Origin: Candidatus Sungiibacteriota bacterium
Lineage (GTDB): Bacteria; Patescibacteriota; Minisyncoccia; Sungbacterales; HO2-52-23
Assembly (NCBI GenBank): GCA_016432465.1
Contig: CP066690.1
Span: forward strand, 57,233 to 121,232
Direction of reading: 5' to 3'
Length of the DNA: 64,000 nucleotides
Below are positions 1-64,000 of this stretch, one piece after another. Each line of letters begins with the position of its first letter. Within the stretch, counting starts at the first letter, position 1. Made by a program: the position numbers and the translations under genes. The notes under the pieces are model-generated. The model did no database searches and had not been told where the DNA came from. It saw nothing but the letters and a program-made list of their open reading frames with translations.

Positions 1-75
1 GCAAAAGTGTTATTTTCAGCGGTTATTTCGCTCATACCCATAAATCTTATCAGAGCGTACCACACAATTCAATCC

Positions 76-104
76 TTGACAAGTAGTTAAGTTTGATGTA
101 TACT
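76..104 (+). promoter_or_regulatory. sigma70-like promoter TTGACA-17-TATACT
   Basis: ttgaca 76-81, 17-nt spacer, tatact 99-104; followed by ~165-nt GC-rich structured leader and RBS aaaggaag before ATG 268. Confidence 0.45.
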
Positions 105-267
105 TAGATTAAAGAGCCTGGGATTGGCCCGGGCTTAGGTCTTTAACTTCCAAACGGCTGGGCTGGCGCTGAAACGCCAGAGCTTTGGCTCAAGCCCAAC
201 GACGGAAGAACCGTCGTCATGCCGTGCGGAGCCCCGCGATACGAAACGCGGGAGAAAGGAAGTCATC

Positions 268-798
268 ATGCGTAGGTGGTTCTCGGAACTGTCCGTCGGT
301 CTCCTCGCGATGGCCCTGCTTTTCATTTGGGTTGGAGTCCTAGCGTTCTCCAGGGATGGCCAAAGCGCTTTTGGTTTCGTCTCCCTCTGCATAGGGACCG
401 CCATTATGGTGGTCGCTCTGTACAGGGTGGTCAGTCGCCGGCTCGCCTTCCACAGGTTTTACGCCATCTTCGGCTTCGTGCCGAACGATCGGCGACACGG
501 CAAGGAGCTGTTCAGGCACCTTGTCGAGAAAGGGATTCTTGACAGGACGGCCGACCTCTCGGCTGACTACGTAAGTCTTAATGGACTCGAGGCCGAGGCT
601 AGAAATGTTCAAACGTCTGCCGAGGCCAGAAACATCTCCAGAAAATTGCAGGAGGCCCATGGATTCATCCGATCCTCCCGCCGCCGATTCAATGCGGCCA
701 TTGACGTGGCCAGTTCAAGGTGGCTCCCGGCCCCCTACAAGAACTTGAGCCACAACTTCTCCGACTGGGAGAAACGGTTGGAGAAGAGAATCCGGTAA
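268..798 (+). CDS. hypothetical membrane protein (in GC-rich island)
   Basis: 176-aa ORF with N-terminal hydrophobic helices, RBS upstream, ~58% GC. Confidence 0.55.
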   Translation: MRRWFSELSVGLLAMALLFIWVGVLAFSRDGQSAFGFVSLCIGTAIMVVALYRVVSRRLAFHRFYAIFGFVPNDRRHGKELFRHLVEKGILDRTADLSADYVSLNGLEAEARNVQTSAEARNISRKLQEAHGFIRSSRRRFNAAIDVASSRWLPAPYKNLSHNFSDWEKRLEKRIR

Positions 799-866
799 GG
801 GCAACACCGCTAAGTTGCCCTGAGACCGCCATTGGGCTCACCCCCTCTGGCGGTCTTAAAATTTTG
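798..866 (+). terminator. two GC hairpins then T-rich tract (putative intrinsic terminator)
   Basis: gggcaacaccgctaagttgccc and gaccgcc...ggcggtc hairpins followed by ttaaaatttt right after stop of 268..798. Confidence 0.4.
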
Positions 867-872
867 CAAAAA

Positions 873-901
873 TTGACAATATACTTAAAATAGTGTATAA
901 T
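873..901 (+). promoter_or_regulatory. consensus sigma70 promoter TTGACA-17-TATAAT
   Basis: ttgaca 873-878, 17-nt spacer, tataat 896-901; perfect consensus. Confidence 0.55.
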
Positions 902-961
902 TAGAATGTACATTCTTTGGAAAACCCTCGCCGCCATACCTTCTTTACGGGCCGGATCCCA

Positions 962-1056
962 AAATGAAGGCCTGCTTGCAGGCCGTAGCCAAAAACGAAG
1001 GCCTGCTTGCAGGCCGTAGCCCGAAGCGAAGGCCTGGCGGCGATGAACGTTGCCTG
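962..1056 (+). repeat. tandem hairpin repeats in 5' leader (2 perfect 25-nt copies gaaggcctgcttgcaggccgtagcc plus 1 degenerate copy)
   Basis: copies at 966-990, 997-1021, degenerate 1028-1054; each contains palindrome ggcctgcttgcaggcc. Confidence 0.7.
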
Positions 1057-1155
1057 GTGCTTTTCCAGATGAACTGGGAAGGCATGTAGAAACTCTTTTG
1101 CGGCGGCTGAACTGCCGCATCCGGCAGCTGAACTGCCGGAGAAAAGGAGGAGTCC

Positions 1156-1608
1156 ATGTTCTTCGTTTTGTCTCTTGCTCCAGTGCTCTTCCTTGTGACG
1201 GTGATGCTGGCTGATATTATGCGGCCAGCGCTGCAAACGGTGGTGTTCAACCACCGGTTCAGGAAAGAGTACCAGTTCCCGCCATCCCGACTCCAACAGG
1301 GACACGAGGTCCTCAAGGCATACTATCTCAAGATGACCCTGCGCCATATTGAGATGTACGCCAACCGGGCCGCCAACTTGGCGGTCGTGTCTCGCAAACA
1401 TGGCAGGGCTGAGACATTTGAGCTCTTCTCTGCTGCGTACGTGTGGTGGACGGAGGCCCACGAACTCCTCTGGAAAGCACTTCCGGAGGAGAAAAGGCAG
1501 AGTATTCCGCACTGGACCGATTCTCCAGTGTGGATAGCTTTCCAGTCGGCGATGAACGCCGACAACCCAGCTGCCGATGAACGGCAGCAAGAAGGGGGCG
1601 CGCAATGA
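1156..1608 (+). CDS. hypothetical protein
   Basis: 150-aa ORF with strong RBS aaaaggagg 6 nt upstream; no recognisable family. Confidence 0.5.
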   Translation: MFFVLSLAPVLFLVTVMLADIMRPALQTVVFNHRFRKEYQFPPSRLQQGHEVLKAYYLKMTLRHIEMYANRAANLAVVSRKHGRAETFELFSAAYVWWTEAHELLWKALPEEKRQSIPHWTDSPVWIAFQSAMNADNPAADERQQEGGAQ

Positions 1609-2147
1609 GTAATTACCTTTTTTTTACTTTCGTAACTTTGGGCCTCACGGCCATGGCCGAGGCACTCCTTGCTCTACTCTGGCTGAAGGAGCGCCGCGCC
1701 TTTGGCCGGAGGGTCCGCCTGGCTTTCGGGGTTGAGCCCCGGGAGTTAAACACCGAACTGGTATGCGAGCAACTCAAAAAGCTGGCTTACCAGGCCGGCC
1801 TCCTGATGCTCTATCAAGAGGTCCATACGGGGCAGATCGACCCTGATCTGCTCCCCACCGGAACAAAGGTGGAACTTGAGTATGCCGTGTTCCGGGGACC
1901 TTTGGCGGATAGGTTGAACTCTCTCCGCCAAGAACTGCGCAGTGCTACACATTACGCAGCCCGGGCGGGGAAAACGCCATATCATCTGGTTGATTCCAAT
2001 GGGGAGGTGAGGATCGAAACCCTTCCCCCCTACGACCAGCAAGCCTTAACCGGCTGGAGCGCCGCCTGGGCACGGGCAGAAACAGCGCGCCGGCGCGAAA
2101 CAGAGCGTCGCGAGCGTCTTAATCGGCGCTTGCGAAACAGTCGCTAG
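1605..2147 (+). CDS. hypothetical protein (N-terminal TM segment, Arg/Glu-rich C-terminus)
   Basis: 180-aa ORF overlapping upstream stop by 4 nt (translational coupling). Confidence 0.5.
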   Translation: MSNYLFFTFVTLGLTAMAEALLALLWLKERRAFGRRVRLAFGVEPRELNTELVCEQLKKLAYQAGLLMLYQEVHTGQIDPDLLPTGTKVELEYAVFRGPLADRLNSLRQELRSATHYAARAGKTPYHLVDSNGEVRIETLPPYDQQALTGWSAAWARAETARRRETERRERLNRRLRNSR

Positions 2148-2246
2148 TCTAGAAGGAAGTAACTGGTCGTTCCGGATTCACCCGGAGCGGGTAACGGCAG
2201 TGGGCCGCCAGGTTCCAAAACAGGTCCGAAAAGGGAGGTCTATCTT

Positions 2247-2534
2247 ATGATCAATACCGTCGAGAAGGCGGCCAAGGCCGCGGAGGTGAGGCGAATGTGT
2301 GTCGCCCACCTTCAAGGTCTCACTGATTCTATCGGTGAGGCCTACAGATGGGGCGTCCACGGAGTGGCCGGTCACTTCTGCACCGCGCGGACGGGGTCTG
2401 CCATACGGGAGGCCCGCATCCACGAGGATTCCCTCCGGAAACTGGTGGAGGGGGCCGAGAGGGAGGACCTCCCACGACCTCCGGACTCACGTCCGGACTG
2501 GTCGTGGCAGGGGTTCCTCTATCCCCTCCGGTAA
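2247..2534 (+). CDS. hypothetical protein
   Basis: 95-aa ORF in GC-rich island, no family recognised. Confidence 0.35.
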   Translation: MINTVEKAAKAAEVRRMCVAHLQGLTDSIGEAYRWGVHGVAGHFCTARTGSAIREARIHEDSLRKLVEGAEREDLPRPPDSRPDWSWQGFLYPLR

Positions 2535-2621
2535 CGGTAAGGGCACACCGAAAAGTTACCCAAACGCCGCAGGATCTCCCTGCGGCGTTGCAAATTGCGC
2601 AGGAGAGAATATAATAATTAG

Positions 2622-2831
2622 GTGGCAAAAACCGATATTCACCCTAAATACTATGAAGCCACGGTAAAATGCGCCTGTGGAAATACTTTCAAAGTCGGGT
2701 CAACCAAGGAACGGCTGGAAGTTGAAATTTGCTCAAAATGCCACCCTTTCTATACCGGGGGCTCAAAACTCATAGATACTGCAGGAAGGGTGGAGAAATT
2801 TAAGCAGCGGCTTGCGAAAAAGAAATCTTAG
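2622..2831 (+). CDS. rpmE: 50S ribosomal protein L31 (type A, zinc-binding)
   Basis: [12 protein letters not shown]...[10 protein letters not shown] matches L31 N-terminus and CxxC/CxxCH zinc motif; GTG start. Confidence 0.9.
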
Positions 2832-2907
2832 ATGCAAAATTAGACGCCACTTGTGCGCAGAATTAGACGCAATCGCGTTTATTATTGCGTAATAGTGGCG
2901 TTTATGG

Positions 2908-3834
2908 TTGCCTCTAAACAATGTGAATATCCAAGAACTTCACCATAAAAAAGAAGGGCTCCAAAAAGAACTCGCCAATCCCGAGATTTTTAAAGATCCT
3001 CAAAAAATTAAGGAACTCAGTATTGAACTGGGAAAAATAGAAAAAGAAATTAAAGAGGAGCAGAAATCGGGAGATAGCGGCGCGATACCCCAAAACGTCA
3101 TTATAGAGATCCGCGCCGGAGCCGGGGGCGAGGAAGCTTCACTTTTTGCGCAGGAACTTTTTAGTATGTACACTCATTTTGCCGCTAAAAGGGGGTGGAA
3201 AACAACGCTTCTTAATGAATCCCGCAGCGACCTTAGCGGCTATAAAGAAGTTATTTTTGAAATCAACGGCAAAGACGCGTATAAAACTTTACGTTTTGAA
3301 TCAGGGGTTCATCGCATACAACGTATCCCGGAAACTGAAAAATCAGGCCGCATCCATACTTCCACCGCTTCCGTGGCCGTATTACCGCAGGCGCGTGAAG
3401 TTGACGTTGAGATTAGACCGCAAGATATAAAAGTTGAGTTTTTCCGCTCCTCCGGCCCCGGGGGACAAAACGTAAATAAAGTTGAAACCGCGGTAAGAAT
3501 TTATCATTTACCGACCGGGCTTATCGTTACTTCGCAAGAATCACGTTCCCAACAAGCTAACCGCGAACGTGCTATGACCTTACTTCGCGCTAAGCTTCTT
3601 GACGCCAAAATGCAGGAAGAGGCAAAAAAAATGGCCGCTGAAAGGCGACAGCAAATTGGCACCGGAGACCGTTCAGAAAAAATCCGCACTTACAATTTTC
3701 CGCAGGACCGAGTTACGGACCACCGGATTAAAGAAAGCTTGCACAATATTGAATCTATTCTGGCCGGCAATCTCGACCCCTTGATCAATAAGTTATTGTT
3801 TCTAAAGGATTCTATCTATATCCCGCGCCAGTGA
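2908..3834 (+). CDS. prfA: peptide chain release factor 1
   Basis: GGQ motif (SGPGGQNVNK), RF1-type PxT tripeptide (PET), RF-1 domain conservation; TTG start; TGA stop. Confidence 0.85.
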   Translation: MPLNNVNIQELHHKKEGLQKELANPEIFKDPQKIKELSIELGKIEKEIKEEQKSGDSGAIPQNVIIEIRAGAGGEEASLFAQELFSMYTHFAAKRGWKTTLLNESRSDLSGYKEVIFEINGKDAYKTLRFESGVHRIQRIPETEKSGRIHTSTASVAVLPQAREVDVEIRPQDIKVEFFRSSGPGGQNVNKVETAVRIYHLPTGLIVTSQESRSQQANRERAMTLLRAKLLDAKMQEEAKKMAAERRQQIGTGDRSEKIRTYNFPQDRVTDHRIKESLHNIESILAGNLDPLINKLLFLKDSIYIPRQ

Positions 3835-5145
3835 AATAATCCGATTGGCGTAGGAACGGCAGACGTACCGCGTACAACTTGGCCTACCGGAAATGTAGGT
3901 TTTGGCGGCGCGTATTTCTCCTGCTTCGGTTTTTGCGTCAGCGCCGGCGTCAGCCAAAAATATAGCCGCGGCGGTAAACGCATCCTCAACGTTCCAAGGA
4001 CTGGAAGGATTATGCCCAGTAAGGCTGGCAACTCGTTTCTCAAAACGTAACCACGTTGTCGGAATAAACTGGGCCGGCCCCATTGCGCCGCCGCAGCCAT
4101 AATTTGGCCTGCGCGAGACTGGCATTTTATCAGGATCAAGATTTAGTTTACCCGTAATTTCAAAAAATGCCGCTTTTTCTGATTCTGCCTGCTTTCGTCT
4201 TCCAAGACGAATGTAGCAATTATACATATCCCGTTCCCAATTTCCGGTGCCAACGTTGGTGCCGACAGAAATTACCCCGTCTTCAAACTGCTTTCCGGTC
4301 TCAACTTCAAGAAGGGCCAATAAAAACGCGGTCCTAATTCCGGCGCGCTTGGCCGCAAGATCCGCAAAACGAATAGCATCTTCTGCCGTAATCCCTGTTT
4401 TTTCCAAATAAAAGAGCTGGGTTTTTAGGGTCGCAATGTCCCTCTTTTTTGACTTCAAAAGCTGCTGGAAAAGAGCTTCTTTGCCTTTGGTAAGACGGAG
4501 CAGTTCTTCTTTTTCTTTCTTTTTTTGCGCAAGAAATCTTCGTTCCACTTCCTGTAGCGATCGTAGATCTTGTTGCTCTTCTTCAAATTCTTCCAGTTCA
4601 ACTTTTTCTTTTTCCAGAAGCGTCTTATCCTCTTTAAATTCGCCTACTGCCTCTTGTATATTAGATTGCACCCGCTGGAGACTATTTAGAGAGTTGAAAA
4701 AATCGGACAAATTTTGATTTTTTAAAAGTATAGTGAGAGCATTATCCTGATCATATGCGTAAAGAAGGAAAAGACTTGCGCCCAGGGCGCGTCTGGACTT
4801 GTCAATTTTTTTGGCAAGCATTGCAATGCCTGCGCTTTTAGCCTGAATCTCAAGGGCGGTTTTTTTAATCACAAGCGCAAGACGTTTAATCTCAAGCTCG
4901 CGGCGTTTTATTTCTGTGTTAACCGTCTCAGTTTCGTTGGCGAGAGTCCGCGCTTCCCCCTGTACTTGCTGCAAATTTTTATCAAGTTCATTAGCTTCCT
5001 GCTCAAGCCTCTGCAACTGTCTTTCAAGCTCTGCGCGTTTGACAGGATCAAGCTCTTGGGCGTAAGCAGCTGTGCAGCCGGCCAGCAAAAATAGTCCCAG
5101 TGCTGCTGGGAAAATCCAACAAGATACCCTGTATTTGGATACCAT
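3802..5145 (-). CDS. secreted coiled-coil protein with C-terminal lytic transglycosylase (SLT-like) domain
   Basis: signal peptide, long heptad/coiled-coil region, C-terminal ...EVETG...GAMGPAQFIPTTW motif typical of SLT/goose-type lysozyme fold. Confidence 0.6.
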   Translation of the reverse strand: MVSKYRVSCWIFPAALGLFLLAGCTAAYAQELDPVKRAELERQLQRLEQEANELDKNLQQVQGEARTLANETETVNTEIKRRELEIKRLALVIKKTALEIQAKSAGIAMLAKKIDKSRRALGASLFLLYAYDQDNALTILLKNQNLSDFFNSLNSLQRVQSNIQEAVGEFKEDKTLLEKEKVELEEFEEEQQDLRSLQEVERRFLAQKKKEKEELLRLTKGKEALFQQLLKSKKRDIATLKTQLFYLEKTGITAEDAIRFADLAAKRAGIRTAFLLALLEVETGKQFEDGVISVGTNVGTGNWERDMYNCYIRLGRRKQAESEKAAFFEITGKLNLDPDKMPVSRRPNYGCGGAMGPAQFIPTTWLRFEKRVASLTGHNPSSPWNVEDAFTAAAIFLADAGADAKTEAGEIRAAKTYISGRPSCTRYVCRSYANRIISLARDIDRIL

Positions 5146-5157
5146 GAGTTTATTATA

Positions 5158-5832
5158 TCACTCTTCCTTCTCCTCGCCAGCCGTTTCTTCCACCACTTTC
5201 GTCTCTTCCTTTATTTCTCGTTCTGTTTTAACTTCTTCGGGTGCGGCCGCTGTTGAAACTTGTTCCAGCGCGGCTAACTCCTCTTCAGAACGAGGCGCCT
5301 CAATCAATACCACCACCTCGTCCGGTTCAGCCAAAATTTTCACTCCTTTTGGTGTGGGAATATCTTTTACAAAAAGTTTGGACCCAAATGCGGCAAGCCC
5401 CGAAAGGTCAATCCGCAGCTCACGCGGTAAATCCTGCGGCAGGGCTTCTACTTCAAGTTCCTGCATTACCCTTACCAAAATACCGCCTTCATTTTTAACT
5501 GCGGGCGATTCTCCAAAAAATTCAATTGAAACTTTGGTGCGGATTTCTTTATCCATGCGCACGGCATAGAAATCGGCATGAAGAGGGATGCCTTTTAGGG
5601 GGTCATTTTTTATATCATGTATTAAAACGTTATGGGACTTGCCGTCTACATCAAGTTTGATAAGTGTGGACTCCCCTGCCTCGCGGTAAACCTTTTCAAA
5701 ATCTTTATACGGCACCGCAATCGGCTGGGACTTAACTTTTTCGCCATACACCACCGCAGGCAAAAAACCGGCTCTCCGAAGAGCCTTTACTTTTTTGCCT
5801 AATTCAGTTCGTGGTTGGGCCTTAAGTTCCAT
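5158..5832 (-). CDS. rplY: 50S ribosomal protein L25 / general stress protein Ctc
   Basis: MELKAQPRTELGKKVKALRRAGFLPAVVYG... typical L25/Ctc N-terminus, acidic C-terminal tail. Confidence 0.85.
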   Translation of the reverse strand: MELKAQPRTELGKKVKALRRAGFLPAVVYGEKVKSQPIAVPYKDFEKVYREAGESTLIKLDVDGKSHNVLIHDIKNDPLKGIPLHADFYAVRMDKEIRTKVSIEFFGESPAVKNEGGILVRVMQELEVEALPQDLPRELRIDLSGLAAFGSKLFVKDIPTPKGVKILAEPDEVVVLIEAPRSEEELAALEQVSTAAAPEEVKTEREIKEETKVVEETAGEEKEE

Positions 5833-5881
5833 AATAAAAACAGTTTAACATATCTCTACAAAAAATAAAAGGGCTCCTAAA

Positions 5882-6439
5882 TTAGGAACCCGCAACCTGG
5901 GTTGAGTTGGCTGACCTGAAGTTAGAATTAATATTGATAGCGGCAAATAAGATTATACTACCCAAGAGTAAAAAGGCACTTCCAATAAAAAATGGCACCA
6001 AAGAAGCTTTTACCGCCGTTAAAATGAGTTGTTTTCCTTCATGACTGGTGGCAATGTTGTAAAGGAGCGGTTGAAGGAACGGTTGAAGGTTGCTCTTGAG
6101 TTTTTCTTTAGTATAGTACAATTTTCTGTCCGGCGTTCTAATAAAATACAGTAACTCTACAGGTTGGAGATTTTGAAGCATTGCAATAACTGGTTTATCT
6201 GAGCCCGCGGGAATTAGTGCAAGAAATTCTGCAGGTGGAATTTCTCTATATTTACCAGCAACATTCTTATCTTCTAAGTTAATAAAAAGGCCTGGATAAA
6301 ATACGGCATAATCAAGAACTGGAGAGTAAATAGCTTCTGTCACAGGAAGTTGTTCTCTATGGGCCTTGAGACCCGCACCACCGAAAACCAAACCAATCAG
6401 AATTAAAGATACGGCCGAAGCGTAAAGAATATATCTCAC
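5882..6439 (-). CDS. hypothetical membrane protein
   Basis: 185-aa ORF with N- and C-terminal TM helices. Confidence 0.5.
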   Translation of the reverse strand: MRYILYASAVSLILIGLVFGGAGLKAHREQLPVTEAIYSPVLDYAVFYPGLFINLEDKNVAGKYREIPPAEFLALIPAGSDKPVIAMLQNLQPVELLYFIRTPDRKLYYTKEKLKSNLQPFLQPLLYNIATSHEGKQLILTAVKASLVPFFIGSAFLLLGSIILFAAININSNFRSANSTQVAGS

Positions 6440-6483
6440 CTTTTTCTCCTTTGAAAAGATCCAAAATCAGTATAGCATACTTT

Positions 6484-7458
6484 CTAAATTCTAACCAGAT
6501 TCGGCGGTGGCCTGCCTTCCAATGCCTCAATGATATTTTTTGCAGCGAGTTCGGACATGGCTTGTCTCGTTTCTTCGGTGGCAGAAGCGGTATGGGGCGT
6601 TAAAATCACATTTTCAAGTTCAGTAAGACCCGGAGCAAGCTCTGGTTCGTTTTCATAAACATCAAGGGCGGCTCCACGGATAGTGCCATTTTTTAATGCC
6701 TCCACCAGAGCTTTTTCGTCAACTATAGGACCGCGGGAGGTATTTATTAAATACGCGGATTTTTTCATAAGTTTAAGGCGTCTGGAATCAACTAAATGAC
6801 GGGTGGTTGGAAGAAGCGGCACGTGGATAGATACAAAATCTGCTTCCCGAAAAACATCATCAACATTTTCTCGAAATTCCGCCGCAAATTCTTTTTCAAA
6901 GTCTTCGGAGCGCTTCACATCATGATAAATAACCTTCATATCGAATCCTTTGACAGCATGATGCGCTACGCGAGAGCCAATCCTGCCAAGGCCCACAATA
7001 CCAAAAACCTTTTTTGAAATATCTGTACCAAGTAAAAGCATCGGCTCCCAACCAATGTATTTTCCGGCATGGGTAAAGCGATCCGATTCTGCAATTCTGT
7101 GGGCAATAGCAAGCATGAGAGCAAAAGTATGTTCGGCAACAGTATCGGTTAAAACTCCCGAAGTATTGGTTACCATAATCCCCCGCTCTGTTGCGGTTTT
7201 AGTGTCAATGTTATCAAACCCCACCGCATAATTTGCAAAAATTTTAACGCCGCTTGCCTTCGCTGTGTCCAAAACTTCCGCGTCAATTTTATCAGTCAGC
7301 AAAGACAGCACCGCGTCATAGCGATCTTTTTTCAAAAAATCAATCAGTTCCTCTTTTTTAAGAACGCGACCATGCGGACTTATGACAACTTCATAGCCCT
7401 TACTTTTTACCATATCTATACCCTTATTTGGAATTTGTCTGGTTACAAAAATTTTCAT
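6484..7458 (-). CDS. D-isomer-specific 2-hydroxyacid dehydrogenase (glyoxylate/hydroxypyruvate reductase-like)
   Basis: NAD-binding GxGxxG (GIVGLGRIGSRVA), catalytic R/E/H pattern, family-typical length. Confidence 0.8.
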   Translation of the reverse strand: MKIFVTRQIPNKGIDMVKSKGYEVVISPHGRVLKKEELIDFLKKDRYDAVLSLLTDKIDAEVLDTAKASGVKIFANYAVGFDNIDTKTATERGIMVTNTSGVLTDTVAEHTFALMLAIAHRIAESDRFTHAGKYIGWEPMLLLGTDISKKVFGIVGLGRIGSRVAHHAVKGFDMKVIYHDVKRSEDFEKEFAAEFRENVDDVFREADFVSIHVPLLPTTRHLVDSRRLKLMKKSAYLINTSRGPIVDEKALVEALKNGTIRGAALDVYENEPELAPGLTELENVILTPHTASATEETRQAMSELAAKNIIEALEGRPPPNLVRI

Positions 7459-7460
7459 AC

Positions 7461-7489
7461 TTGAAATTTAATTTAACACATTGTATAAT
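7461..7489 (+). promoter_or_regulatory. sigma70-like promoter TTGAAA-17-TATAAT
   Basis: ttgaaa 7461-7466, 17-nt spacer, tataat 7484-7489. Confidence 0.45.
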
Positions 7490-7519
7490 AATATAATGAC
7501 TTGGGAGGGGAGGTCAGCA

Positions 7520-7618
7520 ATGGATCTGTGGGCTAAAGAAAAAGTATGTCTTATAAAAGCCTTTGCTTGTACGCTTGTAGCACTTCACAGAGGGCACATG
7601 TCAGCTGCCGAAGCCTAA
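7520..7618 (+). CDS. small ORF (32 aa, Cys/His-containing peptide)
   Basis: strong RBS gggaggggagg 6 nt before ATG 7520; MDLWAKEKVCLIKAFACTLVALHRGHMSAAEA; below ORF-track size cutoff. Confidence 0.25.
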   Translation: MDLWAKEKVCLIKAFACTLVALHRGHMSAAEA

Positions 7619-7776
7619 AAGGAAATAGGTCTCTTACAAGGACAACTAACTGCTGAAGATATTGAAAATGCTAACATGGCAGCCGATCTTATAAACAGTG
7701 GGGCCGCAAAAACATCTACAGAAGCGCTAGCCAAGATTAAAAGTCAATGTATTCATTAACGGTGAGGGGCGATGGT

Positions 7777-8655
7777 TCAACGTCGCCCTTTTAACTTATC
7801 TTCTGACCCAAAAAGTCTTAATTTCTCTTTCACTAATTCCTTCATAGCAACAATTGCGCTCTGGTCAAGCTTATACATCGCCACTTCATCTAATTCTGTA
7901 GCCAAGCTTTCTTTTAGCGCGTTCACAAACGCCAGGCGAAGCTCGGTTGAAATATGGATATTGGCGATTCCGGCCTCAATAGCGGCCCTAATTTGGTCTT
8001 CCGGAATTCCGGAGCCGGCATGAAGCACTAATGTTACTTCTTTAGAGATACGCTCGCGGATTGCTTTAATGCGGGCAATATCAAGATGTGGTTCGTTCAA
8101 AGAAATTCCGTGTATGTTGCCAACCGCAATCGCCAGACGATCCACACCTGTTTCTTTTACAAAACGTTCCGCCTCCTCGGGCTTGGTTAAGCTCTCCGGC
8201 GGGATTTCAAAAACTTCTTTATATACTTTTGATGCTTCGGTAACAAAATAGCCAACCTCGCCTTCTACGGATATGTCTTTATCTTTTTCTCTTGCGGATG
8301 CTACTATTTCTTTGGTGCCCCCAATGTTATCTTCAAGCGAGAGTTTGGAAAGATCAATATGCACTGAATCGTATCCGGCTTCAACTGTTTCTTTGGCAGA
8401 CTCTACGCTTTTACAATGATCCGCATTCAAAAAAATTGGAATGCCAAAATCTTTTCGGAAGGCATCCCGAACAGCAAGCGCTTCAATAAGCCCCATATGC
8501 TTTCTTTCTCCTTCCGAAGTGCCAATGATCGCCGGAGCGCCGACTTCTTTGCAAGCTTCCGCAATCGCCCGAACTTGATCAAATTCAGAGGCGTTAAAAT
8601 GCCCAGTACTCCAATGTTCCTGACTTGCATGCTGTAAAATTTCTTTAAGTGTCAT
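7777..8655 (-). CDS. fba: class II fructose-bisphosphate aldolase
   Basis: MTLKEILQ...HFNASEF...NADHCKS... class II FBA/tagatose-bisphosphate aldolase signature residues. Confidence 0.85.
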   Translation of the reverse strand: MTLKEILQHASQEHWSTGHFNASEFDQVRAIAEACKEVGAPAIIGTSEGERKHMGLIEALAVRDAFRKDFGIPIFLNADHCKSVESAKETVEAGYDSVHIDLSKLSLEDNIGGTKEIVASAREKDKDISVEGEVGYFVTEASKVYKEVFEIPPESLTKPEEAERFVKETGVDRLAIAVGNIHGISLNEPHLDIARIKAIRERISKEVTLVLHAGSGIPEDQIRAAIEAGIANIHISTELRLAFVNALKESLATELDEVAMYKLDQSAIVAMKELVKEKLRLFGSEDKLKGRR

Positions 8656-9188
8656 TGGACAAAATAAACTCTTTTATACCGAAAACTTGATAAAATCCTT
8701 GAGGCTAGACGAGCTATAATAAAAATCCCCAATAAGGTGATGGCCGGAAGCTGATATACACCGTTAAATGCAATAAGGCCAAGGGCAATAATAATTTCGG
8801 CCCCATTGAATATCAACCATGTATTAACCACCATTTCATCATGATAGGCCGGTTTATGCTCTTTTTTAAGACGGAAAATCCATAAGGAATCCAATATACG
8901 AAATACAATAAAGACTGCCAGAAAGGAGATAACGGTCTTTAGTGTTGCTTGAATAAAAAGGAACAGAACAAACATTATTGCCACATCAAGCATTAAATCA
9001 AGCTCCCGCTTGGGTGGATATTTCTTGAGTGTTGGAGCAGTATCCACCCAGTAATCAATTATAGAAAGATAAGCAAAAATAAAAGCCGCATATTGCCATG
9101 GCTCACGAAGATCGGGCCACCACTGAAACCCAAGTCCCAGCACAATTCCTATCATTATATCCATAAATTTTAGCGCAAAATCTTTCAT
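8652..9188 (-). CDS. hypothetical polytopic membrane protein
   Basis: 178-aa, 4-5 predicted TM helices, overlaps fba stop by 4 nt. Confidence 0.5.
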   Translation of the reverse strand: MKDFALKFMDIMIGIVLGLGFQWWPDLREPWQYAAFIFAYLSIIDYWVDTAPTLKKYPPKRELDLMLDVAIMFVLFLFIQATLKTVISFLAVFIVFRILDSLWIFRLKKEHKPAYHDEMVVNTWLIFNGAEIIIALGLIAFNGVYQLPAITLLGIFIIARLASRILSSFRYKRVYFVQ

Positions 9189-9190
9189 AA

Positions 9191-10177
9191 TTAAATTTTT
9201 TTAGGGAAATAATCCGCCGGCGCTTCTGCAAGATATTCCTCAAGTTTTTTTCGCGAAAGCAGGCCTTCTCGCGCGCCAACATATTGCACCACGGACATAG
9301 AATTTATAGGAGCCCACCGTAACGCCTCGGGGACGTCTAAACCCAGACAAAGCGCTACGACAAAAGTTGAGGAAAAGGCATCTCCTGCGCCAGTACGTTC
9401 ATATGGAGGCTTGGGGTCGGGGTAAGAACGCATACTCCAAGCATTTTGACCATCAGATGCGTAAGCCCCGGCCGGACCGTCGGTAATCACTACTATTTTA
9501 GGACCGAGTTTATGCATCATTTGCAGTAATTTTTTAATTTCTTTTTCGTCGGTTCCCAAAATCCTCTGGGCTTCTTCTTTATTGCATAAAAACACATCCG
9601 AGCGCTCGTAAATTTTTTTCAAAACATCTTTTCCGGCCTTTATCTGGAAAGTGCCCGGCTGAAAAGCAAGTTTAATTGACGGATGGTCGTAAAGATACTT
9701 CTCTACTATTTTATGAAAAGGTAAAGAATTTCCTGCGAGGGACGAAAAATAGACCCACTTGGGTTTGTCTATTTCGGGAAGCGAATATTCAAACTCCTCA
9801 TGTTTTATCAAAATCGTGCGGTCATCCTCGTACCACAAAACATAATGGTAATTTGTTTTCTGGTCTTTATGGATTTTTATAAACTCCGTGTCTACTTTTT
9901 CTTTTTTTAACGCGTCCAAACATTCCTGCCCGAAATAATCATCCCCTATGTTGGAGACAAGCGCGCTTTTTAAACCCAAACGCGAGGCGGCAACCGAAGC
10001 ATTGGCGCTATTGCCTACGGCCGGCACTACATAGACTGCCTCATACGGAATTTTATCTTTGAAACGCATGCAAATAACGCATCGTTCCCTATCAATATCA
10101 CAATGCACCGATGCGTCTTTTAATCGTATAAAAGCATCGGTTGCGGTGTCGCCTATGGCAATGAAATCGTAAATCAT
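9191..10177 (-). CDS. PfkB-family carbohydrate/nucleoside kinase
   Basis: C-terminal TGAGDAFSSTFVVAL PfkB signature, N-terminal GG-box region. Confidence 0.75.
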   Translation of the reverse strand: MIYDFIAIGDTATDAFIRLKDASVHCDIDRERCVICMRFKDKIPYEAVYVVPAVGNSANASVAASRLGLKSALVSNIGDDYFGQECLDALKKEKVDTEFIKIHKDQKTNYHYVLWYEDDRTILIKHEEFEYSLPEIDKPKWVYFSSLAGNSLPFHKIVEKYLYDHPSIKLAFQPGTFQIKAGKDVLKKIYERSDVFLCNKEEAQRILGTDEKEIKKLLQMMHKLGPKIVVITDGPAGAYASDGQNAWSMRSYPDPKPPYERTGAGDAFSSTFVVALCLGLDVPEALRWAPINSMSVVQYVGAREGLLSRKKLEEYLAEAPADYFPKKI

Positions 10178-13100
10178 TTTAATAGTGTTGAGATTCGTTT
10201 AAGCATCCCTACAAAAGATTGCTGAATAGCTGCGAGGGTCCGCCTTATTGGACTTGAAGCGCTAATCTGTAGCCACGACACTTGCGCCACCGCCGCCCCT
10301 CCATTTTCATAATACTCCACTTTAATCCTGTGGGTTCCAGCAATGAGTGTTCTATCAAATATATAAGTGGTGGGGGCTTGGTCAAACCATTTATCAAGTA
10401 TAAGCGCTCCATCTATCCAAAGCCGCAGGCCGTCATCAGTGCGAGCGGTAAAACGATGGGTTCCGGCGGTAAAATCCCAATCCCCTTCCCAGCGGACGCT
10501 GAAGTTATCCGAAGGAATAGAAGAATCTGGAGAACCATTACCCCAATCAAAGCTAATGAGCTTATCAGTCCTGACAATCTTACGGTTGGTGAAGTTACGG
10601 CTGGCGTAGTACTCGCTTCTGAAGGCATTCCTCGGAATCGTCCCATTCTGACACGAGGCAATAAAATTATTTATTGGCGAATGCGCTCCGGCTGCCGGAT
10701 AGAAAACACGCACCCGATAGGACGCTCCATTCTGTAAGAGAAGCGGTCCCGAGACGCCGCTTAACCCGTTGAAGCCGTCGGGAGCAATCGTGCTTAAAGT
10801 TCCCGCAGGCAGGGATTTATTCCAAAAACCATTATTCCAATTATCATCATTATCAATATCAACTATGTAGCCTTGAGACCCGCGACCTGCTTCCGGCCAG
10901 GCAATCGTTGCTTTGGAAACGCCCCCTTCACAGAATGTATCTGCTGAAGGATTGGAAAGTACAGAGGGTGTCCCGGGAAGAGTGGCGTTAATTATTGGCT
11001 CAAGCGTGGGACAGGTCCAAATCCGTACTTCTGCTTGTCTTAGGCCCGAGCTATTCCAAACTGACCTCTGCCATCCTCCTGCGGGCCCTTGAGGACCTGC
11101 AGTAAAATGATCATGCCCGTACATTATAAAACCCCAATCATAACTTGCTCCGGGAGGCTTATCTCCGGGACCAACATCTATTCCCCACGGCTCATTGAGA
11201 TTGGGATTCGGAGGCGAAGAAAGCACCAGTATCCACCGAATCCCGACCTCTCCCCCGAGGTCAAGCTTTCGCAAGGCGCTTATTTTCATACCAAAAGGTC
11301 CGGGTGTACCGCCCGTAACCTGCTGCCAGCTTTTAAATTGGCACGGCGCGGGCGCGTAATTTGCCGGTTTTTGCCAAAGCCACCAGTTATCAGTGGAACG
11401 ATTGTCCGCTCCCAAAGAATACGTTTTCCCCAAATCTCCCGGAAGCGCAACGCTATTTGCGGCCAACGGCAAAATGTCGGGAAATTTGGTATTTTCCGGC
11501 CAAAATACTCCACCCCAGCCTGGATTTCCCGGACCATCAAACCAGTTAGACGGGTTTTTGCGCTGTCCCGTCTCGGCAATCCCCCAAAATGTGCCGTTAG
11601 TCCCCCAAACATCAAGAACCGGCCAATCAAGAGCGCCGCCTTGGTCAGTCGCATCCAATATCATAGAAAGCCATCTGCCGGTGGCAAATTCTAAACGGTT
11701 TTGCGGTCCAAAATCTCCGTCGTCAACTTGTTTAAAAAGACCGGGTTTTTTGAAACGATTCCCCTGATACTTCTTTCCAAATCCAGCTATTGCTTCCCAC
11801 AGATTAATCTGTACCGGAGGAAGACCTTCGGGGAGCGGTAGCAGATCAAACGCTTCTTTAATGTTTGCTTCCGTTACTTTTACAGCTGATATATTTTCCC
11901 ACCTAGCCGTGGAGGCCGTTGCCGGCAGCCAGTCCAGACTTGCCACTGCCGCCCCTCCATTTTCATAATACTCCACTTTAATCCTGTGAGTTCCCGCGGT
12001 TAGTGTTCTATTAAAGGTGTAGGTGGTTGGGGCTTGGTCAAACCATTTATCAAGTATAAGCGCTCCATCAATCCAAAGCCGTATGCCATCATCCGTACGA
12101 ACCGCAAAGGTGTAGATTTCAGCGGCAAAATCCCAATCCCCTTCCCAGCGGACGCTGAAAGTGTCCGGCGCAATAGCCGGGTCCGGTGAACCAGTTCCCC
12201 AATCAAAACGAATCCCTGCGTCTATTCTGGTAAGTATCTGCCCGGTAAAATCGCGATTATTGAAATACGTGCCAAAAAAAGTATTTTTTGAAATTCCGGC
12301 AGGATGTATCACTACTTTATCCTGTCTGATATAGGCAATGTCATACCACCAGACACGAAACTCCAAAGCGTGATTTAGAATAGAAGTAAAATCAAGCCCA
12401 AAAGGCTGGTAGGTAAGGGTTGAAGTAAATTCACGACGCCGTATATCCCGTTCTACCAATATTTTACCGTCGGTGGAATCAAAAATATCAAGTCTCACTA
12501 CTGGAAAATCGTCAGCGGTATTATTATCAATCATCAAATAGAAATCAGCTGTCGTGGCCCCTGCCGGAAGACTACGGACGTAAGGACCATAAGAGAGATG
12601 ATTTTTACTATCTTGGGCAGTATTTACAGACCAGCCATCTGCCTCCGACCGTCCAATACGATGGAGCATGTCTTTTTCTGCTTCAAAGACCCACCCAGCC
12701 GGCAAGAATTCTGACGTATAAATGGGGGTTGGTGCAGTTGTGATTGTGGGTGTAGGTGTAGGTGTGGGTGTTGGAGTTGGTGTAGGAGTTGGGGCCGGCG
12801 CAACAGTTGTAGTTGGCGATGCTTCATTCAAGACCTGCCAAGAAACATTGGCCAGCGCTGCCCCGCCATTCTCAAAATATTCAACTTTAACCCTGTGATT
12901 TCCCGCAGCTATAACCCTATCTATGGTATAAGTAGTTGGTCCCTGGTCAAACCATTTATCAAGAATTACCTCGCCATCCAGATACATCCGCATACCGTCA
13001 TCGGTTTTTACGGTAAATCTATAAGTTCCCGTTGCGGCAAATGACCAATCACCTTCCCAGCGGACGCTAAAAGTGTCTGGGGCAATTGACGGATCCGGGG

Positions 13101-13320
13101 AGCCCAAACCCCAATTAAAATTTATATTAGAGTCAGTGCGAACAAATTTAAGATCGGTTAAGTCTTTATTGTCGTAGTAAGAGGCGGTAAAGGAGTTAGC
13201 CGCGACTGCGGAAAGAGACTGTATTGTTTCCGGACTTGTGGTTTGAGCAAAAGCCAAAAGCGGAACTGCCATCAAAGTTCCTAAAAATATGATTGAAAAA
13301 AGGGGGGGCGTAAATTTCAC
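10174..13320 (-). CDS. secreted protein with three PA14 domains and PT-repeat linker
   Basis: signal peptide; PA14-like blocks (FTxxTDDGxRLWIDGxLILDKWFDQxPTTY...HRIKVEYYENGG) x3; PTPTPTPT linker; central glycoside-hydrolase-like region. Confidence 0.7.
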   Translation of the reverse strand: MKFTPPLFSIIFLGTLMAVPLLAFAQTTSPETIQSLSAVAANSFTASYYDNKDLTDLKFVRTDSNINFNWGLGSPDPSIAPDTFSVRWEGDWSFAATGTYRFTVKTDDGMRMYLDGEVILDKWFDQGPTTYTIDRVIAAGNHRVKVEYFENGGAALANVSWQVLNEASPTTTVAPAPTPTPTPTPTPTPTPTITTAPTPIYTSEFLPAGWVFEAEKDMLHRIGRSEADGWSVNTAQDSKNHLSYGPYVRSLPAGATTADFYLMIDNNTADDFPVVRLDIFDSTDGKILVERDIRRREFTSTLTYQPFGLDFTSILNHALEFRVWWYDIAYIRQDKVVIHPAGISKNTFFGTYFNNRDFTGQILTRIDAGIRFDWGTGSPDPAIAPDTFSVRWEGDWDFAAEIYTFAVRTDDGIRLWIDGALILDKWFDQAPTTYTFNRTLTAGTHRIKVEYYENGGAAVASLDWLPATASTARWENISAVKVTEANIKEAFDLLPLPEGLPPVQINLWEAIAGFGKKYQGNRFKKPGLFKQVDDGDFGPQNRLEFATGRWLSMILDATDQGGALDWPVLDVWGTNGTFWGIAETGQRKNPSNWFDGPGNPGWGGVFWPENTKFPDILPLAANSVALPGDLGKTYSLGADNRSTDNWWLWQKPANYAPAPCQFKSWQQVTGGTPGPFGMKISALRKLDLGGEVGIRWILVLSSPPNPNLNEPWGIDVGPGDKPPGASYDWGFIMYGHDHFTAGPQGPAGGWQRSVWNSSGLRQAEVRIWTCPTLEPIINATLPGTPSVLSNPSADTFCEGGVSKATIAWPEAGRGSQGYIVDIDNDDNWNNGFWNKSLPAGTLSTIAPDGFNGLSGVSGPLLLQNGASYRVRVFYPAAGAHSPINNFIASCQNGTIPRNAFRSEYYASRNFTNRKIVRTDKLISFDWGNGSPDSSIPSDNFSVRWEGDWDFTAGTHRFTARTDDGLRLWIDGALILDKWFDQAPTTYIFDRTLIAGTHRIKVEYYENGGAAVAQVSWLQISASSPIRRTLAAIQQSFVGMLKRISTLLK

Positions 13321-14318
13321 TTTCTTGCAATTACTTTTTTCACCGCTTCTTTGATATTACTTACCCCCATCCCAAAATGTTCAACTAACTCTCTGGGTTC
13401 ACCTGATTCACCAAACCGATTTTGCACCCCTATAAATTCCATGGGTACGGGATAGTGCCTTGCTAAAATTTCAGCAACCGCAGAACCCATGCCTCCCGCG
13501 ACTTGATGCTCTTCAACAGTGACCACATATCCCGCATCTTTGGCTGCTTTAACTATGGTTTCCTCATCCATAGGTTTTATGGACGGGCTATTGACTACCC
13601 TTATTGAAAACCCTTCTTGCTCAAGTTCCGAAGCGGCCAAAATCGCATTATGCGTCAGCGGACCGCAGGCAATAATTGAAACATCCGGCTTTTTCCCCGA
13701 TTCCTGCCAAAAAACCTGCGCTTTTCCAATTTCAAACGGCGTCTCCTCTGTAGTAAATACCGGGGTTTTTTCGCGGGCGTAACGGCTGTAACACGGGCCT
13801 TCAACTTTGGACATAGCATAAGTCACTTTCTTTGCTTCCCACATATCACAGGGCGCAAAAACCTGCATATTTGCAATTGGCCGCATAAGGGCAATATCTT
13901 CAATGGCTTGGTGCGTTGCGCCATCCGGTCCCACGGAAACTCCGGCATGCGCTCCTCCGATTTTTACGTTCGCCTCGTTATAGGCAATGGTGGTGCGAAT
14001 CTGTTCCCAGTTTCTGCCCGGACTAAACATGGCATAACTTGCAATAAAAGGAATTTTACCCATAAGCGACATTCCGGCGGCAACCGACGCCATATTCTGC
14101 TCCGCCACTCCCATTTCCACAAATCGCTCCGGAAATTTTTTGGCAAATGCTTCAGTACGGGTTGATTCGGTAAGGTCTGCGCAGAGTGCCACCACATTCG
14201 GGTTTTCGTCCCCGGCCTGCAGTAATCCCAAACCCCAACCATCTCGTGTGGGTTTTTGCTCAAGAGACTTCAGGTCAAGAATATTCTCAACCAATTTCAT
14301 TTTAGAATTAATCGGCAT
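13317..14318 (-). CDS. transketolase, C-terminal section
   Basis: pyrimidine-binding and C-terminal domains of TK; split-gene form. Confidence 0.85.
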   Translation of the reverse strand: MPINSKMKLVENILDLKSLEQKPTRDGWGLGLLQAGDENPNVVALCADLTESTRTEAFAKKFPERFVEMGVAEQNMASVAAGMSLMGKIPFIASYAMFSPGRNWEQIRTTIAYNEANVKIGGAHAGVSVGPDGATHQAIEDIALMRPIANMQVFAPCDMWEAKKVTYAMSKVEGPCYSRYAREKTPVFTTEETPFEIGKAQVFWQESGKKPDVSIIACGPLTHNAILAASELEQEGFSIRVVNSPSIKPMDEETIVKAAKDAGYVVTVEEHQVAGGMGSAVAEILARHYPVPMEFIGVQNRFGESGEPRELVEHFGMGVSNIKEAVKKVIARK

Positions 14319-14324
14319 ACCTTT

Positions 14325-14879
14325 TCACTTTTTACGCAATGCATTCAGAATATTTAGGGTTGAATGAATTTTTGCCCATTTTCTTAAATATTTCCAGTTG
14401 AGTCTCTTTTGAAATTTAATAACTACTTCAACATCTCGTAACTGAAGTTCCGAACCGCTTTCTTTATGCCAACGCAGTTTATTTAAAATAAGATCCTCCG
14501 GGGATATAAAATAAATCTTTCTCCCGGCAATTATCCTTGACACCCGTCGCTGAAGCTCCTCTCTTGAAAATTCGTCCTTCTTGCTAACCCAAAAGTCCAC
14601 CTTAATCCCGGACTCCACATGAATAAAATTAAATTCACCCTTGCGCTCAAATGCTCTTATAACCATACGCTCATCCACATAGCTCATTTCCGAAATCCCT
14701 CTTAGCGCAGCCGTAAGTTTCCCAATCTGCGGTTCAAAAAGTTCAATAATCACATCAATGTCAAGCGTAGAGCGTGGTTTCCCCCACACTGATACGGCAT
14801 AACCTCCGGTCACAGCGTAAGGAATTCGGAGGCGCTCAAGAATTTCTGCGACTTTTCCGAGTAGCTCTCGAAAATCCAT
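14325..14879 (-). CDS. minimal nucleotidyltransferase-fold protein (Pol-beta superfamily, AbiEii/MNT-like)
   Basis: N-terminal GGYAVSVWGKPRSTLDIDVII = hG[GS]...DxD NTase motif. Confidence 0.5.
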   Translation of the reverse strand: MDFRELLGKVAEILERLRIPYAVTGGYAVSVWGKPRSTLDIDVIIELFEPQIGKLTAALRGISEMSYVDERMVIRAFERKGEFNFIHVESGIKVDFWVSKKDEFSREELQRRVSRIIAGRKIYFISPEDLILNKLRWHKESGSELQLRDVEVVIKFQKRLNWKYLRKWAKIHSTLNILNALRKK

Positions 14880-15203
14880 GAGGGTTCCCTAATTTATTAA
14901 GTTCCCGGAGAAACATTGAAAAATCGGAGGCGTATTTCAATCTTTTATCCGCCGACATTTTTCTAAAAATATCGTCTTGGGTGTCCTGGGCTGATTTTCT
15001 ATATAATTTTTCCATTTTTTATTTCTTTACCCCCAAATAAGAAAAGGTGGTACTCAATTTGTTTATTTCAGTTATGGCTTTATTTGCTTCGCTTAACAGA
15101 AAAAGTGTCGTACTAATAGCAAAAATTACAAGCACAAAAAAATGTAGCGCCGAGCGTTTCGATGAACTCATGACTGTAATAGAGGTTATCTAAAAACCCC
15201 TTA

Positions 15204-15322
15204 TTCTACTGCAATTGCAGAATTTTGGCTACGGCTTCGTCCGTCCTCCTCGGCGTATATTAGCCATATACGCCTTCGTCGTCCGTCCTAGCCTCACTCA
15301 AAATTCTGCAATTTCGCTACGA
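15204..15322. repeat. conserved ~120-nt hairpin element, copy 1
   Basis: arms ttctactgcaattgcagaattttggct / ctcaaaattctgcaatttcgctacgaa around inner palindrome cgtatattagccatatacg; second copy at 43450-43608. Confidence 0.7.
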
Positions 15323-15352
15323 AACGGAGTTCTTAGATGACCTCAAACAGAC

Positions 15353-15565
15353 TTAAAACGCGGTTCCGCCTCCTTTATGATAAATCGCCCCGAGCTTCAG
15401 CCAAATCGCAATCAAAACCAGCACAATCGCGTCGTTAAACCAGTGGTCCGAGGTATACCCAAATGCAAAACCGCGCGCCTCGGCAATCCAGGCAAGAACC
15501 AAAGACAGCACCCCCAAAAGACCAACCACAATACTGATTTTTGTTAGATTGTTAGCTTTATTCAT
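15353..15565 (-). CDS. small membrane protein (2 TM)
   Basis: 70-aa hydrophobic ORF. Confidence 0.4.
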   Translation of the reverse strand: MNKANNLTKISIVVGLLGVLSLVLAWIAEARGFAFGYTSDHWFNDAIVLVLIAIWLKLGAIYHKGGGTAF

Positions 15566-15580
15566 AATTAATATTTACTA

Positions 15581-15844
15581 CTACTGTTGTCCTCCGCCAG
15601 AACCGCCGCATGTACCGCAGCCGTACTGCCCGTGATGCTTTTTAAGACCGAGGGCAAGTACTCCGCCTACGAGCGCGTTCCAATACCATGTAGTAACCGT
15701 AACTCCCAAAAACTCTCCGCTGCGTAGATAAGCAATCAGGCCGCCTATCAAGGCAAAAAACGCCAGACCCCACAAAATCTTGCCAAGCATGGGCTTGGAG
15801 CAACACTTCATATGCCATTTATCATGCATTATCCCTTGCATCAT
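15581..15844 (-). CDS. small membrane protein with Gly-rich/CxxC tail
   Basis: 87-aa ORF, TM helices, C-terminal GCGTCGGSGGGQQ. Confidence 0.4.
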   Translation of the reverse strand: MMQGIMHDKWHMKCCSKPMLGKILWGLAFFALIGGLIAYLRSGEFLGVTVTTWYWNALVGGVLALGLKKHHGQYGCGTCGGSGGGQQ

Positions 15845-15882
15845 AGATTTAAAAATTATTAACTATACGACCTTTAAGAAAT

Positions 15883-16770
15883 TTACTCATGTTCGCTATG
15901 GATTTTCCCACCGAGCGTTCGTAATCTTGAAAGAAATTCTTTGGTTTGTTCCGCGGCGGGAAAAACATCCGTGGGTCCCTTACCAGGAGGCACGCCATGC
16001 CATCGGTAATCAAATTCAATCTCCGGTACCCCCTTTCCCGGAACGGTATGCGCGATAACAACCACCGGTTTTTCAAAAATTCCCTGCGCGGTCTCATACG
16101 CATTAACAATCTCTTCAAAATTATGACCGTTTATTTCAAGAACGTGCCAATTAAAAGACTCGTATTTGGCGCGCAACGGCTCAAGCGGCATAATATTTTC
16201 GGTCATTCCGTCAATCTGAATATTGTTGCGATCAATAAGCGCGGTTAAATTATCAAGTTTCAGTTTGCCAGCAAGCATGGCCGCCTCCCAAGTTTGCCCT
16301 GCTTCTTGTTCGCCATCTGACATCAAACAATATATATTAAATTTCTTTTGGTCCATTTTGGCGGCAATGGCCATACCTACTGCCTGCGAAAGTCCTGAAC
16401 CCAAGGGCCCGGAAGTTGTTTCCACGCCCGGAAGAGCAGTACGATGCGGGTGGCCCTGAAGACGCGTGCCGAGTTTTCGCAATGTTTTTAATTCTTCCAC
16501 CGTAAAATATCCCGCACGAGCCATGGCGGCGTAACGTACGGGGCAGATGTGCCCGTTGGATAAAATTAGCCGATCACGTTCCGACCAATCCGGATTTTTA
16601 GGGTCATGACGCAAAATATGAAAATAAAGCGCTGTGAAGATATCGGTCATGCCCAGCGGCCCGGCAGTATGTCCAGATCCTGCTTCGGTCAACTCCATCA
16701 CAATATCCTGACGGATGGTATTGGCCATCTCTTCCAGAAATTTGATTTTATCATCGTGTAAATGAGACAT
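15883..16770 (-). CDS. transketolase, N-terminal (TPP-binding) section
   Basis: GSGHTAGPLG and SNGH motifs of TK N-terminal domain. Confidence 0.85.
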   Translation of the reverse strand: MSHLHDDKIKFLEEMANTIRQDIVMELTEAGSGHTAGPLGMTDIFTALYFHILRHDPKNPDWSERDRLILSNGHICPVRYAAMARAGYFTVEELKTLRKLGTRLQGHPHRTALPGVETTSGPLGSGLSQAVGMAIAAKMDQKKFNIYCLMSDGEQEAGQTWEAAMLAGKLKLDNLTALIDRNNIQIDGMTENIMPLEPLRAKYESFNWHVLEINGHNFEEIVNAYETAQGIFEKPVVVIAHTVPGKGVPEIEFDYRWHGVPPGKGPTDVFPAAEQTKEFLSRLRTLGGKIHSEHE

Positions 16771-17482
16771 TTTTTAGTTGATTAACCGCAGTTTGAATAT
16801 CGAAACTATTAAAAATATAAGCTCCGGCCACAAGCAAATTAGCCCCTGATTCAACGGCTTTTTTGGCTGTTTCGGGGTTTATCCCCCCATCTACCTCTAT
16901 TATACACCCGGGGCAGGATTTGCGAATGTGGATAATTTTATCGTAAATTTCTTCCTGTATTTGCTGGCCAGAAGGGCCGGGGTGAACGGCCAAAGTCTGA
17001 TAGATATCAACTTTTTTAAACCATGGCTCAAGCTTTCCCCAAAATGTTTCCGGGTTTATAGCTAAACCTACTTCTACATCGGCCTCACGGCATTTTTTAA
17101 CAATCAAGTCTATGTCGGATACGGCTTCCAAATGGACAATGACGCGTTTTATTGGTTTAACCAGCCATTGGTCAATAACTTTCTCCGGTTCGCTGACCAT
17201 CAAATGAACCTCTACATTCAACTTTGTATCCAAAAGTGGCAAATCCGCAGGATTGTGCCACGTTAAATGTTTAGAAAAAATGCCATCCGTAACATCAAGG
17301 TGGCACCATTTAACATAGGGCTCTACTTTTTTAACCCGTTCCTGCACCTCCTCAAAAGTGCGGACGTTGATGGAGGGGATAATTTCAATTCGGTTCAAAG
17401 TTATAAGTTTAAAGTTAAGGTTACAAGTTTTTAGTCTAAGTTTTAACCTTAACAATAAACTAAAAACTAAAACTTTGAACAT
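16751..17482 (-). CDS. rpe: ribulose-phosphate 3-epimerase
   Basis: RPE fold conservation (IIPSINV..., HLDVTDG, VHLMV, EVDGGI); annotated N-terminal 30 aa are encoded by a palindromic repeat, true start probably near 17388 (TTG). Confidence 0.8.
   Translation of the reverse strand: MFKVLVFSLLLRLKLRLKTCNLNFKLITLNRIEIIPSINVRTFEEVQERVKKVEPYVKWCHLDVTDGIFSKHLTWHNPADLPLLDTKLNVEVHLMVSEPEKVIDQWLVKPIKRVIVHLEAVSDIDLIVKKCREADVEVGLAINPETFWGKLEPWFKKVDIYQTLAVHPGPSGQQIQEEIYDKIIHIRKSCPGCIIEVDGGINPETAKKAVESGANLLVAGAYIFNSFDIQTAVNQLKNVSFTR
17392..17480. repeat. AT-rich nested-palindrome element (aagtttaaagttaagg... family)
   Basis: gttcaaagtt...aactttgaac and aagttaaggtt...aaccttaac arms; related copies inside 23S gene. 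Confidence 0.6.
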
Positions 17483-17493
17483 TAAACATTAAA

Positions 17494-17949
17494 CTATCGA
17501 AAATTATGCTCCTCAATCTCCTCAATTTTCTTGAGCCGCCTAATGTGCCTTTCCTCACCACTAAAACTCTTTCCCAACCACACAGTCACAATATCTTTTG
17601 CCTCTTCCGACTCCAGCCAATCCGAGGCAAGAATCAAAACATTAGCATCCTCGTGTTCACGTGATTGCGCCGCAACCTGCCGGTTAAAGCATAAAGCCGC
17701 CCGAATGGAGCGGTATTTATCGGCAACCATATTCATTCCGTGCCCGGAGCCGCAAATAAAAATCCCCTTATGCAATGACGGGTTCTCTGCTATCTTTTCA
17801 GATGCCTCACGAGCAAAATCCACATAATCGTCATCTTTGTCGTAAGAAAATGCGCCCACGTCCTCAACCTCGTGTCCCTGCTCAACTAAATATTTTTTAA
17901 GCTCTTCTTTTAGCTTAAACCCCCTGTGGTCCGCGGCAAAGTAGATCAT
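17494..17949 (-). CDS. rpiB: ribose-5-phosphate isomerase B
   Basis: MIYFAADHRGFKLKEEL... and CGSGHGM motif of RpiB/LacAB family. Confidence 0.85.
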   Translation of the reverse strand: MIYFAADHRGFKLKEELKKYLVEQGHEVEDVGAFSYDKDDDYVDFAREASEKIAENPSLHKGIFICGSGHGMNMVADKYRSIRAALCFNRQVAAQSREHEDANVLILASDWLESEEAKDIVTVWLGKSFSGEERHIRRLKKIEEIEEHNFR

Positions 17950-18019
17950 AACTATAGTATACTGCCTACTATTGGAAATTAAAATACGGGTTTTTCGAGA
18001 AAACCCGCGACTTGACTTG

Positions 18020-18346
18020 CTATGCTGAGACGAGTTGATTTCTCAACCAATCGGGTATGCCAAACCAATACTCCTTTCCACCTACGCTGCTTAGGCCCTT
18101 CTCTTCTACCAGAAGTCCGGCCCGTCTCAACATTGAAGTAATTGATACAACAGTATCGCAGTCTATGCCAAGTTTTTCAGCTAGTTTCTGGTTAAGATCG
18201 GGCGCCGGATGACCAGACCCAGAAGGATGGAAGTACACCTGATAGTACTCTCGAAAATACTCAAGTATTTTGCGCATAGACTCATCTACAGTAATACCTC
18301 GGGATTCAAAAAAACTGACGAGCTTTTTCATCTCAACGGTAGCCAT
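18020..18346 (-). CDS. hypothetical protein
   Basis: 108-aa ORF, no family recognised. Confidence 0.45.
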   Translation of the reverse strand: MATVEMKKLVSFFESRGITVDESMRKILEYFREYYQVYFHPSGSGHPAPDLNQKLAEKLGIDCDTVVSITSMLRRAGLLVEEKGLSSVGGKEYWFGIPDWLRNQLVSA

Positions 18347-18399
18347 CTAATCCTCCACACAGTGTGTGCCAATAATAATGGTAGCATACTATATAAAAG

Positions 18400-18720
18400 C
18401 TGACAAGGTTTTCAAGCATGCTCCCCGCGAGCCGGAGGAAATATGCTTTTAGCGAGTCGGATGTGACCCTAAATAGCTGGTCGAGACGTTTTGTCTTCGA
18501 GGGCCTGATGAGCCGAGGCCGTTTATGCTCCCCGCGAGCCGGAGGAAAGTGTTCTAGCGAGCTAATTGTGGTCGAGGTTATTTCAATTTCAGACAATGGG
18601 AGGAGAAGTTTGCTTGGTTCGCTCCGAAGGAGCGAAAACTTCGACGACCCTTAGCGAGTCCCGCGCTGGACGGGACGAGTCGTGTCTGAAATTGAAATAG
18701 CCGAGGGAACCACAAGGGCG
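18400..18720. ncRNA. candidate structured ncRNA / leader (unclassified)
   Basis: two direct repeats atgctccccgcgagccggaggaaa (18416, 18524), 17-nt inverted repeat tttcaatttcagac/gtctgaaattgaaa (18582-18598 vs 18680-18696) enclosing nested GC hairpins; no convincing ORF. Confidence 0.35.
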
Positions 18721-18724
18721 AGCA

Positions 18725-19831
18725 TCACTCAATTTCTCTCCGCGAGTTTATTTTTATATTCTGTAAAATCCCCACCCCTGCCAAAAGTGTCACCAGACTT
18801 GACCCGCCGTAAGAAACAAAGGGCAGTGTAATCCCGGTAATCGGCAATGCTCCCATATTCATTCCTATATGTATAAAACTTTGCGTAAAAATCAACGCGG
18901 CAAAACCAAGAGTGTAAAGACGGGAAAAATTATCCGAAGCATTCATACCAATACGAACAACCCGCCAGATGACGATTAAAAATAAAAGAAGCATAAATAT
19001 GGTTCCGACAAAACCCCACTCTTCTGCAAAGGCGGCAAAAATAAAATCCGTCTCGGCTTCGGGCAAAAAGTGAAGATGCGTTTGCGAGCCGTAACCAAGC
19101 CCCTTACCCCGCAACTGTCCCGAACCCACGGCAATCATAGACTGCAGAACCTGATACCCTGCACCCCTGGAATCCGCGTAGGGATCAAAAAAAGAAGTTA
19201 TGCGCGTTTTCTGATAAGGTTTTAGCGCACCAAGCCACGCCCCCCCAATTATTAATGCCGCAATAAGCAGCAGGGCAAAGAAGTGGCGTAACTTCATGCC
19301 CGAAAAAACCACAATAGCAACCCAAATAGAAATTAAGACAACCGCCGAGCCGAGATCCGGCTGAAGAAGCACAAGAGAAGTGGGTATTATAAGATAAAGC
19401 CCGGAGACAAGAAGGTGCTCTACGCGGTAAATTTCAATGTGGCGCTTGGAAAAAAATTTGGCAAAAAGTATAACCAGCGCAAGTTTTACAAGTTCAACCG
19501 GCTGGAAAAGCACATTGCCGAATTTCAGCCAAGCGTCCACCCCGCGTATTTTAAAGCTGGCAGTAAGAACGGCCACCAGCAAAACAACCGTCAGCACATA
19601 AAAAATAAAAACCGCAAAACTTTGAGTACGAAAAAGGCGAAAATCAATCGAGCTTGCTGCAAGAAGGAGGACAATCCCGACGCCGGCCCAAAGAAGCTGC
19701 CGCTCAAAATAAGGAAGGGGGCTCACGCCAGATAAACTAAAGAGCGATAAAATTCCAAGCCCCGTCAACAAAAAAACTGCCCCCTGCAGGAGCCAGTCAA
19801 AACGACTAACGTGCGCAAGTATACTCCGCAT
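18725..19831 (-). CDS. SEDS-family peptidoglycan glycosyltransferase (FtsW/RodA)
   Basis: 10-TM topology and conserved C-terminal SEDS block ...GYGSQTHLHFLPEAETDFIFAAFAEEWGF... Confidence 0.85.
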   Translation of the reverse strand: MRSILAHVSRFDWLLQGAVFLLTGLGILSLFSLSGVSPLPYFERQLLWAGVGIVLLLAASSIDFRLFRTQSFAVFIFYVLTVVLLVAVLTASFKIRGVDAWLKFGNVLFQPVELVKLALVILFAKFFSKRHIEIYRVEHLLVSGLYLIIPTSLVLLQPDLGSAVVLISIWVAIVVFSGMKLRHFFALLLIAALIIGGAWLGALKPYQKTRITSFFDPYADSRGAGYQVLQSMIAVGSGQLRGKGLGYGSQTHLHFLPEAETDFIFAAFAEEWGFVGTIFMLLLFLIVIWRVVRIGMNASDNFSRLYTLGFAALIFTQSFIHIGMNMGALPITGITLPFVSYGGSSLVTLLAGVGILQNIKINSRREIE

Positions 19832-19837
19832 GATATT

Positions 19838-20623
19838 TTAAGGCCTTTGAATCGCCGAAGGATCAAAAACGTTAACCCTTGGCTCAATAATTATGGTGTC
19901 GGCTACACCCCTAAGCTCTTCGGGCCAAATAGATTTTACTACCTTTCGTGAATTAGAAAAAAGATCTTCAAGCAGCACTTTGTTGACACCAAGCAGATTT
20001 CCTTCTTTATCTAAAACCGTGAAATTTACTTCAACCTTGCGATAGTCAGGAACGGAGCGGTTGAAGATGCTAACCTCAATAACACTTTGCTTAAGGCCGT
20101 TTTCTTCCATAACCTTATAGTCTCTGCGTTCCACGATCAAGTTGGGTTTATCAACTTGGTTTACCTGCCACTCCGCGTTTAAAATTCTTAGTTCAACACG
20201 GTTCGGCGCGCGGGTCGTAACAAGATTTGTTTCAATAAGATGCAGACGTTCTTGAGGAAGAATAAAAGTTTTACCTGTTTTTCTGGAGATGAGTCCTAAA
20301 CCGTCAAAAAGCGAAAACTCGTACTCCACGTTTGCTGAAGACAATTCCTCATTTAAATTTTGAGCCTCGGCTGCTACGTCGTAAGTACCCGGACGCGCTA
20401 TTACTGCACGGGTCCAGAAAATAGATAGCGGTTTTGGGTTTCTTAACTCGCAGGGCGCGCAGGACCCTCCGCAATCAATATCAAATTCATTTTTATTTTT
20501 TTTATTATCAAAACAGGTTGCCTCTGGCAGAAATTTTGGCACAATCAAAAATCCGAGGCCAACAATAATCACGGCAATAATCAGGAGTACGGTAAGTTGC
20601 TTACGAGCACGCCAAGAAAGCAT
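19838..20623 (-). CDS. hypothetical membrane-anchored protein
   Basis: 261-aa ORF, N-terminal TM anchor, Cys cluster DCGGSCAPCE. Confidence 0.45.
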   Translation of the reverse strand: MLSWRARKQLTVLLIIAVIIVGLGFLIVPKFLPEATCFDNKKNKNEFDIDCGGSCAPCELRNPKPLSIFWTRAVIARPGTYDVAAEAQNLNEELSSANVEYEFSLFDGLGLISRKTGKTFILPQERLHLIETNLVTTRAPNRVELRILNAEWQVNQVDKPNLIVERRDYKVMEENGLKQSVIEVSIFNRSVPDYRKVEVNFTVLDKEGNLLGVNKVLLEDLFSNSRKVVKSIWPEELRGVADTIIIEPRVNVFDPSAIQRP

Positions 20624-20715
20624 ATCCTTATACTATCAGAAAGTCCTTAAAAAGAAAACGGCGAGCTACGCCGTTCTATCTTATTGGTTCAAGAAGCACC
20701 TTTATGAGGGAAAAA

Positions 20716-20868
20716 TCAAGAATCGGTCTCCCGCACAAATTCCTCATGTCCGCACTTGTCACAACGAAGTCCTCGCCGCTCCGTAGATCGACTAACCAGC
20801 TCGGAAAACCGACCCATCCATCCCTTCCTGCATACTTGACACAATGCCACGCCGCACATGCAGCACAT
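20716..20868 (-). CDS. small Cys-rich zinc-ribbon-like protein (50 aa), alternative to track ORF 20676..20879
   Basis: ATG 8 nt downstream of RBS aaaggagg; MCCMCGVALCQVC...CDKCGHEE has three CxxC pairs; frame choice uncertain. Confidence 0.25.
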   Translation of the reverse strand: MCCMCGVALCQVCRKGWMGRFSELVSRSTERRGLRCDKCGHEEFVRETDS

Positions 20869-21206
20869 CTCCCATTCACCTCCTTTCTGAAGAACTAAAT
20901 TCCCGTGGCGGAATTGCCACGGGAATTATTTTCCAAAAGTTTTTGATTAAAACCTTCTTAGTTTAGACAATAATTTCCATGGCAAAATATTGCAAAACAC
21001 CGCAACGACGTGCGGTTCGCTTCACATTATTAAACATGGAACAAAGTTGCTGCATAATAATTGATCTTGGGTGCTAGCAATGGTATTCCGGCCCGCGCTT
21101 CGCTGAAGCTTCGGCGAGGCGAGCAAACCCTATCCAGCACATAACAAGTTATGTACTGGACTCCGTTCTCCCGCTTTCAGCGGGATCACTTCGCTTTCCC
21201 AACATT

Positions 21207-21325
21207 ACTGGCGTACCCTACTTTCCCAGGCGCGGATTGGCACCAAGTATCATTGGGCCTAGATGCTTTCACTACTGAGTTCGGAATGGAATCAGGTGGA
21301 TCACATCTAGGTAAAACACCAGCAA
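21207..21325 (-). rRNA. rrf: 5S ribosomal RNA
   Basis: reverse complement matches 5S core CCACCTGAttCCATtCCGAACTCAGtAGTGAAA...GCGCCTGGGAAAGTAGG; terminal helix pairs. Confidence 0.85.
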
Positions 21326-21713
21326 AGTTCGGAATGCGAAACCAAACTTAACTTGGCGAGTCTCACCATATATTTTTGAGAAACTTCTCAAAAATTTATA
21401 GGCGGGCAGGTAATTAATGATCTATTAGTATCGCTCGGCTAAACGCATTGCTGCGCTTACACCTGCGACCTATCAACGTAGTCATCTTCTACGGATCTAA
21501 TACTAGCGGACATCAGAAATCGGAGATCGGAAATCAGAAAAGTTCTGACGTCTGATTTCTGAAATCTGAAGTCCGCTAGTTCGATACCTAATCTTGAGGC
21601 GTGCTTCGCACTTATATGCTTTCAGCGCTTATCACAACCGAACATAGCTACCCAGCGGTGCTCCTGGCGGAACAGCTGGTACACCAGAGGTTCGTTCATC
21701 CCGGTCCTCTCGT

Positions 21714-22354
21714 CACATTTTCTTCTATCACTAGAAGTGTAGACTATATCTTTGCCCCTTTGGATTTTGATCTAAAGTCGGGCATCGGCATATTATAATC
21801 AAGAATTTTCTTGACTATCCGTCCCGGCAATGCCGGGAACAAGTCGTTACGGGGTCATATTGACAAATTCTAGTATATCATGTAATAATGATATCGCCGA
21901 AATGAAAGGAGGACTCATGGCCCGAGAGTTGGTCGTTGACATGTTCTATTCAACGATTAAGACACCATGGATTACCTGCGATAAGTGTGGCTTTAAAGCA
22001 AAACAGTCAGATCTCAGATATGACGGATATTATAAGGATCATTCTGGTTTTAACCACCATTTTCACTGTCCAAGGTGTTATGAGTCTATTTTAATACCAA
22101 GCCTTTTATAGGCGGTATCATCAACCATTGCTCCTGACTTCCCGGGAGCATTTTTTTGTCAATTGACTTCCCACGGTATTAACTTTAGTATGTTTGATCG
22201 AAGTTCTCGGACCGCGAGATTTCTTCGCAAACTAAAGCATCCATGGCTAAGCCGAGTTTGACTCGGCCGCCATCCCGTCCCGCTTTTAGCGGGATTAGGG
22301 ACCGTTATTAGCCAAATTGTCATCGCGCATTACTGCGCGAAGTAGCAATACTTT
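21714..22354 (-). mobile_element. group-I-like intron in 23S at sarcin-ricin loop (exons rejoin to CCUAGU|ACGAGAGG)
   Basis: 5' exon ends in U, insertion ends in G, removal restores conserved CCUAGUACGAGAGGACC; 641 nt. Confidence 0.6.
21917..22111 (+). CDS. small zinc-ribbon protein encoded antisense inside 23S intron
   Basis: TTGACA-17-TAATAA promoter at 21860-21888, RBS aaaggagg 21905-21912, ATG 21917, CDKCG...CPRC motifs, hairpin+T7 terminator 22150-22178. Confidence 0.45.
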   Translation: MARELVVDMFYSTIKTPWITCDKCGFKAKQSDLRYDGYYKDHSGFNHHFHCPRCYESILIPSLL

Positions 22355-22405
22355 ACTAGGGACGACCCCTCTCAAGTATCAACGCCTGTGGTAGATAGGA
22401 GACCA

Positions 22406-22439
<34 letters not shown>

Positions 22440-22444
22440 GACTT

Positions 22445-22493
<49 letters not shown>

Positions 22494-22509
22494 AAGTCGA
22501 GCCGACATC

Positions 22510-23130
22510 GTATGTTCGCTTCGCTCACAACGCGATACCAATATACGAATGGCATGCGAATGATACGAATTGCGAATTTCCTCTATTACTAGAGGCATGG
22601 ACTATATCTTCATCCCCCTGCATGCCTGCGGAAGGAGCTCGCGTATTATATTTTGCTTAAAGCAAAATATCTTTCCGAACTTTATTCGGAAAAGTCTCTA
22701 CGGGGTTAATGCTTTTTTTATAGAAGCTCTGGTTTCAGCAAACTTAGCGACATCTTGAATAGCTTGCTGAATTTCAGTTTCAATAATATCAACCGGTCGT
22801 TTCCCTGAATCAATCTCCGCATCAGTCCAATTTCTACGACCAATCGGGTCTTCCAATTGTTGAAGTCGTGCAACGAGCCTTGACGATGCCTCGCTCAACA
22901 AAAGATTATTTTCTTCCAATTGATTCAGAAGTTCTTGGTTGTTTAATTGTAATTCTTCTTTCATATGCATAACTTCCCTCGGTATTATCCTATCAAATTT
23001 GGTTCAAAAACTCAATAGGATTTCACCGATATTAGCGAGATTTTTATGCAGGATTACTCCTGCAGCACCCCGATGATCGTGATGGCCAGTCACGTGCAAA
23101 CTAGTTAACCAGAGAACTAGCTAACTAATA
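22510..23130 (-). mobile_element. intervening sequence in 23S near the conserved ...CACCUC/GAUGUCGG... peptidyl-transferase segment (intron class undetermined)
   Basis: conserved GGCACCUC and GAUGUCGGCUC exon blocks separated by ~620 nt; boundaries lack canonical group I/II termini. Confidence 0.5.
22698..22970 (-). CDS. small coiled-coil protein encoded within 23S intervening sequence (sense to rRNA)
   Basis: 90-aa ORF with RBS gagggaag; heptad-rich; no HE motifs. Confidence 0.35.
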   Translation of the reverse strand: MHMKEELQLNNQELLNQLEENNLLLSEASSRLVARLQQLEDPIGRRNWTDAEIDSGKRPVDIIETEIQQAIQDVAKFAETRASIKKALTP

Positions 23131-23511
23131 AACTATTGTTGAGGTGCCGAACTCCGCCGTCGATATGAACTCTTGGGCGGAACTAGCCTGTTATCCCCAG
23201 AGTAGCTTTTGTCTGATAATCTTTGGCCTTGTTCTAGAAAGCGATAAATACCCACACCTCGGAACTGAATCCGAAGCGTGAATAATTACCATGGCCATCG
23301 GTTCACTAAGCTCTGCTTTCGCACCTGCGCGGGATATCCCCCTTGCAGTCAAGCCGGCTTGTGCCTTTACACGTCCACCCCGATTTCCATCCGGGGTAAG
23401 CCGACCTTAATAGACCACTCCATTACTTTTTGGGAGTGTAGTGCCCCACCAAAACTGCCCACCAGACACTGTTCCAGTTGGGCTTCACCGCGAAGCCCAC
23501 AGTTAAGTTTA

Positions 23512-23640
23512 AGGTTAAAAGTTTATTGTTAAGGTTGTGAGTTGTTAGTTTAAGTTAATGTTTAACCTAAACCAAAAACTTACAACCTAAACTTACAGGT
23601 TGCCAGAGCAACCGAAACTTTAAACTTAAAACTGTCGTGT
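23512..23640. repeat. AT-rich nested-palindrome element inside 23S
   Basis: gttaaggttgtgag...tttaagttaatgtttaacctaaac... related to 25185, 27305, 27843 copies. Confidence 0.55.
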
Positions 23641-24027
23641 GAACACTGCGGTGTTCCCAACCGGTTAGAATTTAAAACTTCAAAGAGTGGTATTTCACTG
23701 ACGGCTCCTCTTGATCCGGAAACCAAGAATCAAAGCCTGCCACCTATGCTACGCATCAAAGTTCTAAACCCAATATCAAGTTGCAGTAAAGCTTCTGGGG
23801 TCTTTTCGTCTAACCACAGGTATCCGGCATCTTCACCGGAATTGTATTTTCACCGGGCTCCTCGTTGAGACAGTCCCCTAGTCGTTACGCCTTTCGTGCG
23901 CTTCAGAACTTACCTGAAAAGGAATTGCGCTCAATTACGTTATCACCGAGCACTCAATTTTGGATTTGACAAAATTGTCAAAATTGGTTATGTTGAATAT
24001 GGTACGTTCTACCTACTGGAGGTAAAC

Positions 24028-24237
24028 ATGAAGTTCAAGGACTTGGAGATTGGGGATCATTTTGTTCTCCCAAACCATATCCCAACCAGGAACGGTATCC
24101 CTTCACCCATCGATGCTGTACAGCTTGAGGTTTTTCGTAGGATCACCACTCATGGACGCATTAACGTGCTGTCCGTAAAATCTTTGGCTCCAGGATACGT
24201 TAACCATAACGCTCCGGTCATCAAACTTATCATGTGA
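24028..24237 (+). CDS. small protein (69 aa) encoded antisense inside the L1931 intron
   Basis: TTGACA(23966-23971)-17-TATGTT promoter, RBS ggaggt 24018-24023, ATG 24028, stop 24237, hairpin gccaccgccggtggc + TTTTT 24242-24262; cassette bounded by perfect 18-nt inverted repeat 23946-23963 / 24270-24287. Confidence 0.45.
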   Translation: MKFKDLEIGDHFVLPNHIPTRNGIPSPIDAVQLEVFRRITTHGRINVLSVKSLAPGYVNHNAPVIKLIM

Positions 24238-24348
24238 TTTCGCCACCGCCGGTGGCATTTTTAAATAATCCAAAATTGAGTGCTCGGATCCTCTATGTCG
24301 CCATAGAGATCGGACTATATCTTACAAACAGAAGTCAGGTGTTGGAAA

Positions 24349-24912
24349 TCAGAAGTCAGAATGCTTCCGACTTCCAATATCCGATGTCTGATATCTGTTG
24401 TTCTGGCGTATAGTCTCTGAGGATTCAAGATATTGAGATGGTTTCTTACGATTCATTTGCTCTACTGTCCTCGCAATTTCTTTCATACCCTTCTTGGTTA
24501 GATGGATTTTCCGTTCCATCATATCAAGAATTTTTATGAATCGTTTGAAGTCACTTTGTTTTGCAGTACGGAGCGGATATTTCTGAAAGAAAGGAATTAT
24601 TTTCTCACGTATATCTTTCGTAGACCTAACACAATAACGATATAGCGGTTCACGGTGATTATCGTAACGCTTATTGATGAAAATTTTTCCGCAGCCGAAG
24701 AATTTTTGTAATTCTTCAAGAGCGAATAAACTTTTTTCACCTTGCGTTACCACAAACTCCGGAAAAACCTGCCATCCATTTTTAAGAATCCTATTACGAA
24801 AGACTCCTACAGAGAAACATCCTTCTCCGTCTACAAAACCAGTTATCCATCCCAAATAATAATCTTGCCTTTCCTGCTGATTATCTGCACTGGACACATT
24901 TTTACTTGGCAT
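24349..24912 (-). CDS. LAGLIDADG homing endonuclease (single-motif type)
   Basis: LGWITGFVDGEGCF dodecapeptide motif, 187 aa, inside intron and sense to rRNA. Confidence 0.85.
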   Translation of the reverse strand: MPSKNVSSADNQQERQDYYLGWITGFVDGEGCFSVGVFRNRILKNGWQVFPEFVVTQGEKSLFALEELQKFFGCGKIFINKRYDNHREPLYRYCVRSTKDIREKIIPFFQKYPLRTAKQSDFKRFIKILDMMERKIHLTKKGMKEIARTVEQMNRKKPSQYLESSETIRQNNRYQTSDIGSRKHSDF

Positions 24913-25184
24913 AATTTTAGAAGATTTTATCCCCTAAGGATAATTATACCTTAGTAGTGCCAGATACTCCAGACTTTCCAGCATATAGTCCCGACGTTTC
25001 ATCTAAAAATTAGGATGAAGAAGTCGGGATCCCGATTTTACACTATGATTATTTTATAAATAGTGCATCGGGACCAGATTTTATTAAAGCAGCGCGCTTT
25101 CTACTTTAAGACCCTTATAGTTAGGGCCGACATTGACGAGGGCTTGATACCTAGAGCCGCGAGGCGGCCTCGTATGTTTATAAG

Positions 25185-25325
25185 TTTGTAGTTAAAAGTT
25201 TTGAGTTTAAGTTAAAAGTGATTAGTTTAAGTTAACGTTAACCTAAACATTAAACTAAAAACTTAAACTTAGGAGGCCGCTAGGCCGGAACCTAGAACTA
25301 AAAACTATAAACTAATCGAGGTCGC
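25185..25325. repeat. AT-rich nested-palindrome element inside 23S (near E. coli ~1860)
   Basis: ...gtttaagttaaaagtgattagtttaagttaacgttaacctaaac...cttaggaggccgctaggccggaacc... Confidence 0.6.
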
Positions 25326-26151
25326 CCCGCGACCAAGGTATTTAACCTTCTCGCATTGGTCAGGCGTCACCCCCCATACATCCTCTTACGAGTTAGCGGG
25401 GAGCTGTGTTTTTGGTAAACAGTCGCCAGGGGTACTTTTGTTGCAGCCCCTAAGCCCTTGCGGGCCGGGGCAGACCTTATTGCGAACTTACGGTCGCTTT
25501 TTTGCCGAGTTCCTTAACGAGGAATCACCCATTCGCCTTAGTGTTCTCCACCAACCCACCTGTGTCGGTTTACGGTACGGTCGCATGCTGATATTTTAGA
25601 CGGTTTTCTGGGAAACGCGCTTTGCAAAATTTCTAATGGATTGCTCCAAAAGATTTTCTCCGCGCTTGGAACCGAGCATTACCTCCATGGACGGATTTTC
25701 CTATCCACGTTCCTTACGCTAAGAACGAAAATCCAATAATTCGCTTTGCATACTGCGTTCCGTTACGCCATCAAAACAACATGCGGTGCTGGAATATTAA
25801 CCAGCTGTCCATCAGCTACGGCTTTCGCCATTGCCTTAGGACCGACTAACCCTCAGTTGATTGCCATTGCTGAGGAAACCTTGGGTTTTCGGCGGTCCGG
25901 GCTTTCACCGGACTTGCGGTTACTTGTGCCAACATTCTCTCTTCTTAACGCTCCAGTCGCCCTCGCGGGTCAACCTTCACTGCATTAAGAATGCTCTTCT
26001 ACTGCTTGCGCAACTGCCAATTGCCAACCGCTAACTCTTAATTTTTATTAGAAATTAGAAGTTAGAAATTCGAAGTTGCGCAAGCCCGTAGCTTCGGTAC
26101 AACGCTTAGCCCCGAGTATCTTTGGTGCAGTGTCTCTAGACGAGTGAGCTG

Positions 26152-26194
<43 letters not shown>

Positions 26195-26923
26195 CGCTGT
26201 TTGAGAAACTCCACCGCCTTATTACACTTAGCGTTGATTTAGGGACCTTAGCTGACGATCTGGGCTGTTGCCCTCTTGCACGATGGAGCTTAGCCCCCAC
26301 CTGCTGACTCTTGGAATAACTATACGCGCATTCGGAGTTTGGTTGGTTCGCCGAGCTTTCGCCCTTACGAACCATCCAGTAGCTCTACCTCGCGTATCGT
26401 ATAATCCAAGGCTAGCCCAAAAGCTATTTCGAAGAGAACCAGCTATTACCAGATTCGATTAGCTTTTCACTCCTTACCACAGGTCATCCGAAGGCGTTGA
26501 ACGACCCACCGGTTCGGGCCTCCCCCCGATGTTACTCGGGGTTCACCCTGCCCATGGCAAGCTCATCTGGCTTCGGGTCTTTTGAATACTACCTACAAAA
26601 GCTTCTTAGCTTATAGCTTCCTAGCTTCCTAGGAACGAAAATAAACTCGCACCTAAAAAGCTAAGAAGCTAAAAAGCTAGAAAGCTATTGAAAACGCGCT
26701 ATTAACACTCGGTTTCCCTACGACTCGGTGCCTCGCGGCACTTAGTCAAGCAGTATCCAAAAACTCGTTGGCTCATTCTTCAATAGGCACCACAGCAGAG
26801 ATCAGAGGTCGGATGTCGGAAATCAGAATTTTAGTTCCGACTTCTGATTTCCGATCTCTGATCTCCTTTGTGTCCTTGTAAGCATATGGTTTCAGGTACT
26901 ATTTCACCGCCCTCACCGGGCTG

Positions 26924-26962
<39 letters not shown>

Positions 26963-27304
26963 GTTCCGGGAGTATTTAGCCTTGGCGGACTAGTTCCGCC
27001 TGCTTCCTGCCCAGTCTCCATACGGGGCAGTACTCAAGAACCCCGACGCACTATTAGAAATCTAACAATGAAGTCGGGGTCCCGACTTTACGTCGGGATA
27101 ATAACTAGGAGCATGCAATATTTTTCAAATACGGGGCTTTCACCCTCTTTGGCCGGCCTTTCCAGGGCCGTTCTTCTAAATAAATCGCAACTTTTTGCTC
27201 CTTCGGATCGCTCCGAGCGCTATTATCTTACAACCTCCCGGTCTCCATTAAATAAATTCAATAGAAACCGGGATTTGGGCTGATCCCTTTTCGCTCGCCG
27301 CTAC

Positions 27305-27450
27305 TGGGGGAATATATCAGTTTATAGTTAAAGGTTTTAAGTTTAAGTTAAAAGTTATTAGTTTAAGTTAGCGTTAACTTAAACTTTAAACTAAAAACTT
27401 AAACTTAGGAGGCCGTTAGGCCGTAACCTAAAACTAAAAACTGACATTCT
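27305..27450. repeat. AT-rich nested-palindrome element inside 23S (near E. coli ~200)
   Basis: ~95% identical to copy at 27843-27975. Confidence 0.65.
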
Positions 27451-27507
27451 TTTCTTTTCCTCCGCTTACTGAGATGTTTCACTTCAGCGGGTATCGCGCC
27501 AAGCACT

Positions 27508-27695
27508 CATTTCTATACACTTGACAAATTTATAAATATAAACTATGCTAAGATCAACCAAGGGGGTTTGGTTACAACCACCGATAGCCTGGCCCGGTCC
27601 TACCGGACTTCCCAGGCCGCTGGTTGGTTAGACCCCCCTGCCACAGGTTTTCCCTGTGGCCTCTTTTTTGAGTACAGAAATGAGTGCTCGGCGAA
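27508..27695 (+). promoter_or_regulatory. antisense promoter-terminator cassette within 23S 5' domain expansion helix
   Basis: IR cgccaagcactcatttct / agaaatgagtgctcggcg flanks TTGACA(27531)-17-TATGCT and hairpin ccacaggttttccctgtgg + CCTCTTTTTT (27636-27668); no ORF with RBS. Confidence 0.4.
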
Positions 27696-27842
27696 TGCGT
27701 TTTACGCAAACGGGTTTCCCCATTCGGACATCGCCGGATCAAAGGTTGCTCGCCACCTCCCCGACGCTTATCGCAGGCACGCCACGTCCTTCATCGCCTC
27801 CGGAACCCTAGGCATCCACCATATGCTCTTAATTAATTCTGT

Positions 27843-27975
27843 TCATAGTTAAAGGTTCTAAGTTTAAGTTAAAAGTTATTAGTTTAAGTTAGCGTTAACT
27901 TAAACTTTAAACTAAAAAACTTGAACTTAGGAGTCTCGCTGTAAGCGGGACGAAACCTGAAACTAAGAACTGATT
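27843..27975. repeat. AT-rich nested-palindrome element in 23S 5' leader
   Basis: near-identical to 27305-27450 copy. Confidence 0.65.
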
Positions 27976-28538
27976 TTACCTGCCCGCCTATAAATTTTTG
28001 CTTATTAGCCAAAAAATTATGGGGCGGGAATACAATTTTTTACTTCGACTATGCTCAGAATTCTAATACTGAGCCTGCCGAAGTATACCTGTTTATTCAG
28101 TTTTCAAGATACTATCCTTATCTGCCATCGGATATCCACCTGCTATAAACGGATATCCGACGGCAGGTAAACCCGCGCACTAATTCTGAAATGGTTTTGT
28201 CTCAACTGAGATTATTTCCGCGGTGTCGCCTCTGTCAAGCTAAACTTGACGTCGGCTCCATCAGTACCAACACTAAAGCCTCAATAGAATTAGTGCGGGG
28301 TCAATTGTCCGTTTCCAAATTTTCTGCGCCTGATGGCTTAAAAATTTGGACGGAACAATTGAAAAACCGCGTAAGTACGCGGCTCTTTCACACAGTATCT
28401 AAAAACTGTAGGCTAAATTTCAATCATTTTTTGAGCCGCTTTATTTTTAAATTGTAGACGGGTTTTCATTGTTATCGCAATTATACTCCCGGCCCCATCT
28501 TGCTGTCAACAATATCTGTGGATAAGCTGTCAAATACA

Positions 28539-28569
28539 AAACCGTCCCGGCCGGCCGGGACGGTTTTGT
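28539..28569 (-). terminator. perfect GC hairpin (bidirectional intrinsic terminator)
   Basis: aaaaccgtcccggccggccgggacggttttg downstream of 28588..29268. Confidence 0.6.
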
Positions 28570-28587
28570 AGCAAAATTCTCTGAAAA

Positions 28588-29268
28588 TTACTGCCTTCTT
28601 AATTCGCTTCTTACGCGGTCAATCCAGCCGGCAGCGGCCTCTTTACCGCCAAGGCCAAAAGAAAGGCCAAAAGCCAAAGCAAGAGCTGCAATAAGACCTG
28701 TAATAAGCGTCTGGACAAGGGCAGTGGCAATGCCAAGCTGTAGTAGTACGGCAATAAAAGCAAACACCCAAATTGCCCAGCGCGCTACTATTCCTACCAG
28801 TCCACCGTGATAGCCAGCTGCCTCAACTGAACCACGCACCAGCCGCTCTACGGCTTGAGCTACTATAGCGGCAATAATAAGAACTAATGCTGCCACTACG
28901 ACGTTGGGGATGTAAAGAAGGACACTCGTCAAAAATGCAGATACCTGACCCAAACCAAGTATATTTACCGAGGCCAGAAGAAAAACCACAATCAAGAACC
29001 ATCTCACCAATCCTCCAATAAATGCGCCGGTGTTGAGACGGAATCCGCCTCGTTCCAGGGTTCGTTCAAAATCAAGTTTAACCAGCAAAGCGTCAATTCG
29101 TAGCGCTCTTATTATGTGCTCCACCAACTTCCCCAATGCTACGGCTATGATCCAGCCTATTATAAAGACGATTATCGCGCCTATAAGAAGCGGAAGAAAT
29201 CCTATTACCGAAGCCCATACCTCTTGCAGGGAAGCCACTATTACATCTCCCCAGGTTTGTAGTACCAT
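28588..29268 (-). CDS. membrane protein with repeated conserved TM-helix motifs (MscS-associated TM_helix-like)
   Basis: 226-aa, two similar halves each with 2 TM helices. Confidence 0.4.
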   Translation of the reverse strand: MVLQTWGDVIVASLQEVWASVIGFLPLLIGAIIVFIIGWIIAVALGKLVEHIIRALRIDALLVKLDFERTLERGGFRLNTGAFIGGLVRWFLIVVFLLASVNILGLGQVSAFLTSVLLYIPNVVVAALVLIIAAIVAQAVERLVRGSVEAAGYHGGLVGIVARWAIWVFAFIAVLLQLGIATALVQTLITGLIAALALAFGLSFGLGGKEAAAGWIDRVRSELRRQ

Positions 29269-29460
29269 AATTTATAAGTTAACGTCTAAATTCTTATTTA
29301 ATAATCACGAAACCTAAATAGTCCTTTTGTCCCGTTTCTGGCGGGACGAAAAGTTATTGTGCACAATAACTTTTAACTATCGACCTTTGCCTTTTTTACT
29401 ATTTATAATTATAGTATGAAGGTATTTCTATATAAACCTTAGTTATCCACAAGGCTCACC

Positions 29461-30036
29461 ATGCTAAGTTATACCGACCTAAAAAAAGGTGTTCTCTTTA
29501 CTCTTGAAGGAGAACCTTATAAAGTTATTGACTCAAGTTTTTCCCGCATGCAGCAGAGAAAACCAGTAGTACAGGTAAAACTCCGGAACCTGCGCTCCGG
29601 CAAAACTGTGGAACGAACCTTCCAGCCTTCGGATACCTTTGAGGAGGCCGAGGTTCAAAAACGCCCCATGACTTTTTTATACGCACATCGTGGGGATTAC
29701 GTTTTCTCCGACGACGCAGACCCCAAAAACCGCCTTACTTTAAAAGAGGCGGCTTTGGAAAACAAAACAAACTGGCTAAAACCAAATACGCGTCTAACGG
29801 CTTTATTTTTTAAAGATGAACTTACAAGTATTGAGCTTCCTATAAAAATGGACTTCAGGGTTATTGAGGCCCCGCCCGGAGTGCAGGGAGATCGCGCCCA
29901 GTCAGGAACCAAAACAGTCACCATAGAAACCGGGATTGTGATTCAGGTCCCGTTATTCGTAAATGCGGGGGATACCGTCAGAGTCAATACAGAAACTGGT
30001 GAATATGTAGAAAGAGTACAAAAAGCTCCGGCCTAA
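29461..30036 (+). CDS. efp: elongation factor P
   Basis: 191 aa, three-domain EF-P conservation (LKKGVLFTLEGEPYKVID..., KLRNLRSGKT...). Confidence 0.85.
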   Translation: MLSYTDLKKGVLFTLEGEPYKVIDSSFSRMQQRKPVVQVKLRNLRSGKTVERTFQPSDTFEEAEVQKRPMTFLYAHRGDYVFSDDADPKNRLTLKEAALENKTNWLKPNTRLTALFFKDELTSIELPIKMDFRVIEAPPGVQGDRAQSGTKTVTIETGIVIQVPLFVNAGDTVRVNTETGEYVERVQKAPA

Positions 30037-30253
30037 ACGAACAACGGGACGGGCGCCACTTTTTACCCCGCCGGTGGAAAGGGTTGAAAAAGTCGGCTCA
30101 TGAACCGGCTTCAGAAAAAATCTTTTGCCCTTCTGTTACCTGATAAAATAGGTTAAGAAAAAACTTTCTATCTTTTCTGGTCAAGGGCAACCCAGAGCTT
30201 GACATTAAAATCTAAATGTTTTAAACTAAGTTAAACCGCCTTGGAGGGGACAA

Positions 30254-30802
30254 GTGGTGAGACCGCAAGTCCGAACCAGCATCTGGGAGTCCTTTTTATA
30301 TGTTGGCCTTAGCTTCGCAGCAGTTGTCATGGTTATTTATCTTCAGACGCTTATTGAGCGCATACTCCAGGGTACAACAGTAGGAACTTTTCTTTACACA
30401 CAGGTAGGATATGGATTCCCTGTGCCGGAATTTTGGGAACGCATTGTAACTGCGCACAATGCAATTCAAAATACAGTTCTTTCGTTCCTAACAGGCTGGC
30501 TTCACGCCTCACTTTCCACTAATATGTTCCTCTTGGTTCGGGGAGTGGCCGTAAGTGCTTTGGTGGAAGAAGTGGAGTGGCGAGGAATTACGCGGCTATT
30601 CCAAGGTTCTTCAAAAAAGTTTTGGTGGTGGGTACTGGCCGCCATTTTACTGCTGGGATATACCCTAAGCTACTATACCGGCCCAATGAACTTATTGGTG
30701 GTACTAACGCTCGGGGCAGCCGCAACAATACTCGTAAAAGTAACAGGACGGCTTTGGACGGCCATCCTGCTACACATACTTATCAATATTAAAGGTTTCT
30801 AG
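30254..30802 (+). CDS. CPBP-family intramembrane metalloprotease (CAAX protease/Abi)
   Basis: EEVEWRG (EExxxR) motif and downstream HxxxN-like ILLHILIN block, 6 TM. Confidence 0.65.
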   Translation: MVRPQVRTSIWESFLYVGLSFAAVVMVIYLQTLIERILQGTTVGTFLYTQVGYGFPVPEFWERIVTAHNAIQNTVLSFLTGWLHASLSTNMFLLVRGVAVSALVEEVEWRGITRLFQGSSKKFWWWVLAAILLLGYTLSYYTGPMNLLVVLTLGAAATILVKVTGRLWTAILLHILINIKGF

Positions 30803-30891
30803 TCCCGCATCTTGCGGGGTTTTTCTTTCCTTACAGGAAACCCCGCGCGAAAGCGGCGTCATCCGTGGCTTTAGCCGCAGGAGCGCGGGGA

Positions 30892-32886
30892 TCAAAACTT
30901 GACGGTTTCCCCAGGCTTGATTACTCTTTTTTCCTTCTTGGTCTCTGTTTCCGATCCATTTTTTTCTTTTAAGGACTCTTCTAAAACTTTCCTCAATTCA
31001 GAAACGTTGGTTGCCGGATGCTGATTTCCGTTTTCTTTTCTGGCGCCTTCTCGTGGTTTTAATTCTGTTAGCGAGACCGGTCTTGCCCCCTGCGGCGTTT
31101 TGACTATGGGTTGAGAGCGAAGGCCGGGACGCGAGTGCGATGGTTTTATTTCTGAACGGGGTGGCACTGTCTGTTTTTGTTCTCTGCGTTCCGGAAAAGG
31201 ACGCCTAACTTCCGGGCTAAACACTCTGGGATAGCGTTCCTCCTCACGCGGTCTCGCGGCCGATACTGCCTTTTCTGCCGGCCGAGTTCCTGCTCCTGCC
31301 GTAGCGGCAAATTCAATCCCCAGCCCTCCCAAGGTTTGTGAAAAACGCGCCTTTCCAACCTGTGGCATACGTTCGGGCAGAGGCACCAGTTTCCCCTCCT
31401 CAATTTGTTTAAGACAAGTAAAACAATACACAGGCCTTCTGCCGTCTGGTTTAAAAGGCACCGCTGCTGTTTTCCCGCAGTTCCAACAAGTAGTCTCATA
31501 CTTCCCCTCCTCGCCGCTCCCTCCCCCACCCCCGTCATCGCCAACCATACCGCTCCACTGTGTGATTTTTTCCTCTACCTCCGGACGGGACCGGGCATAA
31601 CGCTCCCGGGAAACCTTAATAATTTTCTCTTTGACTGTCGGGTCGGTTTCAAACTGAATGGGCGGCAAAGTCACGGCAGAAAATGGCCGGGAGGTAACTC
31701 CATCCACCATGAGTTTTAGATAAATATTATAGTTGGGCAAACCAATAAGATCCTGCTGCATGAACTCCGGCATAAACTCCTTTTCCAGAAATTCAGCATC
31801 CGCCGCACCCACCCTAAAAGTAATCATGGTGCCCACATTGCCAAAAACAGCATCTCTAACTTTGGTGGACACGTCGGTTACCAACTGTCCCACATATTGA
31901 TGGGCGAGTATCAGGTTCAGGCGATATTTTCGGGCCTCAGAAAGAATGGCAGCAAAAGACTCCGTGGCAAAATTTTGAAACTCGTCAACATAAAGATAAT
32001 AGTCCAGGCGGTCTTCCTCCGGTATACGTACCCGCTCCATGGCGGCGAGCTGAATTTTAGTAATAATCATGGCGCCAAGGAGCTGAGAATTATCTTCCCC
32101 GATTTTGCCTTTGGAAACGTTCACCAACAATATCTTCCCCGTATTCATTATCTCCGGGATGTTAAGTGTGGATGTTGGCTGACCAACAATGTTACGGATA
32201 AATGAGGTATTTAAAAACTGCCCGACTTTATTCTGTATCGGGACAATGGCTTCATTACGAAACTGGTCGCGCCACGTCTCATACTCATGTATCCAAAAAG
32301 ACTTCACCACCGGGTCTTGGACTTTGGCGACAATTTTTTGGCGGTAGTCTTTATCTACCAGAATCCTTGGGATACCCAAAAGGGTTGTACCGGGCGTATC
32401 CAGAAGCGCCAAGATACAATTCTGGAGTATGTATTCCATACGGGCTGACCAGACGTTTGCCCAAATCTTGGTGAAAATTCCCAGAAGGTCCGAAACCACT
32501 AAATGTTTATATTTGGGGTCCGGAACTTCAAGCACGTTGAAACCAATAGGGAACTCCGAGTCCACCGGGTTGAAATAAATCACATCGTTGGTGCGCTCCG
32601 CAGGGATCTGAGCCAACACCTCTTCTACAAATTCACCGTGGGGATCAATAATGCCAATACCTCGTCCGGCCCTGATATCCTGAAGTGCGATATTCTTTAA
32701 AAGCGCTGTCTTGCCCACACCGGTCTTACCAATAACGTACATGTGCTGTCTTCGGTCATTGGTTTTAGTACCAAAAACTCTCTCATTTCCGCGAAAGTTA
32801 CATTTTCCGATGAAAGTTGTATCGTTAGCTTTACCTTTAACGGTCATAACTGTATTAATTATACCATAAATTTTAAGATACGGCAA
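30892..32886 (-). CDS. VirD4/TraG-like P-loop ATPase (AAA_10/T4CP-like) with C-terminal zinc ribbon and disordered tail
   Basis: Walker A GKTGVGKT, Walker B LYVDEF, ILAHQ...QL block; CWNCGK...PVYCFTCL zinc ribbon; paralog of adjacent gene. Confidence 0.5.
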   Translation of the reverse strand: MPYLKIYGIINTVMTVKGKANDTTFIGKCNFRGNERVFGTKTNDRRQHMYVIGKTGVGKTALLKNIALQDIRAGRGIGIIDPHGEFVEEVLAQIPAERTNDVIYFNPVDSEFPIGFNVLEVPDPKYKHLVVSDLLGIFTKIWANVWSARMEYILQNCILALLDTPGTTLLGIPRILVDKDYRQKIVAKVQDPVVKSFWIHEYETWRDQFRNEAIVPIQNKVGQFLNTSFIRNIVGQPTSTLNIPEIMNTGKILLVNVSKGKIGEDNSQLLGAMIITKIQLAAMERVRIPEEDRLDYYLYVDEFQNFATESFAAILSEARKYRLNLILAHQYVGQLVTDVSTKVRDAVFGNVGTMITFRVGAADAEFLEKEFMPEFMQQDLIGLPNYNIYLKLMVDGVTSRPFSAVTLPPIQFETDPTVKEKIIKVSRERYARSRPEVEEKITQWSGMVGDDGGGGGSGEEGKYETTCWNCGKTAAVPFKPDGRRPVYCFTCLKQIEEGKLVPLPERMPQVGKARFSQTLGGLGIEFAATAGAGTRPAEKAVSAARPREEERYPRVFSPEVRRPFPERREQKQTVPPRSEIKPSHSRPGLRSQPIVKTPQGARPVSLTELKPREGARKENGNQHPATNVSELRKVLEESLKEKNGSETETKKEKRVIKPGETVKF

Positions 32887-34317
32887 CTAAATAAGCGGCT
32901 CGGGGTGACTGCCAGTAATTTTATCTTCCTTGGGGAATGAGGTTTTGTGAAAAACCGTTGCTTCTTCCTCTGCCTTAATCAGGCGCCCTACCTCCTCAAC
33001 ATTTACCGCATATTTGCGGCGTGACGATAGTATAATCCTGTCTTTATACGAAGGGTGCGGGGAAGCAAGAACCCCCAAGGTCTCTGCCGAGAACGGATCA
33101 TAAGTCTCACCGTCTATCGTCTCTTTTATGTAGAACTCCTGCGTTCCTAAATTTATCATGTCTTTGGCCTTGAAAACCGGGGTCATCTCAACTTCTAATC
33201 TTGCGGCGTCGTCTCCGCCTACACGAAAGACTATCAGGGTCGCCACGTTGCCCAGAACAGTGGCCATAACGTCAGGGATTAGCTGCGCCGTAAATTGATG
33301 GGCCACGGTAAGATTAAGTCCGTATTTTCTTGCTTCAGCAAAAAGATTAATAAAAGAGGCCGTAACCAGATTATGAAACTCGTCAACATAGAGATAAAAA
33401 TCAATTCTTTTTTCTTCGGGTATTTCGGCCCGCGCCATACCGGCCTGCTTAATTTTGGTGATAAACATGGAACCAAAAAAACTGGAATTCTCCTCGCCCA
33501 ACTTACCCTTAGATAAGTTAATCAGGAGAATTTTTCTATTATTCATTATCCATTCAAAATCAATCTTATTTTCTTTTTGGGCAAAGATATTTCGGAGCAT
33601 GGGCATAGACAAAAACTGTCCAAGTTTATTAACCAGAGGGATGATGGCATCCGTATCAAACTTTTCAGACCAGTCGGCAAACTCCACCGCAAAGAAACGC
33701 TTAACCATATCATCCGTTATGTACTCAATTACTTTTTGGCGATAAGGCCGATCGGTAAGCATAGATATCATTCCCCGCATGGTGGCTTCGGGATAGTCAA
33801 GAAGGGCCAACGTGGTAAAACGAAACACATGCTCAAGGCGCGGCGTCCAGTTGGCGCCAAACTGTTTCTCCATTACCTCAATAAGTCCTTGCGCCATCTG
33901 GTGTTTCATCTCCGGCGGCACTTTTTGCAACGGATTAAAAGAAACCGGCCAGTCATGATCCGAAGGATCAACCAAAACCACATCATCAATCCGTTCCTCT
34001 GGAATAAACTTCAAAATTTCCTCAATCACGTCTCCGTGGGGATCAATAAAACAAAAGCCGTAACCATAAGCGATGTCCTGACGCACCAAAAGCTCCAGCA
34101 ATTTTGATTTCCCTACTCCGGACTTACCCACTATATACACATGGCGCCTGCGATCCTTACGTTTTACGCCAAAGATGTATTTCTTGGTCTCAAGCGGGGC
34201 TTCATAGTTGGTGCGGCCGACAAAAGAAACCGCTCGCGGATCCACCTGCTGATACACGGGCAGCTCCGGCGGCGGAGGCCCATATTTACTTATATGTATT
34301 CTTCCTTCCCGAGCCAT
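32887..34317 (-). CDS. VirD4/TraG-like P-loop ATPase (AAA_10/T4CP-like)
   Basis: Walker A GKSGVGKS, Walker B LYVDEF, TVAHQFTAQL; abuts downstream paralog with no gap. Confidence 0.5.
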   Translation of the reverse strand: MAREGRIHISKYGPPPPELPVYQQVDPRAVSFVGRTNYEAPLETKKYIFGVKRKDRRRHVYIVGKSGVGKSKLLELLVRQDIAYGYGFCFIDPHGDVIEEILKFIPEERIDDVVLVDPSDHDWPVSFNPLQKVPPEMKHQMAQGLIEVMEKQFGANWTPRLEHVFRFTTLALLDYPEATMRGMISMLTDRPYRQKVIEYITDDMVKRFFAVEFADWSEKFDTDAIIPLVNKLGQFLSMPMLRNIFAQKENKIDFEWIMNNRKILLINLSKGKLGEENSSFFGSMFITKIKQAGMARAEIPEEKRIDFYLYVDEFHNLVTASFINLFAEARKYGLNLTVAHQFTAQLIPDVMATVLGNVATLIVFRVGGDDAARLEVEMTPVFKAKDMINLGTQEFYIKETIDGETYDPFSAETLGVLASPHPSYKDRIILSSRRKYAVNVEEVGRLIKAEEEATVFHKTSFPKEDKITGSHPEPLI

Positions 34318-34403
34318 GCTGATGTTGTCTAAATTTATGAGCGAGAATAGATGCCGAGCGTAATAAATTTAGCTACAACATCGAGCACCCTCTCACTCGA
34401 AAA

Positions 34404-34775
34404 TCAACTGAATAAACTATGTTTCAGCCGACGTTTTAAACTAATGTAGGCCTTTGCTCTAAATTTAATCTGTGACTCCCGCTCACGAGCATCTTTCTCA
34501 GACCTGTAGGCCTCGTAATAAATACACTCCAAGGGTCTTCTATTTCTAGTGGAATACACCCTACCCTCATTATGCTCTTTTATTCGTTTACGTAAATCCC
34601 CAGTGTATCCAAAATATAAGTTTTTATCCTTCAGAGATTGCAAAGTGTAGAAATAAAACATAGTGATTTTCGAGTGAGAGGGTAAGGTTTTGTTACCAAA
34701 ATTTGTTCGTCCTACAGACTCCAAATTTTGGACAAAGCCCTTATTAAACAACCTCGCTTTGATAGCACTGCTCAT
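34404..34775 (-). CDS. GIY-YIG nuclease family protein
   Basis: LYFGYTGDLRKRIKEHNEG (GIY...YIG...R...H...E); true start probably internal Met (MFYFYTLQS...). Confidence 0.7.
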   Translation of the reverse strand: MSSAIKARLFNKGFVQNLESVGRTNFGNKTLPSHSKITMFYFYTLQSLKDKNLYFGYTGDLRKRIKEHNEGRVYSTRNRRPLECIYYEAYRSEKDARERESQIKFRAKAYISLKRRLKHSLFS

Positions 34776-35085
34776 CCCCCGCCAATTCCGTCTCCAACGT
34801 CATCGTAATACAGGCAACTTTCCGCGGCAGCGCCTAACGGCTTACCCCGTGATAAATCCAGATCACCAATAGAATTGGAGGGGGACTCCGCGTGCCTTTT
34901 ATTTATACGACTTCATTTTGGTAGCACGCTTCATCCCCCGCCAATTCCGTCCTAAATGCCACCAGAATTACAGACAACGTTCCGCGGCAGCGCCTCCGCC
35001 AAGTCAAACTTGGCTCCGGCTTACACTTATTTAACACTAGTATAACCTTGGAGTTGGAGTGGGATTTCGCATGTTCCTATTTTAT
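34775..35085. repeat. two to three tandem ~150-nt repeat units
   Basis: units begin ...gcacgcttcatcccccgccaattccgtc... and contain ttccgcggcagcgcct; last unit overlaps 3' end of 35082..36839. Confidence 0.6.
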
Positions 35086-36839
35086 ATCACCTCGTTATTG
35101 TAACATGCTTCACAATACACAATCTCCGGCCTTTCCGGAGCGTACGAAGTTTCAAACTCATTAGGGCAGTGGTTTGTGCCGTGGAAATGTGTAGTTTGAT
35201 TCTTGTATATCCCCTGATCGTCCTTGATGCCGGAACATTGACATTGACGGTTATAAAACCAAGGCTGGTTACGGTACTTTAGACGCGCTTGGTATCTGCA
35301 TTCAATACAGCGCCGGGGAAGGGGTAACGACATTTTTTTATAAAACTCCAATTCCATGGGTATGATGCGAAAAACCCCGCCACAATCTGCACAGCGTATA
35401 ATTTCCTGTACGATCGTATCCGAAACATCTTTGATCTTGTCCGGTAAACTTAGGGTCTCCACGGTAACTTTAAAATCTTTAATGCCCGGCTCTCTCCATA
35501 AATATCCCCGCTCTTTGGCTGATTTTTGGTCCAAAGGAAAGTAATCATACGCCAGTGTTTCGTTATAGGCAAAAGGTGAAAATTCTGGCGGGAAAAATTC
35601 TCCATACTTATAGACCAGCCCCCCCGAATCCGTATAAGGCATCTCGTTCATGTGTTTTATAATTTTTTCGCGGAGAGTTAGATAATCCTCGGGCGAGTAC
35701 TGTTTATTGAAAATACAGTGGGACTTTTTTCTTAGACCAACACAGCCAAAAAGATTAGAGGAGGAGTTACAAAACATAGAGTACTCAACGTTGTTGATCG
35801 ATGGCCAGCAAAGCCAGGCAAATTTAAGCCCTGCTACCTCCAGACCGACCTGTACGGACTCATACACAAGTTCACAGCCGCCCATGGCGGTTACATCATA
35901 CAAGTCGCGTGATTTCATAAAGTTATTCTGGCAGTTCTTGCTGTCTTCAAGTTCAAAGGCATTGAAACAAAGTTTGGCATTTTTGGAGTGGCTAATCTGA
36001 TCACCCGAAACACCAACGTTGCGCCAACCGTGCATAAATTTATGCGGCTGCAGTATCCAAAAATTATCCGCTTTTTTAGCAATATCCTGCAGTGATTTAT
36101 ATGATCCCGGTCCCAGTTTCTCAAGCTCTTGGAAATAAGTCTCTTGGGTGTAGGGTTTATTGAAAATATGATACTGTTTGTTCCGCAAATTTACACACCC
36201 CAGACAATAGGAACAGCCCACGCAGTCACGTGAAAACCAGACATCGCGGCACTCTTCGCAGTGAGTTGAAAAAAAAGTACGGTAGCATTTCTCAATAAAC
36301 AGGCTCTCAAAGCACAACTCCGAATCTTCCGCCTCGGTAACATCAAAACACTCTTTTATTTTATCGCCGCTTACAACGTAGGCGCAGTTTTCCAAAAATC
36401 CCGCGTCAAAACAGAGATAGCAGTTTTTTGCCCAACCGGTAAAGTTGCAGTAGTCCGAGTTTACAAGCTCCGTCACGTCGCGGCTGGGCCAAGGAACAAC
36501 ATACATAAGTTCCCGAAACTGTTTTAAAAAAGAACGCGAAAAATCGTAATCGCGTCCATACTCCATCGGGTCCCATTTGTCTCCCAACCAATAATCACGT
36601 TCATATACTCTGGCAAGAACCTGCGGGTGATAACCAGAAAAAACCTCTTTGCCGTAAGCGTCTTCTTTTCTTTTAAAGAGGTGGCGTTCGTTCGCAAAAA
36701 CCATACGCCTTACCATACGGCAGTTCGAACACCACGTGGGCGGAGGAACTTTTATCTTCTCGTAAAATACAAAGTCCTCGGGTTCAACGATGAACTCTTT
36801 TTTACAGTTTTGGCACTCTTTTATTTGACGCTCCATCAC
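35082..36839 (-). CDS. large Cys-rich protein with N- and C-terminal zinc-ribbon modules
   Basis: 585 aa; CQNCKKEFIVEPEDFVFYEKIKVPPPTWCSNCR and CADCGGVFRIIPMELEFYKKMSLPLPRRCIECR modules plus central Cys-rich repeats. Confidence 0.6.
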   Translation of the reverse strand: MMERQIKECQNCKKEFIVEPEDFVFYEKIKVPPPTWCSNCRMVRRMVFANERHLFKRKEDAYGKEVFSGYHPQVLARVYERDYWLGDKWDPMEYGRDYDFSRSFLKQFRELMYVVPWPSRDVTELVNSDYCNFTGWAKNCYLCFDAGFLENCAYVVSGDKIKECFDVTEAEDSELCFESLFIEKCYRTFFSTHCEECRDVWFSRDCVGCSYCLGCVNLRNKQYHIFNKPYTQETYFQELEKLGPGSYKSLQDIAKKADNFWILQPHKFMHGWRNVGVSGDQISHSKNAKLCFNAFELEDSKNCQNNFMKSRDLYDVTAMGGCELVYESVQVGLEVAGLKFAWLCWPSINNVEYSMFCNSSSNLFGCVGLRKKSHCIFNKQYSPEDYLTLREKIIKHMNEMPYTDSGGLVYKYGEFFPPEFSPFAYNETLAYDYFPLDQKSAKERGYLWREPGIKDFKVTVETLSLPDKIKDVSDTIVQEIIRCADCGGVFRIIPMELEFYKKMSLPLPRRCIECRYQARLKYRNQPWFYNRQCQCSGIKDDQGIYKNQTTHFHGTNHCPNEFETSYAPERPEIVYCEACYNNEVI

Positions 36840-38155
36840 TTAATCCCCGGCAACTTTTCTTCTCCCTCTCCATAAATAGAGAGGCCTGCTGGCGGGCCAA
36901 CCTTACGAGCTTCTACGTGTTTGATCAGTGGTCCGGTCAAAACCGCAACTGTGGGCGGATGAAAAATTGTGGCCAATTCTTCTGTATTGAGAACCATCTT
37001 CCCAACTTCCTGCGCTTTAATACCCCAATGGAATGCCTTGATGTTTTGTACTTTAGAGGTAAGGGGGGCTGCCGGATCCTCATACATCTTGCGCGCCCTG
37101 TAGGCGGCATAGATCCTTTCTTTTCTGGCCATAACCCGCTTTGCCGGAAAAATATGCGGCCAAAACCATATGTTAGCACGCGTCCAGGCTTTAACATTAT
37201 GTTTAAACCTGTTAAGGCTCTCGGAGGCATATTGATTTAAAGCAGAGTAAACTCCGCGCTGACCGAAGTTAGAATCAAAAACTTCCGCAGTGGCCATATA
37301 TAGATACCGGATTAGCGTTTCAAAGCCCGGCTTGGCAATGTTTCGTTCAATAGCCTTAAGAACTTCTAACTCACCGGGGGATCTTTCAATCATCACCAGT
37401 TTCCCGGCTGCGGTTTCAACTTGTGTACGACCAGTTTCTTCTTTGAGTTTTTTAATCAAATCCTCCCCCCTTTTTTTCCAACTATTGTCCGTAGGCCTGA
37501 TTAAAATCTGTAACCAGATAACTTCCTGTGGTTTTATTTTTGACAGAACCTCAAGGAGCGCCGAGATAGGATCAAGCTGTTTCTCTTCCTCCATGGTCTC
37601 AAACTCCAGATAAGTTTTTATCGGGTAGGCATCGGGTTTCTCAAGACGCAGCTCATTGCCAAAAAGTTTGTATCCGCTAGCCTCTAACTCTTTGTGGGTT
37701 GGCGGTAGCCTAGTCACGTAATCGTCGGAGAGTTGTGTAATCCCAATATCAGGATATTGAGAATAAAGGGCAGCCTCAATCATATTACGATGTTTTTCCG
37801 GAATCCTCATATAAAAATGAATTTCTCCGCCAAAACTTACTACTTCACAGGAAAACCAAAGGGTTATCTCGCCGTCCCACCAATGTTCTTTGAAACTGGA
37901 CCAAGCGTTATACAGGGCGTGAATCCCCATAAAAACTTGCTCCATGGCCTTGGGACTCCTCCGTACCTCTCTTGGAACCCTAAGTTCTATTATAGTCCAT
38001 TTAATCGCCAGTCTAAATTTCTCCTGCACGTAAGTCAGCCAAAGGGACCGGGTGAAGAAAAAAAGCGCAACAAAAAGCCAGAGCCACCAGAAAGAAAAGA
38101 CTCCGGCCTCAATTCGGAAAAGAATATCAACAATAGTCAAGGGATCAAAAATCAT
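36836..38155 (-). CDS. hypothetical membrane-anchored protein (439 aa)
   Basis: N-terminal TM helices; 4-nt overlap with downstream Cys-rich gene suggests coupling. Confidence 0.55.
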   Translation of the reverse strand: MIFDPLTIVDILFRIEAGVFSFWWLWLFVALFFFTRSLWLTYVQEKFRLAIKWTIIELRVPREVRRSPKAMEQVFMGIHALYNAWSSFKEHWWDGEITLWFSCEVVSFGGEIHFYMRIPEKHRNMIEAALYSQYPDIGITQLSDDYVTRLPPTHKELEASGYKLFGNELRLEKPDAYPIKTYLEFETMEEEKQLDPISALLEVLSKIKPQEVIWLQILIRPTDNSWKKRGEDLIKKLKEETGRTQVETAAGKLVMIERSPGELEVLKAIERNIAKPGFETLIRYLYMATAEVFDSNFGQRGVYSALNQYASESLNRFKHNVKAWTRANIWFWPHIFPAKRVMARKERIYAAYRARKMYEDPAAPLTSKVQNIKAFHWGIKAQEVGKMVLNTEELATIFHPPTVAVLTGPLIKHVEARKVGPPAGLSIYGEGEEKLPGIK

Positions 38156-38215
38156 CAGAGGTTTTTAGCTGTAATAAAAACTCGCGCCCAACTCCGAATC
38201 CTGCTCTCTTATATC

Positions 38216-39286
38216 TTAAACAAGTGTATATTTCCCGTCGTCCGTCCTCTTAAAAAGAGACTTATTCTGTAAATTCAAAAGTATGGTCGGCTGCTTGACC
38301 AGGCGTTTCTCCAGAACCATCCTGATTATTGCATCTTTAGACAGCGGCCTACCGGCCGATTTGAGAACAGACGCTAAAACATCACGCACCACGCCAGGCT
38401 CGTATCCCCACTCGCGTAGCGCATAAAGTCCACGGCCAACTAAAACAAATCTTTTATCTTTAATAAGCTCATTATGCACTGTCTGGGGATGGGCCTTTCG
38501 CTTGGACCAGCCGGCCTTATTGATGCCTTCGGCCACCTCACGGAAGTGAAGCGGATTTCCAGACTTAGCAAGCACCAAATACGCCTTGTCCCTAACGCCT
38601 CGCGGATTTATGGTTGACCACGAAACAAGTCCAAACTCACCATAAGGATTAACGTGGATAATTTTTGATGTTTTTAAAAAAGAGTCAGCCGCGTTCTCTA
38701 CAGAAAGATCTCTTAATACCTCTTTGGCGTTACGAGAAATAAGATCATAAAGAACCACCCTAGTGACGGGTTTGCCTATTTTTTCCAGATCCCGCACAAC
38801 ACCGGATATTACTTTTTCGCCGCCTGCTGCGCTGTCTTTATCAACTGCCCAACGATGGCGATGCCGATCATCCTCGGGAACTCGATAGAAATCTTTTCCA
38901 ACGTCCAAAAGTAACGCTACGTGGGGATAGTGTTTTGCCTCGGATGCGGTTGCCATAAGGTGGCCTTCGGCCATAACGCCGCCATGCTCTTTTATATGAT
39001 CGTGGAGCGCAGCCAAAACCGGTTCTGCCTCTTTTATATTCTCTGGTTTGGCAAGGTGGCGCAGTGCATCTGCCTCAATTTGGCGCACGCGTTCTCGCGT
39101 AATCTTATATTCTTTCCCTATAGCTTCTAGGGTCTGACGACGACCCGCGAGCCCAAAACGCCTTTTCAGAACATCCCGCATACGGCGGGTAGGCAGCCTG
39201 TCCATCATTGTTTTGACAACCAAGTCAGGTTTAATGGATAAATTTGAATTAGACATGAAGATTATCCGCTTATTACGTCTTGCCAA
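38216..39286 (-). CDS. sigma-70 region 4 / HARE-HTH domain DNA-binding protein
   Basis: N-terminal ...RRFGLAGRRQTLEAIGKEYKITRERVRQIEADALRHL (sigma70 r4 HTH); C-terminal ...RFVLVGRGLYALREWGY (HARE-HTH). Confidence 0.6.
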   Translation of the reverse strand: MARRNKRIIFMSNSNLSIKPDLVVKTMMDRLPTRRMRDVLKRRFGLAGRRQTLEAIGKEYKITRERVRQIEADALRHLAKPENIKEAEPVLAALHDHIKEHGGVMAEGHLMATASEAKHYPHVALLLDVGKDFYRVPEDDRHRHRWAVDKDSAAGGEKVISGVVRDLEKIGKPVTRVVLYDLISRNAKEVLRDLSVENAADSFLKTSKIIHVNPYGEFGLVSWSTINPRGVRDKAYLVLAKSGNPLHFREVAEGINKAGWSKRKAHPQTVHNELIKDKRFVLVGRGLYALREWGYEPGVVRDVLASVLKSAGRPLSKDAIIRMVLEKRLVKQPTILLNLQNKSLFKRTDDGKYTLV

Positions 39287-39446
39287 ATTACCGTTAAGGA
39301 TTTAATAATTTGGGTGCGACTATAATTCAGTCGGGGTTAAATAAGATAATAGATAAGCCAGATCTCTCTAAAGAGAACAGGCCCTTATAACCCTAGTTAA
39401 GAATAACATATTACTTCTTACTTGTCAATCTATGCCAGATCACGAA

Positions 39447-39708
39447 CTGAGACAGCGCAGGGATAATACCGTATTAGTTTCTTTTCTTCGCACCAAACTT
39501 CTGCCAGATCACCAGCAGGGGGCTTGCCCCCACACCAATTCTACTACGGAGTTTGTATTGAAAAATGGGCATCTTGTCAGAAAAGTCTTGGAATTAATCA
39601 CAAAAGATTCTGCAGTAGAATTGGTGTCTGAGACAACGCAGGGATAATACCGTATTAGTTTCTTTTCTTCAAACTAAACTTCTGCCAGATCACCAGCAGG
39701 GGGCTTGC
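39447..39708. repeat. 80-nt direct repeat (duplicated secF 3' end) flanking a 14-nt inverted-repeat element
   Basis: gagacaRcgcagggataataccgtattagtttcttttcttc...cttctgccagatcaccagcagggggcttgcc at 39447-39527 and 39628-39708; IR acaccaattctact/agtagaattggtgt between. Confidence 0.7.
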
Positions 39709-40545
39709 CACAAAAATAGAAGAATAAGTCCCGAATATAATTCCAAGCATCAAGGCAAGTGAAAAGTACCTAGTTGTTTCTCCCCCTAAAAAAAATATAG
39801 CTAAAAGAACGAGCAGGACCGTAAATGAGGTATTGATTGACCTTGACAGCGTCTCATTAACACTGCGATTAACCGTAACCTCAAACGGCTCCATAGCCTT
39901 TAACTTGTGCAGGTTCTCCCTGGTTCTATCAAATACTACAATTGTATCGTGCACAGAGAACCCTAAAATTGTCAATAGGGCCGTTATAAACAGGGGGTCT
40001 ATCTCCACACCCCTAACATGTCCCAGGAGCGCAAAAACCCCCGTAGGAATAGACACGTCGTGCACCAGTGCAATCACGGCTGTTATGCCGTATTTCCACG
40101 AGGATACTGGTTTAGACACTTTCCTAAAGGCCCAAGCTATATAAAGTATAATTGCCAAGACCGCAAAACCCAACGCCATAATAGATTTTTGTTTTAGCTC
40201 ACGCCCTATGGTCGGCCCGATAGAATCAAATCTAAATTCTTTAGCCCCCGGACCGAGTTTGGTTAAAATTTCCTGATGCAGACTTTCATTAATATCTTTG
40301 AACCGCAAAATCATCCCTTTCTCGCCGGTGGGCTGTACAGCAAGCGTGCCTAAACTCAACGACTCAAGACTCTTCTTTATTTCTTCAACTGCAGGACGGT
40401 CATTCTGATACTCAACTTCCAGAAGCGATCCGCCGGTAAAATCAAGGCCCAACCTAAGACCCCACAAACCAATAGCAACGAAACTGACTACCAACAGAGT
40501 GGCGGACAAGGTCAAAAATACATACTTTTTACCTATGATATCCAT
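39655..40545 (-). CDS. secF: protein translocase subunit SecF
   Basis: 6-TM SecF conservation, adjacent to secD. Confidence 0.85.
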   Translation of the reverse strand: MDIIGKKYVFLTLSATLLVVSFVAIGLWGLRLGLDFTGGSLLEVEYQNDRPAVEEIKKSLESLSLGTLAVQPTGEKGMILRFKDINESLHQEILTKLGPGAKEFRFDSIGPTIGRELKQKSIMALGFAVLAIILYIAWAFRKVSKPVSSWKYGITAVIALVHDVSIPTGVFALLGHVRGVEIDPLFITALLTILGFSVHDTIVVFDRTRENLHKLKAMEPFEVTVNRSVNETLSRSINTSFTVLLVLLAIFFLGGETTRYFSLALMLGIIFGTYSSIFVASPLLVIWQKFSLKKRN

Positions 40546-40547
40546 AT

Positions 40548-41921
40548 CTATCTTGCCAATCCGTTTAAAAATAAGAAACGAAGAGATTCCAGACGTCGGC
40601 TCATAAATGCAATTAGGAGAGTTCTCGTCACACTGATAGCCGAGAACATACTTACTAAAATTCCAACTCCAAGGGTCAAGGCAAACCCCTGCACCATACT
40701 TGTGCCCATCCAGTATAAAATTGCTGAAGTAATAAGACTGGAAATATTAGAGTCGCGGATAGAGGTCCAGGCGCGTGAAAAGCCTTCATAAATCCCCTCC
40801 TCCAAACTCTTGCCTTGACGCAACTCCTCCTTTAGGCGCTCAAAAATTAAAACATTGGCATCCACGGCCATACCTATGGAAAGAATAAATCCGGCAATAC
40901 CCGCTACGGTAAGCGTTACCGGAATTAATTTAAATATAGCCAACACCAAAGCAGCATAAAGAAGGAGCGCCATAACCGCCAACATGCCCGGCAGACGGTA
41001 CCAAAAAATCATGAAAAGCGTTACCGCCAAAAAACCGATAAGGCCGGCCTGCAAACTTCGCTCCAAAGACTCCTGCCCCAAAGACGCTTCTACTGATTGC
41101 TGGGAAATCAACTTGATAGGCACAGGCAGAGCGCCGGCATTTAAACGCCCCACAAGTTCCTTGGCCGATTGGGGTGTGAAATTTCCGGTAATCTGCGCTT
41201 TTCCGCCTGCAATCTCTTCCCGAACAACCGGTGCGGATATGGGCGCCCCGTCTAAATAAATAGCCAGCTGCTTACCAACATTGCGGCGGGTCAAGTCTTT
41301 AAAAATTTTTCCTCCCTCATCAGTAAGTTCAAGGTTTATTTGCGGCTGAAAAGTGGTTTGGTCAAAATCCAGTGCAGATCGCTTAACCTGCCGACCAGTA
41401 AGTATGGTGGGCGTAAAGTACGGATCCTCCGACAGCCGCTCTCCTTTTTTTTGCGACTCTAAAATTTTATTACGTTCTTCCTCTGGGGTTTCTTCCCGAA
41501 ATTCAAGGTATGGTGTTTCGCCAATAAGTTTAATGGCGGCATTTATATCCTTAATACCGGCCAACTCCACTATAAGCCTCCAGTCTTTGCCTGATTTTTC
41601 AACCTGTACCAGCGGCTCCGCAACCCCAAAAAGATTTACCCTTCGCTCAATCACATCCCGCACCGCCTCCATGGAACTTGCATAATCAGGGGTAGAGATG
41701 TTGCCCAAATCAGCCTGATACCGGAGGTGCGTTCCCCCTTGTATGTCCAGCCCCAGACGATAAGGAATATTCAAAAAATTTAATTCAACCCCCGTGAGGC
41801 GCGAAAAATATTGAGGCGCGTCAAAAATGCCAAGTAAAACGCCCACACATAAAAACGCGGCCGCGATAAGCCGCGCTGTTTGAGGGCGCATATTTTTTTT
41901 AACAGCCGTTGCTGAATTCAT
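40548..41921 (-). CDS. secD: protein translocase subunit SecD
   Basis: 457 aa, periplasmic domain plus C-terminal 5-TM SecD block. Confidence 0.85.
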   Translation of the reverse strand: MNSATAVKKNMRPQTARLIAAAFLCVGVLLGIFDAPQYFSRLTGVELNFLNIPYRLGLDIQGGTHLRYQADLGNISTPDYASSMEAVRDVIERRVNLFGVAEPLVQVEKSGKDWRLIVELAGIKDINAAIKLIGETPYLEFREETPEEERNKILESQKKGERLSEDPYFTPTILTGRQVKRSALDFDQTTFQPQINLELTDEGGKIFKDLTRRNVGKQLAIYLDGAPISAPVVREEIAGGKAQITGNFTPQSAKELVGRLNAGALPVPIKLISQQSVEASLGQESLERSLQAGLIGFLAVTLFMIFWYRLPGMLAVMALLLYAALVLAIFKLIPVTLTVAGIAGFILSIGMAVDANVLIFERLKEELRQGKSLEEGIYEGFSRAWTSIRDSNISSLITSAILYWMGTSMVQGFALTLGVGILVSMFSAISVTRTLLIAFMSRRLESLRFLFLNGLAR

Positions 41922-41925
41922 TATG

Positions 41926-42306
41926 TTAGTGGCCCGAAAGAAACAAAGACGCTATCGCGCCGCCCATGCCGTCCAAAAATAAATCCATCATGGTGTCCTG
42001 ATAAAACAACGGGCCCATAAGAACCATTACTGTCTCGTTTATAAACACATATTCGGCAAGTTCCCAGAAAAATCCAAGAGCCAGTGCGCCGCAAGTTAAG
42101 TGCCAAACCCTAAGTCCCCATGACGTTTCCTGATAGGATTTGGGGACCGCCTTTTTCCAAATTGAGACTATAAACCAGGAAGCAACGGCACCGCCCGTCA
42201 AGTGCAAAGCAACACTAAACCACCACTGGGACCCGAAAATATTTTGTGCCCCAAAATATACCAGAAATAACACACCCAGAGCCAAGGGCGGCGCTATGAA
42301 CTTCAA
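41926..42306 (-). CDS. hypothetical membrane protein
   Basis: 126-aa, 4 TM helices. Confidence 0.45.
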   Translation of the reverse strand: MKFIAPPLALGVLFLVYFGAQNIFGSQWWFSVALHLTGGAVASWFIVSIWKKAVPKSYQETSWGLRVWHLTCGALALGFFWELAEYVFINETVMVLMGPLFYQDTMMDLFLDGMGGAIASLFLSGH

Positions 42307-42374
42307 GGGATATCCTCCGAATGTTCTAAAATAAAAATACCAGATGATCGCTCATCTGGCAAGACGCTCGTTAG

Positions 42375-43442
42375 TTACTTTACAACTTCTTTTGCCCTAT
42401 TCCACCCCAAGTTCATAAAAATAGAAAAATTCTCACCCGAACTTCGGCCAATTGTACCACCCCGATGTGGCCCGACAATGCACTTTTTGGTGGCGTTAAA
42501 CGCGAGCCCCCCGGAATCCCCGTAAAAAGACGCCACCCGGCTTACCATGTAAGGATGCACCTCTGTCTCACTGTTGGTGTATTGAAAAATCGGACTTCGG
42601 TAGGTATAAGTCTGATCCTGCGAGAGCTGGGTTTTCATCCCTTTAATATCGGCATGTACCACGGCTTCTCCTTCTAGTTTGGACAGATAATTCTGGTCAA
42701 CGTAATTTGAAGGATAACCAAAATGAAGCAGTTTATCTCCCAGCATCTTAGGATTAGTGCATAGGGGATAAGGGACTTGAGGATATTCCTGAAAAATGGC
42801 TCGGGCTTCCGGAAAAGACTCAAGTTGTGGCATCCGTAAAATCGCGACGTCAATCCCCTCTTCATCATGCCGCCTTATTACCTCCTGCAGATTTTCAATG
42901 GTGGCGTGAAGATAATGAATTGGTTTTCGCTCGCGAGGAAAAATTACCGAACAATTCTCGCTTGCCGAATCCTTTACAACATGGGCAGCGGTGACAACTA
43001 TTCCGCCCTTTAACATGAATCCGGAACCAACGTACTTCCCGAGGCCGTCAGAAGACGGACATTCAATTTTTACCACCGAGCGCAAAATCTCTGCTTCGTC
43101 AGACGATGAAAATTCCGGTACAGGTGGCAGCACTTCTTCCGGAGCCAGCGCCAATCCCTCCGGTACTGTGGTGGCAGAAGAAACTGCAGGAGGAGGCGGC
43201 AGTTTTGGTAAAAAATCTGGCGGCGCCAAAACCGGTTCCCTTGGTAATGGTTTTACCGGAACTTTAGATAGCGGCGGGGGGACTGTATTTTGCTTCTCGT
43301 CTGTGGTGGTTGCCGTTAGAGAAAGCTGTGTTTGCTCTGACGGAGGCAAAGTTATTGTAGTTTTTCGTTCCCCAATATCCTGAAAAAACAAAAAACCCAA
43401 AGAAGCCGCCAAAACCAGCACTAAAACCATATACTTAGTCAT
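42375..43442 (-). CDS. secreted trypsin-like serine protease (S1 family)
   Basis: signal peptide, Pro-rich linker, TAAHVV (His), GDSGG (Ser) motifs. Confidence 0.7.
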   Translation of the reverse strand: MTKYMVLVLVLAASLGFLFFQDIGERKTTITLPPSEQTQLSLTATTTDEKQNTVPPPLSKVPVKPLPREPVLAPPDFLPKLPPPPAVSSATTVPEGLALAPEEVLPPVPEFSSSDEAEILRSVVKIECPSSDGLGKYVGSGFMLKGGIVVTAAHVVKDSASENCSVIFPRERKPIHYLHATIENLQEVIRRHDEEGIDVAILRMPQLESFPEARAIFQEYPQVPYPLCTNPKMLGDKLLHFGYPSNYVDQNYLSKLEGEAVVHADIKGMKTQLSQDQTYTYRSPIFQYTNSETEVHPYMVSRVASFYGDSGGLAFNATKKCIVGPHRGGTIGRSSGENFSIFMNLGWNRAKEVVK

Positions 43443-43449
43443 AACTTAA

Positions 43450-43608
43450 GACCTCTTACACAATAACAATTCTACTGCAATTCCAGAATTTTGGCTGCAA
43501 ATCGTTCAGGCTTCGTCGGCTTATATGTGGCATATAGGCCTCCTCATCCTTCACGATTTTCGCTCAAAATTCTGGAATTTCGTCACGAATGCTTATTGTG
43601 CAAGAGGT
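43450..43608. repeat. conserved hairpin element, copy 2 (extended arms)
   Basis: ttctactgcaattccagaattttggct...ctcaaaattctggaatttcg with compensatory g/c swap relative to copy 1; outer arms gacctcttacacaataac/ttattgtgcaagaggtc. Confidence 0.7.
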
Positions 43609-43676
43609 CTTTGATTTTAACAAACTCACCCCCCACATTCGAGGGGTGAGTTTTTAAACGGTTAGTGTCTAAGTCA

Positions 43677-46337
43677 CTATCGGAAGAACTCTATAATATT
43701 TGCGAAGAACCCTTTCCGCGGCGCGCTTCCCGAAGGCGGGGGTGGCGGCGGTTGTGTAGTTCCTCCGCTGGGAGGCGGTGGCTGAATCGTACCGCCGCTT
43801 GGAGGAGGTTGCTGGATTGTTCCACCACTTGGAGGAGGCGGCTGAATCGTACCGCCGCTTGGAGGTGAAAACTGCTGGAATGTGCCGCCACCAGATGGCG
43901 GTTGGAAACCATCTCCCGAAGGCGGATAAAAAGTCCCGCCTTGTCCTGTTCCAAAACTGCTTCCTTCGTGTGGTTGAAATGAACCGCCGCCCGAAGGCCC
44001 AAACGTACCGCCGGGCTGCTGAAAACCTCCTTCCTTCGGAAAGGGGGTAAAAATACCTGGAGTTCCGGGACGCGGTCCAATTCCTTCCGAAGGGCCAGCT
44101 CCTTCTGGTCCCTGCGGAAATGGTCCGAAAATACCGGGAGTTCCGGGAATCGGTCCCATACCGCGCGGTTGCGGAAACCCAGTTGAACCTTCCCCCCTAG
44201 TCCCTCCTGCTCCTCCCGGAAACTCACCCGGTCTCCCCGGAAATTCTTGTATGCCACGTCCGGGAAATTCGCCTCCGCTGCCGCCTGGAAATCCTCCTTC
44301 CTCACCCCGAAAACCGCCTTGTTCTCCTGGAAATCCACCCTGACCACCAGGAAATCCACTCGGCCCACCCGGAAACTCACCCGGTCTTCCGGGAAAACCG
44401 CCGGGGCCGCTCGTCTCTCCCGGGGGCGTCATTCTGAAATCTTCAAATCTCTTTTGGAAAAAATCTTTTCTTTCTTCCTCGTTGCCGAATTTTTGCCCTC
44501 GCAAGTCTTCAAAATTACTCTTAAAGAATTCTTTTCTCTGCCCATCATTTTCAAAACTGGGCAATTCATCCTGATGTACCTCAATTCTCAAATTATTGCG
44601 AATCTGCGGAAATTCATGCCCCGGAGGAATGCCTCCTTCCGGCGGACGCGCGCCCGGAGGACCTCCAGGAGGACCCATACTAAAACATTCCTCTTTGTGT
44701 TCAGAACAATACTTGATACACTCCTGCGGCGAGGTGCAGCCTCCCGGGCCTACGAATCCAAACCCTCCGGGACCACCCGGACCGCCGCCCATTGGACCGC
44801 CCGGACCTCCCGGAAATCCGCCGCCTTCTTCACCCGGAAATCCTCCTACTCCTCCGGGGAAACCACCGGGACCACCCGGACCAAATCCGGGCGGAGGACC
44901 AAATCCCTGACCGCGGAATTGTCCTTCCAACTGCCTAAATTCTTCAAAACGCTGTCCTGACTCCTGATCAAAACGCCGCATCTGCTCTTCAAATCCTCTT
45001 ACGCCCGGAGGCGGACCAAAATCTTCCCTGCGTACCTCAAACCTGCGTTCTGTAAATTGCTTAAGCATGGCCCGCGCTTGTTCCGGCGGCATGCCTCCCT
45101 GCGCCGCGCCAAAAGCCACGCACTCTTCCGCGTGATTAGGGTCAGTACAATAGGCGCGACACTCGTCGTCATTTTTGCAGCCGCCGGGCCCGCCCTGACT
45201 TTTTACTACCTCCTGAATTTTACGTCCGGCCTCAAATTGCTTCTCTTCTTCTTGGCTTATAAGCCCTTGTTTTTTGGCAAAACCAAAACATTCTTCTTGA
45301 TGAGCAGGGTCATTGCAATAATCCTGACATTGCCTTCCCCGACATCCTCCGGGTCCGCCCTGCTTGGCAACATTTATAAATTTCTTGGCCCGTTCCAGCT
45401 CTTCTTTCGGCATAAGACCCTCCCGCTCCGCATGTTCTATGCAGACTTCCGTATTATCCGGGTTTTCGCAGAATTGACGGCACTGCTCCGGACCCCGACA
45501 ACCGCCGGGTCCTGCTTTCCCAGCAAATTTGCGCGCCCTTTCCACCTCCTCTTTGGACATAAACCCGCTTTTCTCCGCAAAGTCAATACATTCACTCTGG
45601 TGCGCCGGGTCTTCGCAGTAAGCGCGGCACTGCTCTTGTCCTTTACATCCGCCCGGACCGCCGGCTAGTCCCGCTTTTCTTACACGCGCTGCCTCTTCTT
45701 TCTTTATAAACCCGTTTTCCTCGGCAAAAGCTAAACATTCTTCAGTATGCGCGGGGTCATTACAATAGGAACGGCATTGCTGTTCTCCTTGGCAACCGCC
45801 CGGACCTGTTTTGGACTTTCTTAGTTTATTTATTCGCGCCAGTTCTTCTTTGGGTATCAAACCGTTATCAGCTGCATACTGAAAACATTCTTCTTCGTGT
45901 GCCGGATCATTACAATATGCTTCACAGGCGCGTCCCCTACAGCCTCCGGGTCCGGGTTTTCTGGCGCGTTCGGCCTCCGCTTTAGACATAAAGCCATTTT
46001 TTACCGCAAACTCAATACATTCATCCTCGTGGCCCGTGCCATCGCAATAAGCCCGGCATTCGTTTTCCGACTTACATCCTCCGGGACCTCCTTGATTACG
46101 CACAGTTTCGGCCTTGGCCGCGCTACTGCTGTCCACCAAGCCGTGTTTTTTGGCAAAAGCCAAACATTCAGTGCCGTGAGCCGAGTCGTCACAATAAGAC
46201 TTACAGACATTTTTATCGGCACAATTACCCAATTCCGGAATCGGAAACTCAATATCAAAAGGCGAGCTTGCCGAGAGAAACAGGGCAAATGCAAAAAACC
46301 CTACGCTAAATAGTGAAATTAAAAGTAGTTTCTTCAT
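43677..46337 (-). CDS. giant secreted repeat protein: ~11 Cys-rich ~45-aa modules plus Gly/Pro-rich low-complexity tail
   Basis: signal peptide; repeats GPGGCxGxxxCxxYCxDPAHxxECxxFAxxxGxxxKEExERAxK; C-terminal GGFPG and PPPSGGTIQ repeats. Confidence 0.75.
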   Translation of the reverse strand: MKKLLLISLFSVGFFAFALFLSASSPFDIEFPIPELGNCADKNVCKSYCDDSAHGTECLAFAKKHGLVDSSSAAKAETVRNQGGPGGCKSENECRAYCDGTGHEDECIEFAVKNGFMSKAEAERARKPGPGGCRGRACEAYCNDPAHEEECFQYAADNGLIPKEELARINKLRKSKTGPGGCQGEQQCRSYCNDPAHTEECLAFAEENGFIKKEEAARVRKAGLAGGPGGCKGQEQCRAYCEDPAHQSECIDFAEKSGFMSKEEVERARKFAGKAGPGGCRGPEQCRQFCENPDNTEVCIEHAEREGLMPKEELERAKKFINVAKQGGPGGCRGRQCQDYCNDPAHQEECFGFAKKQGLISQEEEKQFEAGRKIQEVVKSQGGPGGCKNDDECRAYCTDPNHAEECVAFGAAQGGMPPEQARAMLKQFTERRFEVRREDFGPPPGVRGFEEQMRRFDQESGQRFEEFRQLEGQFRGQGFGPPPGFGPGGPGGFPGGVGGFPGEEGGGFPGGPGGPMGGGPGGPGGFGFVGPGGCTSPQECIKYCSEHKEECFSMGPPGGPPGARPPEGGIPPGHEFPQIRNNLRIEVHQDELPSFENDGQRKEFFKSNFEDLRGQKFGNEEERKDFFQKRFEDFRMTPPGETSGPGGFPGRPGEFPGGPSGFPGGQGGFPGEQGGFRGEEGGFPGGSGGEFPGRGIQEFPGRPGEFPGGAGGTRGEGSTGFPQPRGMGPIPGTPGIFGPFPQGPEGAGPSEGIGPRPGTPGIFTPFPKEGGFQQPGGTFGPSGGGSFQPHEGSSFGTGQGGTFYPPSGDGFQPPSGGGTFQQFSPPSGGTIQPPPPSGGTIQQPPPSGGTIQPPPPSGGTTQPPPPPPSGSAPRKGFFANIIEFFR

Positions 46338-46476
46338 AAAACAATAAATACCGTTACATTTCAGCGAAGTAGTATACCCGCAGAAATGTTCTGAATTTTA
46401 TTTTGGTATCCCCACGACAAGACTGCATGGTTTTAAAAATGTAACGGGATAAAGACTTACTCAATTGAGTAGGCCT

Positions 46477-46728
46477 TTATTTAAACGGGTTAACTTTTAC
46501 GTCCTCAAATGGATTGGTGGGGGATTTGCTAAAAGGATTGGTCGTAGTTTGCTCAAAAGGATTGATGGCTTTGGCCGCCTCCTTTTCAGCATCTTTTTTG
46601 CGTGCTTCTCCAGCCGCTTTCTCCTTGGCCACTCCCTGCTGCAGACCGTAATAGTACCCTCCGCCCAATCCGACCAAAAGGGCCACAAGCACTATAAGCC
46701 AGCGCAGGGGACTTGATCCTTGTCCCAT
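46477..46728 (-). CDS. small membrane-anchored protein with NPF repeats
   Basis: 83 aa, TM helix, NPFEQ/NPFSK/NPFED/NPFK. Confidence 0.4.
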   Translation of the reverse strand: MGQGSSPLRWLIVLVALLVGLGGGYYYGLQQGVAKEKAAGEARKKDAEKEAAKAINPFEQTTTNPFSKSPTNPFEDVKVNPFK

Positions 46729-46875
46729 GAAATTTTAGTTTAATGAGTAATTTAATTTCATCCTAAGCCCTATTTCCGTGATTAAAAAGAGCAGGTTATC
46801 CACATATTGACACCACGCAACACTCATGCTAGTATGAAAAGGTGCTGGCGAACCAGCTAGCTCTAGGGGGACGTA

Positions 46876-47439
46876 ATGACCCGGCAGCAAAAGGAACAGG
46901 AACGAGGTATCAGGGTCGCTGAAAAGTATGGCTTAAAAAAGACAGCAGAGATAATCAGGAGGGGTGGTTGTTTTGGGCAAATTTTCAATACTGCAGTTGA
47001 CGAGTGCGGACAAGCACAAACCGTAGCCATTATTACCAAAAGCAGGATCCCCTTATGGGCATATAAGCTGGCTAATTGGTTATGGTTAGACCGTTATGAC
47101 CGCCTGACGCCGACTTTGACAGATAAACTCGCCAAGGTGGCTATTCAACGACGCAACAGCCATTATGCAGCTCTCTTCGCACATCTACCCGACATTACTA
47201 AGGAGCTAAGAGCAGAATTGGAGGAAGTCGTTACTTCCAGCAAAGATACCTATGCTGCCGTGTTGCTTGCTGAACTACCCGGAATCAGACGCGAGCTAAG
47301 GGAACAATTAGGAAAGATAGTACTTACACATGGCACTAACGCTGATGCCTTTTGGTTCTTGGATGATAAAAAGACCCGACGCGGAATTTCCGCTGCTTTA
47401 AGAAAGAAGCTTCGGGCTTTGGAAAAGTCTTGGCTATAA
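46876..47439 (+). CDS. hypothetical helical-repeat protein
   Basis: 187 aa, repeated AALFAHLPDITKELRAELEEV-like helices; hairpin terminator 47480-47503. Confidence 0.45.
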   Translation: MTRQQKEQERGIRVAEKYGLKKTAEIIRRGGCFGQIFNTAVDECGQAQTVAIITKSRIPLWAYKLANWLWLDRYDRLTPTLTDKLAKVAIQRRNSHYAALFAHLPDITKELRAELEEVVTSSKDTYAAVLLAELPGIRRELREQLGKIVLTHGTNADAFWFLDDKKTRRGISAALRKKLRALEKSWL

Positions 47440-47751
47440 GGACACGATTAATTTGAAAAAAGAAGGCAGAGACCTAAAAGGCCCGGCGCATATGCGCGGG
47501 GCTATTAAATTACCATATTCTCTTTCGTAAGAACTTATGCCTTTATTGTAGCACGAGGTTAAGAAAAATAAAATACTTAACCTGCCGTGATCATAAAAGG
47601 AGTCGGAGTAGGAGGCTGCAATATGCAGAATGCCTCCGCAAACTATTCGCCTATTCGCGCGAATTAGAGAACAGTAACTTTTAAAAAGTGGTCAACTTAG
47701 GAAAATAAGATTAGGGGGAACAAAAAATAGATATGATATAGTGAGTGGGTT

Positions 47752-48429
47752 TTACCCCCCACGATAACCGCAATACTCGCAGGTTTCATGAGCTTGCGGA
47801 ATGGGCCCCGTAACGATTTCGTGCACTTTTTTTAAAACCGACATACCGCGGCTCGGAGAAACATCCATCTTGATAAGTTCAGTTTTAAAATTTGCCATGC
47901 CCAAATTATAAGACTGCGGCCAGAAAAAAAGTAAGTAGCCGTATTCGGCCGGCTCCATCTGGTTTTTTTGAAAAAGCAGAGCGTAAAGGTCAAGCTGATG
48001 GCGATAGTGTTCGTGGGTATCTTCTTTGGTGGGATAGCCGCGAGTTTTGAAATCAAAAGGAATAAATCTGCCGTCGGGCGCAACCAGCAATTCGTCAATC
48101 GCGCCCGAAAGAAACATATTGTATTCCGGAATTTCCGCTTTTATTCCGCCTCTCCCGAAATTAAACTCCTGCCACTCGTGGAGTTTCTTTTTATCCTCAA
48201 AAAGTTTTCCCTCTACCTTGCCCTCAATCTCCGGAGGAAGTTCTCCGCGTGTCCGATACTCGTCAAAATATTTCTTAAAGATATTATCCATCCCGTCCGG
48301 AAGCGAGGGATATGCTCCGCGGGGACGCCTCAAATTTTCGTTAACGTGCAGCCAAAGACAACGCGGGCATTCCAGGAGATAACTTATGCCGGACGGCGAG
48401 ACTTTTATTTTACCGTTTTTATTTTCCAT
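47752..48429 (-). CDS. PD-(D/E)XK nuclease, Cas4/RecB-like with terminal Cys ligands
   Basis: N-terminal CPRC, motifs D(ELL)...DFK...QLDLY, C-terminal CEYCG. Confidence 0.6.
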   Translation of the reverse strand: MENKNGKIKVSPSGISYLLECPRCLWLHVNENLRRPRGAYPSLPDGMDNIFKKYFDEYRTRGELPPEIEGKVEGKLFEDKKKLHEWQEFNFGRGGIKAEIPEYNMFLSGAIDELLVAPDGRFIPFDFKTRGYPTKEDTHEHYRHQLDLYALLFQKNQMEPAEYGYLLFFWPQSYNLGMANFKTELIKMDVSPSRGMSVLKKVHEIVTGPIPQAHETCEYCGYRGG

Positions 48430-48610
48430 GACACCTTTTATATTTCTTTTACACTATTCGCCTATTCGCGCGAATTAGAGAAGAGTATCTGGTCTGCGTC
48501 ATGTGACACCTTTGTTACTTCTTGTCTACTCCGCATGGATAAACAGACTTGCTTTCCAAATATCTATATGCTATCTTGAATCCGGAACCTTTTGCCTTGA
48601 GGAGGATCAC

Positions 48611-48724
48611 ATGAAAGGATTTCTACTGAAGGTCCGGGCTATCTTTGTCTGCGTTTTTACCCATTCGCTTTGTGAATCATGCCAGATTTCAGAATCAGGT
48701 GAGATTCTTTGCCATAAAGGCTAA
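48611..48724 (+). CDS. small Cys-rich peptide ORF (37 aa)
   Basis: RBS gaggagg 5 nt before ATG; MKGFLLKVRAIFVCVFTHSLCESCQISESGEILCHKG. Confidence 0.2.
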   Translation: MKGFLLKVRAIFVCVFTHSLCESCQISESGEILCHKG

Positions 48725-48820
48725 CTCCTCACGCATCGCCCGACTCCAACCGAGTTCGGGCATTTTTCTTTCTCCTACGCCCCATAACACTTTTTTCACT
48801 TCTTGCCGCAATTGCGGGGA

Positions 48821-49234
48821 TTAAACAATACTTTTGATTTCTCTTAAAATCTCCGGTGGTATCGGGTCCCGCTTCGGACTTTTTCCCGGATAGCGCCATG
48901 CCGTGATAATTTTTATTTTCTTAATGCTGCCAGCGAGCGGATGGGCGGTCGAGCCCCGCCCTTTGTTCCGCGAACTGAAGGCGAGGTTCCCTTTGTGAGC
49001 GGCAAAGGGCGGGGCGAGGGAACCGCCCTCGCGAGTCAAAATGTACATCGTCCATATCTCGGAATACTTTTTCCCTCCGGCAGGAGCCATCACGGCAATG
49101 GCATTTTCTAAAATCCCCTCCTCCGTTCGCGCCGGGTAACGGATTATCCTTTTGATGCGGGACTCGCTCAGACGATACTGACGCAGCTTTATACGGGAAT
49201 GGCTGGTCCAAATATATTTTCCGTCCTGCTCCAT
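48821..49234 (-). CDS. hypothetical protein (contains GC-rich hairpin insert)
   Basis: 137-aa ORF; central ~100 nt is GC-rich with 13-bp inverted repeat. Confidence 0.35.
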   Translation of the reverse strand: MEQDGKYIWTSHSRIKLRQYRLSESRIKRIIRYPARTEEGILENAIAVMAPAGGKKYSEIWTMYILTREGGSLAPPFAAHKGNLAFSSRNKGRGSTAHPLAGSIKKIKIITAWRYPGKSPKRDPIPPEILREIKSIV

Positions 49235-49307
49235 TTATACAATATAGACCTATACGCTTGAAGATAAAAGGCGGGCTAGCGGCCCGCCTTTTATCTTCTT
49301 CAAAAAG

Positions 49308-49550
49308 TTATTGATTTAATTCTTTATCTATGTCGCCCAATTCCGAATCCAAACCCTCCAATGAAACCCCCTGTAACTCCTCTTCAATAGCGGCCGTTGT
49401 GTCAGATTCCTCGCTTGGCGCTGAAGCGGGCGTTGAAATTAGATAGTAGGCCAAACCAAGCACCACAAGCGCTACCGCCCCCACGATAATCCAAAGCCAG
49501 ACTTTTTTGCTTCCGGCTGACGCAGTTTGAAATTGTGTTGTTCCGTTCAT
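49308..49550 (-). CDS. small membrane protein
   Basis: 80 aa, one TM helix, acidic C-terminus. Confidence 0.4.
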   Translation of the reverse strand: MNGTTQFQTASAGSKKVWLWIIVGAVALVVLGLAYYLISTPASAPSEESDTTAAIEEELQGVSLEGLDSELGDIDKELNQ

Positions 49551-49574
49551 TTTTTTTAATTAGCGGTCAATTAC

Positions 49575-50417
49575 TTATTGCGTAGGCCCTGCGGCAGGAG
49601 CTGTCGGTGTCACAGCCGCTGGCGCCGGTTTTTCCTCCCCTAGACCTTTGACGGAATTCACCACGTCCACGAGAGCCGCATGAGCCTCTTTTACTTTTTT
49701 AGCAACACCCTCCACAACTTCACGCACTTTGGCAAAAGCGACCTTGAAGTCTGGGTCTTTTACCGCCTCCGCGTATTTGGCGCGGGCATCCTGCAGAGCG
49801 GTCCGCGCTTCGTCAATCTTGGTTCGCGCAGTCGCAAGTTTCTCGCGCAATGCCGCCACATCTTTACCGCGTTCAGCCGCCTTATTAAGGCGTTCCTCAA
49901 TCCGGCCAGCAAGTTTATCCAGACGCTCAATGGCCGCCTCAAACTTATCAACCATTTTCTTAAAGAATTGTTCAATGCGCTCGGCCCTTTTATCTCCCAG
50001 CTTTTTCTTGAGTTCCTCCCGCCGCGCTTTAGCCTCTTCTTCAAAAGATTTACGTTTTTCCTGAAGTTCCTTATGGAGCGTTTCGCGTTTGGCCTTGACT
50101 TCGTCACGTACCGCATCGCGTTTTTCTTTAATCTCGCCCCTAACAGCTTCCCGTTTTTCTTTTAACTCTCCCTTAACAGCCTCTCGCTTGTCTTTAATCT
50201 CCTGTTTTACTGTCTCCCGCTTCTCCTTAACTTCCTGCTTTACAGCCTCTCTTTTCTCTTTAACCCCCTGCTTAAGCTGGTCTCGTTTCTGCTGAAGTTC
50301 CTGCTTCACTGTCTCGCGTTTTTCTTTAAGACCTTCATGAAAAGCGGCCAAAGCAGCCACCGGAAGAAGCTGAAACATTAGGCTTGAACCTATAATAAAA
50401 GATAATGTTTTTCGCAT
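49575..50417 (-). CDS. secreted coiled-coil protein with 11-residue KEKREAVKQEV-type tandem repeats
   Basis: signal peptide, ~9 tandem 33-nt repeats. Confidence 0.6.
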   Translation of the reverse strand: MRKTLSFIIGSSLMFQLLPVAALAAFHEGLKEKRETVKQELQQKRDQLKQGVKEKREAVKQEVKEKRETVKQEIKDKREAVKGELKEKREAVRGEIKEKRDAVRDEVKAKRETLHKELQEKRKSFEEEAKARREELKKKLGDKRAERIEQFFKKMVDKFEAAIERLDKLAGRIEERLNKAAERGKDVAALREKLATARTKIDEARTALQDARAKYAEAVKDPDFKVAFAKVREVVEGVAKKVKEAHAALVDVVNSVKGLGEEKPAPAAVTPTAPAAGPTQ

Positions 50418-50504
50418 AAATTTTTACTTAAAAATATCTCTTATCTGCGCCCTTTTATATAAGTATAAGGTAAAGACGTATAGGATTCAATCTCGTTATC
50501 CACA

Positions 50505-51545
50505 TCAAACTTTAATAATTTCTTCCCAAGGAAGATCCGGCTTTCCAAAATGTCCGTAAGCCGCGGTCTTTCTATATATAGGACGGCGCAGACCCAACCT
50601 CTCAATAATGGCCTTGGGACGGAAGTCAAATCTCTGCCGTACCCATGACCCCAAATCCTTGCCACTACCGGTTTCAGCATGCACCATAAGAGGTTCTGCC
50701 CGTCCAATAGCATAAGCTACAGACACCAGGCAATCTTTTCCAAGGCCGTTGGCCACAATGTTTTTCGCCACAAAACGCGCCATATAAGCGGCGGAACGGT
50801 CAACTTTGGTTGGATCTTTGCCGGACCAGGCGCCTCCGCCATGGGGCACCAGACCTCCATAACTATCCACCATAAGCTTGCGTCCCGTAAGACCCGTATC
50901 TGCGGTAAAACCGCCCACGGTAAATTTTCCAGTGGGATTTACCAATATTTCTACTCCGTCTAAATCCCCTAAAACAGGCCCTATTAACTTTTTAGTAAGC
51001 GCGTCCTTAATCTCTCCCTGCGCAATAGAATCTTCGTGCTGGCAGGATACAAGAACCGCACTTATGCGACCATCCTGCATAGTGACTTGTGACTTACCGT
51101 CCGGCCCAAGCCAAAAACATTCCGGATCGTTCCTGCGCAGCTCTTCAAGACCCTTGGTCAGCTTGTGGACAAGAGACACGGCACAAGGTAAAAACTCCGG
51201 GGTTTCGTCTGTAGCATACCCGTACATAATCCCCTGATCCCCGGCTCCACCCGTATCCACTCCTTGAGCAATATCAGGAGACTGCTGAATAATATTAGTA
51301 ATAATATTAAGGATATCTTTGTACCCAATATCGCCGTAAAGAGTCTGGGCAAGTTTGGCGGCCTCAACCTTGCCTTGAGAGGTGACCTCCCCGCCGACCA
51401 CCAAAAGGCCATGAGATCCAAAAGTCTCCATGGCCACGCGTGAATATGGATCCTGCGCAATATAGGCGTCTAAAATCGCGTCTGAAACCTGATCGCAAAT
51501 TTTATCGGGGTGACCGGAAGTTACGCTCTCTACGGTGTAGGTTGT
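50505..51545 (-). CDS. metK: S-adenosylmethionine synthetase
   Basis: ESVTSGHPDKICDQVSDAILD and downstream MetK motifs; track start 51659 lies inside riboswitch, Met at 51545 preferred. Confidence 0.85.
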   Translation of the reverse strand, partial: TTYTVESVTSGHPDKICDQVSDAILDAYIAQDPYSRVAMETFGSHGLLVVGGEVTSQGKVEAAKLAQTLYGDIGYKDILNIITNIIQQSPDIAQGVDTGGAGDQGIMYGYATDETPEFLPCAVSLVHKLTKGLEELRRNDPECFWLGPDGKSQVTMQDGRISAVLVSCQHEDSIAQGEIKDALTKKLIGPVLGDLDGVEILVNPTGKFTVGGFTADTGLTGRKLMVDSYGGLVPHGGGAWSGKDPTKVDRSAAYMARFVAKNIVANGLGKDCLVSVAYAIGRAEPLMVHAETGSGKDLGSWVRQRFDFRPKAIIERLGLRRPIYRKTAAYGHFGKPDLPWEEIIKV

Positions 51546-51548
51546 TTT

Positions 51549-51940
51549 TGGCATAACGATATAAAAAATCCCTTCGCAAAAAGGGCTAGATAAAAATTTA
51601 TCTTCCCCATCTTGCTTAGTGGGCCGGACTTGGCACCCAGCTCTTTGATGATACGGCATAAACTACGTTACACCACTGAACGTCATCAAAGGTACACACC
51701 CTTTGTCGTCCATAAATCCCCCCACCTTCCCAGAATACCCCGCAACTTAGGAAGTCAGACTTCCCTTGCTGCGAGGATGAATGGGTGTCGTAGAAATCCT
51801 TCCCGCGGGGTCCACTACCCCGCCGGGAAGGTGGGGGGATAAACTCAAAAGGGTTGGGTTGTCGGCGGGTTAAAGGGCCGGTTCCCTCGCCCTCTGTAAT
51901 CCCGTTGAAAACGGGACGAAGCAGGGCTTACCGCACTCTT
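51549..51940 (-). promoter_or_regulatory. SAM-I (S-box) riboswitch with long P3 insertion and terminator
   Basis: minus-strand TTTATCAAGAGTGCGG...GAGGGAACCGGCCCTTTAACCCGCCGACAACC...GGTGCCAAGTCCGGCC...GAAGATAAA then hairpin cccttt-tgcg-aaggg + U-run immediately before metK. Confidence 0.55.
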
Positions 51941-52050
51941 GATAAATCAAAGCTATTTAATTTTATCTTACTATAAATTAAAACTTATACTCTGCAAGAA
52001 AGGTTATCCACAATAATATCAAAAAGGGTTCGCAGAAGCGAACCGCAATT

Positions 52051-52974
52051 TTAGACCAGATAGCGCTCAATGTAACCGCTGACAAAACTGATATACTCTG
52101 CAATAGTTTCTTTTTCTTTTCCTTCCTCTCCGCGCGCCGCCTGTAAAGTAAAACTCCCTCTATATCCTATTTCACCCAGTCCCCGGAACAGCCGCTCAAA
52201 ATTTGCATGCCCGCCTCCCAAAGGAACTGTTCCTCCGCCCAAAATCCTATCTTTGATATGAACATTAGAGATGTATTCTCCCAATACAGTAATTTCTTCA
52301 TAGCTATCATACCCCAAAGAAGCACTATTGCCGCTGTCGTAGGTCAACGCCAGCGCCGGATGGCTAATCGTCTCCACCAAAGCCAGCAGTTTACGGGGTG
52401 GTAAATCCGTTTCCAAACTCAATTGAACTTCGGATTGATGGGCAAAATCAAGACCAGTGCGGAGAAAATCAATGAATTTTTTTTCATCCGCCTCCGTTCT
52501 CAAGGAGGACTTTTCCAAAAGAGGAATTTCAACGCTGCTTGCACCGATTTCTAAAGCCGCCTGTATCAATTCTCTCAACACCTTTTCATTTTCTTTTCTC
52601 TGTGCCCTGTCTCCAACAAAAGGCGTCTGTCTCATGAAAAAATCGGCACAAATGTGACGCACCAATACATTGTGTTCACCAATCAATTCCCTTATGCGCG
52701 CTCTGCCCTCGGAACTCATCAGCGGATTCTCCGCAGAACGCTCCAGGTCAAAAATAAACTCAATAGCGTCAAGTCCTAACTTGGCGGCAAGGCCAAACTC
52801 TTTTTCCCACTCCTCAAACGGGAAAAACTGAATCCCGCGTCCCCGCGATGGAATCAAACGACCCTGCATAACACCCAGCTTAAGTTCCAGCCGCCGGGAA
52901 CCACTTACCAGCATGTTCTCCCTCCATCCATGATAAGATTGGCCCCTGTCATGTAAGAGGAGGCATCGGAGCAA
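52051..52974 (-). CDS. sugar phosphate isomerase/epimerase (xylose isomerase-like TIM barrel)
   Basis: TIM-barrel AP-endonuclease-2 family pattern; true start probably at MQGRLIPS (overlap with upstream gene otherwise 70 nt). Confidence 0.65.
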   Translation of the reverse strand: MLRCLLLHDRGQSYHGWRENMLVSGSRRLELKLGVMQGRLIPSRGRGIQFFPFEEWEKEFGLAAKLGLDAIEFIFDLERSAENPLMSSEGRARIRELIGEHNVLVRHICADFFMRQTPFVGDRAQRKENEKVLRELIQAALEIGASSVEIPLLEKSSLRTEADEKKFIDFLRTGLDFAHQSEVQLSLETDLPPRKLLALVETISHPALALTYDSGNSASLGYDSYEEITVLGEYISNVHIKDRILGGGTVPLGGGHANFERLFRGLGEIGYRGSFTLQAARGEEGKEKETIAEYISFVSGYIERYLV

Positions 52975-53735
52975 AGAAACAAAATTGCGGCCTGATACTC
53001 ATTAACGTTAGCCATCCTTCCCATAGGAATCAAGCTGACGAGACGCTTCACAAAATCCTCCGGCATACCTTCCTTGTAAACCCCGCCGGGAGAAATCGCA
53101 TTTACTCTTACTCCGCGGTCTGCCCAGTAAGTCGCAAGGTACTTGGTAAGTCCCAAAAGAGCGTGTTTAGTTACGGAATAGGTCACGGGCTTTACGGGCT
53201 GCTGATTTTCAGATAATCCCTGTTCCCTATAAATTCTTTGGTCAGGCGCAATAACGCCCAAATCCGATAAAACGTTCACAATAACACCCCTCCCCAATTC
53301 AGCCATGCGCGAGCCAAGGATCCTGCTCATTAAAAAAGCTCCGGTCACGCCCACAGCAAAATCATCATTCCACTGCTCCAGTGACAAATTCTCAAGTCTT
53401 GTAAGACTTTGTTTACCTTTTTCAACCTGCGGGTTATTGGCGACATTATTTATTAGAATACTGACTTCGCCAACGTCTTCCCTGATTTTCTGATGAACCA
53501 CGTGAATGAGCGGTTCTCTGGTAATATCCAGACAGTAGCACCACACGCTGCTTTGGCCATATTTACTGCGCAACTCATCGGTTTTAACAACAAGGCGCAC
53601 CATATGGTTGTCACAAAGTACAACCCTTCCGCCGCCTTCCAAAATTGCCTCGGCGTGCTTCCCGCCGAGAAACCCCGCCCCGCCGGTAATAACAGCAACA
53701 GCGCCATCAAGACTAAACTTTTTCCAAACGCTCAT
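52905..53735 (-). CDS. SDR-family oxidoreductase
   Basis: TGGAGFLG cofactor motif and YSVTK (YxxxK) catalytic motif. Confidence 0.75.
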   Translation of the reverse strand: MSVWKKFSLDGAVAVITGGAGFLGGKHAEAILEGGGRVVLCDNHMVRLVVKTDELRSKYGQSSVWCYCLDITREPLIHVVHQKIREDVGEVSILINNVANNPQVEKGKQSLTRLENLSLEQWNDDFAVGVTGAFLMSRILGSRMAELGRGVIVNVLSDLGVIAPDQRIYREQGLSENQQPVKPVTYSVTKHALLGLTKYLATYWADRGVRVNAISPGGVYKEGMPEDFVKRLVSLIPMGRMANVNEYQAAILFLCSDASSYMTGANLIMDGGRTCW

Positions 53736-53927
53736 CTTGTCTTACTCCTGTCTAAAATTTGCCTCAAAGAAACTGGTTTAAGTTATAGCAAAAATTTCTA
53801 AATCAGTCAAGTTTTTGAAATGGAAACGCCGCACGGAATGAACACGTGCGGCGTTTGACTACCTGTGTAGGCGGACGAACGGAAGGATCCAAGGACCCCT
53901 GACTTCAGGGCCCGAAGACCCGAGAAC

Positions 53928-54587
53928 CTACTTGGACTTGCGGACGAAGCCGAACCAGTAGCCATCGCTGAACTCGTCGTCGAGCCAGAGGTGGCCGGCC
54001 CCGCGCTCCGACCTATCGAACCAGACATCGGTGACGTTCGGCCTGCCCTGGAAGGAACACTCCTTGAGCGAGATCACGCCCATCGGGTCCATGCCGAGGT
54101 CCTTCGGCAGGTTCGGGCAGTGCTCGCCGATGGCGAATCCAGTGCGTGGGGTGATCGGGACGAGCTTCTGGGACTTGCCCCACAGAGCGGCGGCCCTGCC
54201 ATTCATGTACTTGCCGAAGTTGACCAGAAGGACCTTTTTCAGGCCCGACCCCGTTTTGCTCGGCGGGTACTGGTCACCCATCCTCCAGATGTCCCAACCC
54301 TTGTCGGTATTGGGACCGGCGGCCTTGACCGCCTTGATCCAGTCACGGGACTCGTTGACCGGAACCGCAACGACGTGAATCCGACCGCTCTCCGGGATTT
54401 CAATCCCGTCGGTGGTCACAACCACGACGCTGCCCAGGTTCAGCAGATACCGCGTGAACTCCTCCCCGATGTTGGGGTTCTCGATGATCGCCTGCGCAAC
54501 CCCCGAGGAGACACGAGACCAGTCGGCCTTCGTCCCCAATTTCGCCATGACTTCGTGAGACTGCTTCAGGCTGACCATATTTTCCAT
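53928..54587 (-). CDS. hypothetical protein in ~62% GC island (likely horizontally acquired)
   Basis: 219-aa ORF; GC far above flanks; hairpin aacgccgcacg...cgtgcggcgtt downstream. Confidence 0.55.
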   Translation of the reverse strand: MENMVSLKQSHEVMAKLGTKADWSRVSSGVAQAIIENPNIGEEFTRYLLNLGSVVVVTTDGIEIPESGRIHVVAVPVNESRDWIKAVKAAGPNTDKGWDIWRMGDQYPPSKTGSGLKKVLLVNFGKYMNGRAAALWGKSQKLVPITPRTGFAIGEHCPNLPKDLGMDPMGVISLKECSFQGRPNVTDVWFDRSERGAGHLWLDDEFSDGYWFGFVRKSK

Positions 54588-54800
54588 GGCTTACCGTCCT
54601 TTCGTTTGGTTGCGGCTCATCCCTTACCTCGCACCATGCGAGGAATCAGGACTGACCATTTGATGCTATTACAATTATAGCATAGGTTATACTTTTTTGC
54701 AAGGAAAATCACATTTTGTCAACTTGACCTCAAATCCTAGATATGCTACTAATGTTTTGACGCCCAATGTCGGGCTCATTCAAAAAACAAGGGGGTTTGT

Positions 54801-55665
54801 ATGGAGTGGGTGTCTCTATGGCTGGTGGTGGCGGTATTTGTTGTGTTTGCCACCTCGTGGAGATTTTCTCATTCGTTCTGGACCGCCATATTTTTAGGTG
54901 GAGTAACAGTGGGGATAGGACTGCTCTTCTCCAAAATTTTCCCTGTACTTTCCGTGCGCGGCCATCGTTGTCTTATCTCTTATAGAGCATGAGCGCACGG
55001 TCAGCGCCGCGTTTTCCGTTATAGCCGCCCTTCTCCTGCTCCAGTTCTTCGGCGACATTAAAATATTTGGTTATATATCCGCGCACCCGTGGTGGTCGCT
55101 CTTTTACGCATTTTTATACTTTCTCGTCGGCGCTCTTTACTCTCTCATCAAATGGTTTCTTTTTGCGCACGACGAGAGGGAAAAAACAGAAAAACTGACA
55201 GAAGAGTTTCTGAAAACAAAGGGTATTAAGGGAACTGTGGTACCGGATGATCTTAAATACGAATGGTATTTCTTTGTTAGGCGAGGGACGCCCGGATCCT
55301 CTAAAAATTATGGATACGAAGATCACCCTACCACCAAATTTCTTAGAGAAAGAGGAATAAGCGGAAATGTCATTCCGGCCGGAATGGAGGGTGAGTACAA
55401 GACTTACGCAGAGGAATTTTACAAATCCAGATATGAAAGGGTGGAAAAACCAACTTTTGCGCCAAGTTACAAAGAACACAAGAAAGAAATAATCCTCTGG
55501 ATTGCACATTGGCCCTGGAGCCTTGCGTGGACACTGATTGACGATCCTATCAAACGGCTTCTTAAGTTCATCTACCGCAAACTTGCCCGCGCCTACGAAG
55601 AAATCGCACGCTACGCCTTCCGGGACGTAGACAAAAAACTTCCCCCCACCACCAAGATACAGTAG
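54801..55665 (+). pseudogene. membrane protein gene split by +1 frameshift (track ORFs 54801..54992 and 55237..55665)
   Basis: second frame open and hydrophobic from ~54919 with no canonical start until 55237; frames switch near ccaaaattttccc tract. Confidence 0.35.
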
Positions 55666-55804
55666 AGTCTAACAACCAAAACCGCGCTTTTCGGCGCGGT
55701 TTTAAATTATATTTCCGTTCTGCAGTGCCCTGAAATTGACACGGTCACTAATTCTGATATATCTTAATTGCTAGACACCGACCTTTGAAAAAGAGAGAAA
55801 AACG

Positions 55805-57520
55805 ATGTCCATTCCGGTAAGGGGTTTTCGCCCCAGACACCCGGCGGATGTGGTGGGCGACATACAACCTAATGAATTTCGCGGTCTTAAAGTTACTTTT
55901 GTTAATATGCCCCTGCGCGAAACAGCCAAACCCCATGTACCTCCGGAAGGGCCGCTGATTCTGGCCGCCATATTACGTCTTTACGGAGCTATCCCCACGA
56001 TTATAGATCTTAACGCCTATAGAATCTGCGACGAAGAAGCCGGCCGACAAGGACTTGTTAACGGCCGGCACCTCACTTTTGAAGAAGCAGAAGATTTGCT
56101 GCGGCTTCATTTTAACCAACAGGGTGAGCAGGACATTGTGGCTTTTTCCGGAATGATAACGACTTTGCGCTGGCAGGAAAAAGTGGCCAAAATGATTCGC
56201 AGACTCCAACCGGATTGTTTTCTGGTTACCGGCAACGGCCTTGCTACAGAACTTAAAGCCGGACTTTTTAACTGGATGCCCGAACTTGACGCTATAGCCC
56301 ATTCAGAGGGCGATGATGTAATGATTGTTATGGCCCGGGATGTTAAAAGAATAAAAGAATTGGGGATGGAGAGGGCGGCGCGCTCGGGTAACTTGAGTCC
56401 TTACTATACGGGAGAAATGGGTGGCCGGCACCGATTTCTTTATGCCGGAGACAGACCCAAAAACCTTGATGCTGTTCCTTTTGGAGCGCTTGATCTTTTG
56501 GAATCCGATCCTTACGGCCGAAATTTGCTGGAAATATATATTACGAATCCGGTGTGGGGACTGGCAGCCAACAACAGTTCCGCCACCGCCTTTACCATGG
56601 AGCGAAGCTTAACCACAGTAAGTTCCCGCGGATGCCCTTATGCCTGCGCTTTCTGCTATCGCGGCGCGCAGGGTGAAAGAAACTATGGCATGCGCTCGGT
56701 CAATCATATAGCGCGCCAAATCCGTGAGTTTATGGACCGCTATAACATTGACTTTGTTGGTTTTCCGGATGACAATTTTGCCATTTCCAAACCGCGCTGT
56801 GCCGATTTCCCCCGTGTTTTTGCTGAATACGGCATCCGCATCCGTTGGGGCACGCACACGCGACTGGATGAAGCGGATCAGCGTATTATTCCTATGAGCG
56901 AATCGGGCTGTATCTATATTGGTTTTGGGGCAGAATCAGCGTCCGCGCATGTTCTGGGGCTAATGAACAAAGGCGGATTTATTCTGAAAAACGGCTTGAC
57001 GCCCATGCGGGTTCGCGGAAGAGAGTGGCAATTCCCTACTACCATGATAAATGGCATCCGCAACTGCCGCGATGTAGGGATTCACGCCAACTGCACTTGG
57101 ATCATGGCTTATCCCGGTGAGACGCTGGAAGATCTTAAAACCAGCGTTGCCTTTATTCTTTGGCAAGAAGAGCTGATGACCGAAGGACTTATACCCGGCA
57201 CACCGGAATACGAAATGGCCAAAGCAACCGTAAACCGCAAAATGTTTACGGCCACTTCCTACCCCGGAACAGCCATGTTTAGTGATCCTGCGGCGCGCGC
57301 TTTGCTCTCGCAAAACTTCGGAGTTTCTTTTGACGCTTCGGGAGAACCCATCTGTGACGAAGCATTCCACCATTATGTTGTGGAGCTTGATGATGCCACT
57401 AAGGTTTTGCATAATAAAGACGGCGAGCCCCTGAACTTTGGCGCGATGCCCATGGATCAATTTTTGGAAGCACGGGAATATGTTGATCGCGGAGAGATTG
57501 AAAGAATTCTAGAAATGTGA
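55805..57520 (+). CDS. B12-binding-domain radical SAM protein
   Basis: CPYACAFC (CxxxCxxC) rSAM motif after N-terminal B12-binding-like domain. Confidence 0.65.
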   Translation: MSIPVRGFRPRHPADVVGDIQPNEFRGLKVTFVNMPLRETAKPHVPPEGPLILAAILRLYGAIPTIIDLNAYRICDEEAGRQGLVNGRHLTFEEAEDLLRLHFNQQGEQDIVAFSGMITTLRWQEKVAKMIRRLQPDCFLVTGNGLATELKAGLFNWMPELDAIAHSEGDDVMIVMARDVKRIKELGMERAARSGNLSPYYTGEMGGRHRFLYAGDRPKNLDAVPFGALDLLESDPYGRNLLEIYITNPVWGLAANNSSATAFTMERSLTTVSSRGCPYACAFCYRGAQGERNYGMRSVNHIARQIREFMDRYNIDFVGFPDDNFAISKPRCADFPRVFAEYGIRIRWGTHTRLDEADQRIIPMSESGCIYIGFGAESASAHVLGLMNKGGFILKNGLTPMRVRGREWQFPTTMINGIRNCRDVGIHANCTWIMAYPGETLEDLKTSVAFILWQEELMTEGLIPGTPEYEMAKATVNRKMFTATSYPGTAMFSDPAARALLSQNFGVSFDASGEPICDEAFHHYVVELDDATKVLHNKDGEPLNFGAMPMDQFLEAREYVDRGEIERILEM

Positions 57521-57552
57521 TTTAAAAATTTAAACACCCCACGTACAATTAC

Positions 57553-57933
57553 GTGGGGTTAACTTTCTCCTACTACCAAAGGGCGAGAACACTGTTAAAG
57601 AAAATTATTATAACCACACTATCGGAGGGGGAAATAAAGTATTTTGCCGTGTTGAGGCCAGATGACCAAGCATTTTATCCCGATTTTATATTTCAGCTTA
57701 AAGACGGAAGTATAGGGATACTTGATATTAAATCGGGAAGAACTGCCGAAACTGGAGACGCCGCACCCAGAGCCGAGGCATTACAGAGGTTTATCACGAA
57801 GCAAAATAAGAGCGGCAAAAAGTTAATAGGCGGAATTGCCATTTATGTTAATGGCACTTGGCGATACAACGACAACGAAAAATACGAATATAACCCGAAA
57901 GATTTATCAAAATGGAAGGTGCTGGATTTATAG
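57553..57933 (+). CDS. hypothetical small protein, possible PD-(D/E)XK fold
   Basis: D...ILDIK(SG) pattern resembling D/ExK core; weak. Confidence 0.3.
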   Translation: MGLTFSYYQRARTLLKKIIITTLSEGEIKYFAVLRPDDQAFYPDFIFQLKDGSIGILDIKSGRTAETGDAAPRAEALQRFITKQNKSGKKLIGGIAIYVNGTWRYNDNEKYEYNPKDLSKWKVLDL

Positions 57934-57955
57934 TGAGTGGTGGAGTGGGGTAACT

Positions 57956-59005
57956 TTATTCACTTAACCAAAACCAGAATTTATTTTTTAATTCATTGCC
58001 AAATTTATGAGTATTCGCATGAGAAAGAACGCCGAGATAAGACTGGAGAGATTGTTCCAGTGTTCGTTTCGTAATAATACCGCTTTTGTATTCAGAAACT
58101 CTTTTATGCAGTTTCCTCAAAATTCGTTGTTTAGTTTTTCTCCGCAACAAGCGATGGTGTGGGAGAACAATATAGCCGAGAAAATCTACGCCCCAGTGCA
58201 ATTTGCGGATACTGACTTTTCTGGGATGAAGTTCCAAAGCCAGCCTATCGTGCAAAAATTTTCTGATTGGTTCAATAAGATTTTCAAGAAAAGTTTTGCT
58301 GTCAGAAATTATTACGAAGTCGTCTGTATAACGAACATAGTTTTTAATCTTCAAGCGGTGTTTAACAAATTGGTCAAACTCGTTGAGATAGATATTAGCA
58401 AAAAGCTGGGAAGTCAGATTGCCGATGGGCAGTCCCTTTGCTTGAAAAAGATTAGAGTATTCGGATTTGAGACTCTCTACGATTTCTTTAAGAACCAACA
58501 TCGCATCGGCGTCTTTGATTCGTTTTACAAGCAGGGTCATAAGAATAGTATGGTCAACCGTCCCAAAAAACTTCTTAATGTCGCATTTAAGAGCGAAGCA
58601 GGGCTTATGAATGTTGTGGCTGACCGCCTTCGTTATGCTGTCCAAAATATCTACTCCTTTATGCGTTCCTTTGCCCACACGACACGACAGCGAATGTGCG
58701 ATAAATGTCGGCTCAAAAATTGGATTAAGGACACTGAAAACTGCGTGGTGGAGCACTCGGTCTCTGACGATAGCTTTGTGAATGTGCCTCTGTTTGGGGT
58801 CTTGAATATAAAACGAAGTATATGTTCCGTGCTTATAATTTTTATTTTTCAAATCCCGATGAAGCTGAAAAATGTTTTGCTCAAACTCCCATTCAAACTC
58901 AACAACATCCCGTTTTTTCTTTTTATCGCTACTAAACTTATCCCACGCCGAAAACAGATTTTCCAGTGAGATGATTTTTCCAAAAACATTTTTATAGATT
59001 TTCAT
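57956..59005 (-). CDS. diversity-generating retroelement reverse transcriptase
   Basis: RT motifs incl. YTDD, and DGR-specific LPIGNLTSQ (IGxxxSQ); likely start MKIYKN at 59005 rather than track start 59104. Confidence 0.85.
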   Translation of the reverse strand: MKIYKNVFGKIISLENLFSAWDKFSSDKKKKRDVVEFEWEFEQNIFQLHRDLKNKNYKHGTYTSFYIQDPKQRHIHKAIVRDRVLHHAVFSVLNPIFEPTFIAHSLSCRVGKGTHKGVDILDSITKAVSHNIHKPCFALKCDIKKFFGTVDHTILMTLLVKRIKDADAMLVLKEIVESLKSEYSNLFQAKGLPIGNLTSQLFANIYLNEFDQFVKHRLKIKNYVRYTDDFVIISDSKTFLENLIEPIRKFLHDRLALELHPRKVSIRKLHWGVDFLGYIVLPHHRLLRRKTKQRILRKLHKRVSEYKSGIITKRTLEQSLQSYLGVLSHANTHKFGNELKNKFWFWLSE

Positions 59006-59008
59006 AAT

Positions 59009-59359
59009 ATGGATGATTTTGATATACCAATTTTCAAAATAACTTACGAGCTGTATAAGGAGTTTTATGCTTACCGAAATAATGTTAAGAAACAAGACCG
59101 CCATACGCTTTGGCAGAGATGCGAAAACATTACTTTAGATGTGTTGGAAAATTTGCTTTGGGCAAGTCAGCTTTCAAAGACTGAAAAACTACCCGTGTTA
59201 GAAAAAACCAGCGTCAAACTAAACTTTCTGCGAGTGTTCTTACGGCTTTGTAAAGAAGTAAAAGTTATTGATGTCAACAAATACATTAAGTGGCAGGAGA
59301 CGGTTGATGAAATCGGAAGACAGCTTGGTGGTTGGATTAGGTCAACTAAAGAGCGTTAA
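59009..59359 (+). CDS. avd: DGR accessory variability determinant (Avd, four-helix bundle)
   Basis: 116 aa; C-terminal ...WQETVDEIGRQLGGWIRS resembles bAvd ...EVGRILGSWIAR; divergent from RT. Confidence 0.65.
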   Translation: MDDFDIPIFKITYELYKEFYAYRNNVKKQDRHTLWQRCENITLDVLENLLWASQLSKTEKLPVLEKTSVKLNFLRVFLRLCKEVKVIDVNKYIKWQETVDEIGRQLGGWIRSTKER

Positions 59360-59406
59360 ATGAAATACCCTCGGAAAGGAGGGTATTTCACATTGACGGA
59401 GAATGA

Positions 59407-59524
59407 CTGCCGAGAGGCGGCCAGACCGATGTTGTAGTTGCGGTTGTCGTCCCAGTAGTTGTTGACATTGAGACCGTTCTCGTCGAAGTTGCCGACATTG
59501 ACACGGTTGCCGTCCGAAGTGACA
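59407..59524 (-). repeat. DGR template repeat (TR)
   Basis: 118 nt colinear with VR; all 15 mismatches fall on minus-strand adenines of TR. Confidence 0.85.
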
Positions 59525-59809
59525 TAGTTTGCCCATCCTCGTCCGTGGCACTGGAAATTGAGGTTTACTGCCATAAAGCTTATATCCTCTCCTTCCTGTA
59601 TTTTATTCGGGAGCAATCGATAGTATCGCTATCTCCACTAAAGATGAGCAAGAAGTTCTATCTCCATCTGGTTCACGCGCTATCGTAACCCGTAGGCGAC
59701 GATACTCTGGTGAAATCTCAAAGATGAGATGTCCTGCGAGGTGAAACCATAGCCGCACCTGCATTAGCAGAACATTTACAGAATAACTTTTTGAAAAACA
59801 AAAGAAAAG

Positions 59810-59839
59810 AGCCTCCGCCGAAAAAAATCGGACGGAGGC
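59810..59839 (-). terminator. GC hairpin + T-tract downstream of VR (DGR-associated hairpin / terminator)
   Basis: gcctccgccgaaaaaaatcggacggaggc; second hairpin gagggtcaagccctc at 59851-59866. Confidence 0.5.
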
Positions 59840-59879
59840 TCTAGGTTTCAAGAGGGTCAAGCCCTCAAGACTTCAAGGT

Positions 59880-60749
59880 TCAGAACTTCCGAGAGGCGGC
59901 CAGACCGATGTAGTAGTGGCGGCGGTCGTCCCAGTAGTAGTAGACATTGAGACCGCACTCGTCGAAGTAGCCGACATAGACACGGCGGCCGCCCGAAGTG
60001 ACACACTCGCAACGGGCATACCGTGAGAGGTTCACGAAGTTGCCTGTCTTACGGAAGACGAGCAGGTCTTTCGTGGCCTCGGTCATGGCAGACGGCACTT
60101 CGTAGTCGGCAGTGAGCATACGCACCTGCTCGTCGTAGGTCTTGTCCTCGGATTTCTGGACGATGTTCTGATGTAGCAGATACCACCTGAAGCTCATCGT
60201 GGTCTCCCTCGCAAACTTCTGCTCGGAATACCACGCACTCGGAGCGTAGGAGCCAAACTTCGGTTGCCCCGTGGCAGGATGAAGCTCCTGCAATTTCAGG
60301 ATGGTGAGCGGCTTGCCGTTGATGCGGTCTAGCCCCACGAAGGCGAAGTGGCAGTCCTTCACCACCTTGTCGCAGAGCGGGCAGGTGGAGTTGAGAATGT
60401 CCTCGCCCCACGGGAACTCGGCGACCTGACGGAGTTGCTTCTGACTGAAGTTCACGCCGTAGAGAGCTGACCAGTCCTCCACGCCAAAGAAGTTCTTGCC
60501 CATGACTGCACGGGCGAGCTTCTGGTGTATGGAGGCGTCGAGACCGCCTCGGAGCATGAACTCCGCCACCCGCTTGGCGTAGTCTGGTTCGGCACGAAGC
60601 CTTGCCAGATGGTCAGGGGTGACGCCGTGGTCTTGGAGCACCTTGAGAGTAGCCCCAAGCTCACCGAACTCTACTTTCCAGAGACCGCTTTGGGTTGTGC
60701 TTTTCATAGCACTTTCCTCCTTTTGTTGAATTTTCTCTCTTTGTCCCAC
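59880..60749 (-). CDS. DGR target protein (C-terminal variable CLec/FGE-like ligand-binding region)
   Basis: 289 aa; C-terminus CECVTSGGRRVYVGYFDECGLNVYYYWDDRRHYYIGLAASRKF parallels TR-encoded ...GNRVNVGNFDENGLNVNNYWDDNRNYNIGLAASR. Confidence 0.8.
   Translation of the reverse strand: MGQREKIQQKEESAMKSTTQSGLWKVEFGELGATLKVLQDHGVTPDHLARLRAEPDYAKRVAEFMLRGGLDASIHQKLARAVMGKNFFGVEDWSALYGVNFSQKQLRQVAEFPWGEDILNSTCPLCDKVVKDCHFAFVGLDRINGKPLTILKLQELHPATGQPKFGSYAPSAWYSEQKFARETTMSFRWYLLHQNIVQKSEDKTYDEQVRMLTADYEVPSAMTEATKDLLVFRKTGNFVNLSRYARCECVTSGGRRVYVGYFDECGLNVYYYWDDRRHYYIGLAASRKF
59886..60003 (-). repeat. DGR variable repeat (VR) at 3' end of target gene
   Basis: 118 nt; TR AAC (Asn) codons correspond to Tyr/His/Arg/Cys/Gly codons in VR. 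Confidence 0.85.
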
Positions 60750-61164
60750 TGAAGGACTTTAGAGAGAGGCAACCGTATCCGACGGCTTGCGGTCTCATCT
60801 CGGAATGAGACGAGCACCTTAGAAACCAAGTGTTTGGCGTCCAAAATGCTCGTCTCACTGATTTTCAATAAACACCATAATTATAGCAAATCGTCAACAA
60901 AAAGTCAATAGCGGTATTTTTCAAACAATAGTGAATGGTGCGGTAGGGTAAGTTTATGAGTTGGAATATTATCTCAAATCAGGGATATAAATATACGCAT
61001 TTTGTCGCTCAAAAATGGTTCTAACATTGTTCACAGTGCAGAGCGGGAATATGTGCAGAATTTGTATAATCCGTAGGCTTTAGTTCGTGAAATGGAGGGG
61101 GTATAAAAAGAGGCCGTAGCCCAAACAGGCCACGGCGCGCTGATTGTGCAATGAGCAGAAGCTC

Positions 61165-61704
61165 CTAGACCCCGCGTTGCCGCATTGATTCGAAGTGCTC
61201 ATAGGTTCCTGGGGTCTGACGCCTAAGTTCCTCAATTTCCTCAAGCACTGCAAGCGCCCAGCCCGCTGGTACAAGCACATCCTGTTCAGCGAATTGATCT
61301 ACATATCGTCTTCCACCACCGTCGCGCTTTTCCAGATCAGCCCGTCGCCATGGGAACCGACACTCCTCGAAAAACCTGAATCGGTTCGGCGAGTCATCAG
61401 GCTCGAGGATATATAGACCTCCTCCTAAGTCTGCGTACTGAAGAAGGAGTTCGCCGGGCGAGATCTTAGCCGCCACAGCTACTTCTTGGAGCTTTTCCCA
61501 CCCCCAATCTATGCCAGGGGGTTTCCCGCCGATATAACTCCTGACCTTGTAAACGGCGGGCTTTGCAACCCTTACCTCAACGATGCCGTAAAACACGTCT
61601 CCCTCCTTGCCGTCTGTTGACGGCTGGTTAGAAGGCTGTTTTGTGACACCCCACAGTCTGGGGCAATAATAGAATAATACTAGACGTATCATTTTGTCAA
61701 GCAC
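61165..61704 (-). CDS. hypothetical protein
   Basis: 179-aa ORF, moderately GC-rich, no family recognised. Confidence 0.4.
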   Translation of the reverse strand: MLDKMIRLVLFYYCPRLWGVTKQPSNQPSTDGKEGDVFYGIVEVRVAKPAVYKVRSYIGGKPPGIDWGWEKLQEVAVAAKISPGELLLQYADLGGGLYILEPDDSPNRFRFFEECRFPWRRADLEKRDGGGRRYVDQFAEQDVLVPAGWALAVLEEIEELRRQTPGTYEHFESMRQRGV

Positions 61705-61756
61705 AGGGCTTGTCGTGGAGGCGTGTCAACCAAGCATCATGGGTTTTCAATCAACC

Positions 61757-62722
61757 TTAAAATTTAGGCCAGCGCGCCGGATCAACTTGGTTGGGGTCGG
61801 AAAGGGCCAGGGTTTCCATCTCTGCTACAAGACCATACGGCAAAGGACCCCGCTCTGCCGCGCGAACCGCACTAGAAAGATGCCCAAGGTTATTCGTTCC
61901 AATGAGTATGGTGGAAATAAAAGGGTTGGATAGGGCAAATCTTATGGCAAAAGTCGGCAAGTCCACGCCATACCTTGCCGCAAGATCATATACTTGAGAT
62001 GCTACAGATGCTAGGGGTTGAAGAATCGGGGGGTAATTCAGGACCGCTCCGCTTAAAACTCCTTTTAAAAGCACGGACCGGTTGATAATGCCTACACCGT
62101 TAGAATAAGCAAGGGGTAGAACCCTACGACTCATCCGCTGATCAATAATGCTATAGGCAGTCTGCACTACCTCAAAAAAACCACCGCTAACTGCTGCCAA
62201 GGCCGCCTCCTCCCCCCTTGTGCTAATACCAACATGAAGCGCCTTACCCTCGTCTTTGAATTTCTGCAGAATATCTGTCAGTTCCCGCCCCGTGATATCT
62301 TCTGCGCTTCCGCCATGAAGCATAAGAAGGGGCAAAACATCCAGCTTGAGAATGCGGAGACTGTCTTCAACTTCTTTTCTGATTCTTCGTTCCACCTCAG
62401 CGCTTTCAGGACGCTCTCCTTTGTCCAAAAAACTCCCGCACTTGGTACCAATCACCACTCCCGGATTTTTGGCAATACCCGACTTCCCAATTCGCTCCTC
62501 GGCCAGACCGTAAAATGCCGCCGTATCAAAATAAGTGATGCCCATCCCCACCGCAATGTTTAATAGCCTGATGGCTTCTTTCTCGTCCGGAAGACTACGC
62601 TTCCCCAGCCCGTAGGCAAAACCAATTTCTGCTGTTCCAAGTCCAAGACGAGAAACAACCAAACCCGTTCTACCGAGAACACGGGTTGGAATCCTACTTG
62701 CTTCTTGCCAGCACAACATCAA
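61757..62722 (-). CDS. aldo/keto reductase
   Basis: AKR TIM-barrel pattern (YFDTAAFYG..., GISTRGEE...). Confidence 0.75.
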   Translation of the reverse strand: MMLCWQEASRIPTRVLGRTGLVVSRLGLGTAEIGFAYGLGKRSLPDEKEAIRLLNIAVGMGITYFDTAAFYGLAEERIGKSGIAKNPGVVIGTKCGSFLDKGERPESAEVERRIRKEVEDSLRILKLDVLPLLMLHGGSAEDITGRELTDILQKFKDEGKALHVGISTRGEEAALAAVSGGFFEVVQTAYSIIDQRMSRRVLPLAYSNGVGIINRSVLLKGVLSGAVLNYPPILQPLASVASQVYDLAARYGVDLPTFAIRFALSNPFISTILIGTNNLGHLSSAVRAAERGPLPYGLVAEMETLALSDPNQVDPARWPKF

Positions 62723-63992
62723 CTGCCTCCTCTAAAATATCAAGCCCCTCCTCGAGTGCGTCTTGAGCAATCGTGAGAGGCGGACCGATTTTTATTGTAC
62801 CGATATTGGTCTTAATTAGCAAGAGACCGGAAGCAATGCACCTTCGCACGATCTCACTGCAGGTTTTAACATCAAGGTCGTTGCTCTCTTTATTACCAAA
62901 ATGTATGCCGGCCAGAAGCCCACGGGAAGAAATAAATTTGATTCTTTCCGGATATTTACGCTGCAGTTTCTCCAGCCGTTCTAAAAGTATTGCTCCGAGC
63001 CTGTTCGATCGCTCCACTAATTTTTCATCATGCAACACCTCCAAATTTCCGATACCGGCAGCAACGGAAAGAACGTTACCGGTATGCGTACTGGTAACTC
63101 CGGCATGATTCAGTATCTCCCGCGGACCAAGCACTGCTGACAAGGGCAAGGAGGAAGAAATACCCTTGCCGCAGCAGACCAGATCCGCCTCCACCCCAAA
63201 ATGTTCATAAGCAAACCACATGCCGGTTCTACCAAAACCCGACTGCACTTCGTCAAAAATAACCAATACTTGATTGCGCTTGGCCCAAGAAGCAAGCGCC
63301 TGTACGTAACTTTTAGGGAAGAAACAAGCGCTCCAACCCTGATACGGCTCCATAAATACGGCGGCAATGCTCTCGCTTTTTACTCCCTTGGCTTCCAAAG
63401 CCGCAATTGACTCTTTAAAAAAACTGGCCCCATTAGTTTCGTCAATCCCACGGCGATAGTCCGGGTAGGGCAGATGGTAAATGGCCGGATCGTGCCATGG
63501 CATCCACACCTTGTCTTTAGGTTTCCCGCCTATCATTAAACTTCCCAGTGTTTTACCGTGAAAAGCATCCTCAAAGCCAATGATACCAACTTTGTGAGGA
63601 TTGATTTTTTGCCCATGAATACGGCTAAGTTTCAAGGCGCATTCGTTTGTTTCCGAACCAGTGGCATACAAAACAACCTGATTAAATTTTTGCGGGGTCA
63701 ATTCAAGCAGCAACTCAATAAACCGCAGTTTATCTTCGGTGGCATATAAATAATTGAAGAGGTGGCCTCGATCCAAACGCGCCTGAATAGCGGTCTTGAC
63801 GCGAGGGTGCGAGTGGCCGGTATTGGCCACAAAAATTCCTGAAGTGAAATCTATCCATTGATTGCCAAAGCGGTCAAAAACTAAAAAATCTTTGGCGCGA
63901 TCCCAAAGCACAAAGTCATCTTCACAGGTTGCTTCCGGCTCTAAGGTTTTGAGCCGTTGGATTATCCGAACGGCCTCCTGATTTTCTTCCAA
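62694..63992 (-). CDS. class III PLP-dependent aminotransferase
   Basis: DEVQSGFGRTG...CGKGISS (PLP-lysine) signature. Confidence 0.8.
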   Translation of the reverse strand: MEENQEAVRIIQRLKTLEPEATCEDDFVLWDRAKDFLVFDRFGNQWIDFTSGIFVANTGHSHPRVKTAIQARLDRGHLFNYLYATEDKLRFIELLLELTPQKFNQVVLYATGSETNECALKLSRIHGQKINPHKVGIIGFEDAFHGKTLGSLMIGGKPKDKVWMPWHDPAIYHLPYPDYRRGIDETNGASFFKESIAALEAKGVKSESIAAVFMEPYQGWSACFFPKSYVQALASWAKRNQVLVIFDEVQSGFGRTGMWFAYEHFGVEADLVCCGKGISSSLPLSAVLGPREILNHAGVTSTHTGNVLSVAAGIGNLEVLHDEKLVERSNRLGAILLERLEKLQRKYPERIKFISSRGLLAGIHFGNKESNDLDVKTCSEIVRRCIASGLLLIKTNIGTIKIGPPLTIAQDALEEGLDILEEAVDVVLARSK

Positions 63993-64000
63993 ATTTGAAA

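Follow-up and report, generated by a model that had tools for sequence, protein, structure and literature searches.

The tip of helix 9 in a heavily interrupted 23S rRNA gene (minus strand) is occupied by a 177-base insertion, hereafter C3, which is probably an intervening sequence (IVS) carrying, antisense to the rRNA, an autonomous transcription unit, and which would represent a family of such IVSs. C3 extends from 27497 to 27694 of the window, that is, of the whole 64-kb stretch of DNA that was analysed. The original prediction had placed it at 27508-27695; the region was right, but its true limits are slightly wider.

The host 23S rRNA gene and the site of the insertion

The host 23S rRNA gene runs from 21404 to 27842 on the minus strand, which makes it about 6.4 kb long, as delimited with Rfam and with a BLAST map against E. 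coli rrlB. The Rfam 23S match itself spans only 23046-27842 (minus strand), because the alignment halted at the first large 3' insertion, and domains V-VI run on to about 21404. The surplus of about 3.5 kb is made up of three group-I-type insertions and about ten hairpin insertions, several of the latter belonging to two repeat families. The BLAST map and Rfam place the group-I-type insertions at E. coli positions ~1931 (1.17 kb, including a LAGLIDADG ORF at 24349-24912), ~2500 and ~2656. At least nine hairpin inserts of this gene other than C3 are devoid of antisense promoter and terminator signals. Such a 23S architecture, notably the intron sites 1931 and 2657, was described in CPR bacteria by Tsurumaki et al. 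2024 (PMC11270868). One relative comes from a 0.1-um groundwater fraction, and the host is, from these indications, probably a CPR/Patescibacteria bacterium. The 5S rRNA lies at 21205-21324 (Rfam), and neither a 16S rRNA nor a tRNA was found in the 64-kb window. The 23S-5S operon is preceded by a promoter that matches the consensus at all 12 positions (TTGACA-18-TATAAT, 28480-28509, minus strand); the promoter consensus of the cassettes described below is therefore in use in this organism.

In the Rfam alignment, C3 appears as an insertion of 170 nt at the tip of helix 9, the hairpin coming after helix 8, and the BLAST map locates it between E. coli 23S positions 130 and 178. An inverted repeat had been predicted in the helix-9 region and is indeed present (27497-27518 / 27672-27693), with arms of 22 nt that are 91% complementary; both mismatches become G-U pairs in the rRNA sense only. 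Read in that sense, the right arm (27672-27694, minus strand) is the 5' strand of helix 9, composed of the native stem CCGAGCAC and a 12-14-nt extension (UCAUUUCUGUAC), and the left arm (27497-27518, minus strand) is the 3' strand of the extended helix (GUAUAGAAAUGA + GUGCUUGG). The whole insert has a predicted rRNA-sense fold of -101 kcal/mol (z = -10). As in known IVSs, C3 stands in place of the terminal loop of helix 9 and its complementary termini form a long stem (at least about 20 bp) in the pre-rRNA. Helix 9 is a known site of IVSs excised by RNase III (PMC4990558). A search of 27480-27710 for a group I core (P3-P8, AAGAUAUAGUC element) at E<=10 brought up no match to Intron_gpI.

The original prediction also drew attention to a 10-mer, GAGTGCTCGG, common to the ends of C3 and of another cassette of the same gene, C2. 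This 10-mer occurs in the 64 kb at exactly three sites (23946 on the minus strand, 24278 and 27682 on the plus strand), a single G-to-A variant is found at 27499, and all four sites are ends of C3 or C2. Eight of its ten bases (GTGCTCGG) belong to the native helix-9 stem and not to an element. The informative side of the shared 10-mer is that C2 takes a copy of an rRNA stem to an ectopic site.

A predicted antisense transcription unit within C3

The plus strand of C3, antisense to the rRNA, contains both of the signals that had been predicted there. The predicted sigma-70-type promoter (27521-27549) is composed of a -35 box TTGACA at 27521 and a -10 box TATGCT at 27549, separated by 17 nt, and matches the consensus at 10 of 12 positions: the -35 box is perfect and the -10 box matches at only four of six. 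It begins 2 nt inside the left arm. The predicted intrinsic terminator (27640-27669, hairpin 27640-27660) reads GCCACAGG-TTTTC-CCTGTGGC and then CTCTTTTTT; its 8-bp stem includes six G-C pairs and no mismatch, and is closed by a 5-nt loop and followed by T6. This terminator would work in one direction only: read in the rRNA sense, the sequence has an A-run before the hairpin and AGGGGGG after it. In 5000 dinucleotide shuffles of the 162-nt interior of C3, scored on both strands, a promoter with at least 10/12 matches had a probability of 0.0075 and a terminator one of 0.0054, and both appeared jointly in none of 10,000 cases.

The cargo enclosed by these signals is a GC-rich imperfect hairpin of 75 nt (27562-27636, plus strand). 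Together with the terminator it folds with -56.7 kcal/mol (z = -4.95). If transcription starts about 7 nt past the -10 box and stops at the U-run, the product would be a non-coding antisense RNA of ~114 nt (27556-27669, plus strand). The cargo hairpin counts 26 pairs on the plus strand (four of them G-U) and 22 on the minus strand (two G-U), with -31.2 kcal/mol in each case. Since it folds equally well on both strands, the choice of the strand rests on the flanking signals only, and the G-U asymmetry leans towards the plus strand.

C3 had been predicted to lack an RBS and an ORF. In agreement with this, the ORF list and the inspection of both spurious ORFs yielded no usable ORF, start codon or RBS in C3: one of the two is a 28-codon ORF starting within the -10 box and the other a TTG ORF that crosses the terminator into the rRNA, and neither is usable. 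A type I toxin-antitoxin system, which needs a small hydrophobic toxin ORF, was consequently discarded for C3. Rfam 15, run on both strands of C3 at E<=10, returned only noise (the best score was 16 bits against a threshold of 41), and its SRP, 6S and tmRNA models gave no match in C3. An apparent likeness of GUCCGGUAGGA to SRP RNA domain IV was dropped, as no SRP model scored. No homologue of the cargo was found by blastn in the window or in the fetched loci, two scans of viral contigs (with the cargo core and with the both-ends pattern) produced nothing real for C3, and exact look-ups of the two spurious ORFs overlapping C3 gave no match. A bait search with a miscalled antisense-23S ORF brought together 37 antisense-rRNA 'proteins', none of them with a C3-type sequence. 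Since these searches brought up no relative that carries this RNA cargo, the hairpin of C3 is without covariation support and could be filler. The C3 RNA may be a captured small RNA gene, a processing guide comparable to the one of H. pylori, or a relic.

Helix-9 cassettes in related 23S rRNA genes

A metagenome scan anchored on the universal GAATGGGGAAACCC and on CCGAGCAC retrieved 18 loci, namely 16 23S genes and two tRNA false positives. The flanking rRNA of these loci is 79-87% identical to that of the window. Comparison of the 23S genes of relatives had been suggested as a check on the presence or absence of the insertion, and it reveals a native loop, a short hairpin or a cassette, depending on the gene. 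In L106, L108/L111, L115 and L119, CCGAGCAC/GTGCTYGG closes a loop of 7-9 nt; because relatives without an insert have it, this 8-bp stem is the native helix 9 of the lineage. L104, L105, L110/L117 and L113 bear hairpins of 38-83 nt at helix 9, and inserts of 276-350 nt are found in four distinct 23S genes, L109, L114, L118 (=L120) and L121, which represent five different metagenome records. Helix-9 inserts are sporadic among related rRNA genes: five distinct 23S genes with the native helix-9 stem have cassettes, four have short hairpins and at least four have the native loop. In genome contigs, the pattern AGCACTCAWTTN{2,12}TTGACAAA matched 98 stretches, roughly as many as chance alone would produce, and a second arm was absent from all of them. 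The best-looking of these matches, L083, was rejected, as it is a purH coding sequence.

The cassettes of L109, L114, L118/L120 and L121 share with C3 and C2 the same plan on the antisense strand: the native stem, a 12-nt extension, TTGACA, TAnnnT, the cargo, a hairpin with a T-run and the other arm. Conservation of the promoter and the terminator in relatives, on which the original prediction had made its case depend, is observed in L109, L114, L118 (=L120) and L121. The layout already noticed in C3 and C2, a left arm followed by TTGACA, is also borne out, as TTGACA, located a few nt inside the arm, is the sole block without variation when the left ends of seven cassettes are aligned. The -10 boxes (TATGCT, TATGTT, TATCTT, TATAAT, TACTCT and TATTAT) follow spacers of 16-17 nt, and in all cassettes the antisense hairpin and T-run adjoin the other arm. 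The sequence between these conserved ends is unrelated between C3 and the inserts of the four relatives. A strict promoter scan over ~34 kb of 23S genes (the window and ten relatives) found TTGACA-16..18-TAnnnT at six antisense sites, all of them in cassettes, and at one site on the sense strand. The carriers of helix-9 cassettes share an ancestor, so that the conserved layout does not amount to five independent observations and the uniform antisense orientation counts as two or three independent cases only.

The stem behaves differently from the signals that it encloses with regard to the strand on which it makes sense. Its extension has the consensus TYAWTTTTGGAY, from which C3 has diverged (TCATTTCTGTAC, also written TCATTTCTRTAC); the C3 extension matches that of L118 at 9 of 12 positions, and its partner arm is altered in step. 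Over the 21-pair stem of six cassettes, 97.6% of the cells pair in the rRNA sense, and in five pairs both partners have changed. Neither the observed score for pairing nor that for covariation was attained in any of 500 shuffles, and in slid registers the paired share is only 23-44%. The G-U pairs of the stem, including both C3 mismatches, correspond to C-A on the other strand. The rRNA-sense pairing, the covariation and the G-U pairs thus indicate that the stem is maintained as RNA in the pre-rRNA. Such maintenance is what defines an intervening sequence of the RNase III type, for which helix 9 is a classical location. TTGACA, for its part, stays single-stranded in the fold predicted for the pre-rRNA, and the other arm offers no TGTCAA complement to it. 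Judging from these sequences, the promoter and the terminator of the cassettes would be meaningful only on the strand opposite to the rRNA.

The sister cassette C2 (23946-24287, plus strand) comprises the repeat core CCGAGCACTCAATTTTGGAT, a TTGACA-17-TATGTT promoter, an RBS, a 69-aa ORF (24029-24237, plus strand) and a terminator (24242-24256, plus strand). The Rfam group I model matches 24291-24511 (minus strand, E = 1.2e-6) and stops 4 nt from the C2 arm, and the 3' exon restarts at ~23931; C2 is located in the 3' tail of the L1931 group I intron, 14 nt before the 3' splice site. Since C2 has the full native helix-9 stem and a cargo homologous to those of L114 and L121, it appears to be an ectopic copy of a helix-9 cassette, and its position would be most simply explained if such a cassette had been copied there with its stem attached.

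The unit C1 (21860-22178, plus strand) lies in the group-I-like intron at E. coli ~2656 and consists of TTGACA-18-AATAAT, an RBS, an ORF for a 64-aa CxxC..CxxC zinc-ribbon-like protein (21917-22111, plus strand) and a terminator (22129-22150, plus strand). It is closed by a 9-bp repeat only, ATTGACAAA/TTTGTCAAT, which is the -35 box and its complement. The original prediction had joined all three units in one family. C2 is related to C3 and the design of C1 is alike, but the repeat sequence of C1 differs; C1 is an analogue of the design that has no sequence in common with C2 and C3, rather than a demonstrated member of their family.

Cargo proteins of the related cassettes

The L114, L118 and L121 cassettes and C2 contain an RBS and a small ORF. 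The ORFs of C2, L114 and L121 are homologous (61-69 aa, BLASTP E = 5e-8, 11 invariant columns) and share the motif M.F.DL..GD.F ... VIK.I. The cargo of L118 is a hydrophobic 76-aa protein, the only toxin-like cargo among them. L109 has no convincing RBS and its ORF is doubtful; it was considered as a second RNA cargo and rejected, as it is not notably structured (z = -1.1). As the C3 cargo has no RBS or ORF, C3 is a non-coding variant of the helix-9 cassette family.

Four more proteins homologous to that of C2 (E 1.5e-10 to 2.4e-5) emerged from an exhaustive HMMER search, on contigs without rRNA. In the three contigs that were inspected (L122, L123 and L125), the homologue is a free-standing gene equipped with a separate TTGACA-17 promoter; all three also show a hairpin and, after it, a T-run. 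The coding cassettes therefore resemble ordinary small genes, complete with their signals, that reside in an rRNA helix. Neither Pfam nor PHROGs contains a family that matches the C2 protein, and the best AlphaFold2 model of its family (pLDDT 76) had no match at E<1 when compared with the PDB by Foldseek. A word-based protein search returned no homologue for the ORFs of C2 or C1, and an exact look-up of the C2 ORF found no match.

Evolutionary and functional scenarios for C3

If C3 is a helix-9 IVS carrying an antisense unit, each strand would have its own function. In the pre-rRNA, the ends of the insert would prolong the stem of helix 9, natively 8 bp, into a continuous duplex of 22 bp, which RNase III would presumably cut, as it does in the IVSs of other bacteria; the insert would then be removed or extruded and the ribosome left unharmed. 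On the opposite strand, the promoter situated just inside one arm would give rise to a short transcript ending at the terminator just inside the other arm: RNA polymerase would start near 27556 and stop at 27664-27669, releasing the RNA of ~114 nt. Since the C3 terminator is one-directional, it should not stop the synthesis of the rRNA, and an antisense orientation is what one expects of a unit with an intrinsic terminator that survives inside an rRNA gene. In the relatives the transcript would usually be the mRNA of a small protein, and in C3 a hairpin RNA without an ORF. Because the C3 RNA would be the complement of the excised IVS and its transcription would run head-on against that of the rRNA operon, its level could be expected to be inverse to rRNA synthesis, low when this synthesis is high and higher when it falls.

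Several other scenarios may explain the features of C3. One is that C3 derives from a protein-coding helix-9 cassette that lost its ORF, in which case its signals would be relics and its RNA idle. C3 is indeed the shortest cassette (177 nt compared with 276-350), the only one with a hairpin instead of an ORF and the one whose stem extension is most diverged, its cargo has no homologue in the searches made, and L113, where only the TTTTGGACTCT end motif is left, looks like a further-reduced remnant. Yet its TTGACA is still perfect and its terminator stem is free of mismatches, and the cargo, a long near-perfect hairpin with a z-score of about -5, is not the product of random deletion; no similarity between it and the ORFs of the remaining cassettes could be detected, so that we consider this scenario unlikely, if still a serious one. 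It is also conceivable that C3 is a plain IVS or expansion segment of which only the rRNA-sense fold matters, the apparent signals being by-products of AT-rich hairpins. The great stability of that fold, the nine or more hairpin inserts without signals in the same 23S gene and the view that short non-intron inserts of CPR 23S genes are probable RNase III IVSs (PMC11270868) all fit this idea. It becomes very improbable when one considers that TTGACA remains invariant in seven cassettes in spite of being unpaired and without a TGTCAA partner, that its spacing to TAnnnT is kept, that the cassette signals are all on one strand, that an RBS and conserved ORFs follow them in relatives and that the joint chance estimate for the promoter and the terminator is below 1e-4.

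A further question is whether C3 is a MITE-like transposable element, mobilised by a transposase encoded elsewhere and containing a promoter only incidentally. A MITE would account for the terminal inverted repeats, for the patchy presence among relatives and for the two copies with related ends at unrelated sites of the 23S gene (helix 9 and an intron tail), the only two in the 64 kb. Nevertheless, neither C3 nor C2 is visibly flanked by a target-site duplication or direct repeat, native helix 9 of the rRNA accounts for the outer 8 bp of the repeat, and every copy seen except the ectopic C2 is at a single site; moreover, no copy outside rRNA and no transposase with matching ends were found in the window or the fetched loci, which makes this explanation highly improbable. 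The last scenario assigns the antisense RNA a direct role in maturation: by pairing with the insert in the nascent pre-23S, it would direct RNase III and promote or tune the removal of the IVS. Its complementarity is perfect by construction, and pairing followed by RNase III cleavage has a precedent in H. pylori (PMC6582327). However, the insert already has a 22-bp stem of its own, and the sequence of the transcript is not what is conserved, because relatives fill the slot with unrelated protein genes; there is thus little probability that the RNA acts as such a guide. An IVS with an autonomous antisense unit remains the explanation that we favor.

This explanation can be extended to a more general and decidedly speculative one, in which the helix-9 IVSs of CPR bacteria are a safe harbour for exchangeable mini-genes and act as a growth-rate-inverted switch inside the rRNA gene. 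In such a system, the stem would guarantee the removal of the insert from the ribosome, and the conserved rRNA flanks would serve as homology arms for its spread by interspecies recombination. The abundant sense IVS RNA would, along with head-on rRNA transcription, constitute the antisense repressor. The cargo, whether a small protein, a toxin-like membrane peptide or a small RNA, would be expressed only when rRNA synthesis drops.

Significance and comparison with known systems

The general view is that rRNA genes contain no other genes and that the intervening sequences of bacteria are passive stem-loops. If the antisense units are real, some of the as yet unexplained insertions of CPR rRNA genes carry genes, and annotation pipelines that mask rRNA miss them, which is consistent with the lack of word-based homologues for either of the window ORFs. 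The cassette would also represent a simple and testable link between rRNA synthesis and cargo expression. Furthermore, it would provide a promoter, a terminator and a tolerated insertion site in an essential single-copy gene, for hosts that are poorly served by genetic tools. Helix-9 IVSs, IVS-borne ORFs, antisense endonuclease genes in rDNA introns and antisense RNA to an rRNA leader are already known. No description of a repeat-bounded antisense promoter/terminator unit in a bacterial rRNA helix was found in the literature, of which our coverage was incomplete.

The Correia elements of Neisseria are short, have terminal inverted repeats and an internal promoter, and give rise to an RNA hairpin that is an RNase III substrate. 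Contrary to them, C3 shows no target duplication or dispersed copies in the 64-kb window, and the outer part of its repeat is native rRNA. C3 resembles the 'uncharacterized short insertions' of PMC11270868, which are below 200 bp, non-intron and without an annotated ORF, in a host group that is probably the same. The authors suggested that the short CPR insertions are RNase III IVSs and annotated ORFs by Pfam only (PMC11270868). The words antisense, promoter and inverted repeat have no occurrence in that paper, which covers the insertions of CPR rRNA genes more completely than any other, and strand and terminators are unmentioned (PMC11270868). The predicted C3 RNA can also be compared with a cis-antisense RNA of H. 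pylori, which is likewise encoded opposite to an rRNA precursor (PMC6582327). That RNA pairs with the 23S-5S precursor and thereby creates an RNase III substrate that is cleaved (PMC6582327). Unlike C3, it overlaps a leader and not an insertion in the mature 23S, and it is not a repeat-bounded cassette that swaps cargoes.

As in C1 and C2, opposite-strand genes inside an rRNA insertion are found in the nuclear rDNA group I introns that bear antisense homing-endonuclease genes (PMC9548176). Those genes belong to eukaryotes, and the homing endonucleases that they encode are linked to the mobility of the introns (PMC9548176), whereas C1, C2 and C3 are bacterial and C3 is not in an intron. The cargo of the bacterial cassettes differs from theirs in consisting of tiny proteins of unassigned role, or of an RNA. 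S23p / 23S_rRNA_IVP ORFs are known from the IVSs of Coxiella, Leptospira and Xanthomonas and have been reported in CPR rRNA insertions too. They are similar to the cassettes in that a gene rides within an rRNA intervening sequence. The Coxiella IVS ORF has a poor ribosome-binding site, and its expression in vitro needed an engineered promoter and RBS (PMC4990558). The protein is thought to be absent in vivo (PMC4990558). In contrast to the S23p ORFs, the coding cassettes are antisense and come with a promoter, an RBS and a terminator of their own; Pfam has no match for their proteins, and C3 lacks an ORF altogether. IVSs excised from 23S rRNA by RNase III occur in helix 9 in Alphaproteobacteria and in helices 25 and 45 in Salmonella, Leptospira, Coxiella and others. 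They share with C3 the replacement of the helix 9 loop, complementary ends forming a long stem and a sporadic presence (PMC4990558). However, 23S IVSs have been described as passive stem-loops or as carrying a sense ORF without its own promoter, whereas C3 contains a complete antisense unit of predicted promoter, cargo and terminator.

Organization of the 23S rRNA gene

The rRNA operon of the window has a 23S-5S layout, and the whole 64 kb contains neither a 16S gene nor a tRNA gene. The operon has two near-consensus promoters upstream of it on the minus strand, at 28480-28509 (12/12) and 28211-28238 (11/12). Its leader and trailer are complementary over 42 nt (81%; 21372-21413 and 27976-28017), a pairing that is probably a processing stem. 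At 3 kb from the operon, two neighbouring ORFs (30892-34317, minus strand) carry TrwB/TraG-type coupling-protein domains.

The 23S gene extends over about 6.4 kb (21404-27842, minus strand), and large 3' insertions cut the Rfam match to it short at 23046. The gene holds three group-I-type insertions, at E. coli positions ~1931, ~2500 and ~2656; the first has a single-domain LAGLIDADG ORF (24349-24912), the last lies within the sarcin-ricin loop region, and each terminates in a AAGATATAGTC element with a small hairpin after it. The ~2500 intron also contains a 90-aa ORF in the rRNA sense (22698-22970, minus strand), which matched no family and has GAGGGAAG and a putative promoter upstream.

Two families of hairpins are dispersed in and around the same gene. 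An AT-rich hairpin of about 128 nt (aagtttaagtt...) occurs in four copies, the full-length ones being 66-91% identical: three are within the 23S gene, at unrelated helices, and one is in the leader, directly upstream of the mature 5' end (23504-23633, 25179-25306, 27315-27442 and 27836-27963). The other family is built from 'atcagaaatcgga'-like units and has three copies (21502-21580, 24318-24400 and 26791-26872), one each near the 23S 3' end, in the interior of the ~1931 intron and in the helix-25 region. Miscalled antisense ORFs from relatives (P0008 and P0010) show 'EIRISD' motifs, which suggests that helix 9 of other organisms holds hairpins like those of this second family.

Antisense cassettes and their relatives

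In C2, the cassette in the tail of the ~1931 intron, the -35 box belongs to a perfect palindrome, TTGACAAAATTGTCAA (23966-23981), and in C1, the analogous antisense unit in the ~2656 intron, it pairs with TTTGTCAAT, directly after the terminator. This symmetry could represent an operator, or could merely be part of the closing stem.

The small protein of C2 is a member of an unannotated family (M.F.DL..GD.FVLPNH...VIKL) without match in Pfam, PHROG or PDB folds. The members examined outside rRNA (L122 1140-1450, L123 385-740 and L125 1-350) stand alone as genes, each with a TTGACA-17 promoter of its own and a hairpin leading into a T-run.

The helix-9 inserts of related metagenomic 23S loci differ in content. 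That of L113 (about 880-940) measures 38 nt and retains the left-end motif TTTTGGACTCT common to the L118 and L121 cassettes, but lacks a promoter, a cargo and a terminator; probably it is what was left of a cassette once the cargo had been lost. The L118 cassette (2706-3067, equivalent to L120 151-512) codes for a hydrophobic 76-aa protein, and this ORF is opposed by an rRNA-sense transcript. Such a layout recalls that of a type I toxin, in which the RNA of the intervening sequence would play the antisense partner.

Follow-up and report, generated by a model that had tools for sequence, protein, structure and literature searches.

How the reverse transcriptase (RT) of a diversity-generating retroelement (DGR) finds its template, primes and stops is established for only one element, from a phage. 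In the Bordetella phage BPP-1 DGR the parts are arranged as mtd-VR, avd, TR, spacer and brt, where TR and VR denote the template repeat and the variable repeat. Read against the sequence, the description of Handa et al. 2024 gives the order of the RNA elements in BPP-1 as UACG-capped stem-loop, primer strand, stop strand, small stem-loop, adenosines, single-stranded ring and RT-binding stem-loop. In BPP-1 as well as in retron msr/msd RNA, the structured RNA serves as template and also as primer via an internal 2'-OH (Handa et al. 2024). The survey of other DGRs in Handa et al. 2024 extended no further than 40 nt before and 100 nt after the TR, so that an upstream domain such as the one described below would have been missed. 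For the CPR, Wu et al. 2018 (Nucleic Acids Res 46:11, PMC5758913) defined Architecture B3 as TR-(avd)-RT with avd on the reverse strand, and this type accounted for 90% of their CPR set.

The window (the whole stretch of 64,000 nucleotides that was analyzed) contains a real, complete, chromosomal DGR of Candidatus Sungiibacteriota, a member of the CPR. Completeness had been claimed in the initial annotation and was confirmed: RT and Avd were found together with a TR/VR pair that differs specifically at adenines, an IMH-like end rich in G and C, a hairpin beyond the VR and a target with a C-type-lectin fold. The RT gene is located on the minus strand at 57956..59005 and encodes 349 aa (Pfam RVT_1, 78.3 bits). 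The DGR-specific IGxxxSQ motif noted before is present in this open reading frame as PIGNLTSQ, together with YTDD, and it is invariant across 10 relatives. The RT scored under the cut-offs of the group II intron, retron, Abi and Drt models and was 47-73% identical to the RTs of 80 metagenomic loci sharing the layout. The avd gene (116 aa, 59009..59359, plus strand) is head-to-head with the RT gene and convergent with the DGR RNA. Its product reached 58.5 bits with Pfam PF22296 bAvd (cut-off 40) and 76.4 bits with NCBIfam NF033474 (DGR Avd), slightly below the cut-off of 80. The two genes diverge with start codons 3 nt apart, as had been described, with the RT ATG at 59005-59003 on the minus strand and the avd ATG at 59009-59011 on the plus strand. 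For this spacing, well-aligned loci alone were used, automatic calls being noisy in distant relatives. Neither a promoter nor a Shine-Dalgarno sequence was evident for RT and avd.

The same layout had initially been called unusual, which is not the case. The order on the minus strand (TR 59525-59410, avd 59009-59359 on the plus strand, RT 59005-57956) is that of Architecture B3, and the layout was shared by 84/85 related loci, counting only those with enough flanking DNA. The cassette is one more example of a described class, and its avd orientation is normal for the lineage. A phage context was considered and was not supported; the neighboring genes are metabolic.

A repeat search yielded a 119-nt direct repeat (59406-59524 and 59885-60003) with 88% identity and an offset of 479 between the copies. 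Clean pairing extended over 116 nt of the minus strand, between the TR at 59410..59525 and the VR at 59889..60004, which forms the last 38 codons of the target gene. On realignment, which had been proposed as a check of adenine restriction, 14 mismatches were found in this clean pair, and all 14 were confined to TR adenines in the minus-strand reading (chance ~6e-9). The initial annotation had given 118 nt with 15 differences, all at adenines; the restriction to adenines stands over the clean 116 nt, and the count has to be corrected from 15 to 14. In the range used there (59407-59524 and 59886-60003), 13 mismatches were at adenines and one, C to A at 59409 on the 3' edge, was not. All 30 TR adenines were at codon positions 1 or 2, with eight AAC and two AAT codons. 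Relative to the TR-encoded peptide, the reported changes of Asn to Tyr, His, Arg and Cys were recovered, and a change of Asp to Gly was seen in addition. In five related genomes, the VRs varied at 30/30 TR-adenine positions compared with 8/86 others, and the TRs of the same five genomes differed at ≤2 nt. An alignment of target homologues placed the hypervariability exactly at the TR AAC codons. These comparisons show hypervariability across related genomes at the VR positions that face TR adenines. The 3' 18 nt of the VR (59889-59906, GGTCTGGCCGCCTCTCGG) are free of A, GC-rich and the same as the TR end, and TR and VR diverge beyond them; this end appears IMH-like. A second VR was searched for in the window and not found.

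The target gene (59880..60707, minus strand) encodes 275 aa, with an N-terminal helical domain and a C-terminal C-type-lectin/FGE-like domain that holds the VR. Its start was assigned to ATG 60707 and not to GTG 60749; an AAGGAGG Shine-Dalgarno sequence is located 8 nt upstream (60716-60722), and an NCBI protein with 100% identity is 275 aa long, matching this start. In the fold test, the VR was at the C-terminus within the C-type-lectin (CLec)/FGE fold. The earlier reading that the target lacks a signal peptide agrees with its hydropathy, as no hydrophobic segment was present and the maximum Kyte-Doolittle 19-residue mean was 0.76. The target protein looks cytoplasmic, and its last 38 codons are probably the diversified part.

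Two hairpins follow the VR on the minus strand. The first, GAGGG-CTTGA-CCCTC at 59852..59866, has a 5-bp stem and lies 22 nt after the GC-rich VR end, and apparent compensatory changes in its stem were seen by eye in loci L006 and L010 (alignment A3). In the Bordetella and Legionella DGRs, a hairpin or cruciform at the matching site is required for efficient retrohoming. The second is a terminator-like hairpin of the target gene (AGAGCCTCCGTCCG / CGGCGGAGGCTCT, 59794..59842), which consists of a stem at 59808-59842 followed by a T-rich run at 59794-59807. It was conserved in alignment A3 and gave no call in a strict consensus scan because its stem is bulged.

Between this hairpin and the TR, a structured domain of ~245 nt was detected on the minus strand (59527..59772), with helices P1 to P8. 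It contains two hairpins with C(UAYG)G loops, P2 at 59739-59760 and P4/P5 at 59673-59713, and a near-invariant single strand, CGAAUAAAAUACAGG, at 59595-59609. From 36 loci aligned with MAFFT, RNAalifold derived 51 pairs, of which 46 had compensatory changes. In total, 95% of cells were paired compared with 67.5% in shuffled and 38-49% in slid alignments, and 568 double-change cells were counted compared with 186 after shuffling, where 0/500 shuffles were as high. Helices 6-8 were 97.7-99.1% paired with ≤5 pair types per position. Many of the pairs are G-U, which identifies the RNA strand as the minus strand. In the present genome all RNA helices are intact. A covariance model of the domain found it in 71/74 loci with a divergent avd/RT pair and gave no match in the distant non-B3 DGR loci searched. 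Two minus-strand open reading frames, 59603-59860 and 59356-59616, were rejected as genes, as they overlap the covarying RNA and the TR. By these alignments the upstream RNA fold is conserved and strongly covarying.

To place this RNA among known families, 58900-60100 was searched permissively against Rfam, and no family matched at E<=10 beyond chance level; the gathering scan of the whole window gave 23S and 5S rRNA only. In the literature covered, which did not include Paul et al. 2017, nothing relevant on permuted or upstream DGR RNA was found. The 245-nt RNA is apparently undescribed in Rfam 15 and in this DGR literature, and Paul et al. 2017 may describe it already.

Both flanks of the TR are engaged by this domain. 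The 5' strand of helix P6 (UUGCUCAUCUUU, 59640..59651, minus strand) pairs with 59529-59540 (GAGGAUGGGCAA), and the helix ends 3-4 nt before the TR. In 19 loci, the TR/VR homology started between -3 and +7 nt from the end of the aligned 5' domain, which is 2 nt beyond the P6 3' strand, and in 15/19 it started between +1 and +4. P6 is a candidate cDNA-stop helix. On the other side, block X inside the 5' domain (GAUGGAGA, 59661..59668) pairs with block X' (UCUCCGUC, 59395..59402), 8 nt past the end of the clean TR/VR homology; both are on the minus strand. A column-wise count for X:X' was dropped because MAFFT loses the register of X' across subgroups, and it was replaced by a permutation test on cognate and non-cognate duplex energies. 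For 29 non-redundant loci, the cognate duplexes had an energy of -13.6 kcal/mol compared with -10.9 kcal/mol for the non-cognate ones (permutation p=5e-5). Compensatory examples include L022 (GAUUUUAGA:UCUAAAAUC) and also L118, L091, L124 and L110. The TR/VR homology ended ≤5 nt from the start of the 3' pairing segment in 14/19 loci. X is a candidate for the primer-side strand of the initiation duplex, and the conserved A with which X ends on its 3' side (59661) is the candidate priming nucleotide. According to these pairings, RNA helices bracket the TR on both sides.

The position of the domain could also be read in another way. The region directly follows the target terminator here and in most relatives, as would be expected if it had no part in reverse transcription and instead regulated the target or formed its 3' UTR, or if it were an unrelated small RNA travelling with the cassette. 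We regard this as very unlikely, because the domain is also conserved beside TRs whose targets are non-homologous to the present one, and in locus L103 it follows avd and not a target. Moreover, it always adjoins the TR, and the distant non-B3 DGR loci covered by the search lack it. The end of P6 coincides with the start of TR/VR homology, and X covaries with the segment just after the TR.

The RNA that includes the domain and the TR appears to be a compact transcription unit. A -10-like hexamer, TATTCT at 59780..59785 on the minus strand, is located 9 nt before the first RNA helix and is represented by TATACT/TATAAT in relatives (alignments A4 and dom5). It is a candidate DGR RNA promoter by conservation only; the consensus promoter scan of 58800-60900 gave no promoter-like site and left the hexamer uncalled. 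At the other end, an 11-bp hairpin (GAAAUACCCUC / GAGGGUAUUUC, 59362..59389, minus strand) lies between X' and the avd stop codon. In this hairpin 82% of cells were paired compared with 66% shuffled and 34-56% slid, and compensatory changes occurred at 11/11 pairs. Relatives have an A tract on one side of it and a T tract on the other, in the canonical A-tract/stem/T-tract form of a terminator. It may act as a terminator in both directions, as a stem-loop bound by Avd, or as both. The T-tract is short in the present window, and the terminator scan therefore left the hairpin uncalled. Conservation is what points to the promoter and terminator roles. The unit from the -10-like box to the terminal hairpin measures ~415 nt and has the TR inside.

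According to the initial annotation, the TR transcript can reach the RT only by running antisense through avd. In the corresponding model, TR and RT would be on one long minus-strand RNA, and the RNA elements needed would be downstream of the TR, as in the Bordetella phage. TR and RT are indeed on the same strand here and in nearly all relatives, and the scan mentioned above revealed nothing promoter-like for the RT. Handa et al. 2024 looked for stem-loops immediately after the TR and reported them in many DGRs, CPR included. In the present window the terminal hairpin is followed by a weak T-tract (ATTTAA), so that read-through toward the RT gene is possible in this genome. However, the TR and the avd stop are only ~50 nt apart, and most of this distance is taken up by the covarying 11-bp hairpin, which has terminator form in relatives. 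The sequences on either side of the TR base-pair with the upstream domain. Locus L103 carries avd and RT together in the opposite orientation with respect to the RNA, TR and VR, which makes co-transcription of TR and RT impossible at that locus. From work by Handa and colleagues in 2018, the Bordetella system is said to function in vitro with separately made RNA. According to Wu et al. 2018 (PMC5758913), co-transcription of TR and RT is not needed. With the compact ~415-nt unit, the L103 inversion and these statements from the literature, the claim of an obligatory antisense transcript was not supported, and we consider the long-transcript model quite unlikely.

Taken together, we assign a probability of about 0.85 to the reading of the element as a CPR-typical B3 DGR with a separate ~415-nt TR RNA in which the TR is clamped by two helices. 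We infer the transcript ends, the binding of protein to the RNA and the priming site as follows. A non-coding RNA would be made from the minus strand, roughly from 59773 to 59358. It would begin with the folded 245-nt 5' domain and continue through the 116-nt TR and a short 3' flank to the terminal hairpin, with P6 ending just before the TR and X pairing with X' just after it. The RT-Avd complex produced from the adjoining head-to-head gene pair would bind this RNA, begin cDNA at the X:X' end, misincorporate opposite template adenines and halt at P6. The cDNA would then replace the VR, with the GC-rich end common to both repeats and the hairpin beyond the VR as guides.

Whether the cassette is still at work was considered against the state of its relatives, several of which are decaying. 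L001 has no RT, the RT of L002 is cut at residue 139, and L003, L005 and L011 retain only the target and an RNA remnant; activity should therefore not be assumed from family membership. The present copy might likewise be a fossil, with VR diversification in the past and an inactive cassette now. This is unlikely, as every part is intact: RT and avd are full-length open reading frames with conserved motifs, and the RNA helices are whole. In addition, the 14/14 TR/VR differences at adenines leave no drift at other bases within the repeat.

The cassette alone matters little, and the RNA lead matters more. The analysis suggests that the 5' domain may do the work of the Bordetella phage spacer RNA from a position before the TR. 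This equivalence is drawn from topology and order, because model searches gave no significant match either way. A wider proposal concerns the whole B3 clade, which is mostly CPR. Its RNA scaffold, which would position the template and both prime and stop cDNA synthesis, would be the DGR RNA of the Bordetella phage in circularly permuted form. In this scaffold the spacer-like domain would be 5' of the TR, X would pair with the TR 3' flank and P6 with the segment 5' of the TR, the avd inversion would accompany this rearrangement, and the 245 nt would be a new RNA family. For this proposal as a whole we see the chances as evenly balanced. If true, the upstream clamp would explain how the commonest CPR DGR type works without a spacer and would be a natural test of the essential RNA contacts. 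The compact ~415-nt unit could then also be moved into engineered diversification systems.

Among the known systems, retron msr/msd RNA is likewise a structured non-coding template RNA for its own RT, self-priming being a candidate mechanism in the present element. Retrons have no TR/VR pair, adenine mutagenesis or Avd. The Rfam family RF03022 (Phage_DGR RNA, the RT-10 motif of Weinberg et al. 2017, PMC5737381) is a structured RNA beside the TR, as here. It has a UACG-capped stem-loop and then an AAAUACA-containing single strand after a small stem-loop, the same order of elements as in the present RNA, and its consensus reads aAAuACA at the place corresponding to CGAAUAAAAUACAGG. RF03022 differs in being 127 nt long and located 3' of the TR, whereas the present RNA is upstream and only ~50 nt are available between TR and avd. 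The RF03022 model gave no match to 58900-60100 at E<=10, with BPP-1 as positive control at 104.7 bits, and by the family's own test the present RNA is not a member.

The BPP-1 DGR shares with the present element the adenine-specific transfer from TR to VR, the use of RT and Avd, a C-type-lectin-fold target with C-terminal VR, a GC-rich repeat end and a post-VR hairpin. In both, one RNA strand pairs with the two TR flanks, and after this strand come a small stem-loop, a single strand rich in A and another stem-loop. The order of the CPR 5' domain (P2/P5, X, P6 5' strand, P7, CGAAUAAAAUACAGG, P8) parallels that of BPP-1. The CPR covariance model gave no significant match to the BPP-1 spacer (E 0.54 and 3). 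As a separate and purely anecdotal observation, P5 was aligned to the Avd-binding stem-loop of BPP-1. In contrast to BPP-1, avd is inverted here and downstream of the TR, and the spacer-like RNA, with 245 nt and the extra helices P1-P5, is upstream of it. Furthermore, the host here is a bacterial chromosome and not a phage, and the target has no export signal.

The closest described systems are the B3 DGRs of the CPR (Wu et al. 2018, PMC5758913; Paul et al. 2017, Nat Microbiol 2:17045). Their gene order and orientations are identical to those of the present element, as are the host group (Parcubacteria/CPR), the single adjacent target and the chromosomal location. The layout shows no difference from theirs, and what is added here is the conserved folded RNA upstream of the TR.

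The window carries a genuine and complete DGR, and the parts named in the initial annotation, a reverse transcriptase (RT), an Avd protein and a TR/VR pair differing only at adenines, were essentially right. The 349-aa product of the minus-strand ORF at 59005-57956 was identified as a reverse transcriptase by Pfam RVT_1 (78 bits) and contains the motifs PIGNLTSQ and YTDD; its scores against group II intron, retron, Abi and Drt models were far under the cut-offs. The 116-aa avd product (59009-59359, plus strand) was identified as bAvd by Pfam with 58.5 bits (cut-off 40), and the NCBIfam DGR Avd model gave 76.4 bits, under its cut-off of 80. In minus-strand order, the two copies of a 119-nt direct repeat (59885-60003 and 59406-59524) come after the start of the target ORF (60707-59880, minus strand). 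No phage genes were found around the cassette, and the neighbours are metabolic genes. Within the cassette (57450-60750), G+C is 56-61% in the target gene and 30-41% in RT and avd, compared with ~50% in the flanking chromosome. A 126-aa ORF (57553-57933, plus strand) in a low-GC stretch just past the 3' end of the RT gene had no match in Pfam or NCBIfam. Elsewhere in the window, the 23S rRNA gene (23046-27842, minus strand) spans 4.8 kb against a 2.9-kb model and contains an ORF (24349-24912) for a LAGLIDADG homing endonuclease (Pfam, 93.5 bits), which together indicate an intron-bearing rRNA gene. Such genes are common among bacteria of the candidate phyla radiation (CPR). The 5S gene (21205-21324) lies 1.7 kb from the 23S gene. 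The cassette itself is one more example of a described DGR class and of modest interest; the part worth pursuing is a conserved RNA that appears to clamp the TR from its upstream side.

The initial annotation had counted 15 TR/VR differences, all at adenines. The adenine bias was confirmed by realignment, but the count was slightly off. With TR 59410-59525 and VR 59889-60004 in register on the minus strand, 14 mismatches were found, 14/14 at TR adenines (probability of all falling on A by chance ~6e-9), whereas the annotated ranges hold 13 A mismatches plus one C-to-A at 59409, at the 3' edge. None of the 30 TR adenines is at a third codon position, and AAC codons hold most of them. No second TR/VR pair was detected within the 64-kb window. 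The TRs of five closely related genomes differ at ≤2 nt, and the VRs of these genomes are variable at 30/30 TR-adenine positions versus 8/86 others. Such a pattern is the population signature expected of adenine-directed mutagenesis, though it falls short of proof that the window element is active.

The start codon of the target gene is ATG 60707, with the canonical Shine-Dalgarno sequence AAGGAGG ahead of it, rather than GTG 60749. The protein, in which no hydrophobic segment was found, matches a Candidatus Sungiibacteriota hypothetical protein at 100% identity. More than 300 homologues were found, all of those with a source name being from Parcubacteria, and none carries a Pfam domain. When 41 homologues were aligned, conservation was good everywhere except the last 38 residues, in which hypervariability falls on the columns that TR AAC codons template. 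Genomes labelled Sungiibacteriota, Giovannonibacteria and other Parcubacteria encode target proteins that are ~90% identical, a pattern suggestive of recent horizontal spread. An N-terminal helical segment of ~50 aa (60560-60700, about residues 5-50) recurs alone in four other loci (L016-L019; 41-62% identity), and in one of them, L018, another B3-type avd/RT cassette lies ~1 kb downstream of it. This segment may be a shared module.

The position of avd on the strand opposite RT had been called unusual. The placement is correct, but the layout is the published Architecture B3, TR-(avd)-RT, where parentheses denote the reverse strand (Wu et al. 2018, PMC5758913), and it is typical of the lineage: avd lies opposite RT in 84/85 related loci with enough flanking DNA. 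Three sets of loci were checked, namely target-family matches, RT matches in IMG/VR, and RT-alignment matches in metagenomes (RT identity 47-73%), and all showed the avd/RT layout of the window cassette. At the junction (59003-59011 in the window; L002-L151 among the relatives), the avd and RT start codons of well-aligned loci are -2 nt (shared CATG), 0 nt (CATATG) or 2-6 nt apart. By this spacing and the 84/85 count, the head-to-head pair is a conserved module, one already described. No Shine-Dalgarno sequence was found for avd or RT in the window. Promoter and ribosome-binding signals must presumably lie inside each other's first codons, or the mRNAs must be leaderless. Several loci are decaying copies of the window-type cassette: L001 keeps target, VR, RNA, TR and avd and has no RT; in L002 the RT alignment ends at residue 139; and L003, L005 and L011 have a target homologue and a remnant of the RNA domain only, with no TR, avd or RT nearby.

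The RNA upstream of the TR was examined by aligning 36 copies of the 245-nt stretch that precedes the TR (59527-59772, minus strand) in MAFFT, with no structural guidance. RNAalifold returned 51 base pairs and a covariation term of -17 kcal/mol; compensatory double changes were seen at 46 of the pairs. Standard pairs were formed in 95.0% of cells, compared with 67.5% after shuffling and 38-49% when the partner was slid by 1-3 columns. The corresponding values were 568, 186 and about 90 for double-change cells, and 0.818, 0.276 and about 0.15 for the covariation score; none of 500 shuffles came up to the observed values. Several pairs occur as four or five Watson-Crick or wobble types each, and frequent G-U pairs assign the domain to the TR strand. 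The alignment was used to build a covariance model, which matched nearly all loci of the clade of the window RT, many of them outside the training set, and detected the domain in 71/74 loci with a divergent avd/RT pair and enough DNA. The model gave no match in the searched DGR loci that are more distant (RTs ~30% identical). Rfam 15 had no match to the region even at E≤10; as positive control, Phage_DGR (RF03022), the RT-10 motif of Weinberg et al. 2017 (PMC5737381), matched the Bordetella phage spacer at 104.7 bits. No prior description of the domain was found in the literature searched, a scope outside which Paul et al. 2017 fell. By comparative sequence evidence, the case for the upstream domain as a structured RNA family is solid. 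Two minus-strand ORFs in this region (59603-59860 and 59356-59616; 85 and 86 aa) are almost certainly not genes and overlap the covarying domain and the TR; the latter is open for no other reason than that the TR preserves the VR reading frame.

Two pairings connect this 5' domain to the borders of the TR. The 3' half of the domain is closed by helix P6 (59640-59651 with 59529-59540), whose end lies 3-4 nt short of the TR. Across the 19 loci for which a VR was found, TR/VR homology starts -3 to +7 nt past the end of the aligned domain, which is 2 nt beyond the P6 3' strand, and the offset is +1 to +4 in 15 of them. Block X (GAUGGAGA, 59661-59668) within the domain is complementary to X' (UCUCCGUC, 59395-59402) just past the TR. 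In 29 non-redundant loci, cognate X/X' duplexes had -13.6 kcal/mol versus -10.9 kcal/mol for non-cognate ones (permutation p=5e-5), and compensatory sets are clear, for example, in L022 (GAUUUUAGA:UCUAAAAUC). TR/VR homology ends ≤5 nt from the X' pairing segment in 14/19 loci. Because the alignment score for these boundaries penalises non-adenine mismatches, the near-exclusive adenine mismatches of the 19 loci are partly built in; the boundaries are unaffected. The P6 boundary and the X:X' pairing appear to tie the domain to reverse transcription. With both helices formed with the upstream domain, the TR is the loop between them.

It had been proposed that the TR transcript must run antisense through avd to reach RT. 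This was not supported, and the evidence indicates that it need not do so. The ~355 nt between the terminator-like hairpin of the target and the TR are strongly conserved, even where the locus proteins share only 56-66% identity, and also at loci with unrelated targets. A -10-like hexamer (TATTCT in the window; TATACT or TATAAT elsewhere) lies 9 nt ahead of the first conserved helix. Only ~50 nt separate the TR from the avd stop codon, and these are mostly taken up by an 11-bp hairpin with 82% of cells paired (66% shuffled, 34-56% slid) and compensatory changes in 11/11 pairs. In relatives it is built like a bidirectional terminator (A-tract/stem/T-tract), and the first helix and the avd stop are a near-constant ~410-445 nt apart. 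The metagenome contig Ga0100398_1030301 (L103) is arranged as target-VR, (RT), avd, RNA domain, TR, and its RNA domain, TR and VR share the strand of avd and lie opposite RT. The avd/RT module is thus flipped, which makes co-transcription of TR and RT impossible there and indicates that the pair acts as a module in either orientation relative to the template RNA. Simple consensus scans of the window called neither the candidate promoter nor either hairpin as a terminator, and the T-tract after the terminal hairpin is weak; some read-through may occur in this genome.

In the Bordetella phage (BPP-1), all of the following elements lie within the spacer 3' of the TR (Handa et al., bioRxiv 10.1101/2023.10.23.563531). 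An Avd-binding stem-loop just past the TR, capped by C(UACG)G in the BPP-1 sequence, is followed by a primer strand (Sp53-56, priming nucleotide A56) pairing with the TR 3' end, a stop strand (Sp59-70) pairing with the segment directly upstream of the TR, a small stem-loop, adenosines, a single-stranded "thumb ring" and an RT-binding stem-loop. The survey in that study was confined to 40 nt on the upstream side of each TR and 100 nt on the downstream side, and would therefore miss the 5' domain. Rfam and covariance-model searches gave no significant similarity between the two RNAs. The order of elements is alike: the CPR domain has P2 and P5 with C(UAYG)G caps, X, the P6 5' strand, P7, CGAAUAAAAUACAGG and P8. 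X pairs with the TR 3' flank, and the partner of the P6 5' strand is the segment immediately 5' of the TR. CGAAUAAAAUACAGG is a near-invariant single strand between stem-loops P7 and P8, and at the matching place the Rfam Phage_DGR consensus has aAAuACA. In the CPR RNA the spacer-like strand connects to the TR at its upstream flank, whereas the Bordetella spacer connects at the downstream end. Judged from this topology, it is plausible, though unproven, that the connectivity of the CPR RNA is a circular permutation of that of the phage DGR RNA.
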